From the NCBI GenBank assembly GCA_965223005.1, contig CBDCVK010000002.1, positions 352,001 to 416,000 of the forward strand: 64,000 nucleotides of DNA, in the 5' to 3' direction. Each line of letters starts with the position of its first letter. Within the stretch, counting starts at the first letter, position 1. The notes under the pieces were generated by a model. The model was not told where the DNA came from. It did not search any database and worked only from the letters and a program-made list of their open reading frames with translations. Below, piece after piece: positions 1-64,000 of this stretch. The stretch comes from Terriglobia bacterium. Lineage in GTDB: Bacteria > Acidobacteriota > Terriglobia > JAJPHL01 > JAPKYU01. The translations under genes and the position numbers were made by a program.

Positions 1-660
1 GCCGTAGCGGCCAGTACGCTGGAAAAGATTGCGCTGGAAATCCGTAACCTGCAGCGCACGGAAGTGCGCGAGGCCGAGGAGTATTTCAGTGCCGGCCAGA
101 AGGGCTCCTCCGCCATGCCGCACAAGCGGAATCCGGTAACCTGCGAGCAAATCTGCGGGCTGGCGCGGCTGGTACGGTCGAACGCCCAGGCGGCGCTTGA
201 AAACGTGGCCCTGTGGCACGAGCGCGACATTTCCCACTCCTCGGTCGAGCGCGTCATCCTGCCGGATTCCACCATCCTGCTGGATTACCTACTTGCACGC
301 ACCACGAGCCTCATTGACAAGCTGGTGGTCTACCCGGAGCGCATGCGCCAGAACCTGGAGATGACGCGCGGGCTGATCTTTTCCGGGCAGCTCTTGTTGG
401 ACCTGGCGGAGAAGGGTACGCGGCGCGAGGACGCCTATCGCTGGGTCCAGCGCAACGCCATGCAGGCGTCGGATAGCGGCGGCGATTTTCGCCAGTTGTT
501 GTTGGCCGACCCCGACATTGCGGCTGCGTTGAGCCGCAAGCAAATCGAAGCGGCCTTCGATCTCGACCGCCACCTGCGCCACGTGGACACCATCTTCCAG
601 CGCGTGTTTGGTTTCACAAAGCCGGTTAAGGCGGGAACTCGGCGGCGCACCGGCCGTTAG
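1..660 (+). CDS. purB: Adenylosuccinate lyase, C-terminal part (5' end outside window)
   Basis: Frame open from base 1 ([22 protein letters not shown]); fumarate-lyase signature [11 protein letters not shown]; [13 protein letters not shown]. Confidence 0.96.
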
Positions 661-693
661 CCCTGCCCGGCGTCCCCTGCGGCGAGCTAGGCG

Positions 694-3351
694 CTACAGC
701 ATCGCGCTGACGATGTCGCAGACCTCGGCGATGGCCGAGTCCAGCTTTTCAGGATTCTTGCCGCCAGCTTCGGCCAGGTCAGGGCGGCCGCCGCCGGTGC
801 CGCCCACTTTCTTAGCTACTGCCTGGGCAATCTTGCCGGCGTGCAGGCGTGAGGTGAGGTCTTTGGTGACTCCGACCACCAGCGCCACCTTTCCATCACC
901 GGCTGCCCCCAGCACCACCACCCCGGACTTCAGCTCTGTCTTGAGGGCATCTACCATGTCGCGCAGGTGGGTGCGGTCCATTTCCTCCACGCGGGAGGAG
1001 AGCACCTGAACGTCCTTGACCGAGCGCACCCCGCCGGCCACCAGCTCGCCGCGCTCGGTGCGAGCCAGCCGGGAGCGCATTTGCGACAGCTTTTTCTCCA
1101 GCGCCCGCTGTTGCTGGAGCAGCCGCTCGACTACCTCCACGACTTCCGGCTCGTTGGTGCGCAGCGCCTGCTGGAGGCGCTGAATGGCCCCTACGGCGTC
1201 GCGGTAGTGGCGGTAGGCCGCCTCGCCGGTGAGGGCCTCAATGCGGCGCACACCGGCCGCGATGCTGGACTCGGAGACGATCTTGAACACTCCGATCTCA
1301 CCGGTGCGCCGCACGTGGGTGCCGCCGCACAGCTCGGTGGAAAAGCCCGGCACCTCGACCACGCGCACGCGCTCGCCATACCTCTCGCCGAACAGCGCCA
1401 TGGCGCCGGTCTCCAGGGCCGCCTCCAGGTCCATGATTTCGGTGCGGACCTCGGTGTCCTCGAGGACGTGCTTGTTGACCAGCCGCTCGACTTCCTCGAT
1501 TTCCGATTCGTCCAGCGCCGCGTAGTGGGTGAAGTCGAAGCGCAGCCGGGCCGGCTCGACCACCGAGCCGGCCTGCTTGACGTGCGGCCCCAGCACCTGC
1601 CGCAGGGCGGCGTGCATCAGGTGCGTGGCGGTGTGGTTGCGCATGGTCGAGCGCCGGCTGCTCTCTTCAACGGCCGCCGCCACGGTGTCACCGACCCGCA
1701 GCGGCGCCCGCGCCACCACGCGGTGCGCGATGAGGCCGGGAACCGGCGCCGCCGTATCCTCGACCACGGCCAACTCCTCGGCAAGGGCGTTGTTCAGCAA
1801 CGCGCCTTTGTCGCCCACTTGGCCGCCCGCCTCGGCGTAAAACGGCGTGTGGTCCAGCATCACTTCGGCGTGCTGACCAGGTACCAGTGCCTCAACCGGG
1901 CGGTCGCCTGCAAGCAGGCCTACGATCCGGCAATCCGGGGACAGAAGACGCTGGTAGCCGTCGAATTGGGTAGTCCCGTGCACGAGCAACTCGCGGTAGA
2001 CGGGCACGGCGGCCGCTTTTTCGCCACCTTTCCAACTAGCGCGGGCGCGCGCGCGCTGCTTCTGCATTTCCGCTTCAAAGCCGTCTTCGTCAATGAGCAG
2101 GCTGCGCTCCCGAGCGATCTCCTGCATCAGGTCCAGGGGCAGGCCGAAGCTGTCGTAGAGGTAAAAGACCTTGGGACCGGGCAGCGTCCCGGACGAAGCG
2201 ACCTCGGCCACGGCACGGTCAAACTCCTTTAAGGCGATGGCCAGGGTGTGCCCGAAGCGCTGCTCCTCCTCCTTCACCACGCGGGCCACGCGCGACACGC
2301 TTTCCCGCAGCTCCGGGTAGGCCTGCTGCATCTGGTCGGCGACCGCACCGGTCAGCTCGAACAGGAAGGGCTTCTCCAGACCCAGCAGGCGCCCATGGCG
2401 GATGGCACGCCGCAGGATTTTGCGCAGCACGTAGCCGCGTCCTTCGTTGGAGGGCAGCACGCCGTCGTGGATCAGAAAGGCGGCGGCGCGGGCGTGGTCG
2501 GCCAGGATGCGCAGCGAGACGTCGGCCGTGGAGCTTTCCCCGTAGGCCTGGCCACACAGCTCAGCGGAGCGATCCACCAGCGGGCGCAACAGGTCGGTGT
2601 CGAAGTTCGACAGCTTCCCTTGCAGCACCGCCGCCACGCGTTCCAGCCCCATACCGGTGTCAATCGAGGGGCGGGGCAGCGGCGTCATCTTGCCGTCGGC
2701 GTCGCGGCTGAACTGCATGAACACCAGGTTCCAGATTTCGACGTAGCGGCCACACTCGCAGGGGAAGCGGCAGTCGGCGTGGCCTTCGTCGCTGGCTTCC
2801 GGCCCCATGTCGTAGTGGATTTCCGAGCAGGGCCCGCACGGCCCGGTGTCCCCCATGGCCCAGAAGTTGTCCTTCTCGTCCAAGCCAAAGATGCGGTCAG
2901 CTGCAACTGCAGCTTCGCTCTGCCACAGCTTGCCGGCCTCAGGGTCGTCGCGGAAGATGGTCACGTAGAGGCGCTGTTTGGAGAGACCGTAGCCAGTCGG
3001 TGGGGGCGCCGTCACCAGTTCCCAGGCGTAGGTAATGGCTTCCTGCTTGAAGTAGTCGCCGAAGGAAAAATTGCCCAGCATTTCGAAGAAGGTATGGTGG
3101 CGGCGAGTGCGGCCGACGTTCTCCAGGTCGTTATGCTTACCCCCGGCCCGCAGGCATTTCTGAGCGCTACAGGCCCGCGCGTAAGTGCGCTTCTCCAGCC
3201 CGAGGAAAACCTCCTTGAACTGGTTCATCCCGGCGTTGGTGAACAGAAGGGTGGGGTCGTTTACCGGCACCAGCGACGAGCTTCGCACGACTTGGTGGCC
3301 GCGCGCGGCGAAGTAATCGAGGAAGCGCTGACGGATGGCGTTGCCGGTCAT
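694..3351 (-). CDS. alaS: Alanine--tRNA ligase
   Basis: 885 aa; DPTLLFTNAGMNQFK, HHTFFEMLGNFSFGDYFK, editing-domain HTATH and ELCGGTH, C-terminal GGGRPDLA. Confidence 0.98.
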   Translation of the reverse strand: MTGNAIRQRFLDYFAARGHQVVRSSSLVPVNDPTLLFTNAGMNQFKEVFLGLEKRTYARACSAQKCLRAGGKHNDLENVGRTRRHHTFFEMLGNFSFGDYFKQEAITYAWELVTAPPPTGYGLSKQRLYVTIFRDDPEAGKLWQSEAAVAADRIFGLDEKDNFWAMGDTGPCGPCSEIHYDMGPEASDEGHADCRFPCECGRYVEIWNLVFMQFSRDADGKMTPLPRPSIDTGMGLERVAAVLQGKLSNFDTDLLRPLVDRSAELCGQAYGESSTADVSLRILADHARAAAFLIHDGVLPSNEGRGYVLRKILRRAIRHGRLLGLEKPFLFELTGAVADQMQQAYPELRESVSRVARVVKEEEQRFGHTLAIALKEFDRAVAEVASSGTLPGPKVFYLYDSFGLPLDLMQEIARERSLLIDEDGFEAEMQKQRARARASWKGGEKAAAVPVYRELLVHGTTQFDGYQRLLSPDCRIVGLLAGDRPVEALVPGQHAEVMLDHTPFYAEAGGQVGDKGALLNNALAEELAVVEDTAAPVPGLIAHRVVARAPLRVGDTVAAAVEESSRRSTMRNHTATHLMHAALRQVLGPHVKQAGSVVEPARLRFDFTHYAALDESEIEEVERLVNKHVLEDTEVRTEIMDLEAALETGAMALFGERYGERVRVVEVPGFSTELCGGTHVRRTGEIGVFKIVSESSIAAGVRRIEALTGEAAYRHYRDAVGAIQRLQQALRTNEPEVVEVVERLLQQQRALEKKLSQMRSRLARTERGELVAGGVRSVKDVQVLSSRVEEMDRTHLRDMVDALKTELKSGVVVLGAAGDGKVALVVGVTKDLTSRLHAGKIAQAVAKKVGGTGGGRPDLAEAGGKNPEKLDSAIAEVCDIVSAML

Positions 3352-3365
3352 GGTCGCAAAGGAGA

Positions 3366-3371
3366 ATTATA
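3366..3371 (-). promoter_or_regulatory. Putative -10 hexamer (TATAAT) for alaS, giving a very short leader
   Basis: TATAAT on minus strand ends 14 nt before the alaS ATG; no SD in between. Confidence 0.5.
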
Positions 3372-3493
3372 GCCGCGTCTTCGAGTAGCAGGGCGTGGCG
3401 TTTTCCGGCGCAGCTTCGAAGGTGTCGGGTTTCGAAGCACGGCCCCCGGATGCGCAGGTTCGCGGCTGGGCGGCCAGAACTCTACGGAATCGG

Positions 3494-3775
3494 TTAACAA
3501 CTGCGCATCGCCTGTTTACAGTGCAGGCAGAGTTGCTCGCCTGCGTGATCCGCCGAGCGCCTGCAAAATCTCCAGCTCCACCATGGGCCGTCGCTATCGG
3601 GCCACTCGACTGCTTCCAGGTAAACGTTCTCAGCGAGTATGCGGACCACTTTCAGCGGTCCTGGGAATTGAGCGCGACCATTTTTCAGGCCCCATGTTCT
3701 TACCAAGAAAACCATGTCTCCTGTTTGGAAGGGGTTATCAGCAAGGCTTCGAGTGTTTGTTTCAGTCTTCCCCAT
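3494..3775 (-). CDS. Hypothetical small protein (93 aa; possible SH3/KOW-like fold plus C-terminal CxxC)
   Basis: ATG at 3775 overlaps the recX 3' end; sequence includes NPFQTGDMVFLV...LKVVRI...VYLE and CLHC; fills the recX-alaS gap co-directionally. Confidence 0.55.
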   Translation of the reverse strand: MGKTETNTRSLADNPFQTGDMVFLVRTWGLKNGRAQFPGPLKVVRILAENVYLEAVEWPDSDGPWWSWRFCRRSADHAGEQLCLHCKQAMRSC

Positions 3776-4343
3776 GGCTGTGCTGGTCTGAACTCTGCTC
3801 TTCTGTCTCCTCCTCGAGGTGTTCCAGTAGCTCGGGGTCGGCCTGCTGAAGGCGCTGCAACTCGGCCAGGATAGCGCCATGGGCGAAGCCGGCACGGCGT
3901 AGGGCCCGGTACAGGGAAGCTACTTTCTGGGGGTTCTGGGGAGGGCCGCCGGTGCGCAGGCGGCGGGCCAAGTGTTGCCGAAGCAGCCTGACTTCGTCCA
4001 CACCTTCGTAAGCGGTGCGGACCGCGCGCTGCGCCACTTCCGGGGCCACGAGGCGCAGGCGCAAGTCATGGACTACGCGCACCCTGCCCAGGCGCTGGTT
4101 TTCCAGCCGAGCCGCAGCAAAGTTTTCGGCAAAGCGCTCGTCGTTCAGGTAGCCGCGTTTCTTCAGGCGACCCAGCACCCGAGGCACGTCTTGGCGGCTC
4201 AGGGCGCGGCGCTCCAGCAGGCGGCGGAGTTCGGCCACCGAACGCGCCCGCACCGCCAGTTGCTTCACCGCGTGCCAATACAGCTCTTCCTCCGCCAGGT
4301 GCTTTGGAGCTCGCGGCTTTCGCGCCCGTCGGCCCCCACTCAT
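3762..4343 (-). CDS. recX: Regulatory protein RecX
   Basis: AVKQLAVRARSVAELRRLL, GYLNDERFAENF, GRVRVVHDLRLR, LRRAGF; upstream of alaS as commonly seen. Confidence 0.9.
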   Translation of the reverse strand: MSGGRRARKPRAPKHLAEEELYWHAVKQLAVRARSVAELRRLLERRALSRQDVPRVLGRLKKRGYLNDERFAENFAAARLENQRLGRVRVVHDLRLRLVAPEVAQRAVRTAYEGVDEVRLLRQHLARRLRTGGPPQNPQKVASLYRALRRAGFAHGAILAELQRLQQADPELLEHLEEETEEQSSDQHSHGED

Positions 4344-4349
4344 GGTGAG

Positions 4350-4355
4350 ATTCTA
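4350..4355 (-). promoter_or_regulatory. -10 hexamer TAGAAT 6 nt before the recX ATG (leaderless-type promoter)
   Basis: Minus strand reads GGATAGAATCTCACC-ATG. Confidence 0.5.
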
Positions 4356-4487
4356 TCCTTTTTGGCTGCGGCCCATGGGCGGTAGCTGTTGCATGGGCAG
4401 GTTATCAGTTTGGAGAAGCAGGGCTCCACGCCCGGTGGAGTGTTGGTCCTCCACCACGCCCGAAGCCGCAGGACTGGAGATTGGAGT

Positions 4488-5621
4488 CTACCGCTGGTAG
4501 TCCGCGCCGCCGATGGCCGCCTGCATCTGGTCGCGGGCCACATCGGCCGTGGAGCTGATGCCCTGGACGCGCAGTTTGAACTCGTCGGGGTTGCTCGCCT
4601 GAGCCAGGCATTCCTCGTAGGTGACCAGTCCCTGGGTGTAGAGGTCGTAGAGCGACTGGTCGAACGTCTGCATTCCGTACTGAGAGGTGCCGGTAGAGAT
4701 CGCCTCCCTGATCATCCGGGTCTTGTCCGGGTTGACGAGACAGTCGCGAACAAAGGCGGTGGTGATCAGCACTTCAACTGCGGGGACCCGCCCAATATCA
4801 TCCGCCTTCCGTACCAGCCGCTGCGAGATCACGGCCTTCAGCGTGCTAGCTAGCTGCAAACGGATCTGCTTCTGCTCCGGGGGCGGAAAGACGGCAATGA
4901 TGCGCTGGATGGTCTCAGCGGCATCCAGGGTGTGCAAGGTAGAGAACACCAAATGGCCGGTTTCAGCGGCCAGCAGCGCGGTGCCGATGGTTTCCAGGTC
5001 GCGCATTTCGCCCACCAGAATCACGTCCGGGTCCTGCCGCAAGGCAGCCCGCAAAGCCGCCGAGAAGTTGTGCGTGTCCACCTCCACTTCGCGCTGGTTG
5101 ACGAACCCTTTCTTGTCCCGGTGCAGGTATTCGATCGGGTCCTCGATAGTGATGATGTGGTCGGTGCGCGAGGAATTGATGCGGTCAATCATGGACGCCA
5201 AAGTGGTGGACTTGCCGCTGCCGGTCGTGCCGGTCACCAGCACCAGCCCGCGGCGCTCGTTGCAGATCAATCCCACGATGCGGGGCATGTTCAACTCCTC
5301 GGTCGTGCGGATCTTAGTGGGTACCACCCGCAGCACCAGCCCCAGGTTCCCTCGCTGCTGAAACACGTTCACTCGAAAGCGGCCCAGCCCGGCTACCCCG
5401 TAGGCCATGTCCAGCTCGGCCGTCTCTTTGAACTTCTGCTTCTGCCGGTTGGACATCATGCTGAAGGCCATGTTCAACATGTCCTCGGCAGTGAGTCGCG
5501 GGATATCGCTCAGCGGCGCCAGTTGCCCGTCAATCCGCAGGTAGGGCTGGTTGCCGACCTTCAGGTGCAGGTCGCTCGCCTTCCGTTCCACTGCAGTCCG
5601 CAACAACTCGTCGATATGCAT
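4488..5621 (-). CDS. pilT: Type IV pilus retraction ATPase, PilT family
   Basis: ASDLHLKVG, Walker A GTTGSGKSTT, TIEDPIEY, ALRQDPDVILVGEMRD, AETGHLVFSTLHT, GMQTFDQSL. Confidence 0.93.
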   Translation of the reverse strand: MHIDELLRTAVERKASDLHLKVGNQPYLRIDGQLAPLSDIPRLTAEDMLNMAFSMMSNRQKQKFKETAELDMAYGVAGLGRFRVNVFQQRGNLGLVLRVVPTKIRTTEELNMPRIVGLICNERRGLVLVTGTTGSGKSTTLASMIDRINSSRTDHIITIEDPIEYLHRDKKGFVNQREVEVDTHNFSAALRAALRQDPDVILVGEMRDLETIGTALLAAETGHLVFSTLHTLDAAETIQRIIAVFPPPEQKQIRLQLASTLKAVISQRLVRKADDIGRVPAVEVLITTAFVRDCLVNPDKTRMIREAISTGTSQYGMQTFDQSLYDLYTQGLVTYEECLAQASNPDEFKLRVQGISSTADVARDQMQAAIGGADYQR

Positions 5622-5659
5622 AGCTGCTCCCTGGGGACAAAATCCCGGCTTGCTTTCCC

Positions 5660-5689
5660 ATTAAGCCACAGCGCAAAGGAGAGTGTCAA
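5660..5689 (-). promoter_or_regulatory. Sigma70-like promoter for pilT
   Basis: TTGACA (5689-5684), 18-nt spacer, TG-g-CTTAAT (5665-5660). Confidence 0.55.
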
Positions 5690-5892
5690 TTTAGATTCCA
5701 ACTCGGCCCGGCAATGACACTTACCGGGGAGACTCTCCGCTTCTATGCTGGAGCGGCACCGCGATCGAGCCACCGCGTTCACTCACTCCCGTAGGCGCTA
5801 GGCTGCTGGCAGGCGCACCTGGAAAGTGGCACCACAACCTGGGCTGGAGCGCACGCCGATGCCACCCTGGTTGGCTTCCACCAGTTCCCGGG

Positions 5893-6897
5893 TCAGCGCT
5901 CGAGAGCCTGCAGCACGGCCTCAGTAAATTGGGATGTGGAGGCCTGCCCGCCCACCTCGCGGGTCAATGCGCGACCTTCCGCATACACAGTATGGATGGC
6001 GCGTTCGGCACGGTCGGCGGACTCTCGCTCGCCCAGGTGCCGGAGCATCAGCACCGCCGAGAGCATCATGGCGGTAGGGTTGGCCACGTTCTTGCCGGCG
6101 ATGTCGGGGGCGCTGCCGTGTACCGCCTCGAAAATTGCCCTGTGGTCGCCCAGGTTGGCGCCCGGCACCAATCCCAGGCCTCCAACCAGCCCGGCGCAGA
6201 GGTCGGAGATGATGTCGCCGTATAGGTTTTCCAGCAGGAGCGTGTCGAACTGGTGGGGATTCATCACCAACTGCATGCAGGTGTTGTCCACGATCAGCTC
6301 GTCGTAGACGATGTCGGGATACTGGCGGGCCACGGCCCGGCTCGACTGCAGGAACAGCCCGTCGCTCAGCTTCATGATGTTGGCCTTGTGGATGCAGGAG
6401 ATTTTCTTCCTCCCCACGCGGCGGGCGTATTCGAACGCGTAGCGGGAAATCCGGGTGGAAGCGCGCTCGGTGATGATCTTTAAGCTCTCGACTACCCCGG
6501 GGATCACCTCGTGTTCCAGCCCGGAGTACAGGCCCTCGGTATTCTCGCGGAAGATGACCAGGTCCACGTCTCCGAAGCGGGTAGTCAGTCCCGGCAAGTT
6601 GCGCACTGGCCGGAAGTTCGCGTACAGGTCCAGCGCCTTGCGCAGCGCAACGTTGATGCTGGGGAAACCGCCGCCGATGGGCGTGGCGATGGGCCCCTTC
6701 AGCCCCACCCCGTTGCGGCGCAGTGACTCCAGCAGCGAGTCCGGCAGGAAGGTGCCGTACTCGGACAACGCGTCCGCCCCCGCCTTGATGGTTTCCCACT
6801 CCACCCGCACCCCGGTGGCCTCCACCAGACGCACCGTGGCTGCGGAGACTTCCGAGCCAATGCCGTCGCCAGGAATCAAGGTAACGCGATGCGCCAT
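5893..6897 (-). CDS. Isocitrate/isopropylmalate dehydrogenase family protein (probably NAD-dependent IDH type)
   Basis: VTLIPGDGIG, LKGP, RENTEGLYSG, HKANIMK, NLYGDIISDL, FEAVHGSAPDIAGK; start set at ATG 6897. Confidence 0.9.
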   Translation of the reverse strand: MAHRVTLIPGDGIGSEVSAATVRLVEATGVRVEWETIKAGADALSEYGTFLPDSLLESLRRNGVGLKGPIATPIGGGFPSINVALRKALDLYANFRPVRNLPGLTTRFGDVDLVIFRENTEGLYSGLEHEVIPGVVESLKIITERASTRISRYAFEYARRVGRKKISCIHKANIMKLSDGLFLQSSRAVARQYPDIVYDELIVDNTCMQLVMNPHQFDTLLLENLYGDIISDLCAGLVGGLGLVPGANLGDHRAIFEAVHGSAPDIAGKNVANPTAMMLSAVLMLRHLGERESADRAERAIHTVYAEGRALTREVGGQASTSQFTEAVLQALER

Positions 6898-6905
6898 AGT
6901 AGCAG

Positions 6906-7875
6906 TTAGACCCAGTACATGGTCACGGGGCCGTCCAAACGCTTGCACACCTGGCCGGCGTCCTCCATCAGGTCCAGGTGGGCGAAGACTTCCGAGATGG
7001 CCAGGAACATCGAAGAAGTGCGCGCCTGTGGGAACAGACAGGCGGAGAGCTCAAAAACCGTTTGTTCCTTATGCCGTAGGCATTCGAGGAGACGGCCCTT
7101 GCGCTTTTCATGGTGATGGACTAGTTGATCGTGCCATTCCGGGTAGCTCGTCACTGGCTCCCCGTGCCCGGTGTAGATAACAGCCGGACTCAGTTGCCGA
7201 ATTCGCTGGAGGCTTTCCAGATACGCCCCTAAAGCGGGGAAACGCAGCCGCGGCGAGGTCCGGTCCAGGCTGAGCATGGGATTGGGAGTGATGTTCCGTA
7301 ACACGGTGTCGGAAGAGAGCAGAACGCGCCGGGACGGCTCAAAGAAAAAAAAAGCTGCCCGGCGTGTGCCCCGGTGTGGTTACCGCCTGAAATTCCACCG
7401 GGCCGCATGGCAGCGGGCCCAATTGCTCAACGGGCTGATACTTCTCCAGCGGCTCGGCCAGGCCACGCAGCGCCGTGATTCTCTCCCACATGACGCGCTG
7501 CGCCGACTCTAGCGTGCCGGCCTGCTCCAGCATGGAGCGGTAGAAGTCGTCCAACCGCTCCTGATGGTGGCTGAAATATAACCCGTCCCGGGGGCTTGCA
7601 TAGATTGGTGCACCTGAGCGGCCAGCCACCGCCCGGGCCAGTCCGTAGTGATCCACGTGCCCGTGGGTCACCACGACCTTCTTTAACTGCTCCAGGCGCA
7701 AGCCAGCCTCGCTCATCAGCTTCTCCAGCAAGTCCAGGGTTTCCTGCATTCCGGGACCGGTATCCACCAGCACCGCTTCCGGCTCGGTCACCAGGTACAC
7801 GTTCACCGGGCCCACCGGAAACGGAGTGGGCAGCTCCAGCCGATACAGCGGCAGGTCCAGCAGTCGTTCGATCAT
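6906..7875 (-). CDS. MBL-fold metallo-hydrolase, split by a +1 frameshift in an A9 run (7345-7353)
   Basis: THGHVDHYG and TPGHTPGS in 7339-7875; removing one T gives SFFFFEPSRRVLLSSDTVLRNITPNP, joining 6906-7304 (YTGHGEP, C-terminal winged-helix-like region). Confidence 0.85.
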
Positions 7876-9707
7876 GTTTCGCCGTAAAGCGATTCCACCG
7901 CGTCGCGATATTGTTGCTCCACCGTCCGGCGCCGGATTTTCATCGTTGGCGTCAGTTCCCCGGATTCGATCGAAAAATCGCGCTCCAGCACGACAAAACG
8001 CTTGATCTGCTCAAAGCGAGCTAGGTCGGCGTTTACCGCGTCCACTTCCCGTTGCAGCAGCGCGCGCACCTGCTCGTGGCGCGCCAGCTCGCCGGGGGAG
8101 CTGCAAGGCAGGCCGCGCTGCCGGGCGAATTCCGCCAGCCTGTCGAAGTTGGGCACCAGCAGGGCGACCACGTACGGACGCCGGTCGCCCACCAGCACCG
8201 CATTGAGCAGATAGGGACAGGCGCACAGTCGGTTCTCGATGGGCTGAGGTGCGACGTATTTGCCGCCGGCGGTTTTCAACAGGTCCTTCTTGCGATCGGT
8301 GACGCGCAGCTCGCCACCGGGGGTGAGCTCACCAATATCACCGGTATGGAACCATCCATCCTTGACCACGTGGGCGGTTTCCTCCGGCTGGTTATAGTAG
8401 CCCTTCATCACGTTCGGCCCCCGCACCAGAATTTCGCCGTCCTCCGCGATCCGCACCTCAACCCCAGCTAGGGGCCTGCCCACTGTTCCTGGGCGGTTGT
8501 GCCCGGGAACATTGGTGGCCACCACCGGTGAGGTTTCTGTCAGGCCGTAGCCCTCGCAGACCGTCACGCCGGCAGCATTGAAGAATTCCGACAGCGCTGG
8601 CGATAGCGGAGCGCTGCCGGAGAGAAAGAAACGGATGCGGCCGCCGAGCCGGGCACGCAAGCGACCGAACACCAGCCGCTCAGCCAAAGCGTGGCGCAGC
8701 GACAGGCCGGTGGGTAACTGCTGGTCGGCCACGCGGCGGCGCAGGGCCTGCTGCCCGACACCCACGGCCCACCGGAACAGCCAGCGCCGTGGCGCGGGCG
8801 CCTGGCGCACGGCATCCATCACACGGCCGTGCATCTTCTCAAAAAAGCGTGGAACGGCGGCCAGCACCGTCGGGCGCACCTCCAGCAAGTTCTGGGACAC
8901 TGCCTCGATGCTTTCCGCGTAGGCAATGGGCACATCGTTGTACAGGTAGGTGTAATCCACCATCCGTTCATAAATGTGGGCCAGCGGCAGGAACGATAGG
9001 GCCAAGTCGTCGGGCTGAAACAGGTTCGCCGAAGCCAGCACGTTGGAGACGATATTGGCGTGAGTGAGCATCACTCCCTTGGGTGTGCCGGTGGTACCCG
9101 AGGTGTAGATGATGCTGGCAAGGTCTTCCGGGCGCACCGCCCGAGCCGTCTGCTCGAATCGCGCCCCTTCCGCCGAAGCCATCGCCGCGTCCCCGACCAG
9201 ATCTCGCCAGGCCAGCTGACGTTTCTCGTCGGCATCGTCCGAAAATGGGCGGAAGGGGGCGGCGCTGATGGGCACCCCTTCCATCGCGACGGCCCAACGC
9301 AGCCGCGGCAGCCGGTCCCAAACACTGCAAATCTTTTCCAGCTGGGCTTTGTTGGAGACCACGATGCCGCAGGCGCCCGAATCCTGAAGGATGTACTCGC
9401 AAGAGTGCGCCGGCAAGGTGGGATAAAGCGGGACCGTGACGCCGCCGCGGCCCAGGATGCCAAAATCGGCCACCGCCCATTCCGGCCGGTTCTCCGACAG
9501 CAACGCCACACGATCTCCGGGCACGACACCCAGCCGTTCCAGTCCTCGGGCCAGCCACACCACCTGGCGGAACATTTCGCGCGCCTGGATCGAGACCCAG
9601 GCGCCCGCCCGTTTGTGCCGCAGCATCTCGCGATATTCGCGCCCGGCGATCTGCAAGATGATGTCGTTGAGCGTCCGCAAGGCAGAGGTAGGAGTTTCGG
9701 CTGCCAT
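7872..9707 (-). CDS. Long-chain fatty acid--CoA ligase (AMP-dependent synthetase)
   Basis: IIYTSGTTGTPKG, EGYGLTETSP, GWFHTGDIG, DRKKDLLKTAGGKYVAP, ELTPTMKIRR. Confidence 0.93.
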   Translation of the reverse strand: MAAETPTSALRTLNDIILQIAGREYREMLRHKRAGAWVSIQAREMFRQVVWLARGLERLGVVPGDRVALLSENRPEWAVADFGILGRGGVTVPLYPTLPAHSCEYILQDSGACGIVVSNKAQLEKICSVWDRLPRLRWAVAMEGVPISAAPFRPFSDDADEKRQLAWRDLVGDAAMASAEGARFEQTARAVRPEDLASIIYTSGTTGTPKGVMLTHANIVSNVLASANLFQPDDLALSFLPLAHIYERMVDYTYLYNDVPIAYAESIEAVSQNLLEVRPTVLAAVPRFFEKMHGRVMDAVRQAPAPRRWLFRWAVGVGQQALRRRVADQQLPTGLSLRHALAERLVFGRLRARLGGRIRFFLSGSAPLSPALSEFFNAAGVTVCEGYGLTETSPVVATNVPGHNRPGTVGRPLAGVEVRIAEDGEILVRGPNVMKGYYNQPEETAHVVKDGWFHTGDIGELTPGGELRVTDRKKDLLKTAGGKYVAPQPIENRLCACPYLLNAVLVGDRRPYVVALLVPNFDRLAEFARQRGLPCSSPGELARHEQVRALLQREVDAVNADLARFEQIKRFVVLERDFSIESGELTPTMKIRRRTVEQQYRDAVESLYGET

Positions 9708-9760
9708 CCAGGGCCTTTTACTCTAGCAACGAAGGACGGATGTGCGCAATGAATCCGTAT

Positions 9761-10201
9761 TCATTCCCGCCCAGATGGTTCTGCTTGCTTCGTTTTGGGA
9801 ATGTCGCGGAGCAGTTCGAGGATATGGCCGCGCAGTTCATCACGGGCGCGACGGAAAGCCTGCCGCACCTGTTCGGGCGATCCCGTGCTGGCGGCCGGGT
9901 CGTCCACCGGCCAATGCAGCCGGCGCACGTTGCCCGGAAACACGGGGCACTCGCGCGCCGCATTGTCGCAAACGGTTATGGTCAGATCTGGATCGGCCGG
10001 CACCTCGACCAGTCCTTTGGAGCGCTGGCCGGAAATGTCCCGCCCCAACTCGGCCATCACGGCGACCGCGTGCGGATTCAAGCCCACGGGTCGCGTCCCG
10101 GCGCTGTAGACCTGCCAGTCGGCCGGCCCGAGCGTCCGCAAGAGTCCCTCGGCCATCTGGCTGCGCGCCGAATTGCCGGTGCAAAGAAACAGGACTCTCA
10201 T
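9761..10201 (-). CDS. arsC: Arsenate reductase ArsC, thioredoxin-coupled LMW-PTP type
   Basis: P-loop CTGNSARSQMAEG, resolving Cys pair TVCDNAARECPVFPG, HWPVDDP. Confidence 0.85.
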   Translation of the reverse strand: MRVLFLCTGNSARSQMAEGLLRTLGPADWQVYSAGTRPVGLNPHAVAVMAELGRDISGQRSKGLVEVPADPDLTITVCDNAARECPVFPGNVRRLHWPVDDPAASTGSPEQVRQAFRRARDELRGHILELLRDIPKTKQAEPSGRE

Positions 10202-10235
10202 TCGTGGTAATCCCCTTCTCTGGGCAGTATATCTT

Positions 10236-10286
10236 CAGGAGGCACACTGCGACAGGAGGCACAGTGCGACAGGAGGCACACTACAG
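10236..10286. repeat. 17-bp tandem repeat x3
   Basis: caggaggcacactgcga / caggaggcacagtgcga / caggaggcacactacag, just upstream of arsC. Confidence 0.9.
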
Positions 10287-10341
10287 CGCGCCGCTGGAGT
10301 CGCTGCTGCTGACCCCTGGGCGTCCGCAGGAATCCGATCTT

Positions 10342-10875
10342 CTATTCCGACTGATCCACGGACGTCCAGCGCTCGACGCTTAGCCCCGGCGGTTTGTCAG
10401 CGTGCGAGGGATGCAGCTTTCCGGAGACGCGCAGCCGCTTTCCCAGCAGGTCGCGGCGCTTCCTGATTTCGTCAATTTTTGCACCGCCAGCCAGGACGAA
10501 TTGCCGCGGCCGGCCCGGCATCACAAGCAACAGCAACTCGTCTTCTAGGGTGAGAGTTCCGGCCGCAGTTACCTCGATTTCCCGTGGCGAGAAGCCGGCA
10601 TCTCTTATGGCTTTGGGAATCCTGGTCGGGTCGAAGCTTTTGTCCTTCGCCGGCAGCACGATCCCCTGGCCGCTTTTCAGCTCTACCTTGACTTTGCCGA
10701 CGCCTTCCAGGCGCCGCAGGGCCTTTTCGGCCCCGTAGGCTCAAAGCGGTCAAACCATCCCGTCTATTCGCACTGCGGCCTTTTCGATTTGTGCGGCCAA
10801 GGGCACCGCCTCCGTGAGCCAGAATACGCTCAAAAGCGCCGCCGAAAAGATTGTCCTCCGAACCTTGCTGTTCAT
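10342..10875 (-). CDS. Secreted HMA (MerP/CopZ-like) plus OB-fold-like protein with two in-frame TGA (UxxU); candidate selenoprotein, 177 aa
   Basis: AAGGAGG SD; ATG 10875 overlaps upstream TGA (ATGA); signal peptide MNSKVRRTIFSAALLSVFWLTEAVPLAA; VRIDGMV*PL*AYGAEKALRRLEGVGKVKVEL...IPKAIRDAGF with TGA at 10752-10750 and 10743-10741; in frame with ORF 10342-10659. Confidence 0.88.
10698..10740 (-). promoter_or_regulatory. Two SECIS-like hairpins immediately 3' of the UGA codons
   Basis: Hairpin 1 (10740-10713) GCC-UA-C-GGGGCC-GAAAA-GGCCCU-G-C-GGC; hairpin 2 (10716-10698) CGGCGCC-UGGAA-GGCGUCG; G near the start of each loop; loops 21 nt after the first UGA and 31 nt after the second. Confidence 0.65.
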
Positions 10876-11834
10876 TTCTGCCTCCTTGCCACCACCTGCA
10901 ACTTAATGATGCGGTTATTGGCAGCATCGCTGACGTAGAGAAATCCCTGCCCATCAACCGCCAGCCCCTGGGGCGACTGGAACTTCGGACCGGCGCGATC
11001 CGGCACGGACCATTCGGCCAGATAGTTGCCTTCCGCGTCGAGCCATTGCACACGGTAGTTGCCGCTATCGGCCACATGCAAGTACCCGTTCTCGTCCACC
11101 ACTACGTCGGTGGGGTCCTGAAACTGCCCGTGCCAAGTGCCTGAGGTTCCCCACGCTGCCAGAAACTTTCCCCCGGGATCAAACTTCTGCACACGGTAGT
11201 TGTGGGCGTCGGCGACATAGACGCTGCCGTCGGAAGAAATGGTGAGCTTGGCCGGATAGTGCAACTGCCCTTTCGCTTGCCCGTCCTCGCCCCAACTGGC
11301 GAGAAACTTCCCCTCCGTAGAAAATTTCTGCACCCGGTGGTTGTAGAACTCGGTGACGTACACATTGGCCTCCGCGTCCACCACCACACCGGCCGGCGCG
11401 GAGAATTCCCCGTGGCGCTGCCCAGGGCGGCCCCACTGGCGCAGCAAGAGCCCTTCCCGGTCAAACACCATCAGGCGATCAAGCATGAAGTCCACTACGA
11501 AGATTTCGTCCCTGGGGCCCACCGCGACGTCCACCGGCTTGCGTAACTCGCCGCGCCCCTCTCCGCACGCCCCCCAGGTGCGGAGAAATTGACCTGTGCT
11601 AGCAAATACTTGTACGCGGCAGTTCCCGGCGTCGGCCACGTAGACCGCTCCCTCCGAATCCACCGCTAAGCCTTGCACGCTGTCGAGCTGGCCCGGCCCC
11701 TTGCCGGGCGTACCCCATTGCGTCACCACGCGGTAGTGAGGCCCGGCGGGCGCAACCGGAGGCGCTGGTTCCTGGGTGCACGCCCCGAGCAAGGCGGCCA
11801 GCAAAGTCAGCAAGCTGAGCCTTGTCCGAATCAT
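10872..11834 (-). CDS. NHL-repeat beta-propeller lipoprotein
   Basis: Lipobox LLGAC; about 6 NHL repeats (e.g. VYVADAGNCRVQVF, VYVTEFYNHRVQKF, VYVADAHNYRVQKF). Confidence 0.9.
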   Translation of the reverse strand: MIRTRLSLLTLLAALLGACTQEPAPPVAPAGPHYRVVTQWGTPGKGPGQLDSVQGLAVDSEGAVYVADAGNCRVQVFASTGQFLRTWGACGEGRGELRKPVDVAVGPRDEIFVVDFMLDRLMVFDREGLLLRQWGRPGQRHGEFSAPAGVVVDAEANVYVTEFYNHRVQKFSTEGKFLASWGEDGQAKGQLHYPAKLTISSDGSVYVADAHNYRVQKFDPGGKFLAAWGTSGTWHGQFQDPTDVVVDENGYLHVADSGNYRVQWLDAEGNYLAEWSVPDRAGPKFQSPQGLAVDGQGFLYVSDAANNRIIKLQVVARRQK

Positions 11835-12697
11835 TAGAACAACCAGCGGAAGCCAATGATGAAGCTCGAAGCGGGCTTGATTTGCGAGCCGTTCAGGTCC
11901 CGTCCGACCGGAATGGGCGAGGAGAATTCCAGCACCATGCGATTGGACACGATGAACTCAATTCCCGGCGAGAAGAATAGCAGGTTGCCGCCGGTGTCGG
12001 GCAGCTGCATGCCATTGAGCCGAGCCCGACGAACGTGTGCCCCGTTTAGCTCCAGCACGAGCATCACGCTGGGGATGCCCAGACCGTTGCGGGGCAGCAG
12101 GCGGTAGAGGTAGGCAAGGTCGTAGTTCCAGCTGTTACCCCGGCGGAGACCGTCGTTGCCGGTTGTCGTGTAGGTGAATTGGGTGTCAGCGATCAGCCAG
12201 TGGGGGTCGCGAATATGGGAAAAGATGAGCGCGCCGATGGGGTCGGTCGAGCCGGTGCCAAAGGCCCCCCCACTGGGCACCTTCAGCCCGATTTCCGGCG
12301 AGAGCCGAGTGTATCCCCCAGGAACCATTTTGCGCAGCAGGTCGTAGCGGGCGAACACGGCGCTATCGGCAAAGCTGGTGGTAGTAAAGTCGCGGGCGGG
12401 GAGGCTGGGTGCCTCGCTCTGGAGGCTCACCAGCGGGGCCACGAAGCTTAGGCTCAGATGGGGATAGGCGCCCCAGACAACCGCATAGGGATTGGTGGTG
12501 CGGCGCAACCGCAGCCCGGGCACCCCTTCGTCGAAGTTGTCGATGCGCACGAAGCTGCGGAACATCACCGCGCGGTTGAACAAGGTCCGTCCCGCTGAGG
12601 CAACGATCTGGGGCTGGGCCGTGGGACACAGGAACAGCCAGCAACCAAGCAGAGCGATCCTCGTCAGCGTGCGGCCCATATCCCCGGTTCGGTTCAT
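11834..12697 (-). CDS. Putative outer-membrane beta-barrel transporter (MetA-pathway/transporter-like)
   Basis: Signal peptide, amphipathic strands, GLKVPSG..GTGSTD, DTGGNLLFFSPG, PVGRDLNG, C-terminal GFRWLF (BAM-type terminal Phe). Confidence 0.75.
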   Translation of the reverse strand: MNRTGDMGRTLTRIALLGCWLFLCPTAQPQIVASAGRTLFNRAVMFRSFVRIDNFDEGVPGLRLRRTTNPYAVVWGAYPHLSLSFVAPLVSLQSEAPSLPARDFTTTSFADSAVFARYDLLRKMVPGGYTRLSPEIGLKVPSGGAFGTGSTDPIGALIFSHIRDPHWLIADTQFTYTTTGNDGLRRGNSWNYDLAYLYRLLPRNGLGIPSVMLVLELNGAHVRRARLNGMQLPDTGGNLLFFSPGIEFIVSNRMVLEFSSPIPVGRDLNGSQIKPASSFIIGFRWLF

Positions 12698-12893
12698 GCG
12701 TCACGCTCATCCCCCACCTGCAGCGCGCATCCGGACACTGGTAAACCCCACCTTGTTTCAGGGTATCACCGGCTTGGAGGAATCAGAAGGAGCTTACCGC
12801 GGCCGTAAGGTTCGAGAAGGATTTTTACCCGTGAGAAGAAGAGCCGTGCGCTAGCTGGGATTCCACCGCATCTGGTCGAGCGAAAGCAGGATG

Positions 12894-13151
12894 TCACGTG
12901 CGAGGAGAAGCGATGCGCCGAAGCACGTGCGGCGGTCCTTGGACCGGGATCTGGCCACCCTCCCGTTGGTCCAGCACCTTCCGGCGTTGGTCCAGCACCT
13001 TCCGGATAGTTACGCGCTGGCGCTCCAGAGTCCGCGATTGGTGCAGGTTCACACTTAAAAGCAGGGCCAGTGCTGCCAGCAGCATGGCGATCACAACCCA
13101 CTTGCCGCCGCACGGCTTCGACTTGATTCGTTTCAGTGTCGCTCCCAGCAT
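12894..13151 (-). CDS. Hypothetical small membrane-anchored protein (85 aa) with internal RKVLDQR duplication
   Basis: One TM segment (WVVIAMLLAALALLLSVNL) then a coiled-coil-like region; start uncertain. Confidence 0.5.
   Translation of the reverse strand: MLGATLKRIKSKPCGGKWVVIAMLLAALALLLSVNLHQSRTLERQRVTIRKVLDQRRKVLDQREGGQIPVQGPPHVLRRIASPRT
12964..13005. repeat. Exact 21-bp tandem duplication (in frame)
   Basis: cgttggtccagcaccttccgg x2. Confidence 0.9.
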
Positions 13152-13164
13152 TTTTCCGGTCGCT

Positions 13165-13290
13165 TCATCTGCGCTTCCGACCGCTGGGGAGCAACCGCAG
13201 CACGCGGCCGTGATGCTCGGTTTGCTGGCGGAACCAGTAGACGGTGAGGCCAAAGCCAACCCAAATTGCTACCATCGCTATCGCAATCAT
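13165..13290 (-). CDS. Hypothetical 41-aa single-TM peptide
   Basis: GGAG upstream of ATG 13290; MIAIAMVAIWVGFGLTVYWFRQQ followed by a basic tail. Confidence 0.45.
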   Translation of the reverse strand: MIAIAMVAIWVGFGLTVYWFRQQTEHHGRVLRLLPSGRKRR

Positions 13291-13548
13291 TTCTCCGTTC
13301 CTCCCAGGTCTAGGTCCAGTCCGGTTTCTCCCGGCGTCCTGCTCGATGCGATCCACCGGGAACTGTTCTGGCCCTGTATACTCAGATGCACGCCAGACGA
13401 AGTGGGTTTCAGGCGAGAGGAACAGTCGAGTTTGAAAAGTCTTGTAACTCCTGTTCCCTCTGAAGCATCTCAGTGATCAGTCAGAAACAGAGGGAAATGC
13501 GCATCGACCCGGGTCGTCCGTGCGCATCCGGGTCGCCATGCATATACA

Positions 13549-15447
13549 ATGGTCGTTCAAGTGCTGACTTCCAGAGCGAACGTGCACCGCATCCTCTCCG
13601 CCTTCGTATTATTCCTGCTGTCGAGCCCGCTGCTGGCCCAGGAGCTGCGGCTTCCCCTCCAGGGAGACTCGCTGCGCTTCGCAGTCATCGGCGACGCTGG
13701 TACGGGCAAGCGAGCTCAATATGAGGTGGCCGAGCAGCTAGCGCTGTTTCACCGGAAATCTTCCTTCGAGCTGGTTTTGATGCTTGGAGACAACCTGTAC
13801 GGGGGAGAAGGTCCGGGCGATTATAAGAAGAAATTTGAACTGCCCTACAAGCCGCTCTTGGATGCTGATGTCAAGTTTTATGCTGCGCTGGGCAATCACG
13901 ACAATCCCAAACAGCGTTTTTATTCCCTGTTCAACATGGACGGCAAACGGTTTTACGAATTTCGGCCCGCGCCGCAAGTCCAGCTCTTTGCGCTCGACAG
14001 CACTCGCATGAACCAGGCTCAGTTGAGTTGGCTGGAGGAGGCGCTGCGTAGCTCCGGCAGTCGGTGGAAAATTTGCTTCTTCCACAAGCCGATCTATTCA
14101 TCCGGGAAAAGGCACGGCTCCTCAATGAAGCTGCGCCGAAAACTGGAACCGCTTTTTGTGAAGTACGGGGTCAATGTCGTCTTTGCCGGTCACGATCATG
14201 TCTACGAGCGGCTCAAGCCCCAGAACGGCATTTACTACTTTGTCAGTGGAGCTGCCGGAAAATTGCGCAAGGGGAACGTCCGTAGGACCAACTGGACTGC
14301 CAAAGCATTCGACACGGACCGTCATTTCCTGCTGGTGGAAATCGCGGGCGACAAACTGCATTTTCAGGCGGTTTCGAGGACCGGCGAAACCGTTGACTCT
14401 GGGGTCCTCGTGCACCCGGGTTCCGCGCCAGCTTCTGCTGAGGAGGTCGCCGCGGCTGGCCAGCGGCCCGCTCAGTCGTTGGCGCTACCTGGCGAGCGCC
14501 ATTTGAAGAACATCCGCCAGCTCACCTTCGGCGGCCAGAACGCGGAAGCTTATTTTTCGCCCGACGGCAAACGGATCATTTTTCAGGCCACCCGCGACGG
14601 CCTGAAGTGCGACCAAATCTTCATCATGAACACGGACGGGTCCGACGTGCGCATGGTCTCGACCGGCAAGGGGCGTACCACCTGCGGCTACTTTCTGCCC
14701 GACGGCAAGCACTTCCTCTACGCCTCCACCCACGAGGCCGGCACCGAGTGTCCCCCGCGGCCCGATCGCAGCCGCGGCTACGTCTGGCCGATCTATTCCG
14801 GCTACGATGTCTACCTGGCCCGCGATAACGGGAAAATCGTCCGCAAGCTGACCGACCAGCCCGGCTACGACGCCGAGGCCACGGTGAGCTGGGGCACTGG
14901 CAGGATCGTCTGGACGGCGCTGCGCGAGGGCGACCTGGACATGTATTCGATGGACCTGGCCGGGAAGCATGTGAAGCGACTGACGCACAAGCCGGGCTAC
15001 GATGGGGGCGCCTTCTATTCGCCTGACGGAACCAGGCTCGTCTGGCGCGCTCACCATCCCGCCGGCACCTCCGCCCTGGCCGACTACCGCAGCCTGCTGG
15101 ACCGGAACCTCACCGCTCCCATGAAGATGGAACTGTTCGTGGCTGATGCCGACGGCCTGAACCCGCGCCAAATCACTTCATTCGGCTGTGCCAGCTTTGC
15201 TCCGTTCTTCACCCCCGACGGCCGCAACATCATCTTCTCCTCCAACAAGAACCGCTGCGACAGCCGGTTTTTCGAGCTGTTTCTGGTGAACACGGATGGC
15301 AGCGGCCTGGAGCAGGTGACCCGCTCAGGCGGCTTCAATTCCTTCCCGGTGTTTTCCCCCGATGGCAAGAAGCTGCTGTTTGTGTCGGACCGCAACGCCC
15401 GCGAGCGTTACGAATTCAACATTTTTATTGCCGATTGGCAGCCCTAG
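13549..15447 (+). CDS. Secreted metallophosphoesterase (calcineurin-like/PAP-type) fused to a TolB/PD40 beta-propeller
   Basis: Signal peptide; GDAG, LGDNLY, LGNHD, FFHKP, AGHDH; then NAEAYFSPDG, GGAFYSPDG, APFFTPDG, FPVFSPDG repeats. Confidence 0.88.
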   Translation: MVVQVLTSRANVHRILSAFVLFLLSSPLLAQELRLPLQGDSLRFAVIGDAGTGKRAQYEVAEQLALFHRKSSFELVLMLGDNLYGGEGPGDYKKKFELPYKPLLDADVKFYAALGNHDNPKQRFYSLFNMDGKRFYEFRPAPQVQLFALDSTRMNQAQLSWLEEALRSSGSRWKICFFHKPIYSSGKRHGSSMKLRRKLEPLFVKYGVNVVFAGHDHVYERLKPQNGIYYFVSGAAGKLRKGNVRRTNWTAKAFDTDRHFLLVEIAGDKLHFQAVSRTGETVDSGVLVHPGSAPASAEEVAAAGQRPAQSLALPGERHLKNIRQLTFGGQNAEAYFSPDGKRIIFQATRDGLKCDQIFIMNTDGSDVRMVSTGKGRTTCGYFLPDGKHFLYASTHEAGTECPPRPDRSRGYVWPIYSGYDVYLARDNGKIVRKLTDQPGYDAEATVSWGTGRIVWTALREGDLDMYSMDLAGKHVKRLTHKPGYDGGAFYSPDGTRLVWRAHHPAGTSALADYRSLLDRNLTAPMKMELFVADADGLNPRQITSFGCASFAPFFTPDGRNIIFSSNKNRCDSRFFELFLVNTDGSGLEQVTRSGGFNSFPVFSPDGKKLLFVSDRNARERYEFNIFIADWQP

Positions 15448-15575
15448 CATGCTTCCTCCGCGGCGGCGAAGAAAGATCTGTCCACAGGCCTTGCCGATTT
15501 CGCTGGTCCGGTGGTTTGGCTCTGCGCAATCTGGCGACGATGAGCCCTTGGTTGATTTTCTTCGCTTCCGGGACT

Positions 15576-16259
15576 TTACTGGCGGAACAACAGCCACCCG
15601 AAGACTTGTGGGACGTGGAAATTCGGTTTCGAGGTGTAGGTGGGCTTCCAGGCGATTGAGCGGCGCGGCGGGCCGTGCTCGATGCGGAAGAAATTCAACC
15701 GCCACCGCGTTCCATCCGTAGGCGGGGGAACTTCGAAAGCCTTCAAGGGGATGGTCAGCTCCGCCCACCAGGTGTGCTTGGCCGAGTCAATGCGTGCTAC
15801 GCTGCGAATTCCGGAGTTCCAGGTTGCATCGTAGTTGTTGGTTTCGCGGTCAACGTGCACGTCGACCCACTCCCCCACCGGGCTCACCTGGAATGTCTTG
15901 TAGCGAAGCAGGTCGCTGGGATCGGGTGCGATGAGGACCAGGGCTACGTCAGAGGTGGTCGACAGTTGCTCTGTTTCTTTGGCTGTCCGCGGGTTCGGGC
16001 CGATGGTCACGCTGTCGAAGTCGCACTGGAACAGCAGCCACAGCTCGTCGGCAGTCCACAGGGCGCGGATAGTAGTTCTGTGGCCCACCAGCTCCTCGCC
16101 TCGCCAATTATGCTGGAAAACGACGGGCCTCGCCTTCTTCCACATGCCCTTGTCCGGACGCGCGCCCGGCGTCGCCTCTTTTTCCCAGAATCGTGCCTGG
16201 ATGACGTCTTGTGCCGAAGCGGGCACCAACAGCAACAAGAAAGCGATGACGAAGCGCAT
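15576..16259 (-). CDS. Carbohydrate-binding family 9-like (DOMON/CBM9) secreted protein
   Basis: Signal peptide; TTIRALWTADELWLLF, WWAELTIP, WRLNFFR, NFHVPQVFG. Confidence 0.8.
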   Translation of the reverse strand: MRFVIAFLLLLVPASAQDVIQARFWEKEATPGARPDKGMWKKARPVVFQHNWRGEELVGHRTTIRALWTADELWLLFQCDFDSVTIGPNPRTAKETEQLSTTSDVALVLIAPDPSDLLRYKTFQVSPVGEWVDVHVDRETNNYDATWNSGIRSVARIDSAKHTWWAELTIPLKAFEVPPPTDGTRWRLNFFRIEHGPPRRSIAWKPTYTSKPNFHVPQVFGWLLFRQ

Positions 16260-16539
16260 TTCAAACAAGCCTTCAACGAGTATAGCACCTCGTTGTGGCC
16301 TTTGTGATGTAGCTGCGCCGGGAGTAGTTCTGCTTATGTAACCCTCGGGCCTTTTGCTGAATCGGCCTTTGCCGAATCGGATAGCTACCGCAATTCCTCC
16401 TAGGGATCCCGGTCTACATCGAATACTTCAAGGCCGGGCCATCGGCCCGCGCAGATGGCCTGGCTGGGCAGGTGGCGGGGCTGGTTGGACCGGGGCGGAT
16501 TGAAACCTCCACCGTAGCCCCAGAAGTTAGGAAGAGGCT

Positions 16540-18867
16540 TCAGCGTGTGGCGTGGCTTTCGCTGACCCGGGCGCGCAGGGTGCGCGCAGCCTGCACCATG
16601 TTCTGTAGCGAGGGCGTCACCTCCGCCCAGCGACGCGTCTTCAGTCCGCAGTCCGGGTTGACCCAAATCTGCTGGGGCGCCAGCACGGCACAGGCCTTCT
16701 CCAGCAAGCCTTCCATCTCCTCCGGCGAAGGCACGCGTGGAGAATGGATGTCATAGACACCCGGGCCGATCTCATTCGGGTAGCGGTAGCGGGCGAACAC
16801 GTCCAGCAATTCCATCTGGGAGCGGGAGCACTCGATCAGGATCACGTCGGCGTCCATCGCCGCGATGGACTCGATGATGTCATGGAAATCGGCGTAGCAC
16901 ATGTGGGTCTGGATCTGCGTTTCGTCTCGCACGCCGCTGGAAGTCAGCCGGAAGCATTCGACAGCCCAGGCCAGGTAGGCGGCCCAGTCGGGGTGCCGCA
17001 GCGGCAGTCCTTCCCTCAGCGCAGGCTCGTCAATCTGGATGATGCGCATGCCGGCCTTTTCCAGGTCCACCACCTCGTCACGCAGGGCCAGGGCAATCTG
17101 CCGGGCCGTTTCACTGCGTGGCTGGTCGTCGCGCACGAACGACCATTGCAGGATGGTGATCGGTCCGGTCAGCATGCCCTTCATTGGCTTGCTGGTTAGC
17201 GACTGGGCGTATTGGGTCCAGGGGACCGTCATGGGCTTGGGCCGCGAGACGTCGCCATAGAGGATGGGCGGCTTGACGTAGCGCGAGCCGTAGGACTGCA
17301 CCCAGGCGTTTTGGGTGAAGACGAAGCCGTGCATTTGCTCCCCGAAGTACTCCACCATGTCATTGCGTTCAGCCTCGCCGTGCACGAGCACGTCCAACCC
17401 CATTTCTTCCTGCTTCCGCACCACGGCTGCGATCTCCGCTTTCATCCGGTCTGCGTATTCGCCCTCGTTGATCTCGCGGCGCCGGAAGGCCAGGCGGCTG
17501 GCGCGGATTTCTGGGGTCTGCGGAAACGATCCGATGGTGGTGGTGGGGAAAGCTGGCAATTGCAGGCGGGCCCGCTGCCCGGCTTGCCGGACGGAGAAGG
17601 AGTTCCGACGCTTGGCATCCTCGGGACGAACGGCAGCCACCCGGGCTTTCACCTGGGGATCGTGAATGCGCGAGGAAGTCCGCCGACTGGCATTGGCGCG
17701 GCCATTGGAGTCCAGCAGCTCGCGCATCGCCTGCTCTCCTTCGTTGAGCGCCCGGACCAGAGTCACCACCTCGACCAGCTTTTGTTTGGCAAACGAGAGC
17801 CACTGGCGCAACTCGGGGTCCAGCTTCTGTTCCAGATCCAGATCCAGCGGAACATGGAGCAGCGAGCAGGAGGGCGAGACGAGCAAGCGCTCGGCCCCCA
17901 GTTGCGCTCGGGCGTGCCGCAAAACTTTCAACGCCGACTCAAGGTCAGTCTTCCAGATATTCCGCCCGTCCACGACCCCCATCGAAAGGCTCATGGAATC
18001 GGGGACGGCCTTGAGGGCCGACTCAAGCTGTTGCGGCGCGCGCACCAGGTCAAGGTGGAGGGCGGCAACCGGCAGTTGTGCGGCAGTGGCCAGGTTCTGG
18101 CCTAGGCTCTCAAAATAGGTCGCCAGCAACAGCCTGCCTCCCTGGACTCCGGCCAGACGCTTATAGGCTCTCTGATAAGCCTTTAATTCTTCCGATTCAC
18201 GGTCCAGGGCCAGGCACGGTTCGTCCACCTGAATCCACTCCGCTCCCTCGGCCACCAGCCGCCGCAGGACTTCCTCGTAGACCGGCAGCAGAGCGTCCAG
18301 AAGGCTCAGCCGGTTGAATTGCGTGCCATGCGTTTTGCCCAGCAGCAGGAACGACACCGGGCCCAGCAACACAGGGCGGGTCTGGATCCCCAGCTCGCGC
18401 GCTTCCCGGAACTCGGCGAACGGTTTTTCAGAGCTGAGCCGGAAGCCTTGCCCCGGCTGAAATTCGGGAACGATGTAGTGGTAGTTGGTATCAAACCACT
18501 TGGTCATTTCCATGGCGGGCGCATCCACCGCCGCGCTGCCGGATTTTTTCTGGACGCCGCGCGCCATGGCGAAGTAAGTGTCCGGGTCCACCTGCTCGCC
18601 CCGCCAGCCAAACCGTTCCGGGACAGCGCCCACCAGAGCACAGGTGTCCAGGACGTGGTCGTAGAAGGAAAAGTCGTTGGATGGGATGTGGTGGATGCCC
18701 ATTTGCTGCTGCAGGCGCCAGTTTTGCGCGCGCAACTCTCGCCCGCAGGCCACCAGCGTCTCCTGGTCGGTCTTGCCGGACCAGTAGCCCTCCGAGGCCT
18801 TCTTCAGTTCGCGCCTGAGTCCAATGCGAGGAAATCCCAGGTTTGTGGCGTTCACCATAGCTGTCAT
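16540..18867 (-). CDS. metE: Cobalamin-independent methionine synthase
   Basis: NLGFPRIG, MTKWFDTNYHY, PTTTIGSFPQT, LVHGEAERNDMVEYF, Zn ligands THMCY, WVNPDCGLKTR. Confidence 0.98.
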   Translation of the reverse strand: MTAMVNATNLGFPRIGLRRELKKASEGYWSGKTDQETLVACGRELRAQNWRLQQQMGIHHIPSNDFSFYDHVLDTCALVGAVPERFGWRGEQVDPDTYFAMARGVQKKSGSAAVDAPAMEMTKWFDTNYHYIVPEFQPGQGFRLSSEKPFAEFREARELGIQTRPVLLGPVSFLLLGKTHGTQFNRLSLLDALLPVYEEVLRRLVAEGAEWIQVDEPCLALDRESEELKAYQRAYKRLAGVQGGRLLLATYFESLGQNLATAAQLPVAALHLDLVRAPQQLESALKAVPDSMSLSMGVVDGRNIWKTDLESALKVLRHARAQLGAERLLVSPSCSLLHVPLDLDLEQKLDPELRQWLSFAKQKLVEVVTLVRALNEGEQAMRELLDSNGRANASRRTSSRIHDPQVKARVAAVRPEDAKRRNSFSVRQAGQRARLQLPAFPTTTIGSFPQTPEIRASRLAFRRREINEGEYADRMKAEIAAVVRKQEEMGLDVLVHGEAERNDMVEYFGEQMHGFVFTQNAWVQSYGSRYVKPPILYGDVSRPKPMTVPWTQYAQSLTSKPMKGMLTGPITILQWSFVRDDQPRSETARQIALALRDEVVDLEKAGMRIIQIDEPALREGLPLRHPDWAAYLAWAVECFRLTSSGVRDETQIQTHMCYADFHDIIESIAAMDADVILIECSRSQMELLDVFARYRYPNEIGPGVYDIHSPRVPSPEEMEGLLEKACAVLAPQQIWVNPDCGLKTRRWAEVTPSLQNMVQAARTLRARVSESHATR

Positions 18868-18916
18868 GCAATCCTCCTCAGGGTCGCGCGTTTGTTGGTG
18901 CTGTGTGGCCTGGGGC

Positions 18917-19657
18917 TCAGGCTCTTGCCGCCCGGGCTTGAGGCGCTGCGGTAACCCGGCGCGGCATTCGCCGCCTGCCGTTGGCGTCAGGTTCCGAAGC
19001 GGCCGGGATGCGGATGGCTAAAGGCAGGAAATGGTAGGGCGGCCAGGGCCCGCTGAGCAGCAATTGGCAGTCCTTCATCCGTCCAGCCGCAGCGGAATGG
19101 ATACGCTGGTAGTGACTCACTTGGCGGCCTTCAATCAGGTGAGCAAAATGCACCAGCGCGTCGCCGTTTTGCAGCGGCCGCACCGAAATCTGCTCTTCCA
19201 GCGGCTCGAACAAGCCGGCCAGCCGGCGGGTGGCCCGGCGCGTCAACTCCGGTTCGGGCGGCGGGTGATGAGCCTTAGAGGCCTTCCCCGTGGCCCTGGT
19301 CCCGTCAGTGGCGAACAGCAGCTTGACGTGCATTTCGACTTTGTCGCGCAGCCGGTTCATCGCTTCCCGGAATTCGGCCCGATTGGCCAGCAGAACCTGG
19401 CGGACCTGCTTCTCGCTCTCAAATATGGTTCCGAACCGGAAAGGCAGCACCGTGTGTTTCTCGAAGACGCGGTGCACCGCGCGGCCGTGCTGGATGATGC
19501 TGTGAGCGTTGGCGCTGAAGTTGCCTTCCAGGCGGCTGACCAGCATCACCAGCCGGCCTTCGCGGACCGGGAACACCGGCCGCTCGGCCACGCCTGGGAA
19601 AACGGTCCACTCTTGGTCTGGGGCAAGTCGAAGGATGCAATAGGCGTAATAAGGCAT
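18917..19657 (-). CDS. GvpL/GvpF family protein (orphan)
   Basis: YAYCI, HGRAV, TVLPFRFGT, EMHVKL, FAHLI, SGPWPPYHF match GvpF/L motifs. Confidence 0.85.
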   Translation of the reverse strand: MPYYAYCILRLAPDQEWTVFPGVAERPVFPVREGRLVMLVSRLEGNFSANAHSIIQHGRAVHRVFEKHTVLPFRFGTIFESEKQVRQVLLANRAEFREAMNRLRDKVEMHVKLLFATDGTRATGKASKAHHPPPEPELTRRATRRLAGLFEPLEEQISVRPLQNGDALVHFAHLIEGRQVSHYQRIHSAAAGRMKDCQLLLSGPWPPYHFLPLAIRIPAASEPDANGRRRMPRRVTAAPQARAARA

Positions 19658-19798
19658 GCTTTGACTATGCTAACCGGCTTGCTGGAAAATGTCTACAGTT
19701 AGGCTTTTTTTGGCTGAAGGCTGCGAGCGGTGCCGGCTCTGTCTCATATTGATTCTTGGAGAAGCCAAAGCTTCAGGACGCCTCTTAACGAGGAATTT

Positions 19799-19830
19799 GC
19801 CTACTCCTGTTGTTGCCTACTCCTGCTGTT
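19799..19830. repeat. 16-bp tandem duplication spanning the permease stop codon
   Basis: gcctactcctgttgtt / gcctactcctgctgtt. Confidence 0.75.
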
Positions 19831-21184
19831 GTTTCGCGGCAGGTGCCTCAAACGGCCACTCACGCTGGGAGTAGGCGTGCAGCAGGAAAGCCGCCAAGCC
19901 GGCGACCAGCAGGGCCACGGCCCACAGCATGTAGGTCCTCTGCGTCACGAAGATATAGATCCACAACAAGATACTTACCAAGGCGGGCAGTGGGTAGGCC
20001 CACATTCGGAAGGGGCGAGGCAGGTCGCGACGGTGGCGTCGCAGCAGCAGCAAGCCCACCGTTTGTCCCAGGAACTGCACCACCACTCGGATCACGATGA
20101 GCGTCTTGATCACCGCCCCCAGCGAGAACAGGCTGAAAACCGCGGCCGTGCCGCCGATCACCACTAGCGAGACTTGCGGGAAGCGCTCCTTTGGGTGAAG
20201 CCGGGCGAAGGAACGGAAGAAATTGCCGTCCAGCGCGGCCGCATAAGGGATCCTCGAGCTGCCCAGCAGAACCGAGAAGATTGAGGCGAAAGCGGTCCAC
20301 AGGATTAACACGGTAACCAACTGCGCTGCCCCCGGCCCGAATGCGCGCTCCATGAGGACCGACATCGGGAACTGGATTTGTTCCAGCTCCTGCCAGGGGA
20401 TGCTGCCCAACAGAGTGAAGTTCATCACCAGGTAGATCACGGCCACAACCGCCACCGAAGCCAAGATGGACCGGGGAAAGGTACGCTCGGGGTTTTTGAC
20501 CTCCCCACCCACGTAGCACACGTTGTAATAGCCCAAGTAATCGTAGACAGCGATCAGCGACGCGCTCCCCAGCCCGAGCCAGAACGCCCCGCTGAGCTCG
20601 AAGGCGCCGGGCGGAAAATCCAACGCCCGGGCCAGTTCAAAATTCTTCAGGCCGGCCACAATCGTCATGCCCAGGGTGAGCAGCACTCCCGCCAGCATGA
20701 ACACCGCCATTTTGCCGATCGTAGTGATGCGACGGTAGAGCAACAGGGTCACCAACAGCGCCACAGCCACAGCCACGCCCTTCTTCTGGTTTCCCGTTAA
20801 CCACGGTAGTAAGTAGCCAAGGTAGAGCGAAAAGCCGATGCTGCCCGAGGCGAACGAAAGCGGCGCGTGAAAGCAGACCTGCCAGATGAACAGGAACGAC
20901 ATCAGGCGCCCGCCGCGCCTCCCATAGGCTTCGCGCAGGTAGACATAAGTGCCGCCGGAGCCCGGCAGCGACGTGCTCAGCTCAGCCCACACAAGGCCAT
21001 CGCATATGGCCAGCAGAGCTCCCACAATCCAGCCGAGCATGGCCTGCGGACCGTGCATCGAGGACACCAGTAGGGGGATCGTGATGAACGGCCCGATGCC
21101 GATCATGTTGTTGACGTTCAGCGCGATCGCTTCACGCAGCCCGATGCCGCGAATCAGCTCCGGTTGCTCTTGTGGGTCAGCCAT
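19817..21184 (-). CDS. APC-family amino acid permease
   Basis: MIGIGPFITIP, AELSTSLPGSGGTYVYL, GGEVKNP, about 12 TM segments, RPFRMW; start set at ATG 21184. Confidence 0.92.
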   Translation of the reverse strand: MADPQEQPELIRGIGLREAIALNVNNMIGIGPFITIPLLVSSMHGPQAMLGWIVGALLAICDGLVWAELSTSLPGSGGTYVYLREAYGRRGGRLMSFLFIWQVCFHAPLSFASGSIGFSLYLGYLLPWLTGNQKKGVAVAVALLVTLLLYRRITTIGKMAVFMLAGVLLTLGMTIVAGLKNFELARALDFPPGAFELSGAFWLGLGSASLIAVYDYLGYYNVCYVGGEVKNPERTFPRSILASVAVVAVIYLVMNFTLLGSIPWQELEQIQFPMSVLMERAFGPGAAQLVTVLILWTAFASIFSVLLGSSRIPYAAALDGNFFRSFARLHPKERFPQVSLVVIGGTAAVFSLFSLGAVIKTLIVIRVVVQFLGQTVGLLLLRRHRRDLPRPFRMWAYPLPALVSILLWIYIFVTQRTYMLWAVALLVAGLAAFLLHAYSQREWPFEAPAAKQQQE

Positions 21185-21210
21185 TACGGGGAGAGGTGAC
21201 TCAGCGCAAG

Positions 21211-21297
21211 ACAACACGAAGACACCAAGACACGAAGATCACGAAATTTGCTGCGCCGAATCTTCTTGGCCTTTGAGTCTTTGTGCTTTTGTGGTGT
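21211..21297. repeat. Palindromic element with ~8-nt periodicity
   Basis: Left arm cacgaaga caccaaga cacgaaga; right arm ctttgagt ctttgtgc ttttgtgg is an imperfect reverse complement. Confidence 0.7.
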
Positions 21298-21302
21298 CTT
21301 TG

Positions 21303-23837
21303 TCATTTTTTAAGCTTTGCGGCGCTCAGCAGATTAGCCCAGATCCGATAAGCTCCGGGCACGCCGGCAGGCAGTTGCCGGAACCAGGAATAGCCGGTGT
21401 AGACATAGAGCCCTTTGCCGAAGCGGGCGACGAGCATGCCACCCTTTTGTGGCGGCTCACCGGGATCGTGTGAGGCCAGCAGCGGTGTGTACTCGGGGGC
21501 CCATTCGCTCATGAAATAGAGGCCGCGCTCTTGTACCCAACCGGCAAAGTCGGCGGCGGTGATGCGGTTAGGCGTGGTCAGCAAGTGGTGCTCTGGGACC
21601 AGGCTCTCGACCGGTTGCTCTTCCCGCGAGACGCGAGGGGCGCGTCGCTGCTGGCGCATCCAGTAGGGGCCGAAAGGGAACAGCCCGTCCTGTCTCCGGC
21701 CTGGCCACCTGCTGTTGTATTGGACGATGTAGACCCCACCCTGGCGCACGTAGTCCAGCAGGCGGCGACTGGCAGCCACCAGGTCTTTGCGGACCGCATA
21801 GGCTCGGATGCCGGCAACAATCGCATCGAAGCGCCCCAACTCCCCTGCCAGCAGTTCCTCTTCAGCAAGCAGGTGGACGGAAACACCCAACTGGCCCAGC
21901 GCTTCCGGGACCTGGTCGCCCGCTCCCATGATGTAGCCAACTCGCAGCTTCTCGGCCACCTTCGCCGCCACCGGGACCAGGCGGGTCTGGGCGGGCCGAA
22001 ACCAGTACTGTGGCCGGATATGTGGGTACTGGATCGCCTGGTATCCGGTGGCGACAGCTCCGTTGACCAACACCCGGAGCATGCCCGGCGCTGGTCCCGT
22101 CGGTCGCACGAGTAACTTTGCGATCAGTTCTTCACCCTGAGGAGGAGGCGTCAACTTCCGTGGCGTGACTTGCCAACCAGGCGAGGCCTGGACCTCCGGC
22201 GCCCACGGGACGGTGCGGTTGTTGCGCAGGCGGAGGGTGATCTCACGCTCGGCAGGCCTGTCTCCACTTTCAGGGAAAACGGTCACCGCCGGATGCAGCC
22301 AGGCTGCCAGAGGGGGAACGACCATGACCGGCCGATGCGCTTGGCCGTAGATCTGATCCACGTATCGGTGCTCCACAGGAACCCGGACGTGCGCCTCCAC
22401 GTCGGCGGTGCGAAACCGCACCCGAGCTTCGAGCAGTGGCGGGTTGTGAGGCTGCCCGATCAGCGAGGGGTCAGCAACCTCGTAGGAATCGCCCTGGCGC
22501 GCCAGTTGCAACCAGTAGGGCTGCCAGGGAGGCGCGTCCAGCGGCAGCGTCACCGTGAACAGGCGTGAGGCGGCGCGGTTGTACTCCAGAGTAGTGGGCG
22601 TCCAATCGGAAGGCTCCACTGGCCAGCTGGCGGGGGCGTCCAACGCGATTTCCTTCACCTCCAGGGACACAGGTGCGCGGTTCCAGGCGGTGACGCTGAT
22701 CTGGTAGGAGTCGCCGGGGACCAGTTCTGCGCCGCCGGTGAGGGCTTCGACCGCCAGGCCGTGGGCCAGCGCCAGGGCATTGCTGAACTCGGCTTCCTTT
22801 TGTGCGCGCAAGGGAGTCGGCAGTTGGCGCGCCAGTTCCAGCCCCCGTGCCAGCGCACCGATCAGTTCGGCGCTGTCGCCGGCGCCCAGGGCGGCTTTGG
22901 CTCGCTCGATCTGGTCCAGCAAAAGCCCAGGCGCAATCTTGGCGTCCACCCCATCCAGCAGGTCTTGCTCCTGCGCGCGCCGTGTCTCCAGGTTCGCAGA
23001 CGGCTCTCCCGGAAGCACCGTATCCATCAGCAGCAGGGCTAGGCGCCTTGGGCCCTTTCTTTGCTGCGCGCCCATAGCCTGGCTGCGGTGGAGGCTGCGG
23101 CCTTCCATAGCCAGCTCGGCGTAGGAGCGGCCCAGAAGGGGGCTGTAGTCGCCCACCTCAATTTCGAGCGCGCCTTCGGGCAGCGGCAAGCTGGCCGCCC
23201 GGCCGTAGCGATTGACAGTGATGTAGAGCTTGGCGGCCTGCCAGGGTTCCAGCCCCGCTTGGATCTGCGCGGGGAAACGCGCTGGGTCCGCCGCGGCACG
23301 GAAGGCTTCCCGCGCCAGTAGACCTGCAGCGGCGTGCTGCCCGTGGCCGTCCTGCGGCCCGCCGGCAAAGCGGGAGATAATCACTTGCGGGCGGAATCGC
23401 CGGATGACCCGGACAAAATCAGACAGCGTCCGCTCATGACCCCAGCGGGCGAGCGCTTCCTCGGCGTCGCGCGAGTAACCGAAGTCGTAGGCGCGGGTAA
23501 AGAACTGCTCGGCTCCATCCAGGCGCCGGGCCGCCAGCAGCTCCTCGGTGCGCAGTAGGCCCAGAGCTTCGTACTGCTCGGCCCCCAGAAGGTTTTGCCC
23601 GCCTTCTCCGCGAGTCACTGAAAGGTAGGCGGTCCGCACGCCCCGGCCACGGGCCAGGTAAGCCAGCAGCGCTGTGTGTTCATCATCCGGGTGCGCGCCG
23701 ATGTGTAGAACGGCTGCGGTGACCGGGAGGCGATTCAACGCCAGTGCCAGCGCTGCCTGTCCCTGAGGCTCGGCACCATGACAAAGGACAGCAATCAGAA
23801 GCCCGAGAAGGTGCACGAAAACACGTCGCATGAGCAA
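21303..23837 (-). CDS. PIG-L/LmbE-family deacetylase with Ig-like and C-terminal GATase-like domains
   Basis: Signal peptide; GAHPDDE, TRGEGGQN, RTEELLAARRLDG, HGQH, HRSQAMG, WVQERGLYF, FRQLPAGVPGAYR. Confidence 0.9.
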   Translation of the reverse strand: MLMRRVFVHLLGLLIAVLCHGAEPQGQAALALALNRLPVTAAVLHIGAHPDDEHTALLAYLARGRGVRTAYLSVTRGEGGQNLLGAEQYEALGLLRTEELLAARRLDGAEQFFTRAYDFGYSRDAEEALARWGHERTLSDFVRVIRRFRPQVIISRFAGGPQDGHGQHAAAGLLAREAFRAAADPARFPAQIQAGLEPWQAAKLYITVNRYGRAASLPLPEGALEIEVGDYSPLLGRSYAELAMEGRSLHRSQAMGAQQRKGPRRLALLLMDTVLPGEPSANLETRRAQEQDLLDGVDAKIAPGLLLDQIERAKAALGAGDSAELIGALARGLELARQLPTPLRAQKEAEFSNALALAHGLAVEALTGGAELVPGDSYQISVTAWNRAPVSLEVKEIALDAPASWPVEPSDWTPTTLEYNRAASRLFTVTLPLDAPPWQPYWLQLARQGDSYEVADPSLIGQPHNPPLLEARVRFRTADVEAHVRVPVEHRYVDQIYGQAHRPVMVVPPLAAWLHPAVTVFPESGDRPAEREITLRLRNNRTVPWAPEVQASPGWQVTPRKLTPPPQGEELIAKLLVRPTGPAPGMLRVLVNGAVATGYQAIQYPHIRPQYWFRPAQTRLVPVAAKVAEKLRVGYIMGAGDQVPEALGQLGVSVHLLAEEELLAGELGRFDAIVAGIRAYAVRKDLVAASRRLLDYVRQGGVYIVQYNSRWPGRRQDGLFPFGPYWMRQQRRAPRVSREEQPVESLVPEHHLLTTPNRITAADFAGWVQERGLYFMSEWAPEYTPLLASHDPGEPPQKGGMLVARFGKGLYVYTGYSWFRQLPAGVPGAYRIWANLLSAAKLKK

Positions 23838-23969
23838 GGTAGTTTAAACTGCGCTGGTGAGGAACTAAAGGTGCTTGGCGCAGGAGCAAGCGGCGGGACC
23901 TCTTGCCAACATTGCCGACTTCGTTCGTGTCTGCAATCTGAGAGGGAACTGCGCCTGAGGCGGGCGACG

Positions 23970-23997
23970 TTGACATCGGCGCGATTTCCGGTAAAAT
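23970..23997 (+). promoter_or_regulatory. Sigma70 promoter for yceD-rpmF
   Basis: TTGACA, 16-nt spacer, TAAAAT. Confidence 0.7.
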
Positions 23998-24065
23998 CAA
24001 TTGTTTAGGCAGCCCCAAGAGATTTCCAGCAGCGTTCTCGAGCGGCCCTGGATCGGGCTGGGACC

Positions 24066-24572
24066 ATGTTCATCGCTGTTCAAGAGTTACAAGACCATCG
24101 GGTCAAGTTCGACGAGTCGTTTCCCCCGGGCCATGTAGACTATCTCACCGAGGGAATCCAGCAGGTAGCACGGCTTGAGGTTCACGGAGCGGCCAGCTTG
24201 CTGGCCGGGGAAATTGAAATCCGAGGCCAGGTGAGCACGACGATGGAAATGCCTTGCGCGCGCTGCCTGGATCCGGTGCTGCAACCGGTGGACCGGGAGT
24301 TCGATCTGGCCTACCGGTCCATCAGAACCATGGCCCGGGGCGATGAATTTGAGGTGCCGCGCGGGGAAGAGGAACTGGGCTTCTACCATGGGGATGGGTT
24401 GCTGTTGGAGGACGTGGCCAAGGAGCAGGTGCTGCTTTCACTCCCCATGAAGAGCGTCTGTCGCAGCGACTGCCGCGGGCTGTGCCCCCAATGCGGCTGC
24501 AATTTGAACCACTCATCTTGCGGCTGCGCCAGCCGTAAAGTCGACCCGAGATGGGAAAGGCTGCGCAGGTAG
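24066..24572 (+). CDS. yceD: YceD/DUF177 family protein
   Basis: CARCL, PMKSVCRSDCRGLCPQCG, DPRW; directly upstream of rpmF. Confidence 0.92.
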   Translation: MFIAVQELQDHRVKFDESFPPGHVDYLTEGIQQVARLEVHGAASLLAGEIEIRGQVSTTMEMPCARCLDPVLQPVDREFDLAYRSIRTMARGDEFEVPRGEEELGFYHGDGLLLEDVAKEQVLLSLPMKSVCRSDCRGLCPQCGCNLNHSSCGCASRKVDPRWERLRR

Positions 24573-24774
24573 CAGCCGCTGCGGTTTTTGGAAGATCTCT
24601 AAGTTTTGCGAAACAAGCCAAATCAAGCCATTAAGAATCAGCGGCTTGGGCCTTGACAGATGACCTTTTACCTTAGCTGCCCAGATGCCGCGCCGCGGCC
24701 GCTGCCAACCGAGCGACAGTGGCAGCTCGTGAGCTGGCTCAGCAGGCGAGATTCGATATTTCGGGAGTAACCTT

Positions 24775-24957
24775 ATGCCCAATCCTAAACGCCGCCATTC
24801 CAAGCGGAGAAAAAACAGCCGTCGCGCCCATGACCATCTATCGGCGATTCCATTGAGCGAATGTTCCAATTGTCATGAAAAGAAATTGCCGCATCAGGTC
24901 TGCCCTCATTGCGGCTACTACAAAGGGCGCGCAATCGTGGAGGCAGCGTCGGAGTAG
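24775..24957 (+). CDS. rpmF: 50S ribosomal protein L32
   Basis: MPNPKRRHSKRR; CSNC..HQVCPHCGYYKG. Confidence 0.97.
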   Translation: MPNPKRRHSKRRKNSRRAHDHLSAIPLSECSNCHEKKLPHQVCPHCGYYKGRAIVEAASE

Positions 24958-24990
24958 GCCGTGATGGGCGTCCTCCAGGCTCTCAGCCAT

Positions 24991-25018
24991 TGCTTCGGGT
25001 GAGGTGCTTCGGGTGAGG
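24991..25018. repeat. Exact 14-bp tandem duplication containing a GAGG SD-like motif upstream of fabD
   Basis: tgcttcgggtgagg x2. Confidence 0.85.
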
Positions 25019-25031
25019 TAGCCGACTTCTC

Positions 25032-25997
25032 ATGTCCCGATTAGCTTTTCTGTTTCCCGGGCAGGGGTCGCAGTCTCCGGGCATGGGCCGCGAGCTGGCC
25101 GAGCGGTATGCTGTGGGCGGCGCGGTCTTCGAGGAAGCCGACCGCGCCCTCGGGTTCTCGCTCTCATCGCTGTGCTTCCACGGTCCCGAGGCGCAGCTCA
25201 AGCTGACCGAGCACACGCAGCCGGCGATTCTGGCATGCTCCGTGGCCTGCTTCCGTGTGCTGGAGGACCGCGGTGCGCTGCCGGACTATGTGGCCGGGCA
25301 TAGTCTGGGGGAATATTCAGGGCTTGTAGCGGCGGGTGCGCTTTCATTTGCCGACGCTGTCCAGACGGTTCGAAACCGCGGGCGGTACATGCAGGAGGCA
25401 GTGCCAGTAGGGACTGGCGCCATGGCTGCCATTACGCGGCTGCCCCTGGCGGCCGTGGAGGAGGTCTGCCGCGAGGCGGCGCAGGGGGAAGTGGTTTCGC
25501 CCGCCAACATCAACTCGCCGGAGCAGATCGCCATCTCCGGCCATGACGGCGCCGTGCGCCGCGCCGTGGAACTGGCCAAGCAGCGCGGCGCCAGGCGTGC
25601 AATGCTGTTGCCGGTCAGCGCCCCGTTTCACTGTGCGCTGATGAAGCCGGCGCAGGAGCGGCTGGCTGCCGATCTTGAGAAGTTGAGATTTGGCGACCTG
25701 CGCTTTCCCCTGATCAACAACCTGGGGGCGCAGGAGATTCGCGGCTCGGCCGAAGCCCGGGCCGGGCTGATCGGCCAGGTCTCGGCGCCCGTCCTGTGGG
25801 AGCAGTCGATTCGCAAGCTGGTTTCGCTGGGCGTCAGGCGGTTCGTGGAAGTTGGCCCCGGCAAGGTGCTTTCCGGTCTGCTGCGGCAGATCGACGCATC
25901 GCTGGTCGCCTTCCAGGTCCAGGATGCGGCGAGCCTGGAGGCCACGACGGAGGGCCTGAGAGTTGTCGAACCAGCGCGGGAAGGCTCCGCTTACTGA
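25032..25997 (+). CDS. fabD: Malonyl-CoA:ACP transacylase
   Basis: FPGQGSQ, GHSLGEY, VSAPFHC, EVGPGKVL. Confidence 0.97.
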   Translation: MSRLAFLFPGQGSQSPGMGRELAERYAVGGAVFEEADRALGFSLSSLCFHGPEAQLKLTEHTQPAILACSVACFRVLEDRGALPDYVAGHSLGEYSGLVAAGALSFADAVQTVRNRGRYMQEAVPVGTGAMAAITRLPLAAVEEVCREAAQGEVVSPANINSPEQIAISGHDGAVRRAVELAKQRGARRAMLLPVSAPFHCALMKPAQERLAADLEKLRFGDLRFPLINNLGAQEIRGSAEARAGLIGQVSAPVLWEQSIRKLVSLGVRRFVEVGPGKVLSGLLRQIDASLVAFQVQDAASLEATTEGLRVVEPAREGSAY

Positions 25998-26101
25998 GTG
26001 CCAATTAAGTCTGGGACGTTGCAGGAAAACATGAGTCGCATGCCGCCATTCAACCGGGCGACAGTTGATCTCGCCTGCCGCCGCCGAATACGGGACGCAA
26101 C

Positions 26102-26839
26102 ATGAAAGGCCGAGTCGCTTTTGTTACGGGTGCATCGCAAGGTATCGGGCGCGCTTGTGCCCAATCGCTGGCGGAAGCCGGCGCCCGACTGGTGCTGGCC
26201 GCCCGCAATCAGCAGAAACTTGCTGAAGCGGTCCAGCAGGCGGAAAGCCTGGGGGCCGAGGCGCTGGCAGTGCCGATGGATGTGGCCGACCCCGCGCAGA
26301 TCGAGGCAGCCTTCCGCCAGGCGCGCGAGCGCTTCGGCAAAATCGAGATCCTGGTCAACAATGCAGGAATCGCGCGCGACCACCTGGTGCTGCGGATGAA
26401 GCGGGAGGATTGGGATGCAGTGCTGGCCACCAACCTGACCGGGGCGTACCTGTGCATTCAGCAGGTGCTGCCCGGCATGATCCGCCAGCGGTACGGACGA
26501 ATTGTGAACATCACCTCCGTGGTGGCCCAGATGGGCAATGCCGGCCAGGCCAACTACATCGCCTCCAAGGCCGGCCTCATCGGCCTGACCAAGGCTATTG
26601 CCCAGGAGGTGGCCTCGCGCACCGTCACTGCGAATGCGGTGGCGCCGGGGTTCATCGCTACACCGATGACCGAGGGGCTCGGTGAGGAGGCTCGCGGAAA
26701 ACTGTTGGCGAGGATCCCGCTGGGGCGTATAGGAGCTGACCGCGACGTAGCGGTGGCCGTCCGCTTTCTGGCCTCTGAGGCGTCGGGCTATATTACCGGG
26801 CAGGTTCTGCACGTGAATGGCGGCTTGTACATGGCCTGA
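26102..26839 (+). CDS. fabG: 3-oxoacyl-ACP reductase
   Basis: TGASQGIG, NNAG, GNAGQANYIASK; between fabD and acpP. Confidence 0.96.
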   Translation: MKGRVAFVTGASQGIGRACAQSLAEAGARLVLAARNQQKLAEAVQQAESLGAEALAVPMDVADPAQIEAAFRQARERFGKIEILVNNAGIARDHLVLRMKREDWDAVLATNLTGAYLCIQQVLPGMIRQRYGRIVNITSVVAQMGNAGQANYIASKAGLIGLTKAIAQEVASRTVTANAVAPGFIATPMTEGLGEEARGKLLARIPLGRIGADRDVAVAVRFLASEASGYITGQVLHVNGGLYMA

Positions 26840-26845
26840 TTGCAC

Positions 26846-26942
26846 GTCCAAGGTCCGAAGTCAGAAACGAAAAAAGTCCACTGGGTTCCTCTTGGAATCT
26901 AGATCACGGACTTCGGACTCCCTTATGGACCTTGGACTTTGG
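26846..26942. repeat. Palindromic element with 7-nt periodicity
   Basis: gtccaaggtccgaagtc versus gacttcggac...ggaccttggactttgg. Confidence 0.7.
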
Positions 26943-27009
26943 GCCTCCTTGTGCTAAGAATGACGGCTTGTCTGGTAGCGCGTAAGTTCCAAACGGGAGG
27001 AGCAGTGGA

Positions 27010-27249
27010 ATGGCAGATGTCGAAGAGCGAGTGAAGCAGATCATCGTTGAGCAACTTGGCGTGGATGAGGCCGAGGTCACACCCACGGCATCTTTTGTCG
27101 ACGACCTTGGGGCCGACTCGCTGGACACGGTCGAATTGGTCATGGCTTTTGAGGAGGCGTTCGAGATCGAGATCCCGGACGAGGAGGCGGAGAAAATCCA
27201 GACGGTGAAAAACGCCATTGAATACGTCCAGAAACATGCCAAAAAGTAG
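27010..27249 (+). CDS. acpP: Acyl carrier protein
   Basis: [14 protein letters not shown] phosphopantetheine site. Confidence 0.98.
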
Positions 27250-27353
27250 GTGGCAGCTTTTGGGGTCGGTGGTGGGTTGCCGCCCGGCCAGCGAGGTGCT
27301 GAATTCTAGGGGCCGGCCGCCGGCGAGCAGCACTGTAGGACACTGAGGGGTTC

Positions 27354-28595
27354 ATGGGACGCAGAGTGGTGGTTACCGGAGTGGGTTTGGTTTCCCCGCT
27401 GGGCGTGGGGACGGAGGAAAGCTGGCAGGCCTTGCTGGCGGGCAAGAGCGGGGTCGCGCCCATCACCCACTTCGATGCTTCGCAATTTTCCTGCAGGATC
27501 GCCGCCGAGGTGAAAGGGTTCGACCCGCTACGTTGGATCCCGAAGAAAGAAGTGAAAAAGATGGGCCGCTTCATTCACCTGGCGATCGCGGCCGGGGACT
27601 TCGCCATGGAGATGGCCGGCCTGAAAGTGACTGCAGAAATCGCCGATCGAGTGGGTGTCTACGTCAGCTCCGGGATCGGCGGGTTCGACGTGATCGAACG
27701 GGAGCATGCCGCCCTGCTGGCTGGCGGGCCGCGCAAGATCTCGCCATTCTTCATCCCGGGTTCCATTGTGAATCTGGCCTCGGGCCATATGTCGATTCGC
27801 TACAACGCCCGGGGGCCGAACTCGGCCACTGCCACCGCCTGCTCTGCCAGCGCGCATGCGGCGGGCGATTCGTTCCGCATCATCAGTCACTGCGACGCCG
27901 ACGTGATGATCTGCGGCGGCGCGGAAGCCGCTATCACTCCAATGGGGGTGGGCGGCTTTGCCGCGATGCGCGCCCTCTCGGTGCGCAATGACGAGGCGGA
28001 ACACGCCTCGCGCCCCTTCGACAAGGACCGCGATGGCTTCGTCATCGGCGAAGGTGCCGGCATGCTGGTGCTGGAGGAACTGGAATTCGCGCGGCGCCGG
28101 GGCGCGCGAATCCTGGCTGAAGTGGTGGGTTACGGAATGAGCAGCGACGCCTTCCATATCACCCAACCCTCCGAGAGTGGCGACGGCGCCTACCGCGTCA
28201 TGCGGAACGCGCTGGCCGACGCCCGTGTGGCACCCGACCAGGTGGGCTATATTAACGCCCACGGTACCTCCACACCCTATAACGACAAGCTGGAAACCCT
28301 GGCCATCAAGCGGGCTTTCGGCGAGCACGCCTACAAGCTGGCGGTCAGCTCCACCAAGTCCATGACTGGGCACCTGCTGGGCGGGGCTGGAGGTCTGGAA
28401 GCCGGCATCACCATGCTGGCGCTCCGCGATCAGCTCCTGCCCCCCACGATCAACTATGAGACACCCGACCCGGAGTGCGACCTGGATTACGTCCCGAACA
28501 ACGCTCGGAAGGCCAAGTTCGAGTATGCGCTGACCAACTCATTCGGGTTCGGAGGCACCAACGCCTCCCTCCTGTTCAAACGCTATTCAGGGTAA
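27354..28595 (+). CDS. fabF: Beta-ketoacyl-ACP synthase II
   Basis: [39 protein letters not shown]. Confidence 0.97.
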
Positions 28596-28607
28596 CGCCG
28601 GGGTTTC

Positions 28608-29399
28608 ATGAAGTTGATCGTCTGCATCAAGCAAGTGCCGGCCCGCGACTCCACTCTCCGCCTGGACGCCGCGCAAACCTGGATCCGCGAGAGCGACATC
28701 AGCTACGAGATCAACGAGCCGGATGCCTACGCTCTGGAAGCTGCCTTGCGCCTGAAGGAGCAGCATGGGGGCGAAGTGGTAGCGATATCGGCAGGTCCGG
28801 CGCGCGTGCTGCAAGTGATCCGCGAGGCTCTGGCCAAGGGTGCCGATCGAGCCATCCACCTGGAGGACGACGCCTTCGTGCAACTCGACGCCTTCAACAC
28901 TGCGCGCCTGCTAGCCACCGGCATGAAGGACGAAGCCTATGACCTGGTATTGGCCGGGTTGCAATCCGACGACTTGGGTTTCGCACAGACGGGTGTCATT
29001 CTGGCCGAACTGCTCGGCGTACCGCACGCCACCATCATCATGGATGTGCAGCCGGCCGAGGGGCGCGTGCGCGTCAAGCGCGAACTTGAGGGAGGTTGGT
29101 TTCAGACGGTGGAGATGCCGCTGCCGGCCGTGCTCACCATTCAGTCGGGGCTGGCCCGGTTGCGCTATGCCACTCTCATGGGAATCAAGAAAGCCAAGAA
29201 CAAGCCGGTCCGCCGCCTCACCAAGGCTAACCTGGGGGCCGACCTGGAGTGGCAGGACGCGGACTGGGGAAACCGGCAGAGCATCCGCCGAGTTTACGTC
29301 CCGCGCAAGACCAAGCAGACCCAATTCCTGGACGGCTCGCCCAAGGAGGTAGCGGTTCAGTTAGTGGAGAAACTGAAATTCGAGGCCCGCGTCTTGTGA
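28608..29399 (+). CDS. etfB: Electron transfer flavoprotein beta subunit
   Basis: VCIKQVP, INEPDAYALEAALRLKE, GLQSDD, RELEGG, LRYATLMGI. Confidence 0.95.
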   Translation: MKLIVCIKQVPARDSTLRLDAAQTWIRESDISYEINEPDAYALEAALRLKEQHGGEVVAISAGPARVLQVIREALAKGADRAIHLEDDAFVQLDAFNTARLLATGMKDEAYDLVLAGLQSDDLGFAQTGVILAELLGVPHATIIMDVQPAEGRVRVKRELEGGWFQTVEMPLPAVLTIQSGLARLRYATLMGIKKAKNKPVRRLTKANLGADLEWQDADWGNRQSIRRVYVPRKTKQTQFLDGSPKEVAVQLVEKLKFEARVL

Positions 29400-29409
29400 G
29401 CAGTTTCCG

Positions 29410-30384
29410 ATGCCAAATGCCATCCTGACGGTCCTTGAGCAGCGGGAGGGCAGGCTGAATCGCATGAGCCTGGAGGCACTGGCGGCAGCCCAGGCCATCG
29501 GCGGGGAGCTGGGTCGGGACTCCGAGGCGGTCGTACCCGGGCAGGGCGGAGCAGGGCTGGCTGTCGAGATCCCGGCCGCCCGCGTCTACACTCTGGAGCA
29601 TCCGCTGCTGGAGCCCTACACGACCGACGCCCATTGCCTGGCATTAAAGCAGGCGGTGGAACAATTGAAGCCTTGGCTGGTGCTGCTGCCGCATACCTAC
29701 CAGGTGCGCGACTTCGCGCCGAAGCTAGCGGCGTCGCTGGGCCGCGGCTTCATCAGCGACTGCATCGGCCACCAGATCCAGGACGGCGAACTGCTGTTTA
29801 CCCGGCAACTGTTTCAGGGCCGCATCAACGCCGACGTGGCCTTCGCTGGCGACCCACCCTATTTCGCCTCCGTTCAGGCAGGGGCCTTCCGCGCCGATCA
29901 GCTTCCCGCCACGACGCCCGCGGTGGAAAAGATCGAGGTGCGGCTCGAGGCTTCCGACATCCGCACCGTCCCCGGCGAACTGTTCCAAGAAGCCAAGCGC
30001 ACGGTGGACCTGAGTCAGGCCGAGGTGATTGTGGCCGTGGGACGGGGCATAAAGGAGAAGGAAAACCTGGCCCTCGCCGAGCAGCTCTGCCAGGTGCTCA
30101 ACGCGGAGCTGGGCGCTTCGCGACCCATTTGTGACAATGGTTGGCTGCCCATGGAGCGGCAGATTGGCAGCTCGGGCCAAACCGTCGCCCCCAAACTGTA
30201 CATCGGCCTGGGCATCTCTGGTGCCATCCAGCACCAGGTGGGCATGAAGAGCTCGCGGACCATCGTTGCAGTCAACAAGGATCGCAACGCTCCCATCTTC
30301 GAGGTGGCCGACTACGGGATCGCCGCCGACCTGTTCACTCTGGTTCCCGCTCTCATTGAGGAAATCAAGAAGGCGAAAGGGTGA
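29410..30384 (+). CDS. etfA: Electron transfer flavoprotein alpha subunit
   Basis: VAVGRGI, GASRP, QIGSSGQTVAPKLYIGLGISGAIQH. Confidence 0.95.
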   Translation: MPNAILTVLEQREGRLNRMSLEALAAAQAIGGELGRDSEAVVPGQGGAGLAVEIPAARVYTLEHPLLEPYTTDAHCLALKQAVEQLKPWLVLLPHTYQVRDFAPKLAASLGRGFISDCIGHQIQDGELLFTRQLFQGRINADVAFAGDPPYFASVQAGAFRADQLPATTPAVEKIEVRLEASDIRTVPGELFQEAKRTVDLSQAEVIVAVGRGIKEKENLALAEQLCQVLNAELGASRPICDNGWLPMERQIGSSGQTVAPKLYIGLGISGAIQHQVGMKSSRTIVAVNKDRNAPIFEVADYGIAADLFTLVPALIEEIKKAKG

Positions 30385-31796
30385 AACAATTGCCGGTTTC
30401 GAATCGGAGGTCGCGGGTTTTGAAAACCCACACTCCGCGGTCTGGGACTCGAAACTGGCTGAGGATGGTACTGGTCGCCGTCCTGGGCATCGCAATTTGG
30501 CCCGGGCAATACTGTGTCCAAGCAGGTGGACGAGCGGGGGCACAGGCGGGCAATCAGCCCGCAATCGGCAATCCGCAATCGGTAATCGTCCTTCAGGGCG
30601 GGACGCTGTTTGATGGGACCGGCGCGCCACCGCTCGGTGACGCGGTGGTCGTCATTCGTGGCGATCGGATTGTGGCCGTCGGCCGCCGTGGCCAGGTTGC
30701 CACGCCGGCGGGCGCGCGTGTGCTCTCCACGACCGGCCGGACCGTTCTGCCCGGTTTCATTGACTTGCATTTCCATTTCGACCTGCGCCGACACCCCGGC
30801 CTGCCGGTCGCCTTCCTGCTCAACGGCGTCACCACCGTGCGCGACATGGGCAACTGGATCGAGGACGATCAGGAGGTGCTGAAAAAGCTCCGTGCTTACG
30901 GCCTTCCGCTACCCCGCTTCCTGATGTCCGGCCCGCTTCTGGACGGCCCCGACCCCGCTCACCCGCGCGAGGCCATTGTCCTGCTGGATCGGCTGGACGC
31001 CGAGCGCGAGGCCACCCGGCTCATTGATGCCGGAGCCAGCTCACTGAAGGTGTACTTCCGCCTGCCGCTCTCGCTGATGAAGACGGTGATGGAGGTGGCG
31101 CACCGGCGAGGAGTGCACGTTACCGGCCACCTGGAGATTGTGGACGTGCGGGAGGCGGTGAACCTGGGGTTGGACGGCATTGAGCATGTTACTTCGGTGG
31201 GCTTGGCGCTGCTGCCGCCTCCGGAGGCGGAACGCTACAGGCAGGCGGTGCTGAAGAACAACGAGGCACGCCGCAAGGGCCGCTACGATGTTTGGGAAAA
31301 GGTGAATGTCTCCTCGCCGCGGACTCAAGAGCTAATTCGCTTTCTGGTCGCTCGTGGAGTCTACCTGGACCCGACCATTGCCGTGTTCGAGATACCGCGC
31401 CGTTCCCTTGGAGACCGGCAGCCGCGTTCGGTGCGGAACATGGCTGCCTTTGCCGTCGCCTTCCAACGCGCCGGAGGCAGGTTGGTGGTGGGATCGCACG
31501 GCAGCGTGCCTAACGCCGAGACAGGTTTTGCCTTTCACCGGGAACTGGAGGCCTACGTGGAAGCAGGTCTTTCCCCCGCTCAGGCGCTGGTGGCGGCTAC
31601 GCGTGCCGGTGCCGAAGCGCTGCGACTGGATGACGTCGGCACGATCCGACCGGGCAAGGTCGCCGACATCGTGGTGGTCGATGGTGATCCGCTGACCAAC
31701 ATCCGGGACACGCGCAAAATTAAGCTGGTGATCCGCGAGGGCATGGTGTTAGATCGCGCCCAGGTGGCAAGCCGGCTGCGCACCCTGGGAGAATAA
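30381..31796 (+). CDS. Amidohydrolase family protein, likely secreted; start uncertain
   Basis: PGFIDLHFH, GVTTVRDMG, GHL, GIEHV, GTIRPGKVADIVVVDGDPL; beta8 motif is GSHG instead of GTD. Confidence 0.88.
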   Translation: MKQLPVSNRRSRVLKTHTPRSGTRNWLRMVLVAVLGIAIWPGQYCVQAGGRAGAQAGNQPAIGNPQSVIVLQGGTLFDGTGAPPLGDAVVVIRGDRIVAVGRRGQVATPAGARVLSTTGRTVLPGFIDLHFHFDLRRHPGLPVAFLLNGVTTVRDMGNWIEDDQEVLKKLRAYGLPLPRFLMSGPLLDGPDPAHPREAIVLLDRLDAEREATRLIDAGASSLKVYFRLPLSLMKTVMEVAHRRGVHVTGHLEIVDVREAVNLGLDGIEHVTSVGLALLPPPEAERYRQAVLKNNEARRKGRYDVWEKVNVSSPRTQELIRFLVARGVYLDPTIAVFEIPRRSLGDRQPRSVRNMAAFAVAFQRAGGRLVVGSHGSVPNAETGFAFHRELEAYVEAGLSPAQALVAATRAGAEALRLDDVGTIRPGKVADIVVVDGDPLTNIRDTRKIKLVIREGMVLDRAQVASRLRTLGE

Positions 31797-31809
31797 CTGG
31801 GTTAGGCCG

Positions 31810-31857
31810 GGAGATTGCGAACAAGAGATCCGCAATCCCCAATCCGTATTTGAAATT
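31810..31857. repeat. Short 7-nt-periodic repeat (aatccgc-like)
   Basis: gagattgcga...atccgcaatccccaatccgtatt; same type as 30551-30581. Confidence 0.5.
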
Positions 31858-31862
31858 CTTTC

Positions 31863-33524
31863 ATGCCCCCGCGAGAAGTCCTGGAAGCCGACGTGGTGAT
31901 CGTTGGGGCTGGCCCGGCGGGGCTGGCCTGTGCCCTACGCCTGGCCCAGCGGGCCGCGGCGCAGCCCGGCACGCTCAATCTGGAAAACGTCTACGTGCTG
32001 GAGAAAGGGCGCGAGGTGGGCGCGCACCTGCTCTCCGGCGCAATCCTCGATCTGCGCTCCCTCCGCGAGCTGCTCCCCGGCTTTGAGGCCAAGGCGCCGT
32101 TCGATTGCCCGGTGGCAAACGATGCGGTTTATTTTTTCACCCAGCGCAGCCATTTCAAGTTTCCCATCACGCCCCCTTTCCTCCACAACACGGGCAACTA
32201 CGTCGTATCACTGAATCGCCTGGGCAAATGGATGGGACAAGAGGTGGAAGAGGCCGGGATCACCATTTTTACCGACACGGCAGGCGTGCAAGTGCTTTAT
32301 GACGAGAAAGGCGCCGTCGCCGGCGTGCGGACCGGAGACAAAGGAGTGGACCGGCAGGGCCGCCCTAAAGAAAACCACCAGCCCGGAAGCGATCTCCACG
32401 CTCGTGTGACCGTCATTGCTGAAGGCCCGCGCGGCTCCCTGGCCAAGCAACTTTTCCTGGAAAAGGAACTGGAGAAGGGCATCAACCCCATGACCTACGG
32501 CTTGGGCTTGAAGGAGTTGTGGGAAGTACCCGCTGGGCGCCTGGCGCCGGGTACCGTCATCCACACGCTGGGCTGGCCCTTGAGCCAGGACCAGTACGGC
32601 GGCGGATTTCTCTACGGGATGCGCAACAACCTGGTGTCACTTGGGCTGGTGGTCGGACTGGATTACCGCAACCCGCTGGTCGATCCCCACACCGCGTTCC
32701 AGCACTGGAAGACCCACCCGTTCCTGCGTGCGCTGCTGAAAGGCGGCCGCCTGATGAAATACGGCGCCAAGACAATTCCCGAGGGTGGCTACTTCTCCAT
32801 GCCGCGACTGGTGACCGACGGCGCGGTGATCCTTGGCGACTCAGCCGGCTTGCTCAATGCGCAACGGCTCAAGGGCATCCACCTGGCTATCAAGAGCGGG
32901 ACGCTGGCCGCCGATGCCATCTTCGACTCCTTCGCCGCGCGAGATTTTTCCCAACAACGGCTCTCTGCCTACGAAAGGAACTTCAAGGAAAGCTGGGCCG
33001 GGCAGGAACTGTGGAAGGTGCGCAACTTTCACCAGGCTTATGAGAAGGGCCTTCTGCGGGGCATGCTGCACACTGGATTGCAGATGCTAACCGGGGGCCG
33101 CGGCCTTTGGTCCCGTTACTCAGCCGAGGCGGGCCACCGGCGGCTGAAAAAACTGCCACAGTTGCGGCCTGAACGCCCGCGCCCACAACCGCTGGCGCTA
33201 GCTCCAGACGGGCACCTGACGTTCGATAAGCTCACCGACGTCTTCCACTCGGCGACCAAGCACGAAGAAGATCAGCCGGCGCATCTGATCATTCACGATA
33301 CCAACATTTGCAACGACCGCTGCACCAGGGAATTCGGTAATCCCTGCCAGTACTTCTGCCCGGCCGCGGTCTATGAAATGGTTGAGAAGGACGGCCGGAA
33401 GCAGATTCACCTGAATCCCTCCAACTGCGTCCACTGCAAGACCTGCGATATCATGGACCCCTACGAGATCATTACCTGGGTGCCGCCGGAAGGCGGCGGC
33501 GGTCCGAACTACGAAAACCTGTAG
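31863..33524 (+). CDS. ETF-ubiquinone oxidoreductase (ETF-QO)
   Basis: VGAGPAGL, LSGAI, KGIHLAIKSG, C-terminal 4Fe-4S motifs FCPAAVYE and NCVHCKTCDIMDP, PEGGGGP. Confidence 0.96.
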   Translation: MPPREVLEADVVIVGAGPAGLACALRLAQRAAAQPGTLNLENVYVLEKGREVGAHLLSGAILDLRSLRELLPGFEAKAPFDCPVANDAVYFFTQRSHFKFPITPPFLHNTGNYVVSLNRLGKWMGQEVEEAGITIFTDTAGVQVLYDEKGAVAGVRTGDKGVDRQGRPKENHQPGSDLHARVTVIAEGPRGSLAKQLFLEKELEKGINPMTYGLGLKELWEVPAGRLAPGTVIHTLGWPLSQDQYGGGFLYGMRNNLVSLGLVVGLDYRNPLVDPHTAFQHWKTHPFLRALLKGGRLMKYGAKTIPEGGYFSMPRLVTDGAVILGDSAGLLNAQRLKGIHLAIKSGTLAADAIFDSFAARDFSQQRLSAYERNFKESWAGQELWKVRNFHQAYEKGLLRGMLHTGLQMLTGGRGLWSRYSAEAGHRRLKKLPQLRPERPRPQPLALAPDGHLTFDKLTDVFHSATKHEEDQPAHLIIHDTNICNDRCTREFGNPCQYFCPAAVYEMVEKDGRKQIHLNPSNCVHCKTCDIMDPYEIITWVPPEGGGGPNYENL

Positions 33525-33564
33525 GAAATCCGGCGCATTCCCTCGGTGCAAAGCCGGTGAAGGA

Positions 33565-34524
33565 TCACTCGCGCACGAATTTCTGAACCCGCCAGTTCAG
33601 GATTTCCGACACGTAGATTTCCCCATTCTTGCCGATCGCAATATGATGGACGTAGCTGAACTGCCCTGGGCTTCGGCCCGGCGCGCCGAGCGTGCCCAGG
33701 ATCTTGCCTTCCAGGTCCAGTTTCAACACCCGGTTGGCATAGCCGTCGCTCATGTAGATGTGCTGTTCCGGCGTAATCTCCAGGCCCCAGGGCGCGCCCA
33801 CATGCGTCCATTGGCGCAGGAACTTGCCGTCAGCGTCGAAAATCTGGATGCGTTTATTCTCGCGGTCGGCGATGTAGACCAGGCCCTTGGCGTCCACGGC
33901 GACCGAGTGCGGCGTGTCGAACTCCCCGGGACCGGTGCCCTTCTTTCCCCATGTCTTCAACAGGCGGCCGTCGGGAGAGAACTTCACCACGCGCGAGTTG
34001 CCGTAGCCATCGGTGACATAAATGTCGCCGTTGGGAGCGAAGGCGATATCGGTCGGCCGGTCGAAGAACTCGTTGTCGCTCTTCCCCAGGCCCTTTTTCC
34101 CCAGCACCATCTCCACCCGTCCGGACCGATTGAACTTGAGCACCATGTGACCTTCGACATCCACCGCCCAGATATTGCCCTGCGGGTCTACCTCCACGCC
34201 GTGAGCGGCAACAAACAGCCCTGCGCCGATTTCGCGCACCAATTCCCCGCTGGGTTCGAATTCCAGCAGCGGATGCGGGCCGCGATGGAAGACGTAGATG
34301 TGGCCGCGGGCATCGGTGGCCACGCCCCCGGTTTCTCCCAAGTTCCAGCCGGGCGGCAGCCGGAGCCAGTCCGGCACGAGGCGATAGGGCAGCTCGGGTA
34401 GCTCCGAGGACGCCGGTCCCCCGGCAGCACCTGCCGGCTTGGCTGGTTCATGAGCGGTCAGGCAGGCGGCAAAGGCCAGCAGCAAAATCATCGTACGTCC
34501 CATCGCATGCAAAGATAGGGGCAT
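33565..34524 (-). CDS. NHL-repeat protein, peptidyl-alpha-hydroxyglycine amidating lyase-like
   Basis: Signal peptide; AHGVEVD, TDGYGNSRVVKF, PHSVAVD, ADRENKRIQIF. Confidence 0.88.
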   Translation of the reverse strand: MPLSLHAMGRTMILLLAFAACLTAHEPAKPAGAAGGPASSELPELPYRLVPDWLRLPPGWNLGETGGVATDARGHIYVFHRGPHPLLEFEPSGELVREIGAGLFVAAHGVEVDPQGNIWAVDVEGHMVLKFNRSGRVEMVLGKKGLGKSDNEFFDRPTDIAFAPNGDIYVTDGYGNSRVVKFSPDGRLLKTWGKKGTGPGEFDTPHSVAVDAKGLVYIADRENKRIQIFDADGKFLRQWTHVGAPWGLEITPEQHIYMSDGYANRVLKLDLEGKILGTLGAPGRSPGQFSYVHHIAIGKNGEIYVSEILNWRVQKFVRE

Positions 34525-34547
34525 TCCCACGTTCCTCCTCTGGGCGC

Positions 34548-34576
34548 AGCATACTCGCCGAACGGGGTCCCGTCAA
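34548..34576 (-). promoter_or_regulatory. Sigma70 promoter for the NHL/PAL-like gene
   Basis: TTGACG, 17-nt spacer, TATGCT. Confidence 0.65.
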
Positions 34577-34657
34577 TACGCGGGCTCTGGTCACCCATTT
34601 CAGGCTCCGCGAGTCCAGGCTGGCAAGCGAGATTCATCCGTGATTTGATAAGGGGTC

Positions 34658-35539
34658 ATGCGGCTCGACGGGATTTTTCCTCCGATTTGTACGCCGTTTC
34701 TGTTGAATGGGGAATTTTCACCCGTGCATCTGCGGGCTAATATCGAGAAATGGAACAAGACGGGTGTGTCCGGCTACGTGCCGACCGGCTCCACAGGCGA
34801 GTCGGTCTTCTTGACCCGGGAGGAGACCTTGAAGGTTTGGGAGGCAGCGCGCGAAGCTGCCGGTCCGGGCAAGCTGCTCATCGCCGGCACGGGCGCCGAG
34901 TCGGTGCAAGAAACCATCGAGCTGACCAAGCTGGCGACTGAGCGTGGCTGTGACGCGGCCCTGGTGCGCACGCCCCATTATTTCAAGGCCCAGATGAACC
35001 GGCCCGAAACACAGCTGACCTACTTCCGCATGGTGGCCGATGCCGCCAAAATCCCCATTTTCCTTTACAACTTCCCGCAGGCTACCGGGCTGGACCTTCC
35101 CGTCGAAGTGGTCCTGCAGCTCTCCCAACATCCCAATATCCCGGGCATCAAGGAGAGCTCGGGCAACGTGGAGAAAGTGGCCCGCATGGTGGACCAAACG
35201 TCGCAGGGGTTTCAGGTGTTGGTGGGCTCAGCGGCGACGCTCTACCGCAGTCTCTGCGCGGGCGCCGCGGGTGGCATCCTGGCTTTGGCGAACGCGGCTC
35301 CCTGCGCGTCCCTGGGCATCTACGAGGCCTGGAAAGCGCGCGATTCCGAGACGGCGCACGAGCGCCAGCAGATGATCAGCGGAGTTGCAGCAGCGATTGC
35401 CAAGTTTGGCATTCCCGGGTTGAAGTACGCCATGGACCTGAACGGCTACTATGGCGGCCCTTGTCGCCTCCCGCTGCTTCCTCTAAGTCCCGCCGAAAAG
35501 GCAGAGGTCGAGGAGGCGTTCCGCAAGGTTCGCGCGTAA
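34658..35539 (+). CDS. DapA/NAL-family class I aldolase (HOGA-like)
   Basis: GSTGES, LYNFP, Schiff-base GIKESSG. Confidence 0.88.
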   Translation: MRLDGIFPPICTPFLLNGEFSPVHLRANIEKWNKTGVSGYVPTGSTGESVFLTREETLKVWEAAREAAGPGKLLIAGTGAESVQETIELTKLATERGCDAALVRTPHYFKAQMNRPETQLTYFRMVADAAKIPIFLYNFPQATGLDLPVEVVLQLSQHPNIPGIKESSGNVEKVARMVDQTSQGFQVLVGSAATLYRSLCAGAAGGILALANAAPCASLGIYEAWKARDSETAHERQQMISGVAAAIAKFGIPGLKYAMDLNGYYGGPCRLPLLPLSPAEKAEVEEAFRKVRA

Positions 35540-35677
35540 GCAAGGTCGGCCCCAGATATCGCCGATATATAGAGATACGGATCGCTTGACTGTTGGCCGA
35601 ACCCCGTTAGTATATTCTTGTCTCCGAAAGGGCCCCTTATCCTTGGCAGGAGGCAAACGGAGGGCCATAGAGTAAAC

Positions 35678-36622
35678 ATGTTTCGGGCCGATCTGCACGT
35701 CCATTCCTATTTCTCGGGCACCGCCGGGCACCTGCGCATCCTCCGCTGTCGCGATTCCTATTCCTCGCCGCTGGCCGTTTACCGCACGGCCAAGAAGCGG
35801 GGCATGGACCTGGTGACCATCACCGACCATGATTCCATTGACGGCTGCCTGGAACTGCTGAACCGCCACCCGGTGGAGGACTTTCTGATCGGCGAGGAGG
35901 TCACGACTTACGTGCCCGAGTTCGGGCACCGGATCCACATTGGCGTGTACGGCATCACGGAAAGCCAGCACCGCGACATCCAGAAGTTGCGCGGCGACGT
36001 TCGGGAGCTGGTGGGATATCTGCGCGCGCAGAAGGTGCTGTTTGCCTTGAACCATTTCTTTCACGACTTCCATCAGACCGAGCACCTGCAGAAGTACATG
36101 GCGCGGATGGCGGAGCTGTTCGATGTGTTCGAAGAGCAGAATGGCTCGATGCAACGGGTCCACAACCTGTTTGTCTCGCAACTGCTCCAGCACTTGGAGC
36201 GGCAAGGCAAGCGGCTGTCCCGTGTTGGCGGCAGCGATTCCCATACGCTGCGCCGCATCGGCCGCACCTACACGGTGGCTCAGGCAGCGCGCACCAAAGA
36301 GGAGTTCCTGGCCGCTATCCGCGACGGCCGCACCTATGTGACCGGCTCGCACTGCAACCAGTGGCAGTTGGCCGGTGACATTTATGGCGTGGTCCTGCGC
36401 TACTACCCCTACATCGTGGACGTGCGCTCGGGCGAATTCTCCCTGCTGAAGCGCCTGCGCAATCTGGGCATCAGCATTGGACTGCTGCCCTTCATGGTGA
36501 TCCCCTATCTGGCCGCGGCCCGGCACAGCCGCTCGGAAAGCCAGCGGGTGCGCCGCTTTGCCGAGCAATTCTTCCGCGAGATGGCGCCGGTAGCCGAGGA
36601 GCAAGGCGGCCAGCCGGTCTAG
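35678..36622 (+). CDS. PHP-domain phosphoesterase
   Basis: DLHVHS, TDHD, GEEV, NHFF, GGSDSH; start ATG 35678. Confidence 0.85.
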   Translation: MFRADLHVHSYFSGTAGHLRILRCRDSYSSPLAVYRTAKKRGMDLVTITDHDSIDGCLELLNRHPVEDFLIGEEVTTYVPEFGHRIHIGVYGITESQHRDIQKLRGDVRELVGYLRAQKVLFALNHFFHDFHQTEHLQKYMARMAELFDVFEEQNGSMQRVHNLFVSQLLQHLERQGKRLSRVGGSDSHTLRRIGRTYTVAQAARTKEEFLAAIRDGRTYVTGSHCNQWQLAGDIYGVVLRYYPYIVDVRSGEFSLLKRLRNLGISIGLLPFMVIPYLAAARHSRSESQRVRRFAEQFFREMAPVAEEQGGQPV

Positions 36623-36668
36623 CGCCAGCTCGCAGTGCCTCTCAGAGAAGGCTGCAACCAAACTCCGC

Positions 36669-37460
36669 ATGAAACTTGGACTGTCGCTCGAAATGATTTT
36701 TACGGGGGAGCCGTACCTCCAGCGGATAGCCCGGGCCGCCAGGCTGGGCGTCCAGGGCGTGGAGTTCTGGACCGCCGAGGGGAAGAACTTCGACGAATTC
36801 AAAGCGGCCGCCAGCGCGGGGGGTCTGGAGATTGCGGCTTTCAGCGCGAGCCGCCTGGCTTCCTTGGTAAAGGAAGGCGACCGGGAAGCGCTGTTGGCCG
36901 AGATCGGCGATTCACTGGAGACCGCAAAGCGCCTGGGGTGCCCTGGACTGCTGTTGGTGAGCGAGGCAATGCATCCGGACGGTAGCTCGACTGTGGATGA
37001 GCGAATTCCCGCTGCCGTCCGGAAGACCAGCATGGTCGCTGGCTTGAAAGCGCTGGCCCCGATGGCGGAACGGGCCGGATGTGAGCTGTGGCTGGAGCCC
37101 CTCAACACCCACCGCGATCACCTCCACTTTTCCCTCTCAAGTACTGAGACGGCCCTGGAAATCCTGGAGGAAGTGGGCCATCCTTCCATCCGCCTGCTGC
37201 TGGACTCCTACCACATGGCGCTGATGGACGAAGATGTCTGCGCCATGCTGCGACGTTCCTTTCCATTCCTCGGCCACGTCCACGTCGCCGGCACAACGGA
37301 GCGCGGCGAACTCGACCGCAGCGAGCTCGACTACCGCCTCGTGGCCGAGACACTCCACTCCCTCGACTACCGTGGCTATGTGGGCTTGGAGTTTGCGCCG
37401 CGCGGTCCGGAGGAAGACGCCGTACGCCACGCCGTCGAGATCTTTACGCGCGGCGGCTGA
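36669..37460 (+). CDS. Hydroxypyruvate-isomerase-like TIM-barrel isomerase/epimerase
   Basis: GVEFW, LEPLN, LLDSYH, HVHVA, YRGYVGLEF. Confidence 0.85.
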   Translation: MKLGLSLEMIFTGEPYLQRIARAARLGVQGVEFWTAEGKNFDEFKAAASAGGLEIAAFSASRLASLVKEGDREALLAEIGDSLETAKRLGCPGLLLVSEAMHPDGSSTVDERIPAAVRKTSMVAGLKALAPMAERAGCELWLEPLNTHRDHLHFSLSSTETALEILEEVGHPSIRLLLDSYHMALMDEDVCAMLRRSFPFLGHVHVAGTTERGELDRSELDYRLVAETLHSLDYRGYVGLEFAPRGPEEDAVRHAVEIFTRGG

Positions 37461-37500
37461 CGCCATGCATGGCTCGTTGGAAAACGTAGGGGAAACGCGG

Positions 37501-38817
37501 GGTAATGGGTCAGTTTCCGAGAAGCCGACTATACGGCCAAGTGACCGCTGACGCTAGACGCGGAGCGGCAAAGCGCTGCGATAGTTTCTGAGTTGGCGAC
37601 TACCCAGGAATAGACAACAGATCGGTGTTAAATTAAGAGTTCGGTGCACTGTTGCTGTGATCAGCTTCCCTGGGAGGGAAGGATTGGAAGGCGATATGAA
37701 AGCCAGACGCTTCCGAACTTCTGAGAGCCTTAAGTCTGAGCGTGTCACGCGTAACATGCTTCCAAAATCCCTGAACCGCTGGGGCTTCGGGGTCGTGAGC
37801 GACGATCGCAGCCGCAATGGGCAGACTATCGTCGCGACAACTCCAGGAGGCGACCAGCTGACGATGCGAGTCCGCCTGTGCTGGCGTCGCCAGAGCGGAA
37901 GTCGGGACTCAAGCCGCGTGAGGACGTACTCGGCTGCGCAGTTGTTGGCCAAGATCAAGAATAATGATTGGGTCGGAACACTGCGCGAGAAGGTTAACCG
38001 GGAGCGAGCTCGGGGCGTAACGCACTTTCTTCTTATCCAGAACGATGACAAACGCATTAGATATGCAGCATTGGTGCCGCTCTCGGGGCTTCTCCCTATT
38101 TGGATCGCCCAACGAGACATCAGCGCACGGCTGATCCGTCAGGGTCGACTCGGCCGCAGAAGAAAAAACCATGCGATGAATGGATCGAGCCCCACGTTAT
38201 GGTTGCAGGACGACCGTGCTCCGGAGGTGGCACGGGCGCTTTGGAACCACCGTGGTGTCCTGGATCTCGCGAAAGGAGAACCGCAGCCTGCAGTGTCGGT
38301 TAGTCTGCCCGACGAAGAAGCAAGTCGGGTCGGATCGGACGATGACGCCAACTACAGTCCCCAAGAGGGTGACTGGCGACAGCTAGTCGAGCGACAAATC
38401 CGCGAACGCCGGGGGCAGCAGCATTTTCGCGATGCCTTACGTAAGCGGCACGGGGACCGGTGCCTAGTGACTGGATGCACGATCCTGGCGGTACTGGAGG
38501 CGGCGCACATCAAGCCATACCAAGGCGAAAACGACAATCATCCTGAAAACGGGCTGCTGCTGCGGTCTGACATTCATACGCTGTTCGACCTGAACTTGCT
38601 TGGGATTGGACCGGATCGGTTGCAGGTGGAGTTGCATCCAGGTCTCGCCAAGGAGTATGGAAACCTCGCCGGGACAACGCTCGGTTGTGCGCTGGGCCAC
38701 CGACCTTCGCAACAGGCATTAAAGCAGCGGTACAGGCAGTTTCAGCAGACGCTTCATTGGCCAGCATGAACGGTGCGACGGCTCAGTGATCGTATTAACG
38801 GAAACTGACCCACTACC
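37501..38817. mobile_element. Non-autonomous IS1-like cassette: 19-bp terminal inverted repeats, no transposase, HNH cargo
   Basis: Left ggtaatgggtcagtttccg (37501-37519); reverse complement of right end ggtagtgggtcagtttccg (38799-38817), 18/19 identical; imperfect 7-bp flanking direct repeat aacgcgg/aacgggg; interior visibly more AT-rich. Confidence 0.8.
37696..38769 (+). CDS. HNH endonuclease with uncharacterised N-terminal domain
   Basis: RERRGQQHFR, CLVTG, LEAAHIKPY, NGLLLRSDIHTLFD (HNH_2-type); ATG 37696 after a purine-rich SD. Confidence 0.88.
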   Translation: MKARRFRTSESLKSERVTRNMLPKSLNRWGFGVVSDDRSRNGQTIVATTPGGDQLTMRVRLCWRRQSGSRDSSRVRTYSAAQLLAKIKNNDWVGTLREKVNRERARGVTHFLLIQNDDKRIRYAALVPLSGLLPIWIAQRDISARLIRQGRLGRRRKNHAMNGSSPTLWLQDDRAPEVARALWNHRGVLDLAKGEPQPAVSVSLPDEEASRVGSDDDANYSPQEGDWRQLVERQIRERRGQQHFRDALRKRHGDRCLVTGCTILAVLEAAHIKPYQGENDNHPENGLLLRSDIHTLFDLNLLGIGPDRLQVELHPGLAKEYGNLAGTTLGCALGHRPSQQALKQRYRQFQQTLHWPA

Positions 38818-38852
38818 AACGGGGACGAGTCGTGGCGCCACCCGTTCCCGCG

Positions 38853-38861
38853 TGGTATCAT
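38853..38861 (+). promoter_or_regulatory. Extended -10 for SRP RNA
   Basis: TG-g-TATCAT about 10 nt before the ffs stem. Confidence 0.55.
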
Positions 38862-38871
38862 CAGTAGTTGT

Positions 38872-38976
<105 letters not shown>

Positions 38977-39118
38977 CACTTTCGCCCGGTGACATTCCAC
39001 TTCAGATTGGCCGGTGATCTGGGTTCAGGCTACTGCCTGCATCTGTCTCTTCAAATCGTATCTTATTGCCGCTCCAGTCCGTCCATAGGCCTGGACGCCA
39101 TAAGCGTGGAGGGAAAGC

Positions 39119-39460
39119 ATGAAACCTGACAGGGCAGTGGCGGGAATTCTTTTGCTGACGAGCCTGGTGCTGTGCGGATGCTCGCAGAAGGTCAAGATCG
39201 AGGACATCCTGGCGGACCCGTCTCGCTGGGCCAAGAAAACGATTCGCATTGAGGGGACGGTCCAGAACAGTGTCGGAGCCATTGGCCGCGGCGCCTACGA
39301 GGTCTCCGATGATACGGGCACCATCTGGGTGATCAGCAGTAGCGGCGTCCCGTCGCGGGGCGCGCGGGTGGCCGTGGAAGGCAAGGTGTTCCAGGGGGCG
39401 CAATTTCTGGGACAGTCTTACGGAGTGGCCTTGCGTGAAAAACGACACCGCTCCTTTTAG
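39119..39460 (+). CDS. Small lipoprotein with probable OB fold
   Basis: Lipobox LCGC; KIEDIL..P....KTIRIEGTV, YEVSDDTGTIWV, RVAVEGKV. Confidence 0.75.
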   Translation: MKPDRAVAGILLLTSLVLCGCSQKVKIEDILADPSRWAKKTIRIEGTVQNSVGAIGRGAYEVSDDTGTIWVISSSGVPSRGARVAVEGKVFQGAQFLGQSYGVALREKRHRSF

Positions 39461-39505
39461 GAGCCAGGGCGCAATCGCAGCTGCTGGGGAAACGCTCAAC
39501 CAAGC

Positions 39506-41200
39506 ATGTACACCGTCATAGCGCGGAAGTACCGCCCGCAGACCTTCGCCGAAGTCGTCGATCAGGAGCACATCAAGCAGACTCTGCGCAACGCCATCGC
39601 GCAGAATCGCATTGCTCACGGCTATATCTTCTCCGGCCAGCGCGGGACCGGGAAGACAACGGTGGCGAGGCTGCTGGCCAAGGCGCTCAACTGCGCGAAG
39701 GGGCCGGCGCCGGAGCCGTGCGGGGAATGCCCCTCCTGCCTGGAAATCGCGGCTGGCAACTCGGTGGACGTCATCGAAATTGACGCCGCCTCCAATCGCG
39801 GGATTGATGAGATCCGGGCGCTGCGCGAGAACGTGCGCTACGCGCCGGCGCGGGACCGGTACAAGGTCTACATCGTGGACGAAGCGCACCAGATCACCCG
39901 CGACGCCTGGAACGCACTGCTGAAAACTTTGGAAGAGCCGCCAAGCAACGTCCTGTTCGTCTTCTGCACCACCGCGGCTCATGCCATTCCGCCGACGATC
40001 GTCTCCCGCTGCCAGTCGTTCCGCTTTCACAACCTGGGCTTCGCCGAGACAATGGCCGAGTTGCAGCGGATTTCCCGCAACGAAGGCATCCAAGCCAGCG
40101 AGGAGGTACTGGCCGTACTGACCAGTTCAGCCGAAGGTAGCCTGCGCGATGCGCTGTCCGCGCTGGACCAGGCCATTGCCTGCTGCGGCCGTGAGCTGGA
40201 CGGGAAGGCGGTGCGCGAGTTGCTGGGCGTCGTCGAGGCCGGGGTGCTGGACGAAGCAGTGGGCGCGGTCCGAGAGGCCTCCAGCGAGCGGATGCTGGAG
40301 CTGGCGGACCGCCTGGTCCGCCAGGGCCACGACCTGCGCAACTTTTGCCGCGCGCTGGTCCGCTATTTGCGGAACCTGCTGGTATTGAAAACCACGGGTG
40401 CCCGCAGCGGATTGGTGGAAGCGCCGCAGCAGGAATGTGAGCGGCTGGCCGGGTTGGCCGAAAACTTCACCGAAGAGGACTTGACACGGCTGCTGCAACT
40501 GAGCCTGGACCTGTATGCCGACGTACAGCGCTCCGCCACCCCGCGCTTCCACACCGAGTTGGGCCTGCTGAAGCTGGTGCACGCCCGCCGTCTGGTCCCA
40601 CTGGAAGAGCTGTTAACTCGGATGGAGGGTGAGCCGGGTCCGCCGCGAAGCGCTCCGCCGGGAGGTGCGCCCCCGAGCGGGCGGGGACGCGCCCCGTCGC
40701 CATTTGAAGCCGACCTGTCTCGCAAGCGCGCCAGCCCGGCCGAGTCCGACCCGCCGGCCACCGCGCCGGCACAAGTTTCCCCTGGCCCACTCGAGCCGAT
40801 TCCGAGCCGCCTGCTGGCGCGTCTGGAGCAGCTCTCCAAGAAGATGCTGGCGGTCAATCTGGAGCAGGCCAGCAGTTGGCGGGTCAGCGAGCAAGAGGTG
40901 CTGGCTTGCTTCCCTCGCGAAAACGGAGCCCGCCACGTCATCAGCCGGCAGGACGAGATGCTGGTGCGCCAACTCTGCAGCGAGCTGCTGGGCCGGCCGG
41001 TGACCTTTCGAGCGGCGCTGGAGGACGAGGTGCCGTCGCCCGCCCACAGTGGAACCGCCCGCGACGACGTCGAAAGCGAGAAACTCTCGGTCGCCTCCAT
41101 CCCCTCCGAGCGCATCCGAGAGGATCCCCAGGTGGCCGAGTTCATTCGCTTGTTCGCAGCCGATATCTTGCGAGTCGAAGAGTTCAAGACGCCAGAATAA
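39506..41200 (+). CDS. dnaX: DNA polymerase III subunit gamma/tau
   Basis: ARKYRPQTF, GQRGTGKTT, Zn motif, EIDAASN, DEAH, NALLKTLEEPP, SRC. Confidence 0.97.
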   Translation: MYTVIARKYRPQTFAEVVDQEHIKQTLRNAIAQNRIAHGYIFSGQRGTGKTTVARLLAKALNCAKGPAPEPCGECPSCLEIAAGNSVDVIEIDAASNRGIDEIRALRENVRYAPARDRYKVYIVDEAHQITRDAWNALLKTLEEPPSNVLFVFCTTAAHAIPPTIVSRCQSFRFHNLGFAETMAELQRISRNEGIQASEEVLAVLTSSAEGSLRDALSALDQAIACCGRELDGKAVRELLGVVEAGVLDEAVGAVREASSERMLELADRLVRQGHDLRNFCRALVRYLRNLLVLKTTGARSGLVEAPQQECERLAGLAENFTEEDLTRLLQLSLDLYADVQRSATPRFHTELGLLKLVHARRLVPLEELLTRMEGEPGPPRSAPPGGAPPSGRGRAPSPFEADLSRKRASPAESDPPATAPAQVSPGPLEPIPSRLLARLEQLSKKMLAVNLEQASSWRVSEQEVLACFPRENGARHVISRQDEMLVRQLCSELLGRPVTFRAALEDEVPSPAHSGTARDDVESEKLSVASIPSERIREDPQVAEFIRLFAADILRVEEFKTPE

Positions 41201-41209
41201 GGAGCCTCC

Positions 41210-41512
41210 ATGCCCAACCTGCAGCAGATGATGGGTCAGGTCCGCAAAATTCAGGAACAGATGCAAAAACAGCTCGAGGAGCTGCGGGTGGAGACAAGCT
41301 CCGGAGGCGGCATGGTGCAAGTGAAGATGAATGGCCACAAGCACCTGCTGGAGCTGAAAATTGATCCCGAAGCCGTGAAAGATGCCGATGTAGAGATGCT
41401 ACAGGACCTGATCCTGGCCGCCGTCAACGAGTGCACGCGCAAGGTGGACGCGGAACTGCAATCCAAGATGGGCGCGCTGACGGGCGGTCTGGGGCTTCCA
41501 GGGATGTTCTGA
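41210..41512 (+). CDS. ybaB: YbaB/EbfC nucleoid-associated protein
   Basis: [26 protein letters not shown]. Confidence 0.95.
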
Positions 41513-42114
41513 TGCCCGACTACGCTGAACCCATCGTTCGGCTGATCCAGCAGCTGAAGCGCCTGCCCGGGGTCGGACAGAAGTCGGCCGAGCGCATGGC
41601 CTTCCACCTTTTGCATTCCTGGTCCAAGGGAGAGGCGCAGGTGCTGGCCGACGCCCTGCTGGACGTCAAGGAGAAGGTGGGGTATTGCTCAATCTGTAAC
41701 AACATTACCGATGTGGACCCGTGTAGCTATTGCTCCAACCCGAGCCGCGACCGCCGCCTGATGTGCGTGGTCCAGCAGCCCAGCAACATTGTGGCCGTGG
41801 AGAAGACCCGAGAGTACAACGGCTACTACCACGTATTGTTGGGAGCGCTTTCGCCGCTATCCGGCGTAGGCCCGGATCAGTTACGGATAAAGGGTTTGAT
41901 AGAGAGGCTAAAAGCGGGTAAGATTCATGAGGTCATCGTCGCGACCAACCCCAACGTCGAGGGCGAAGCAACTGCGGTGTATCTTTCCAAGCTGTTGAAG
42001 CCCCTGGGGGTGAAGGTCACCCGGATTGCCATGGGCGTTCCGGTGGGCAGCGACCTTGAGTACGCCGACGAAGTCACCATGTCGAAGGCGCTCGAGGGGC
42101 GGCGGGAACTGTAA
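41512..42114 (+). CDS. recR: Recombination mediator RecR
   Basis: [39 protein letters not shown]; ATG overlaps ybaB stop. Confidence 0.97.
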
Positions 42115-42141
42115 CCCGAGCCAGGGCTCCAAAGGGGGTGT

Positions 42142-44141
42142 ATGTCTCGCGAAGTTACCATTGGGATCGGGGGGCGGCCGGAGACGGGCTGGACAAGTCA
42201 GGCGATTCTCTGGCCAAGACCGCTTCGCGCCTGGGTCTGAACCTCTACGCATACAACTCCTACCAGTCCGTTATCCGCGGGGGTCACATCTGGCTGCGGG
42301 TGCGGATGGGGGAGCAGAAACTGAATTCGCACGGCGACCACTTGAACGCCCTGATTGCTCTGAACCAGGACACTATCGAGCGCCACGCCCCCGAAGTGAA
42401 CCCCGGCGGCGCCGTGCTGTTCAACTCCGACAAGCTGCACTGTGATTCGCAGCTGCTTGCCGACCAAGTGCTGCCGGTGCCCATCCCGATTGGGGAGCTC
42501 ACCCGCCCCCTGGGCAAGCTGCAGCCGGTGATGCAGAACACGGTGGCGCTGGGCGCGTTGCTTTTCCTGGTTGGGTTGGAGTTCGAGCTTCTGGCGGGAG
42601 TGCTCGACGATACCTTCCAGCACAAGGGTGCTGCGGTGGTCGAGCTGAACGTAAAGCTGGCGCGCGTCGGCTACGACTATGGGCGTGAACGGTTTGTGCC
42701 GCTGGGCTACACCTGGAACTTCAGCCGCCTGCGGCGGCCCTTCATCACCGGCAACGAGGCGCTGGCTCTGGGCGCGGCCACCGCTGGCTGCAAGTTTTAT
42801 TCGGCCTACCCGATGACGCCGGCTTCCTCCATCCTGCACTGGATGGCGGCGCACGCCGACCGCTGCGGGATATTGGTCAAGCAGTGCGAGGATGAGCTGG
42901 CCGTGGTGAATATGGCGGTGGGGGCCGGCTACGCCGGTGTCCGGGCCATGTGCGCCACCTCCGGCGGCGGCTTCGCGTTGATGACCGAGGGCATCGGGAT
43001 GGCGGGCATGATCGAGGCGCCGGTGGTGATCGTCGAGGTGCAGCGGGGCGGCCCCTCAACCGGGATTCCTACCAAGACTGAGCAGGCGGACCTGAACCAG
43101 GTGTTCGGCGCTTCCCAGGGCGATTACCCGCGGGTCATCATCGCCCCCACAAACACCACCGACTGCTTCCATACAGCAGTGGAGGCATTCAACCTGGCCG
43201 AGAAGTACCAGCTGCCCGTAACTATCATCACCGACCTGCTTCTCAGCGAGCACCCAGAGACCATCGAGCCGGAAGCGCTGCGGCCCGACGTGCCCATTGA
43301 ACGTGGAGCGCTGGTGACGGACTGGCCGGCTGAAAACGGCAAGTACAAGCGCTTCGCCTTAAACGTGCCCGAGGGGATCGCACCCCGCGCGTTGCCGGGA
43401 ACCGAGAACACCGTGCACGTGGCGGGTACCGACGACCATGACGAGGAAGGGATTCTGATCAGCGACGAGTTCACCAACGCCCCGTTGCGCCGCAAGGTGA
43501 TGGAGCGTCGGATGAAAAAGATGGAGGCGGTGGCTAGGGACCTGCCCGTGCCGAAACTGGAAGGTCCCGCCGATGCCGACGTCATGCTGATCACCTGGGG
43601 TTCGAGCGAGGGTGTGGTCCGGGATGCGATTCCGTTGTTGGCCGAAGCAGGCATTCGCGCCAGCCACCTGTCGATCAAGTATATCCACCCGTTCCACAGC
43701 CGGGAGGTGCTGGAGACTCTCCAGCCGGCGCGGTGTGCCATCGTGGTAGAGGCAAGCTTCACCGGTCAGTTCGCCCGGCACTTGCGCGCCGAGACCGGTT
43801 ACGGCGTGCGCGACGTTATCCGTAGGTACGACGGCGAGCCTTTCGAACCGCTGTTCGTTGTTCGCGAGGTCCAGCGCATCCTGGCCGGTAAGCCGCTGGA
43901 CCTGAGTGTCAGCGAGGAAGATGCGCGAGAGATCGCCTATCACTACATCCGCGTCCACCTCAGCGCCGGCGTGCGCCCGGGCAGCATCCTGCGCGAGGCG
44001 GCAAACGGACGCCAGGAGCCGGTCTGGCGTGTGGAGCTGGTGAGCCGCAGCGAGGGCCACCGGCGCGGTGAGCTGGAAATTGGCGTGGAAAGCGGGGCCA
44101 CGTATTCCTATCAGGCCGTCTCGGCGGCGGCCGCCGACTAA
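42142..44141 (+). CDS. korA: 2-oxoacid:acceptor oxidoreductase alpha (gamma-alpha fused); N-terminal frameshift in G6 run (42169-42174)
   Basis: Restoring one G gives MSREVTIGIGGAAGDG; SAYPMTPAS, EDELA, ATSGGGF, QRGGPSTGIPTKTEQAD. Confidence 0.9.
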
Positions 44142-44162
44142 TCTTGGAGGCGAAGTAAAAGC

Positions 44163-45044
44163 ATGGCCACAGTTCTGGAACTGCCCATTCAAACCTATGC
44201 TGGTCCGGTGGAGCCGGACTGGTGTCCCGGTTGCGGCGACTTCGCTGTTCTGAAGGCGGTCAAGATGGGTGCCGCCAAAGCCGGAGTGCAGCCCAAAGAC
44301 CTGCTGGTGGTCTCCGGAATTGGCTGCTCCTCCAACCTGCCAGGATACATCCACGCCTACGGAGTGCACAGCCTGCACGGGCGGGCAGTGGCAGTAGCCA
44401 GCGGCGCCAAGTTTGCCAACACCGACTTGAAGGTGGTGATCACCGGTGGCGACGGGGATGGCTACGGCATCGGCATTGGCCATTTCATCCACGCCATGCG
44501 GCGGAACCTGGACGTGACCTACGTGGTGATGAACAACCAGATCTACGGGCTCACCACCGGCCAGGCCTCGCCCACTACCATTAAGGAAATGCGCACCAAG
44601 TCCACGCCACGGGGCAACGCCGAGTTGCCCATCAACCCCATCGCGCTGGCGCTGGTCTCCGGCGCGACCTACATTTCCCGAGCCTTCTCGGGCGACCCGG
44701 GCCACATGGCCGATCTGATCGCCGCGGGCATCCAACACCGCGGTTTCGCCCTGGTGGACACCTTCAGTCCCTGCGTCACCTACAATAAGGTCAATACCTA
44801 CCCCTACTTCAAGCAGCGCTGCTACAAGCTGGAAAAAGAACAAGGGTACGATCCCTCCAACGTCCCCGCCGCGCTGGAAAAATCCTTTGAGTGGGGCGAC
44901 CGCATTCCCATCGGCCTTTTCTATAAAGACGAGCAGTCCACTTACGAAGACTCCGAGCCCGTCCTCCACCAGGGGCCGCTGGCAAAGCAGCCGTTGGGGA
45001 TGGGGAAGGAAGTCTTCGACAGCCTGGTCCAGGAACTAGTGTAG
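44163..45044 (+). CDS. korB: 2-oxoacid:ferredoxin oxidoreductase beta subunit
   Basis: WCPGCGDF, SGIGCSS, LHGR, TPP motif GDGD...NNQIYGLT, SPCVTYN. Confidence 0.93.
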   Translation: MATVLELPIQTYAGPVEPDWCPGCGDFAVLKAVKMGAAKAGVQPKDLLVVSGIGCSSNLPGYIHAYGVHSLHGRAVAVASGAKFANTDLKVVITGGDGDGYGIGIGHFIHAMRRNLDVTYVVMNNQIYGLTTGQASPTTIKEMRTKSTPRGNAELPINPIALALVSGATYISRAFSGDPGHMADLIAAGIQHRGFALVDTFSPCVTYNKVNTYPYFKQRCYKLEKEQGYDPSNVPAALEKSFEWGDRIPIGLFYKDEQSTYEDSEPVLHQGPLAKQPLGMGKEVFDSLVQELV

Positions 45045-45070
45045 TCAAGCGAGGGAGTCTCCTCTCGCCG

Positions 45071-45445
45071 ATGCGCAACACCTTTCTGATCCCTGAGCAG
45101 GTCGTGGAAGCCAAAGGGGAAGGGCAGCCACTGGAGCTGGGCGCCACCGCCGGGCGGAGTTTTCTGCTCACCTTGAGCATCACCCGCGTCATCGAGCAGG
45201 AATCACTGGACGTTTCCGTTTGGGGCTCGGAGGATGGCATCACTTGGGAGGCCAAGCCGCTGGCCGCATTCCCGCAAAAGTTCTATGCCGGCACTCACCA
45301 GTTGATTCTGGATTTAAGCGAGCAGGCGGCGATCAAATTCCTGCGGGGCAAGTGGACCGCCAGCCGCTGGGGCAAGGGCCATCTGACGCCGCGCTTTACC
45401 TTCTCCGTTGCCATTCAGCCATTGTCGGGCGAGGCGGCCGCCTAA
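45071..45445 (+). CDS. Hypothetical beta-rich protein
   Basis: 124-aa ORF directly after korB; LTLSITRVIEQESLDVSVWGSEDG, FPQKFYAG. Confidence 0.7.
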   Translation: MRNTFLIPEQVVEAKGEGQPLELGATAGRSFLLTLSITRVIEQESLDVSVWGSEDGITWEAKPLAAFPQKFYAGTHQLILDLSEQAAIKFLRGKWTASRWGKGHLTPRFTFSVAIQPLSGEAAA

Positions 45446-45461
45446 AACCGTAGCGGCTGCC

Positions 45462-46670
45462 TCAGGCCGCCAGCCTCCCACTCTCCCACTTGTCCACCAC
45501 GGTGCAGGCCAGGCAGTTCCCGGTGATGTTGACGCCGGTGCGCACCATGTCGGGAATCTGGTCAATGGCCAGCAGCACGGGGATACCTTCCAGCGGGATG
45601 CCTAGCGGCGTGATCGTCGCGGCCAGCACCAGTAGCGAGCCGCGCGGAACTGTGGGGATTCCCTTGGCCGTCACGTTGAGCAGAAACAGGAGCATCAGAA
45701 GCTTTCCCCAGCCCAACTCCACACCATACGCTTGCCCCAGGAAGACGGCCGAAAAAGCCAGGTAGAGATGGGAGCCGGCCAGGTTGAAGCTGTAACCGGT
45801 GGGCAAGACGAAAGCTGCCACCTCGCGCCGCACGCCCAATTTCTGCAGCACCTCGAGCGCCTTGGGCAGGGCGGCGGTGCTCGAGGTAGTGGAAAAGGCG
45901 ATCAGTGCCGGAGCTCGCACGGCCCGGAGAAACGTGGCGAAAGGAACGTCGGCCAGCCGCGCCAGTGCGAAGAAAACGGGCAACAGCAGCAGGAGTTGCG
46001 CGGCTAGGACTCCGGCGACGAAGACCGCGAAGGGGCGCAGCACTCCTACGCCCAGCGTGCCCACTATGGCGGCCATCGCGCCGAAGACTCCCACGGGTGC
46101 GAAGTACATAACGTAGTGGGTGAAGCGAAACATCACCTCCGCCAGGCCTTCCAGAAAGGTGGTCACCGGCCTGCCTCGCTCGCCCACGGCGAGCAGCGAT
46201 ATCCCGAACAGCAGGGAGAACACCACGATTTGCAGGATGTCGCCGCGCGCCATCGCGTCGACGATGCTCGTGGGCACCAGGCGTAGCGGGAAGGGCAGTT
46301 GCGCGTCGGGAGCCTTCAGGAATTCCGCCGGTGCGGCGACGCCAGCACCCGCGAGATTGGCTCCTGCGCCCGGCCGCAGCAGTGTCGCCATCCCGATGCC
46401 CACCAGGATGGAGAGCGTGGTGGCCAGCAGGAAATACGCTAGGGTCTTGAGTCCCAGGCGGCCGACGCGGCCGAAATCGCCCGAGCGTGCCAGGGCCACA
46501 ACCAACGTCGAGAACACCAGGGGCGCCACGATCATCAGCACCAGGCGAATGAACAGGTCACCCAGCGGCTTGCAGGCTCGCGCCGGGCCTGGAGCCAGCC
46601 AGCCGAACAGCACAGCCAGAGCCAGAGCCGCCAGAATCTGAGCGGTCAATCCCGGCCGGGGCAACTTCAC
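45462..46670 (-). CDS. Dicarboxylate/amino acid:cation symporter (DAACS, GltP/DctA-like)
   Basis: FSTTSSTAALP, LPTGYSFNLAG, DMVRTGVNITGN; multiple TM segments. Confidence 0.92.
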   Translation of the reverse strand: MKLPRPGLTAQILAALALAVLFGWLAPGPARACKPLGDLFIRLVLMIVAPLVFSTLVVALARSGDFGRVGRLGLKTLAYFLLATTLSILVGIGMATLLRPGAGANLAGAGVAAPAEFLKAPDAQLPFPLRLVPTSIVDAMARGDILQIVVFSLLFGISLLAVGERGRPVTTFLEGLAEVMFRFTHYVMYFAPVGVFGAMAAIVGTLGVGVLRPFAVFVAGVLAAQLLLLLPVFFALARLADVPFATFLRAVRAPALIAFSTTSSTAALPKALEVLQKLGVRREVAAFVLPTGYSFNLAGSHLYLAFSAVFLGQAYGVELGWGKLLMLLFLLNVTAKGIPTVPRGSLLVLAATITPLGIPLEGIPVLLAIDQIPDMVRTGVNITGNCLACTVVDKWESGRLAA

Positions 46671-46686
46671 GGTTGCTGCCTACTCA

Positions 46687-46760
46687 TTTGGGATTTCCGA
46701 TTTCGGATTAGAAATTTGTGATTATTTGTGCGGATTCCGGATTTCGGAATCCCCAATTGG
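46687..46760. repeat. 7-nt-periodic low-complexity repeat
   Basis: ggatttc cgatttc ggattag ... cggattc cggattt cggaatc. Confidence 0.7.
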
Positions 46761-46761
46761 C

Positions 46762-47634
46762 TCATCGCTGTCCCCACTTCAGCTTATTGCGCAGCACATC
46801 AAAGTAGCTCTTGCCCGGCGGACGCACCAGGCGGAGTACCTGTGGAGAGAGGCAGCAGAGCACACGATCCCCGTGATGAATGTCCAATCCCACCTGCCCG
46901 TCGACGGTGAGAAACACTGGTTCGTACTCGGCCTTCACCACAACTTCGATCGTCGAAGTTCTTGGGACCACCAAAGGCCGGTTGGTGAGCGTATGAGAGG
47001 CGATGGGAGTGATGAGGACGGCGTCCACCCCCGGCAAGATAATGGGCCCGCCGGCCGACAGCGAATAGGCGGTGGAGCCGGTGGCGCTGGAGATAATTAA
47101 GCCGTCCGCCTTGTAGGTGCAAACGAATTCTCCGTCCACAAACGCGTCAAAGTCCAGGATGCGTGCCAGCGAGGCCTTGTTCAGCACCGCATCGTTTAAT
47201 GCATGGTACACACCAACGACTTCGCCAGTGCCCGCGCCGTCGCCGCGGCGCACCTCCACCAGCAGTTTGCGGCGCAGATCCACTTCGTAGTGTCCGGCCA
47301 GCACGTGCTCCAGGTCGGGGTGCATCTCAGGCAAAGTGACCGAGGTCAAGAAGCCCATGCCGCCCAAGTTGACGGCCAGCACTGGCAGGTCGCGCTCCTG
47401 GACGGCGCGGGCGGCGGCCAGCAGAGTGCCATCGCCGCCTAGCACCACCAGCAGGTCCACCCGGCGGGTCAGTTCCTCCCGCTCCAGCCCGCCCGCGGGG
47501 TTGCCCATCGCCGCCGCGGTCTCGCGGTCCACCAGCACCGACACCTTTCGTTCCGCCAGCCAGCGGGTCAGGGCCGGAACAATCTGGCGAACTTCTGGTT
47601 TTTTCGGTTTGGATATAAGTCCGACGGTCTTCAT
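46762..47634 (-). CDS. nadK: NAD kinase
   Basis: GGDGTLL, ALND, DGLIISSATGSTAYSLSAGGP, DGQ. Confidence 0.95.
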   Translation of the reverse strand: MKTVGLISKPKKPEVRQIVPALTRWLAERKVSVLVDRETAAAMGNPAGGLEREELTRRVDLLVVLGGDGTLLAAARAVQERDLPVLAVNLGGMGFLTSVTLPEMHPDLEHVLAGHYEVDLRRKLLVEVRRGDGAGTGEVVGVYHALNDAVLNKASLARILDFDAFVDGEFVCTYKADGLIISSATGSTAYSLSAGGPIILPGVDAVLITPIASHTLTNRPLVVPRTSTIEVVVKAEYEPVFLTVDGQVGLDIHHGDRVLCCLSPQVLRLVRPPGKSYFDVLRNKLKWGQR

Positions 47635-47640
47635 GTTATT

Positions 47641-47713
47641 AAATGATTGAAGATTGGCACATTGGCGATTGAATAACTTGGAACAATCATCAATAAAACA
47701 TGATCATTCTTCA
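47641..47713. repeat. AT-rich palindromic element with 8-nt periodicity
   Basis: atgattga agattggc acattggc gattgaa ... caatcat caataaaa. Confidence 0.6.
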
Positions 47714-48454
47714 CTATTCCAGTTTCCGACAACGAAAAAGAAGCAGAAATTCCTGGTTTCCTTCGCTGCCTGGGATGGGGCTTGGCATCTGCCCCGCCAC
47801 CACCATGCCTGCGGATTTGGCCGCGGCGCTGGCTTTGTCTACCGAAGCCGAGTGCAGCTGGGGATCGCGCACGATTCCGCCTTTGCCCACCTGTCCACGT
47901 CCAACCTCAAATTGTGGTTTCACCAGCACCACCGCCTGGCCATCCTCTTTGAGCAGGGCCGGCAGCCGGGGCAGGATGAGCGTAGCAGAAATGAACGAGA
48001 CGTCCACCGAGATGAGATCCACCGGCTCGCCGATATCTTCGGGCGCCAGGCGGCGGGCGTTGAATTTCTCGCGGACGCGGACGCGCGGGTCGTTGCGCAA
48101 CCGCCAGTCCAATTGGCCAACCCCGACGTCCAGCGCGTAGACGCGGCTGGCGCCGTGCTGGAGCAGGCAGTCAGTAAATCCGCCGGTCGAGGCGCCCACA
48201 TCCAGGCAGACCTTACCCGCTACGTCGATGGCGAAGGAGTCCAGCGCCGCCTCCAGCTTCAGCCCGCCGCGGCCGACGTAACGAATCCCGCCTCCCAGCA
48301 AACGCAACGGTGCGTCGGCCCTCACCAACGTGCCCGGCTTTTCGACTTTCTGCTCTTCGACCAAAACCTCTCCCGCAAGGATCATTGCCTGCGCCTTCTG
48401 GCGGGTTTCCGCCAGGCCGCGTTCCACTAGCAGCTTGTCCAGCCGTACTTTCAA
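47714..48454 (-). CDS. tlyA: TlyA family rRNA 2'-O-methyltransferase
   Basis: RLDKLLVERG (S4), GRGGLKL, DVGASTGGFTDCLLQ, DVSFIS, KPQFE, GNQEF. Confidence 0.95.
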   Translation of the reverse strand: MKVRLDKLLVERGLAETRQKAQAMILAGEVLVEEQKVEKPGTLVRADAPLRLLGGGIRYVGRGGLKLEAALDSFAIDVAGKVCLDVGASTGGFTDCLLQHGASRVYALDVGVGQLDWRLRNDPRVRVREKFNARRLAPEDIGEPVDLISVDVSFISATLILPRLPALLKEDGQAVVLVKPQFEVGRGQVGKGGIVRDPQLHSASVDKASAAAKSAGMVVAGQMPSPIPGSEGNQEFLLLFRCRKLE

Positions 48455-48653
48455 ACTCAGCTTCTTACCGAAAGAACACTACGCCTCAGCACGCGAAGGA
48501 AGCTTATCAAGTGTCGGTTGGGGATGCCACCCCTGGCCGGGGAGTTGCAAGATATCTGGCTGGCTTGTGAGCGGGCGGAGATCAGCCGGAGTCGGTAGTA
48601 GGAAAACGTTGAGAAGTACGAGGCCGAAGTGCTCGTGCTGCAAGTTGTGCAGC

Positions 48654-49321
48654 TCACCACACGCCCGGCACCAAACGATAGCGCACTTTCTGTGCGTACT
48701 CAGCGTAGCCTTCCAGTTCCTCCCTAAGTAGTTTATCCTCCAGCCAGGTCCGGCGAACAATCAACGGCACGGCTGGCAGCATAGGCAGGGCCGCCCACCA
48801 GGAACCCAGAGCCATCGGGCTGGCAAAAAACCAGAGAATCGTGCCTGTATAGCCGGGGTGCCGCACCGTCCGATATGGGCCAGCGGTAATGACTCGATGG
48901 CCTCGCTCCCGCTGGATGCGGACTGCGGTGGAAAAAAGGGATTCACCGACATCGCCCACATGGAACCGCCCAGCGACGCAGCAACCGCAGCGAGAGCGAC
49001 TACCTGAACCGCGAAGGGAACGTGAGGTTGCCAGTGGAACCGGCCCACGTCGAGCCCGGCAACCACCAGATGAGCGAGCATCAGCAGGGCACCAACTGGG
49101 CGTGTGACTGAATCCTTACCTCCCGGACCAGGGCGAAGACGCTCCTGTACCATGCCAGGACTGGTTTTCAAGAAGTAGATTCCGCTACCGAGGAGCATGA
49201 ACTGAAATAAGAGAATGTAAGCCCAGAAAAAGGGTAGATCCCATCGGCCGGCTGCCCCGAAAAGCGCTCCACCAAACAGAGTGCTCATTAGCAGCACCAA
49301 TAGAATCAATTTCATATGCAT
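48654..49321 (-). CDS. Isoprenylcysteine carboxylmethyltransferase/PEMT-family membrane protein; frameshift in A6 run (48932-48937)
   Basis: Adding one T gives AMSVNPFFSTAVRIQRERGHRVITAGPYRTVRHPGY...EDKLL...YRLVPGVW. Confidence 0.85.
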
Positions 49322-49339
49322 GACGGCTGACGTGTTTGT

Positions 49340-50242
49340 TTAATTTTTCCGTTCGCCGATGTAGAGCGCAATTTCACGCAGCCAACGCCCCTGAGGGCCG
49401 AGCGGCTCGAGGGCCGCCACGGCCTTCTGAATCCTCGCAGCCGCCAGCTCCCGGGAGCAGGCCAGCCCGTGAATGGCAGGATAGGTAGCTTTGTGCTGAG
49501 CTGCGTCCTTGCCGGCCGTCTTGCCCAGCTTTTGCGAGGAGCTTTCCACGTCCAGGATGTCGTCTACAATTTGAAAGGCCAGGCCGAGCTGCGCTCCGTA
49601 TTCGGAGAGGGCGGCTAGTTGGTCTTCCAGGGCACCCGCCGCCAGCGCGCCGCTACACACGGCGGCTCGGATCAAAGCGCCGGTCTTGGAACGGTGGATG
49701 TATTCCACCGTTGCGGCATCCACCGGGCGGCGTTCCGACTCCAGGTCCACCACCTGGCCCCCAATCATGCCGTCCAGGGTGCCGGCCGCCTGGGCAACAT
49801 CCGCCAGGATGGCTGCGCGGCGCTCGGCCAACGTCGGACCGCAACGGGCCAGAACTTCAAAGGCAAGCGTCAGGAGCGCGTCGCCGGCCAGAATGGCGGT
49901 GGCTTCCCCGAATGCTTTGTGGCAGGTGGGTTGGCCGCGGCGGAAGTCATCGTTGTCCAGAGCCGGCAGGTCGTCGTGGATCAACGAGTAAGTGTGAATC
50001 ATCTCCAGGGCGCAACCCACGTCCAGGGCCTGTTCCGCTTCCTCAGGACGCACAGCCGCGGCTGCTTCCAGGCAGAGGGTGGGACGGATGCGCTTGCCCC
50101 CCGCGAAGACGCTGTGGCGCATGGCGCGGTGCAAGCTCTCGGGCCGCTGGTTGGTCGGCGGCAGCAATTGTTCCAGGCGTGCGTCCACCGCCTGCTGCCG
50201 GAGCTGCAACCGCTCCTGGAGGCGGGCCGAGAGGCCACTCAC
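49340..50242 (-). CDS. ispA: Polyprenyl (farnesyl) diphosphate synthase
   Basis: GGKRIRP, SLIHDDLPALDNDDFRRG, GQVVD, KTG, FQIVDDILD. Confidence 0.94.
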   Translation of the reverse strand: MSGLSARLQERLQLRQQAVDARLEQLLPPTNQRPESLHRAMRHSVFAGGKRIRPTLCLEAAAAVRPEEAEQALDVGCALEMIHTYSLIHDDLPALDNDDFRRGQPTCHKAFGEATAILAGDALLTLAFEVLARCGPTLAERRAAILADVAQAAGTLDGMIGGQVVDLESERRPVDAATVEYIHRSKTGALIRAAVCSGALAAGALEDQLAALSEYGAQLGLAFQIVDDILDVESSSQKLGKTAGKDAAQHKATYPAIHGLACSRELAAARIQKAVAALEPLGPQGRWLREIALYIGERKN

Positions 50243-50499
50243 GGCTTGTCGCTCTCGTCGGCCAGGCGGAACGGTTCTGTCACGACGCGGCCGTCAGCCT
50301 TCCGCACTAGCATCTCGATGCGGCTTTCGGCGCTGTCCAGTTGCCGCCGGCAGTTCTCGGAAAGCTTCATGCCTTCCTCGAACAGCTCCAGGGCGCGCTC
50401 CAGCGGCAAGTTGCCGTTCTCCAGCTCCTTGACGATCTTCTCCAGGCGGTCCAGCGAACCTTCGAACGATTCCGATGGGGGTGTGGCGTCTTTTGGCAT
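50239..50499 (-). CDS. xseB: Exodeoxyribonuclease VII small subunit
   Basis: FEGSLDRLEKIVKELENGNLPLE...FEEGMKL. Confidence 0.95.
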   Translation of the reverse strand: MPKDATPPSESFEGSLDRLEKIVKELENGNLPLERALELFEEGMKLSENCRRQLDSAESRIEMLVRKADGRVVTEPFRLADESDKP

Positions 50500-52365
50500 T
50501 TAGGTGGCGACCTGTGCGCGACGATCGCCGAGCGCTTCCAGGACCTCCAGGGCCATGCGGTAGCGGCCGAACGGCGCGCTCAACTGCGCGCCCTGCACTA
50601 TGTGGTGCGCCCGGGCCAGCATCTCGCGGGCGATCGCCACTCCTTCGGCCCGCGCCGCTTCAGCCGACTCGGCCTTACGCATCCGCTTCATGAAGGCGTC
50701 CGGGACGGGCACTCGCAGCTCGTTGATCATAAACTCTGCATTCCGGTAGCTGGTCAGCGGCCAGATGCCGGCAACGACGGGGATCCTGAACGGTTCAACC
50801 TGGCGGGCCAGCGCTTCCAGTTGGTCCAGGTCAAACACAGGTTGGGTCACGATATATTCGGCGCCGGCCTCGATTTTCCATCGCAACCGGCGCAGTTCGT
50901 GATCCATATGGATCGCGCCCGGGTCAGCGCCCACGCCAATGAGGAAACCGGTCTGCGAGCCGATTGGGCTGCCGCCCAGATCCAGGCCCCGGTTCAAGTT
51001 GGCGACGATGTTGGTAAGTCCGATGGCGTCCACGTCAAAAACGGCGGTGGCGTCCGGATAGTTGCCCAGCCGCGGCGGGTCGCCAGTAATGAGGATCAGA
51101 TTGCGGATGCCGAGCGTGTAAACGCCCAGCAGGTCCGACTGCATGCTGATGATGTTGCGGTCGCGGCAGCAGTAGTGCAGGACCGCTTCCAATCCAGCCT
51201 GCTGCTGGATCAGGTAGGCCAGGGCCTGTGCGCTCATCCGAGCGCTGGCTCGTGGGCCGTCGGGTACATTTATGCAATCCACACCGTGGGCAGCGCACAG
51301 CCGCGATCCTTCGATTTCTTTGCTGGGGTCGGAGCCGCGCGGCGGCAGGATTTCCACAAAGACGGGGAACGTCCCGTTCTTCAACTTCTGGCCCAGCCCA
51401 GATTTCTCTTCTTGCGGGATCGGTGGCAGCGCCTTGGGCCGATCCTCGACCGCTGCGGTTACCTGGAAGTGGGCATGCGCCGGCTGCAAAGAGCGGACCT
51501 CGTTCTTGATCAATTTGATGTGCTCGGGCGTAGTGCCACAACAGCCACCAATGATTCTGGCGCCCGCTTGAGCGAAGCGCCGCGAGTATTGCGCCAGGTA
51601 TTCCGGCGAGCAGAGGTACACATGGCGACCTTCGATATTCGCTGGTGAGCCGGCGTTCGGCTGCACCGAGAGCGGCTTGCTGGTGGCCTTGCGCATCCGC
51701 TCCAGAACCTCCAGAGCCAACTTGGGTCCCACCGAGCAGTTGACGCCAACCACGTCGGCGTCCCACTCCTCCAGGCGGCGGGCGAAAACCTCTGGGCTTG
51801 CGCCAAACAGCGCGTTGCCCTCCTCGTCTACGCTCATCTGCGCCATGATCGGGAGGTCGCACGCCTCCCGGGCTGCGAAGATGGCTTCGCGGATTTCGTT
51901 CAGGTCGCCAAAGGTTTCCAGCACAATCAGGTCGGCGCCGGCCTCAGCCAGGGTTGTGATTTGCTGCTGGAATGCTTCCCGCGCTTCCCGAAAGGAAGTG
52001 GGGCCCAGGGGTTCGATCCGTAGTCCCAGAGGGCCCACGGCGCCCGCCACCCACAAATCCTCGCCAGCGCACTCCCGCGCCAGACGCACCCCCGCCTGGT
52101 TGATGTCGCGCAGCTTTTCCGCCAGGCCGAAGGCCGCCAGCCGCAGGGAGTTGGCCCCGAAGGTGTTGGTTTCGATGATTTCGGCGCCGGCCCGCACGTA
52201 GCTCTGGTGGATTTCCTTTACCAGTCCTGGACTGGAAAGATTGAGTTCGTCGAAGCAGCGGTTGATGAAGATGCCCTTGGAGTACAGCATGGTGCCCGTG
52301 GCGCCGTCAGCCACCACCACCTGCGTCTGAATGCGCTCCAGCAACCTCTGCGCGCGGCCGTGCAT
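50500..52365 (-). CDS. Bifunctional homocysteine S-methyltransferase/methylenetetrahydrofolate reductase (YitJ-like)
   Basis: DGATGT, ETNTFGAN, GVNC, PNAG, GGCCGTTPEHI; MTHFR half CRDRN, ITGDP, TQPVF. Confidence 0.92.
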   Translation of the reverse strand: MHGRAQRLLERIQTQVVVADGATGTMLYSKGIFINRCFDELNLSSPGLVKEIHQSYVRAGAEIIETNTFGANSLRLAAFGLAEKLRDINQAGVRLARECAGEDLWVAGAVGPLGLRIEPLGPTSFREAREAFQQQITTLAEAGADLIVLETFGDLNEIREAIFAAREACDLPIMAQMSVDEEGNALFGASPEVFARRLEEWDADVVGVNCSVGPKLALEVLERMRKATSKPLSVQPNAGSPANIEGRHVYLCSPEYLAQYSRRFAQAGARIIGGCCGTTPEHIKLIKNEVRSLQPAHAHFQVTAAVEDRPKALPPIPQEEKSGLGQKLKNGTFPVFVEILPPRGSDPSKEIEGSRLCAAHGVDCINVPDGPRASARMSAQALAYLIQQQAGLEAVLHYCCRDRNIISMQSDLLGVYTLGIRNLILITGDPPRLGNYPDATAVFDVDAIGLTNIVANLNRGLDLGGSPIGSQTGFLIGVGADPGAIHMDHELRRLRWKIEAGAEYIVTQPVFDLDQLEALARQVEPFRIPVVAGIWPLTSYRNAEFMINELRVPVPDAFMKRMRKAESAEAARAEGVAIAREMLARAHHIVQGAQLSAPFGRYRMALEVLEALGDRRAQVAT

Positions 52366-52372
52366 CCTGAGG

Positions 52373-52378
52373 ATTCTA
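52373..52378 (-). promoter_or_regulatory. -10 TAGAAT 7 nt before the yitJ-like ATG (leaderless type)
   Basis: GGATAGAATCCTCAGG-ATG. Confidence 0.5.
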
Positions 52379-52483
52379 TCCCACCCCGCCGGTCAGTCAC
52401 AATCGGCTGCTGGGCAGTGAGGCTGTTTATGGTGCACTAAGGGAAAGGTAGTCAGTACTGCTGTTCGACGGGGCCGGGGGCGG

Positions 52484-52699
52484 TCAGCTCAACCAGCGCG
52501 CCAGCAACAGGACCTTGCCGTTAGGGAGGGAAGCGATATAGAAACTCTCGCCCGCACACTCCAGCACGAACACGTGGGGGTGGCGGGGATCTGGCAATGC
52601 TGGGCAGTTCTGTTCCAGACTCTGCTTCAGCCGTTCGACGACTTCCGGCCCATAATCACGGACATCTTCAACTGCAAACGCAATCCCAGCGGCCATCAT
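52484..52699 (-). CDS. Hypothetical small protein (~71 aa)
   Basis: AGGGAGG SD; VEDVRDYGPEVVERLKQ...PDPRHPHVFVL...FYI...KVLLLARW. Confidence 0.6.
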   Translation of the reverse strand: MMAAGIAFAVEDVRDYGPEVVERLKQSLEQNCPALPDPRHPHVFVLECAGESFYIASLPNGKVLLLARWLS

Positions 52700-52836
52700 T
52701 TGAGCATTACCTCCCTGAGTCTCTAAACACGCCGGCCGGCGTAAAGTTTCTCCAACCGTCACACATTAGACGCAGTTGCTTCCCATTTGGTCGCGTCTTT
52801 CTAAGGGGTGCTTCCCGCCGTGCTAACATCTTGCCT

Positions 52837-54204
52837 ATGGAAGTGCCACTGGCTCTGCGGCTGTTGGCCGTTGGCTTCTTCGTGGCCGCTAACGCCTTCT
52901 TCGTGGCCGCCGAATTTGTGCTGGTGAGCATCCGGCCCACCCGGCTTCGGCAACTGGAGGCAGAAGGGCGCAGCGGGGCCAAGGTCGCGCTGCGTCTTCA
53001 CGGCCAGATTGACCGCGTCTTGTCGGCCACGCAGTTAGGCATCACCCTGGCCAGCCTGGCCCTGGGCTGGGTGGGCGAGCATGCGGTGGCCGATTTGCTG
53101 ATGCCGCTATTCGCGGCGTTTACGCCGGGGGCACGGCTGGCGATTGCTCACTCCATCGCTCTGGCAGTTGCTTTCTTGATTATTACCGCCATGCACCTGG
53201 TCCTGGGCGAAGTAGTGCCGAAGAACGTGGCCCTGGCCCGGAGCGACCGTCTGGTGCTGCTGATCGCACGGCCCATGGATCTGTTCGTGCGGGCCACCCA
53301 CCCCTTTCTGCGCGTCCTAGACGCGGCTGCCACCGCGATCTCCCGCCTGTTCGGCGCAGCCTCGCCGACGCACCGGCACGTGCATTCCCCGGAGGAGCTG
53401 AAGATGTTGGTGACCGTGGGGCGGGAGGGTGGACTGCTGCCCGAGCCGCTGGAGGCGATGGCGCACAACATCTTTGATCTGGGGGAAATTCTGGTCCGCG
53501 AGGTCATGGTGCCGCGCCCGGATGTGGTGAGCGTCTCGGTAGCCACCCCGTTGGAGGAGATGGTCAGGCGACTGGTCGAGCGCCCATACTCTCGCGTGCC
53601 GGTGTATGAAGGCTCTCCCGAGAATTTCATTGGCGTCCTCTACCGGAAAGATTTGTTTCGGGTGTTGGCCGAAGGGCAGGCTGCTCAGCAGCAGGGACGC
53701 CCGTCGCGCGAGTTCCAGCTCCGCAGCCTAGTCCGCGACGCGCTGATTGTTCCCGAAACCAAGCCACTGAGTGAGTTGTTGGAGGAATTCAAGCGGCGCC
53801 GACGGCACCTGGCCTTGGTGGTAGATGAATTTGGCAGCATCGCCGGACTGGTAACTGTTCGGGACGTGCTCGAACGCGTCGTGGGTGAGCTGCCGGACGA
53901 GCACGCGGCGAAAGAAATGCCGGTCGAGCCCGGGCTGCTCGGCTTGGTCCTGGAGGGGTCCACCAGGATTCACGAGTTGGATGAGCGGTGGGAAATTCGC
54001 GTGCCGCGCGACCGCGGGTTTGAGACGCTGGCTGGCTTTCTGCTGAGCAGCATGGGTCACATTCCGAAGGTAGGCGAATCCTGCCTCTTCGATGGCTGGC
54101 GATTCACCGTGGAAGCGATGGAGCACCACCGCATTGCCTCGGTCCGGCTGGAGCGCATGGAGACCCAGGCGGAGCCAGGCGCCCAACCCGCCCAACTTTC
54201 TTGA
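52837..54204 (+). CDS. Hemolysin/CNNM family protein (DUF21-CBS-CorC)
   Basis: NAFFVAAEF, TQLGITLASLALGW, GEVVPK, VMVPR, YSRVPVY, VVDEFG, ETLAG; start ATG 52837. Confidence 0.93.
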   Translation: MEVPLALRLLAVGFFVAANAFFVAAEFVLVSIRPTRLRQLEAEGRSGAKVALRLHGQIDRVLSATQLGITLASLALGWVGEHAVADLLMPLFAAFTPGARLAIAHSIALAVAFLIITAMHLVLGEVVPKNVALARSDRLVLLIARPMDLFVRATHPFLRVLDAAATAISRLFGAASPTHRHVHSPEELKMLVTVGREGGLLPEPLEAMAHNIFDLGEILVREVMVPRPDVVSVSVATPLEEMVRRLVERPYSRVPVYEGSPENFIGVLYRKDLFRVLAEGQAAQQQGRPSREFQLRSLVRDALIVPETKPLSELLEEFKRRRRHLALVVDEFGSIAGLVTVRDVLERVVGELPDEHAAKEMPVEPGLLGLVLEGSTRIHELDERWEIRVPRDRGFETLAGFLLSSMGHIPKVGESCLFDGWRFTVEAMEHHRIASVRLERMETQAEPGAQPAQLS

Positions 54205-54245
54205 ACCTCTTTCCTAGCGGCGCAATGCCGGCGGCCAGTGCGGGG

Positions 54246-56024
54246 TCACTGCAGAAAGTTCCGGACGATGGTCTGGATGTCGGAAGTCAGGGTGAGGTCC
54301 TGCTGAACGGTGGCCGACTTGTCCACAGTCACGCGGACGGCGTGCTCCTCAAGCTGGGCGAACAGCTCGGGATCCTGGACGCGGGCAACATCGGATTCAG
54401 GCCACACCAGCAGCAGGTATTCGCCGGGAATGATGGCGCCTAGCTTGTACTGACCATGCTGGTCGGCCGCCCCGCTGCGGAAGTAGCGGTCGGAGCCGCG
54501 CTTCTCCTGGTCGGTACTGAGTAGCGCGACGTGGACGCCGGAAATCGGCTGCTCATCTTCGTCCAGCAACAGGCCAGTGACCGTGCCGCCGGTGAAGTCC
54601 AGCACCCCCTCCAGGTCGGAGACCGGTGCGTTTTCGGCAATAGTGAGTCCCTGTTCAACCACATTCTCTCCGTCGGCGCGCACTTCGCTTACATAAAACG
54701 ACGTATTTTGAGGCATGCTCCCGGGCGTACTGCCGGGATTGGCCTGAGGGGAGAGCAAATTGACTAGGTACTGACCTGGCTGCACGTTGGCGATCTCGAA
54801 GGTCAAGTCCTCGTTAGCCAGGCTGTGACCGCCGGGAAACGGGAAGTTGCCGGCCTTCGACATGAGCATCACGCGCAGCCCATCTGTAGAAACCTCTCCT
54901 CCCTCGGCCACGATCTTGCCGCGTACGGTAACCCCCGGCACCACGGTCACAACCATGTTCTCGATATCGGCTTCGCGCAGGTCAAAGCGTTTCATCACTG
55001 CCGACCTGAAACCGAAGCCGCTACTTCCGGGTCGTTGCACGAAGACCATCAACTGGTAGCGGCCCGGGACCAGCCCTTCCAGGCGAAAGCTCCCGTCGCT
55101 ACGGATCCGGTCGCCGCCGAAGAAAAACATCGAGGACTCCTCCGACCTCGCGCTGACGCCGCCGCTGGTGACTGGCCGGCCAGTCACCAGATCCAGCACT
55201 TTGCCGCTCACGCTGAAGGTGGGTACCTTCTGCATCCGGATGTCCATACGGGGCGCTTCACCTCCCTCACCGACCGGGATGCGTTGCGCGTCCTCCGCCC
55301 TGAGGACGTTCGGGTAGAACACCGTAGCAAAACTGCTCTCTTGATTTCGGAAGCGGCGCCAGACTGCTCGAACGAAGTAACGGCCCGGTGGTAGATCGAA
55401 GATGCGATACTCGCCTCGATCGTCAGTGGAACGCGATCCGCGCGGCATCAGCCGAACCTGGCCTCGCAGGTATTGCCTCGCCAGCGCCTGCACCCGCACC
55501 CTGGAAAGTGGTTCGCCCTCCTCGTCTAAGACCCTCCCGCTGATGACTCCACCCCGGATAAGTTGAAAATCCAAGTCCTTGAGTTCCTGGCCCGGGCGAA
55601 CGGTGAGACGCACGGGCGGCTGGTTGGGTCCCTTCTGCCCGTAGGAGGCACGGACGTAGCCGTTTCGGGTGCATTGCAGAGTGTAGGTGCCGTGCTCCAC
55701 GTTTCGGAATTCGTAGGCGCCCTGCTCGTCGGTGGTCGCCTCTACGCGATCAGCCGGTCGACTAGCGGGGACCAGTCTCAGCCGGGCTCGCTTCAGCGGC
55801 GCTCCGATCGCCCGTGCATAGACGTGGCCGCGCAGGGTGGCCTTGGGAACTTCCTGCTGCTCGGTCGCGGGATGTTGGGCGCTTTCCGTATCGGGAGCAC
55901 CGGGTGAGGCGGGCGGGCGCTGTGCTTGCCCTGGGGACGTGGCCGGGGTTTGGTTTTGGGCGGCGGCTGCCGGAATGGCAGCGGAACCGGACAGGAGTAT
56001 CAGAAGCAGACCCAGCACTTTCAT
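54246..56024 (-). CDS. Secreted protein with carboxypeptidase-regulatory-like (transthyretin/Ig-like) repeats
   Basis: Signal peptide; TTDEQGAYEF, GVISGRVLDEEGEP, TDDRGEYRIFDLPPGRY, ADQHGQY..IIPGEY. Confidence 0.85.
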   Translation of the reverse strand: MKVLGLLLILLSGSAAIPAAAAQNQTPATSPGQAQRPPASPGAPDTESAQHPATEQQEVPKATLRGHVYARAIGAPLKRARLRLVPASRPADRVEATTDEQGAYEFRNVEHGTYTLQCTRNGYVRASYGQKGPNQPPVRLTVRPGQELKDLDFQLIRGGVISGRVLDEEGEPLSRVRVQALARQYLRGQVRLMPRGSRSTDDRGEYRIFDLPPGRYFVRAVWRRFRNQESSFATVFYPNVLRAEDAQRIPVGEGGEAPRMDIRMQKVPTFSVSGKVLDLVTGRPVTSGGVSARSEESSMFFFGGDRIRSDGSFRLEGLVPGRYQLMVFVQRPGSSGFGFRSAVMKRFDLREADIENMVVTVVPGVTVRGKIVAEGGEVSTDGLRVMLMSKAGNFPFPGGHSLANEDLTFEIANVQPGQYLVNLLSPQANPGSTPGSMPQNTSFYVSEVRADGENVVEQGLTIAENAPVSDLEGVLDFTGGTVTGLLLDEDEQPISGVHVALLSTDQEKRGSDRYFRSGAADQHGQYKLGAIIPGEYLLLVWPESDVARVQDPELFAQLEEHAVRVTVDKSATVQQDLTLTSDIQTIVRNFLQ

Positions 56025-56191
56025 CGCAAAATTCTCCTGAAGGTAGGCGCTTGATGATATGCGGGAACGGAATACGAGAGGAGACTGAGCGTGGCGATGG
56101 TCACCGCTGGAAATGAGCCGCCCCCTGGCATGTGAACAACGCTAAGGTCTCCCAGGTCAGGACCCGAAAAAGCCGTCCGTTCAGAAGAAAC

Positions 56192-57049
56192 CTACAGTTC
56201 GAACTTGATGCTGCGCTCTTCGTTCAGCTTCTTGGTAAATTCCACATCCAGCAGGTCGAGGCTGACGCAATTCTGCGAGCCGTAGCTGGTCACGTAGCAG
56301 ATGCTGTCGTCTTCTTTCCAGTACTCGCTGACCGCGTAGATGAAGTGGTTTTCGAACACCAGCAGGGTAAGTGGCTTGGTCGGCCGCTCTTGGGCTAAAG
56401 GCGGGCGAGTTTCATAAATCAGCCCTCGCTGCTCCGCTTCGCGTTCGGTGAGAATCTTACCGGGCATGTGGCGGGGTGGTTCCTGTGCCTGGAACTGCCC
56501 CTGGTTGGGCGGCTGCTGAACGATGATGACCTGCGGCTGCTGGGGGTAGTACCCATATCCACTCACTACAACCGGCACACCCACGACCGCGACGCCGCCA
56601 GCACCATACGATCCACCGTAGTTGTAGTAACTCCGGTAGCGGCTGGGGTAACGAGAGCGATAGCGCTTTCCGTGCCTAGGCAGCCTCCCAAAATCTGTGA
56701 CCCCGGGGCGAATGGGGCCGATCAAGTGTTGGTTCCTCGTGGGCAGCGGCTGGATGCCCGGCGTAAGTGGGACACCGATGCCGGGAGTGTTCGGGGCAAA
56801 GCCCAATCCGGGGTGGTTGATGTTCCCGTAGCCAGTCGGGGGTGCGACGAGCGACCCGGGCCTAAAGTGCCCATGTCCGTATCTGTGTGCCGACCGGTGA
56901 CGGCTCCCAATGGTCATGGCAGGACCGCTCAGCCGGCCACCTGGGGAAGACACTCTGGTCCCGGTTCGACCGGAACCTCGGCGTTGCGCTAACGATAGGG
57001 TGGGAACCAAACTCAACGCCAGCAAGACCACCGCGATTCGTGTCATCAT
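56192..57049 (-). CDS. Hypothetical exported protein (G/P/Y-rich N-terminus, small C-terminal beta domain)
   Basis: AAGGAGG SD, signal peptide, C-terminal LLVFEN...YW...Y...LD...T..LN.ER. Confidence 0.75.
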   Translation of the reverse strand: MMTRIAVVLLALSLVPTLSLAQRRGSGRTGTRVSSPGGRLSGPAMTIGSRHRSAHRYGHGHFRPGSLVAPPTGYGNINHPGLGFAPNTPGIGVPLTPGIQPLPTRNQHLIGPIRPGVTDFGRLPRHGKRYRSRYPSRYRSYYNYGGSYGAGGVAVVGVPVVVSGYGYYPQQPQVIIVQQPPNQGQFQAQEPPRHMPGKILTEREAEQRGLIYETRPPLAQERPTKPLTLLVFENHFIYAVSEYWKEDDSICYVTSYGSQNCVSLDLLDVEFTKKLNEERSIKFEL

Positions 57050-57244
57050 GGGTGCCTCCTTCCGGCCAACGACTGCCGCCCCACTTCCTAACATTATACC
57101 GCAATGAATAGAATCAATGACTTATCTAAACTTTATCGCAGCTGCCACTCACGCTCCGCGGACACTTAGACGCACTGCCACTCGCGCCGGTTACATAGTG
57201 GTTGCACAGTCTCAGCGAGGCTGAGCCTGCGCACCAGGTGGGTC

Positions 57245-60378
<3,134 letters not shown>

Positions 60379-60394
60379 CTGTTGCCGCTAAAAG

Positions 60395-60422
60395 GAGATT
60401 CCTCGCTTCGCTCGGAATGACA
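60395..60422. repeat. REP-like palindromic element half-site
   Basis: gagattcctcgcttcgctcggaatgaca (reverse complement tgtcattccgagcgaagcgaggaatctc), resembling GTCAT-type REP-like elements. Confidence 0.6.
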
Positions 60423-60454
60423 AGGGAGCCACTTCTTAGAGTCCTGCTAGGGGG

Positions 60455-60460
60455 TATAAT
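60455..60460 (+). promoter_or_regulatory. -10 TATAAT for rnpB
   Basis: Consensus hexamer immediately before the P1 stem. Confidence 0.65.
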
Positions 60461-60463
60461 AAG

Positions 60464-60866
60464 AGTTTGGGCAAGCCGGCCGGGTGATCGCTGCCCGCCT
60501 TCGGGCGAGCAGAGGAAAGTCCGGACTCCGGAGGGCAGCGTGCTGGCTAACGGCCAGGGGGTTCCGCTCAAAGCGGGATTCACGGCAAGTGCCACAGAAA
60601 ACATACCGCCCGCCGTTCCCCGGCGGGTAAGGGTGAAAAGGTGCGGTAAGAGCGCACCGCGTTCCGGGTGACCGGGACGGCAGGGTAAACCCCACGCGGA
60701 GCAAGACCAAATAGGAGAGGAGGGCCGGCCCGGCCCGCCAACCTCGGCTTTCGGGCCGAGGACTCTCGGGTAGGTCGCTTGACCCCGCCAGCAATGGCGG
60801 GGCTAGAGGAATGATCACCGCCCGCAAGGGACACAGAATCCGGCTTACAGGCCGGCTTGCCTAACT
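60464..60866 (+). ncRNA. rnpB: RNase P RNA, class A
   Basis: GAGGAAAGTCCGGACTCC, AGTGCCACAGAAA, GGTGCGGTAAGAGCGCACC, GGTAAACCCC..GGAGCAAG, ACAGAATCCGGCTTA; P1 ggcaagccggcc/ggccggcttgcc. Confidence 0.97.
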
Positions 60867-61027
60867 TGCCATCTTTCCCTCACACGTATCTTCACACTTA
60901 CCTTTTTCTAAGAACTCCTCTTAGTGATCCCCCGAGCTGATTTTCCGTCTGGGCTCCGGCGGTCATGCGCAGATTTGTCATTCTGGGCCGCCGTTTCTGC
61001 GACTCCGGGTGCTACCATTGGCTCGTC

Positions 61028-61240
61028 ATGACCAACTGCATCCTGAACTGTGAGACCTGCGGCGCTCGCAAGCCTTTCCTGCTGGGCGAGCAGGAGCTGA
61101 CCGACGCCCAGAACAAGAGGCCCATCTCTAGATACTGCCCCAGTTGCCGAGCTGCCACTCACTGGGCCCTCACCTTTCTAGAAAGGCGCGGTGGTATGGA
61201 CCGCCGCCATGGTTCCGAGCGAAGAACCCCCGCGCTCTGA
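61028..61240 (+). CDS. Small Zn-ribbon protein (70 aa) with ERRxxxDRRxxxERR tail
   Basis: CETC...CPSC; TG-c-TACCAT extended -10 lies 9 nt before the ATG. Confidence 0.65.
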   Translation: MTNCILNCETCGARKPFLLGEQELTDAQNKRPISRYCPSCRAATHWALTFLERRGGMDRRHGSERRTPAL

Positions 61241-61346
61241 GCGCATCCGCAAGCCCTCGCTTGCATGAATTAGCTGGTAGAAATCCTATCGCGAAACCGT
61301 CGGCTGGCACCGGCAAGACCTGACAAGCCAAGTTTGGATCGCAAAC

Positions 61347-62651
61347 GTGACCGACTCAGCCCCGCCTGCCTCTCGCGTGTTCCGGCCAGCCCGCAACATT
61401 ATGGGAACGGTGCGGCTGCCTGGTGACAAGTCCATCTCGCACCGCTACGCGCTGCTGGCTGCGGTTGCCGACGGACGCACAACCATCCGCAATTTTTCCA
61501 GCGCCGTCGATTGCGCCTCCACGATCGGGTGCCTACGAGAGCTGGGGGTGGAGATCGCCGGTGAGAGCGGTGCCATCCTCATCGATGGCGCCGGCCTCAC
61601 CGGCCTGCGTGCGCCGCAACGGATGATGGATGCCGGCAACTCCGGCTCGACCATCCGCATGCTGAGCGGCATCCTGGCGGGACAGCCCTTCTCCTCCACC
61701 ATTAGCGGCGACGAGTCGCTGCGTCGCCGCCCGATGGGCCGCGTGATTGACCCGCTGCGCCAGATGGGTGCAGACGTTACGGCCGCCGAGGATAACTACG
61801 CGCCGCTCGAATTCCGCGGTCGCCCGCTGCGCGCCATGCATTTCCACCCGCCGGTGGCCAGCGCGCAGGTGAAGACTGCCGTTCTGCTGGCCGGCCTGTC
61901 GGCTGAGGGAACCACCGTGGTGGAAGAGCCGGTGAAGACGCGCGACCACACCGAGCTGGCCTTGGTCGAGTTCGGCGCCCAGCTCACCCGCAGTCGCAGG
62001 TCAGTGCGCGTCGAGGGCGGGCATCACCTCCGCGGAGGAGAATTCCAGGTACCGGGTGACATCTCCTCGGCTGCTTTCTTCCTGGTGGCCGCGCTGCTGT
62101 TCCCGGATTCAAACCTGCTGGTGGAAAATGTCGGCCTGAACCCTACCCGAGCCGCTGCGCTGGACTTCTTCTCGGGCCTGGGTGCCGCGATCCGGATCAG
62201 CCGCGTAGAAAGCCTTGCGGGAGAGGTCGTGGGGGACCTGCACGTTTCCGGTGGGCGTTTGAAGGGAGGGCGAATCGGCCCGGACCTGGTGCCCGCCTTG
62301 ATTGACGAGCTGCCCGTACTGGCAGTGCTGGGTACCCAGACGGAGCAGGGGCTCTCGATCTCCGGCGCCCAGGAGTTGCGGGTGAAGGAGAGCGACCGCA
62401 TCGCCACGGTGGCCGAGAATCTGCGCCGCATGGGGGCGCACGTTGAGGAGCGGCCCGACGGGCTGGAGATTCCGGGAGGCCAGCGGCTACACGGCGCGCG
62501 CCTTGACTCGTTTGGCGACCATCGGATCGCCATGGCGTTTGCCGTGGCAGCGCTGGTGGCTGAGGGCGAAACGTCGCTCGAAGGTGCTGACACTGCCCAA
62601 GTTTCCTTCCCAGGGTTTTACGACGTACTGGACCGCGTCGCCGAGCGGTGA
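61347..62651 (+). CDS. aroA: 3-phosphoshikimate 1-carboxyvinyltransferase (EPSPS, class II-like)
   Basis: PGDKSISHR, GNSGST, RRPM, SAQVK, RDHTE, ELRVKESDR, DHRIAM. Confidence 0.97.
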   Translation: MTDSAPPASRVFRPARNIMGTVRLPGDKSISHRYALLAAVADGRTTIRNFSSAVDCASTIGCLRELGVEIAGESGAILIDGAGLTGLRAPQRMMDAGNSGSTIRMLSGILAGQPFSSTISGDESLRRRPMGRVIDPLRQMGADVTAAEDNYAPLEFRGRPLRAMHFHPPVASAQVKTAVLLAGLSAEGTTVVEEPVKTRDHTELALVEFGAQLTRSRRSVRVEGGHHLRGGEFQVPGDISSAAFFLVAALLFPDSNLLVENVGLNPTRAAALDFFSGLGAAIRISRVESLAGEVVGDLHVSGGRLKGGRIGPDLVPALIDELPVLAVLGTQTEQGLSISGAQELRVKESDRIATVAENLRRMGAHVEERPDGLEIPGGQRLHGARLDSFGDHRIAMAFAVAALVAEGETSLEGADTAQVSFPGFYDVLDRVAER

Positions 62652-62819
62652 GGTCGCCTGGAGAGCTGCTCCGTATGACTTCATTTCGGGATGCCACTGC
62701 GCAGGTCACGTTCGACATGCTGTTCAACTGGCAGGCCCTCGGGGTGACGGGGAAGGGAATTCGGGAGAGGCCGACGTTGACTCTGCTTGGCGATTGAGTC
62801 ACCATGAGTAGAAGGGCCG

Positions 62820-63869
62820 ATGGGGAAGAAGTTCAGGTACTTGCTGTCCAGCCTATTGTTTGTAGGACTGGTGGCGTACATCGTCTACAGGGTACACACC
62901 AACCCGGAGTGGCAAAGTTTCGACCTGGCGCAATTTCAGGCTACTCTCGGCCAGCTGGATTACCGGATTCTGCTTGTCGCCCTAACCTTGGTGTACTCCA
63001 CCTACCTGCTGCGCTCCTTGCGTTGGCGGGAATTCCTGCTGCCGATCAAGCCTACTTCGGTGTCCAACCTGCTGACGGCCACCATCATCGGCTTTGGCGG
63101 GTTGGCCCTGCTGGGTCGGCCAGGCGAGCTGGTTCGTCCTTATCTGATCTCGCGCAAAGAGGACATTCCGGTGAGCACGCAAATGGCGGTCTGGGTCCTG
63201 GAGCGCGTCTACGACCTGTCCATGGTCATCGTGATTGTGGGCGGGGTTAGCTATTTTTCTGTGTGGGGCGAAGAGTTCAGCCAGGGCCACACCCAGGCCC
63301 TGCCGCACATCCGCACCGCCGGCCTGACCATCCTGAGCCTGACGTTGTGCGGCATTGCGGGCCTGCTGCTGTTCCGGCTTTACTGGCAAAGCTGGGTGCC
63401 GCGGCTGCTGGCGTTGATCGGCTTCCTGCCGCCGCGCCTGCTGGGGAAGCTGCGGGAGATGTTGGAACAGTTCGGACAGGGGCTCTCCAGCCTGCGCAGC
63501 AGCCGCGCCTTTCTCATGGGACTGCTCTACACCACGCTGGTGTGGGTTTCCATTTCGGTGGGCTACTTCATTACGCTGAGGGCGTTCGGGCCTCCGCTCT
63601 CCGATCTCAGTTTTTCTGCTGCGGTGCTGGTGATGGGCTTCGCCATCGCTGGCTCGATGCTGCAGGTTCCCGGAATCGGCGGTGGCACTCAGGTGTTTAC
63701 CATCCTCGCTCTGACCGAATTGTTCCGGGTCCGCCCTGAGGTGGCCACCAGCGCCGCTCTCGTCCTCTGGTTGTTGACCTTCGTCGCCGTGGTTCCGCCG
63801 GCCTTGATCTTCTCGATTCGCGAAGGACTGAGCTGGCGCAAGCTGCGCCTGCTGGCGGCCGCCGAGTAG
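62820..63869 (+). CDS. Lysylphosphatidylglycerol-synthase TM / flippase-like membrane protein (UPF0104)
   Basis: RSLRW, GRPGELVRP, ERVYD, PGIGG; multiple TM segments. Confidence 0.85.
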   Translation: MGKKFRYLLSSLLFVGLVAYIVYRVHTNPEWQSFDLAQFQATLGQLDYRILLVALTLVYSTYLLRSLRWREFLLPIKPTSVSNLLTATIIGFGGLALLGRPGELVRPYLISRKEDIPVSTQMAVWVLERVYDLSMVIVIVGGVSYFSVWGEEFSQGHTQALPHIRTAGLTILSLTLCGIAGLLLFRLYWQSWVPRLLALIGFLPPRLLGKLREMLEQFGQGLSSLRSSRAFLMGLLYTTLVWVSISVGYFITLRAFGPPLSDLSFSAAVLVMGFAIAGSMLQVPGIGGGTQVFTILALTELFRVRPEVATSAALVLWLLTFVAVVPPALIFSIREGLSWRKLRLLAAAE

Positions 63870-63950
63870 CGGATTCCCGCGCCAGTGATCCGGGCTGCCG
63901 GAGGATTTGTTTCCCCCTTCGCCTTTCCCTGACGACTCGGCCGCAGCCCC

Positions 63951-63959
63951 TGTTATACT
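63951..63959 (+). promoter_or_regulatory. Extended -10 for a gene beyond the window
   Basis: TG-t-TATACT. Confidence 0.45.
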
Positions 63960-64000
63960 GCTGCGCGGCCGAAGCGGGGTGCAGTGTGCGAAACGGTTGC

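Follow-up and report, generated by a model that had tools for sequence, protein, structure and literature searches.

The window analysed here, a 64,000-nucleotide stretch of contig CBDCVK010000002.1 from a Terriglobia bacterium, carries on its reverse strand (10342..10875) a gene that is very probably decoded with selenocysteine (Sec) and that encodes a secreted HMA protein with a UxxU motif and a predicted C-terminal OB-fold domain, referred to below as the HMA-OB protein. Once TGA is read through, the gene forms a single frame of 177 codons ending at a TAG stop (MNSKVRR...GMVUPLUAYGAEKALRRLEGV...DQSE). It is considered a real selenoprotein gene because homologues with UxxU, UxxC and CxxC exist, hairpins lie downstream of the TGA codons, and selA, selB, selC and selD are present in the genome; this agrees with the earlier note on this DNA, which had argued for a genuine selenoprotein over two independent nonsense mutations. 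Sec is likely to be inserted at both codons.

A frame with two in-frame TGA codons

The HMA-OB gene starts with an ATG (10873-10875) that shares an ATGA (10872-10875) with the TGA ending the NHL gene upstream, and a Shine-Dalgarno sequence, AAGGAGG (10881..10887, reverse strand), lies 5 nt before this ATG. The plain list of open reading frames calls only the 105-aa tail, 10342-10659, and the hidden longer frame that the earlier note had described, with its start, ribosome-binding site and overlap, can all be read in the sequence. In-frame TGA is found at codons 42 (10750..10752) and 45 (10741..10743) only, and these codons occupy the positions of the paired Cys in the HMA motif (GMVUPLU), as had been claimed, within a domain recognised by Pfam HMA PF00403 (residues 35-95, E 1e-8, 35.8 bits against a cut-off of 24.8). 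Every homologue has either Cys or TGA in the first column, the second TGA was read from the sequence and from homologous loci, and the frame is conserved on either side of the TGAs in two alignments. Since TGA is the ordinary stop of the neighbouring NHL gene, there is no change of genetic code, which is also what the note had held. Both TGAs are covered without any differing letter in public runs from three studies (X1, X2 and X7), a check that was made on assembled contigs and not on raw reads, with X1 possibly the source of the assembly itself. The occurrence of TGA-TGA at the same two columns in 23 further loci of other genomes indicates that the pair is not due to chance.

Among the relatives read, these two columns hold UxxU in at least 24 loci (the window included), UxxC in 16 and CxxC in 13. 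The UxxU set consists of the window, 20 of 20 places with two TGAs fetched among the 150 matches listed (337 further), and three MAG records; duplicates were counted once (L017/L035, which are the window itself, L018, L034, L039, L050, L052, L053, L056, L058, L060 and L062). A scan for related loci with a single protein gave 8 loci. The relative G001, which belongs to the same genus as the bacterium of the window, has GMTUNFU at the motif and also encodes a TlpA-like redoxin. The residues aligned with both TGAs are Cys in the 13 CxxC loci, and likewise in many Cys-type proteins from databases, and UxxC intermediates are present, so that the three states for which the note proposed to search at the TGA columns were all found. 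Conservation on either side of the TGAs extends, in the 24 UxxU loci, to the reading frame, signal peptide, motif and C-terminal domain. A tree of 72 rows (quick IQ-TREE, SH-aLRT support) contains at least 8 Sec/Cys changes, with Sec and Cys forms as close sisters.

The Sec machinery was searched for in the genome of the window, as the note had suggested, and selA (438.9 bits), selB (67.1 bits, 3 kb before the window), the selC product tRNA-Sec (anticodon tca, UCA; 78.5 bits, one copy) and selD (357 bits, itself with one TGA) all score above their family cut-offs.

Tandem hairpins downstream of the TGA codons

Folding and covariation point to two adjacent hairpins in the coding sequence behind the TGAs. 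The first, H1 (CGGGGCC-GAAAA-GGCCCUG; 10717..10735, reverse strand), is a SECIS candidate that begins at nucleotide 18 counted from the U of the first UGA, leaving a spacer of 14 nt from UGA1 and of 5 nt from UGA2, and its GAAAA loop has G in first place. The second, H2 (CGGCGCCU-GGA-AGGCGUCG; 10698..10716, reverse strand), follows directly 3' of H1 over the RRLEGV codons, starting at nucleotide 37 from the U of UGA1 with a spacer of 24 nt from UGA2. The earlier note mentioned neither these tandem hairpins nor the conserved operon, described below, which also encodes an outer-membrane barrel and an NHL propeller.

In a census of the relatives from which L051 and L059 were missed by the motif filter, H1 was present in 23 of 24 UxxU loci (median -8.5 kcal/mol), 21 of which have it starting at nucleotide 18-19, and in all 16 UxxC loci, where 13 start at nucleotide 15-17; the first hairpin thus lies 3-4 nt further downstream in UxxU than in UxxC forms. 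Among the 13 CxxC forms a hairpin was seen in only 4, where it is weak (-2.7 to -3.6 kcal/mol) and at scattered positions. H2 was found in 24/24 UxxU loci against 5-7 of the 16 UxxC and 4 of the 13 CxxC loci; because it also occurs in some single-Sec relatives, H2 is not specific to a second UGA. The Cys form L042 also encodes the residues KRLDGV, yet without a hairpin. Across the hairpins 89.7% of the cells are paired, compared with 81.7 +/- 1.1 in shuffled alignments (none of 500 shuffles reaches the observed value), compensatory changes were seen in 7 of the 13 pairs, and shifting the 3' partner by 1-3 columns lowers the pairing to 35-50%. A search of Rfam over 10550-10900 gave no meaningful match.

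In the SECIS element of E. coli, according to the available part of PMC8659212, the upper stem-loop lies 11 nt after the UGA and has a G in the apical loop. The distance between H1 and UGA2 in the UxxU forms is only 5-6 nt, against the 11 nt of E. coli given there and of the UxxC relatives, and the H1 loops of some UxxU relatives (AACA, AAUC, ACCC) lack the G that is expected at position 1 or 2 of a bacterial SECIS. The two-hairpin signal might be read, in the mechanism proposed here, either as one hairpin per UGA or as H1 placed at a compromise distance. A similar arrangement has been described, in the text available from PMC13582414, for the UXXU Group 4 [NiFeSe] hydrogenases, in which a metal-binding CxxC motif likewise contains two UGAs at a distance of 9 nt, with a SECIS-like structure downstream. 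They belong to a different protein family, their single-Sec relatives are CXXU and their SECIS is reported to be unchanged between the types (PMC13582414, same text), whereas in the HMA-OB family the single-Sec relatives are UxxC, H1 is displaced 3-4 nt downstream in the UxxU forms and H2 is always present in these.

Predicted architecture, gene cluster and known relatives

The protein begins with a signal peptide (residues 1-28; 10792..10875, reverse strand) that can be read from the sequence as KVRR, a hydrophobic core and PLAA before a Q, is modelled by AF2 as a helix of residues 3-21 apart from the fold, and has an equivalent N-terminus in all aligned homologues. For the whole protein the AF2 model has a pLDDT of 90.9 and a pTM of 0.81. 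The HMA domain (residues ~30-100; 10576..10788, reverse strand), assigned by Pfam, AF2 and Foldseek, is predicted to have the order beta-alpha-beta-beta-alpha-beta (E30-38, H43-54, E59-65, E70-75, H83-92, E96-). Its best Foldseek match is MerP 1osd (E 8e-5, TMt 0.82, 29% identity), and MerP, HMA7 and CopZ are matched at TMt 0.81-0.89. The C-terminal domain (residues ~96-172; 10360..10590, reverse strand), with an HPSHADKPPG loop, is modelled with a pLDDT of 91.2 (E8-18, E21-25, E32-35, H41-46, E54-62, E71-79), and the prediction has the five-stranded barrel with a helix between strands 3 and 4 by which an OB-fold is defined. VIA returned SSB (Z 8.3) and PriB (Z 8.0) ahead of YgiW (Z 6.7) and SilF-Cu(I) (Z 6.1), a range of Z that is common for this tool, and Foldseek returned the N-domains of LysRS and AspRS; the predicted OB-fold is a generic fold match with no specific kinship. 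Below threshold, too, were the scores of this part against DUF5818 (PF19135; 13.9 bits for the window and 25.7 for the best relative, P0134, with a cut-off of 27) and DUF4431. The signal peptide, MerP-like HMA domain and C-terminal OB-fold proposed in the earlier note are supported by the AF2, Foldseek and VIA predictions.

A cluster of coupled genes ends with the HMA-OB gene. Upstream of it, and translationally coupled to it, is a gene for an NHL-repeat beta-propeller (10872..11834, reverse strand; Pfam NHL E 6.6e-42), homologues of which are found in 13 of the 24 loci; the start of this gene is overlapped by 1 nt by the stop of the first gene of the cluster (11834..12697, reverse strand), which encodes an outer-membrane beta-barrel of the PF13557 Phenol_MetA_deg-like type, assigned from Pfam, Atlas and homologues and present in 22/24 loci. 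The window barrel itself scores 19.2 bits against PF13557, below the cut-off of 22, and the Atlas feature search placed it at 0.98 to a PF13557 cluster; its homologues in seven loci, L069, L073, L075, L077, L078 and L080 among them, score 31.8-47.2 bits against the same cut-off, and a PDB sequence search with the barrel gave no match at E up to 1. A TlpA-like redoxin (TlpA/AhpC-type, CPPC) belongs to the cluster in 6 of the 24 loci, and a thioredoxin-reductase-like Pyr_redox_2 gene adjoins it in two; no reductant is encoded in the window's own cluster. Metal-related neighbours occur in only 3 of 23 related loci: MerT and zf_CopZ adjoin the cluster in L083 (MerT being found in this one locus of the 23), a MerR-family regulator is divergent from it in L080, and a P-type ATPase and an RND pump adjoin it in L086. 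By Pfam, the seven window ORFs scanned (7339-15447) comprise the barrel, NHL, ArsC-like, AMP-binding, MBL and PD40/phosphatase neighbours, with no match to MerT, MerA or MerR among them.

The ArsC-like gene lies downstream, at 9761-10201 (TIGR02691, 130 bits against a cut-off of 174). With a homologue in none of 20 related loci, it was rejected as part of the system, and the link to As(III) raised in the earlier note was not borne out. There is no terminator-like site between this gene and the HMA-OB gene, and the two are possibly co-transcribed in this genome.

Several known proteins resemble the HMA-OB protein in part. The family NF041115, named 'UxxU_metal_bind, metal-binding (seleno)protein', is likewise a predicted metal binder in which both Cys of CxxC are replaced by Sec, and it is known from computation only; its model describes a single domain of 74 residues, to which the HMA-OB protein adds a signal peptide, an OB-fold and an operon with barrel and NHL genes. 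The HMA-OB protein scores 39.2 bits against this model (residues 28-85, model positions 1-52), and 26.6 bits were recorded at the locus in a genome-wide search; since the cut-off is 95, it is not a member of NF041115. Eleven relatives and L092, another Sec-HMA gene of the same genome, gave 29-66 bits or no match to this model. MerP (TIGR02052; 1osd, 1afi), a periplasmic Hg(II) binder and the best structural match, is also a secreted HMA protein with a GMxCxxC-type site, but has no OB domain and no Sec, and the score against TIGR02052 was 31.8 bits, with a cut-off of 92.55. The CopZ/Atx1 Cu(I) chaperones and the metal-binding domains of P1B-ATPases have fold and motif in common with the HMA-OB protein, but are cytoplasmic and without a signal peptide or OB domain; the CopZ models NF033794, NF033795 and NF047957 gave 44.4, 32.0 and 38.2 bits, all below their cut-offs of 85-95, NF033794 being the top NCBIfam score. 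No cut-off was reached for any of the NCBIfam equivalogs of MerP, CopZ and NF041115. CusF/SilF and YgiW are small periplasmic OB barrels like the predicted C-terminal domain, a generic match in which SSB and PriB score higher. CusF binds its metal through a Met/His/Trp site, and such a site is not evident in the OB domain of the HMA-OB protein.

The suggestion in the earlier note that a protein of this kind might be new does not hold: besides UxxU proteins of NF041115, the GOS survey predicted a 'MerP' family with Sec, as the available part of PMC2398784 relates, and a predicted UxxC 'cation-transporting ATPase E1-E2' selenoprotein, with Sec documented in place of the first Cys, appears in the literature in so far as this was available. 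Sec-HMA proteins, the UxxU type included, are thus already known, and the HMA-OB protein is a variant outside NF041115. As judged from sequence, it represents a widespread, unnamed two-domain family encoded beside an outer-membrane channel gene. In the available text of PMC13188914, PMC2398784, PMC13582414, PMC12013277, PMC8659212 and bioRxiv 10.1101/2022.07.06.499078 there is no mention of an HMA-OB or NHL-linked selenoprotein.

Proposed mechanism and alternative readings

Taken as a whole, the reading of a periplasmic bis-Sec HMA-OB protein, decoded with the help of two hairpins and exchanging soft metal with the outer-membrane barrel, is held here with moderate confidence. The host's SelA, SelB, SelC and SelD would insert Sec at both UGAs, guided by the adjacent hairpins H1 and H2 within the gene. 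After removal of the signal peptide, the mature protein of ~16 kDa would reside in the periplasm, with the HMA domain and its two Sec residues rigidly joined to the OB-fold. Between its two selenolates the HMA-OB protein would bind a soft metal, namely Cu(I), Hg(II) or Ag(I), and would pass it to or from the barrel; we infer both the choice among Hg, Cu and Ag and the partnership with the barrel. The NHL protein, or elsewhere the TlpA-like redoxin, may be an accessory, perhaps keeping the Se-Se pair reduced. In the periplasm a diselenide forms readily and is hard to reduce. Taken by itself, a role in metal handling is favoured by a slight margin over doubt.

An alternative is that the HMA-OB protein is a redox protein and not a metal carrier, its UxxU cycling between diselenide and diselenol on an HMA scaffold in the manner of a thiol-disulfide oxidoreductase, with a substrate reaching it through the outer-membrane barrel (for example polysulfide, selenite, tellurite or an oxidised partner protein) and with either the NHL protein or the TlpA-like redoxin exchanging electrons with it. 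The CPPC redoxin in 6/24 clusters, the adjoining Pyr_redox_2 genes of two loci and the rarity of metal genes among the neighbours would suit such a function, and bacterial selenoproteins with UxxC or CxxU are mostly redox proteins according to the available part of PMC13188914. The fold, however, is that of HMA and not of thioredoxin. Each of the best structural matches is to a metal binder (MerP, CopZ and the metal-binding domains of ATPases), and the PDB matches listed include no HMA-fold oxidoreductase. In this fold the GMxCxxC loop is, moreover, where metal is canonically bound. On this evidence the redox function is regarded as unlikely.

It is also conceivable that one or both UGAs are not translated as Sec, either by insertion of Cys through a SECIS-dependent tRNA-ReC (selC*) or by near-cognate suppression at UGA2, the product then being CxxC, UxxC or a mixture. 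Genes for tRNA-ReC-like molecules are frequent among genomes with UXXU hydrogenases, at ~56% against ~2% of other Sec-type genomes in the text available from PMC13582414, and H1 is placed non-canonically with respect to UGA2. Among the 42 tRNAs reported by ARAGORN for the whole genome (96% complete), only one has the anticodon tca (tRNA-SeC) and one is an ordinary 75-nt tRNA-Cys(gca), so that the UCA-anticodon tRNA-Cys, for which the earlier note had proposed to look, was not seen. RF01852 has 14 matches in the genome, the other 13 of which are all below 50 bits, and the seven strongest of these (a match of 49.2 bits and L005-L010) were identified by ARAGORN as ordinary Ser, Leu, Trp and Cys tRNAs; neither RF01852 nor ARAGORN, which may miss allo-tRNAs in a genome that is 96% complete, gave a tRNA-ReC. 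Furthermore, 24 loci from diverged families retain the second TGA, a retention that would be hard to explain if Cys, one mutation away, sufficed. Decoding of one or both UGAs by other means than Sec is rated as very improbable. A decaying HMA pseudogene with two nonsense codons, or an assembly error, is close to refuted, since the truncation of the frame by gene callers (as in the P0060 cluster, 118-aa fragments of a relative in public protein sets) is set against a frame and domains conserved around the TGAs in 24 loci, covarying hairpins, a full Sec machinery and three studies whose contigs agree at both TGAs.

The preferred reading, of a Sec-containing periplasmic metal carrier, has a bolder form, in which barrel, UxxU HMA-OB protein and NHL or TlpA-like partner would constitute an undescribed envelope system, with a bis-selenolate soft-metal chaperone and a dedicated two-hairpin recoding signal for UGAs 9 nt apart; this is put forward tentatively, as a doubtful possibility. 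Compared with a pair of thiolates, a pair of selenolates should bind soft metals with higher affinity and at lower pH. If the reading is correct, a secreted bis-selenolate HMA protein tied to an outer-membrane channel would represent a new kind of soft-metal handling in the envelope.

Public protein sets contain the HMA-OB gene and dozens of its relatives in truncated form or not at all, and for this reason the selenoproteomes of Acidobacteriota-like soil and sediment bacteria are undercounted. How SelB decodes two UGAs 9 nt apart is a question left open by the UXXU hydrogenases, in the available text of PMC13582414, and a family with UxxU, UxxC and CxxC members, in which the position of the hairpin varies with the number of UGAs, offers a direct handle on it. 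Should the proposed decoding be true, UxxC (11-nt spacer), UxxU (14-15-nt spacer and H2) and CxxC (no hairpin) would form a natural series for the spacing rules of Sec insertion.

Reading frame and decoding of the two TGA codons

The HMA-OB gene (10342-10875, minus strand) comprises 177 codons in one frame, followed by a TAG stop; TGA occurs within it at two codons only, codon 42 (UGA1, 10750-10752) and codon 45 (UGA2, 10741-10743). A plain ORF scan recovers only the last 105 residues; the hidden longer frame of the earlier note is read directly in the sequence, up to an ATG (10873-10875) that is preceded at 5 nt by AAGGAGG and shares an ATGA with the TGA that ends the upstream gene. When both TGAs are translated, the product (MNSKVRR...VRIDGMVUPLUAYGAEKALRRLEGV...) matches Pfam HMA (PF00403) over residues 35-95 with 35.8 bits (gathering score 24.8), and match and frame together set both TGAs exactly at the two Cys of the GMxCxxC motif, as had been claimed. 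The genetic code is standard, since the neighbouring NHL gene ends normally at a TGA, and the view that TGA is not reassigned therefore stands. In public runs from three studies, of which one run may be the source of the window's assembly, the assembled contigs span both TGAs with no differing letter; the proposed check in sequencing data is thus favourable at the level of contigs rather than raw reads.

All four sel genes that the earlier note had named are present in the window's own genome, which is 96% complete: selA (438.9 bits), selB (wing domain, 67.1 bits), selC, whose tRNA-Sec has the anticodon tca (78.5 bits), and selD (357 bits; C10:916629-917552). The selB match, at G000:C2:349208-349342, shares a contig with the HMA-OB gene, some 13 kb away from it and roughly 3 kb ahead of the window start. 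The selD gene encodes a selenoprotein too, with one in-frame TGA. The SECIS-dependent route to Cys that PMC13582414 discusses for UXXU hydrogenases is unlikely and without support here, because neither a second UCA tRNA nor an unusual Cys tRNA was found among the 42 tRNAs reported by ARAGORN in this genome.

Relatives and candidate recoding hairpins

The secreted HMA-OB protein is conserved. A protein search of 41 related genomes gave a match in 13, and the related proteins, of 150-185 residues each, consist of a signal peptide, an HMA domain and a C-terminal extension. Profile searching of 401 genomes of the phylum, a tally that takes in three unpublished genomes on which no result rests, returned many full-length matches with no, one or two TGAs (150 matches listed and 337 beyond the listing). 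All 20 places with two TGAs fetched from the matches listed are UxxU on the HMA motif, with the variants GMTUPLU, GLTUPLU, GMTUNFU, GITUALU, GMTUALU, GMAUSLU, GMQUSLU, GLAUPLU, GATUATU, GMTUGLU and GMYUGLU, and three further UxxU orthologues were found in named MAG records (two labelled Acidobacteria/Acidobacteriota, one Gemmatimonadota). The homologues anticipated by the earlier note were recovered in every form, UxxU, UxxC and CxxC being seen at the same columns in loci of related genomes; with each genome place counted once, the loci read comprise 24 UxxU (window included), 16 UxxC and 13 CxxC. On a quick maximum-likelihood tree (72 rows, SH-aLRT support) the three states require at least eight changes, and Sec and Cys forms group as close sisters. 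In public protein sets full-length Cys-type members are common and Sec-type members are present as truncated fragments; the sole name found for a Cys-type member is 'heavy-metal-associated domain-containing protein'. A broken gene is rejected, given the full Sec machinery and the three forms at the same columns, and the gene is very likely a real one decoded with Sec. The UxxU orthologues of an 'Acidobacteria bacterium' MAG (L084) and a 'Gemmatimonadota bacterium' MAG (L085) are almost identical (tree branches 0.04), which suggests either a recent transfer or an error in binning.

Two adjacent mRNA hairpins are predicted downstream of the TGAs on the minus strand, H1 (CGGGGCC-GAAAA-GGCCCUG, 10717-10735) and H2 (CGGCGCCU-GGA-AGGCGUCG, 10698-10716), and such hairpins are linked to TGA among the relatives. 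The census took in perfect hairpins with 5 bp or more, their starts being counted from the U of UGA1. H1 occurs in 23 of the 24 UxxU loci (start at nt 18-19 in 21 of those; median energy -8.5 kcal/mol) and in all 16 UxxC loci (start at nt 15-17 in 13), whereas any hairpin is found in only 4 of 13 CxxC loci, each of them weak and with no common position. The 11-nt spacer between UGA and hairpin in E. coli fdhF (PMC8659212) is equivalent to a start at nt 15; the H1 of double-Sec forms therefore lies 3-4 nt farther from UGA1, at a distance of just 5-6 nt from UGA2. H2, which starts at nt 36-38, is present in 24/24 UxxU loci (-7.9 to -12.5 kcal/mol); its region holds a hairpin in seven of the 16 UxxC loci, five of them (one subfamily) at the same position, and in 4/13 CxxC loci, with only one at the H2 position and none in a Cys form that encodes the identical KRLDGV residues. 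Over 21 UxxU sequences aligned without gaps, pairing in the two helices amounts to 89.7%, a value reached by none of 500 shuffles (81.7 +/- 1.1), with compensatory changes at 7 of the 13 pairs; sliding the 3' partner by one to three columns leaves only 35-50% pairing, and the four core pairs of H2 are invariant, synonymous sites included. Sec is probably inserted at both codons, but by E. coli standards H1 is too near UGA2, and H2 is shared with some single-Sec relatives. Over exactly the TGA and hairpin region (10697-10753) the contig graph is broken in two metagenome runs, and short alternative contigs differing by 4-5 letters suggest strain-level variants of the recoding region.

Protein fold and known Sec-HMA families

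The architecture put forward earlier, a signal peptide and HMA domain followed by an OB-fold-like domain, is also what AlphaFold2, Foldseek and VIA predict. The AlphaFold2 model of the whole protein (31-row alignment; pLDDT 90.9, pTM 0.81) has an N-terminal helix at residues 3-21, corresponding to the signal peptide, a beta-alpha-beta-beta-alpha-beta HMA domain, and a long strand (96-111) that continues directly into a barrel of five strands, in which a helix connects strands 3 and 4. For the HMA part Foldseek gives MerP as nearest (1osd, E 8e-5, TMt 0.82), then HMA7 and CopZ. The C-terminal part, modelled alone at pLDDT 91.2, matches generic OB-folds only, namely the N-domains of LysRS and AspRS, Stn1/Ten1 and SSB (E 1.5e-3 or weaker), and its VIA Z values (SSB 8.3, PriB 8.0, NlpE C-domain 7.4, YgiW 6.7, SilF 6.1) are within the range called common by the tool; by sequence, DUF5818 and DUF4431 score below threshold. 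An HPSHADKP(P/A)G loop, common to the closest orthologues, joins the last two strands, and its two His are candidate extra ligands.

Selenocysteine in HMA-type proteins is already known, and the suggestion that this kind of selenoprotein might be new does not hold: a Sec 'MerP' family is listed in the GOS survey (PMC2398784), and NCBIfam has a MerT/CopZ-fusion selenoprotein model besides NF041115 ('UxxU_metal_bind, metal-binding (seleno)protein'). The HMA-OB protein would work like these families but is a member of none; it, eleven relatives and L092, a second Sec-HMA gene of the same genome, all score below the cut-offs of the families tested, the best NF041115 score in the HMA-OB family being 45.7 bits against a cut-off of 95. 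L092 (G000:C8:205447-205632, outside the window) has the UxxC motif GMTUNAC, and its product is secreted, single-domain and MerP-like (NF041115 63.6-66.4 bits, cut-off 95; MerP 57.7 bits). In the literature searched, supplementary tables aside, no description was found of the architecture of signal peptide, HMA and OB domain, of its cluster with barrel and NHL genes, or of the hairpin shift with tandem hairpins. The HMA-OB gene is very likely a real selenoprotein gene, of moderate interest for annotation and metal biology and of greater interest as a natural test case for the decoding of two closely spaced UGAs in bacteria.

Gene neighbourhood and possible function

The HMA-OB gene closes a row of three overlapping minus-strand genes, after one for a 287-aa protein ending in RWLF (11834-12697) and one for an NHL-repeat propeller with a signal peptide (10872-11834; Pfam NHL match). 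The first product scores 19.2 bits with PF13557 (cut-off 22), its homologues in seven loci score above that cut-off, and Atlas places it at 0.98 to PF13557 'putative transporter' clusters; on these matches it is read as a putative outer-membrane barrel. The pairing with the barrel gene is conserved, the latter being found in 22 of 24 loci, nearly always directly upstream, and the NHL gene occurs in 13/24, on one side of the HMA gene or the other. Six of the 24, all without the NHL gene, have an AhpC/TSA-Redoxin gene (TlpA-like, CPPC). In L067 (G431:C3, 4956-6719) no stop separates the UxxU HMA-OB frame from a BNR_2 (sialidase-like propeller) region after it, the whole spanning 588 codons, and in L080 a BNR_2 gene follows the NHL gene; this may reflect a genuine fusion or an additional accessory of the cluster.

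A metal-handling role is slightly favoured. Both UGAs would be decoded as Sec, and the mature periplasmic protein would bind a soft metal ion through a pair of selenolates, in the way that MerP and CopZ use a pair of thiolates, and might exchange it with, or guard, the outer-membrane barrel; NHL or TlpA-like proteins would be accessories, possibly keeping the Se-Se pair reduced. The main rival, a redox role of the UxxU pair, would agree with the redoxin genes as neighbours and with the scarcity of metal genes nearby, but the HMA fold speaks against it, and we consider it unlikely. Among 106 ORFs scanned in 23 loci the metal-related neighbours were few: MerT and a zf_CopZ protein occur together at one locus, a second locus has a MerR-family regulator, and a third has both a P-type ATPase and an RND pump. 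The arsenic, As(III), link of the earlier note is not borne out, since the ArsC-like gene downstream (9761-10201) recurs in none of 20 related loci.

In the 140-nt gap between the HMA-OB and ArsC-like genes, where no terminator-like site was found, a 17-bp unit (CAGGAGGCACACTGCGA, plus strand) is repeated 2.8 times with 93% matching (10236-10282) and may be an operator or regulatory repeat. Farther along, a metallo-beta-lactamase-fold gene is apparently split into two adjacent ORFs on the minus strand, one of 178 aa ending in ...HTPGSFFFL (7339-7875) and then one of 132 aa (6906-7304), which may mark a frameshift or a read-through site.
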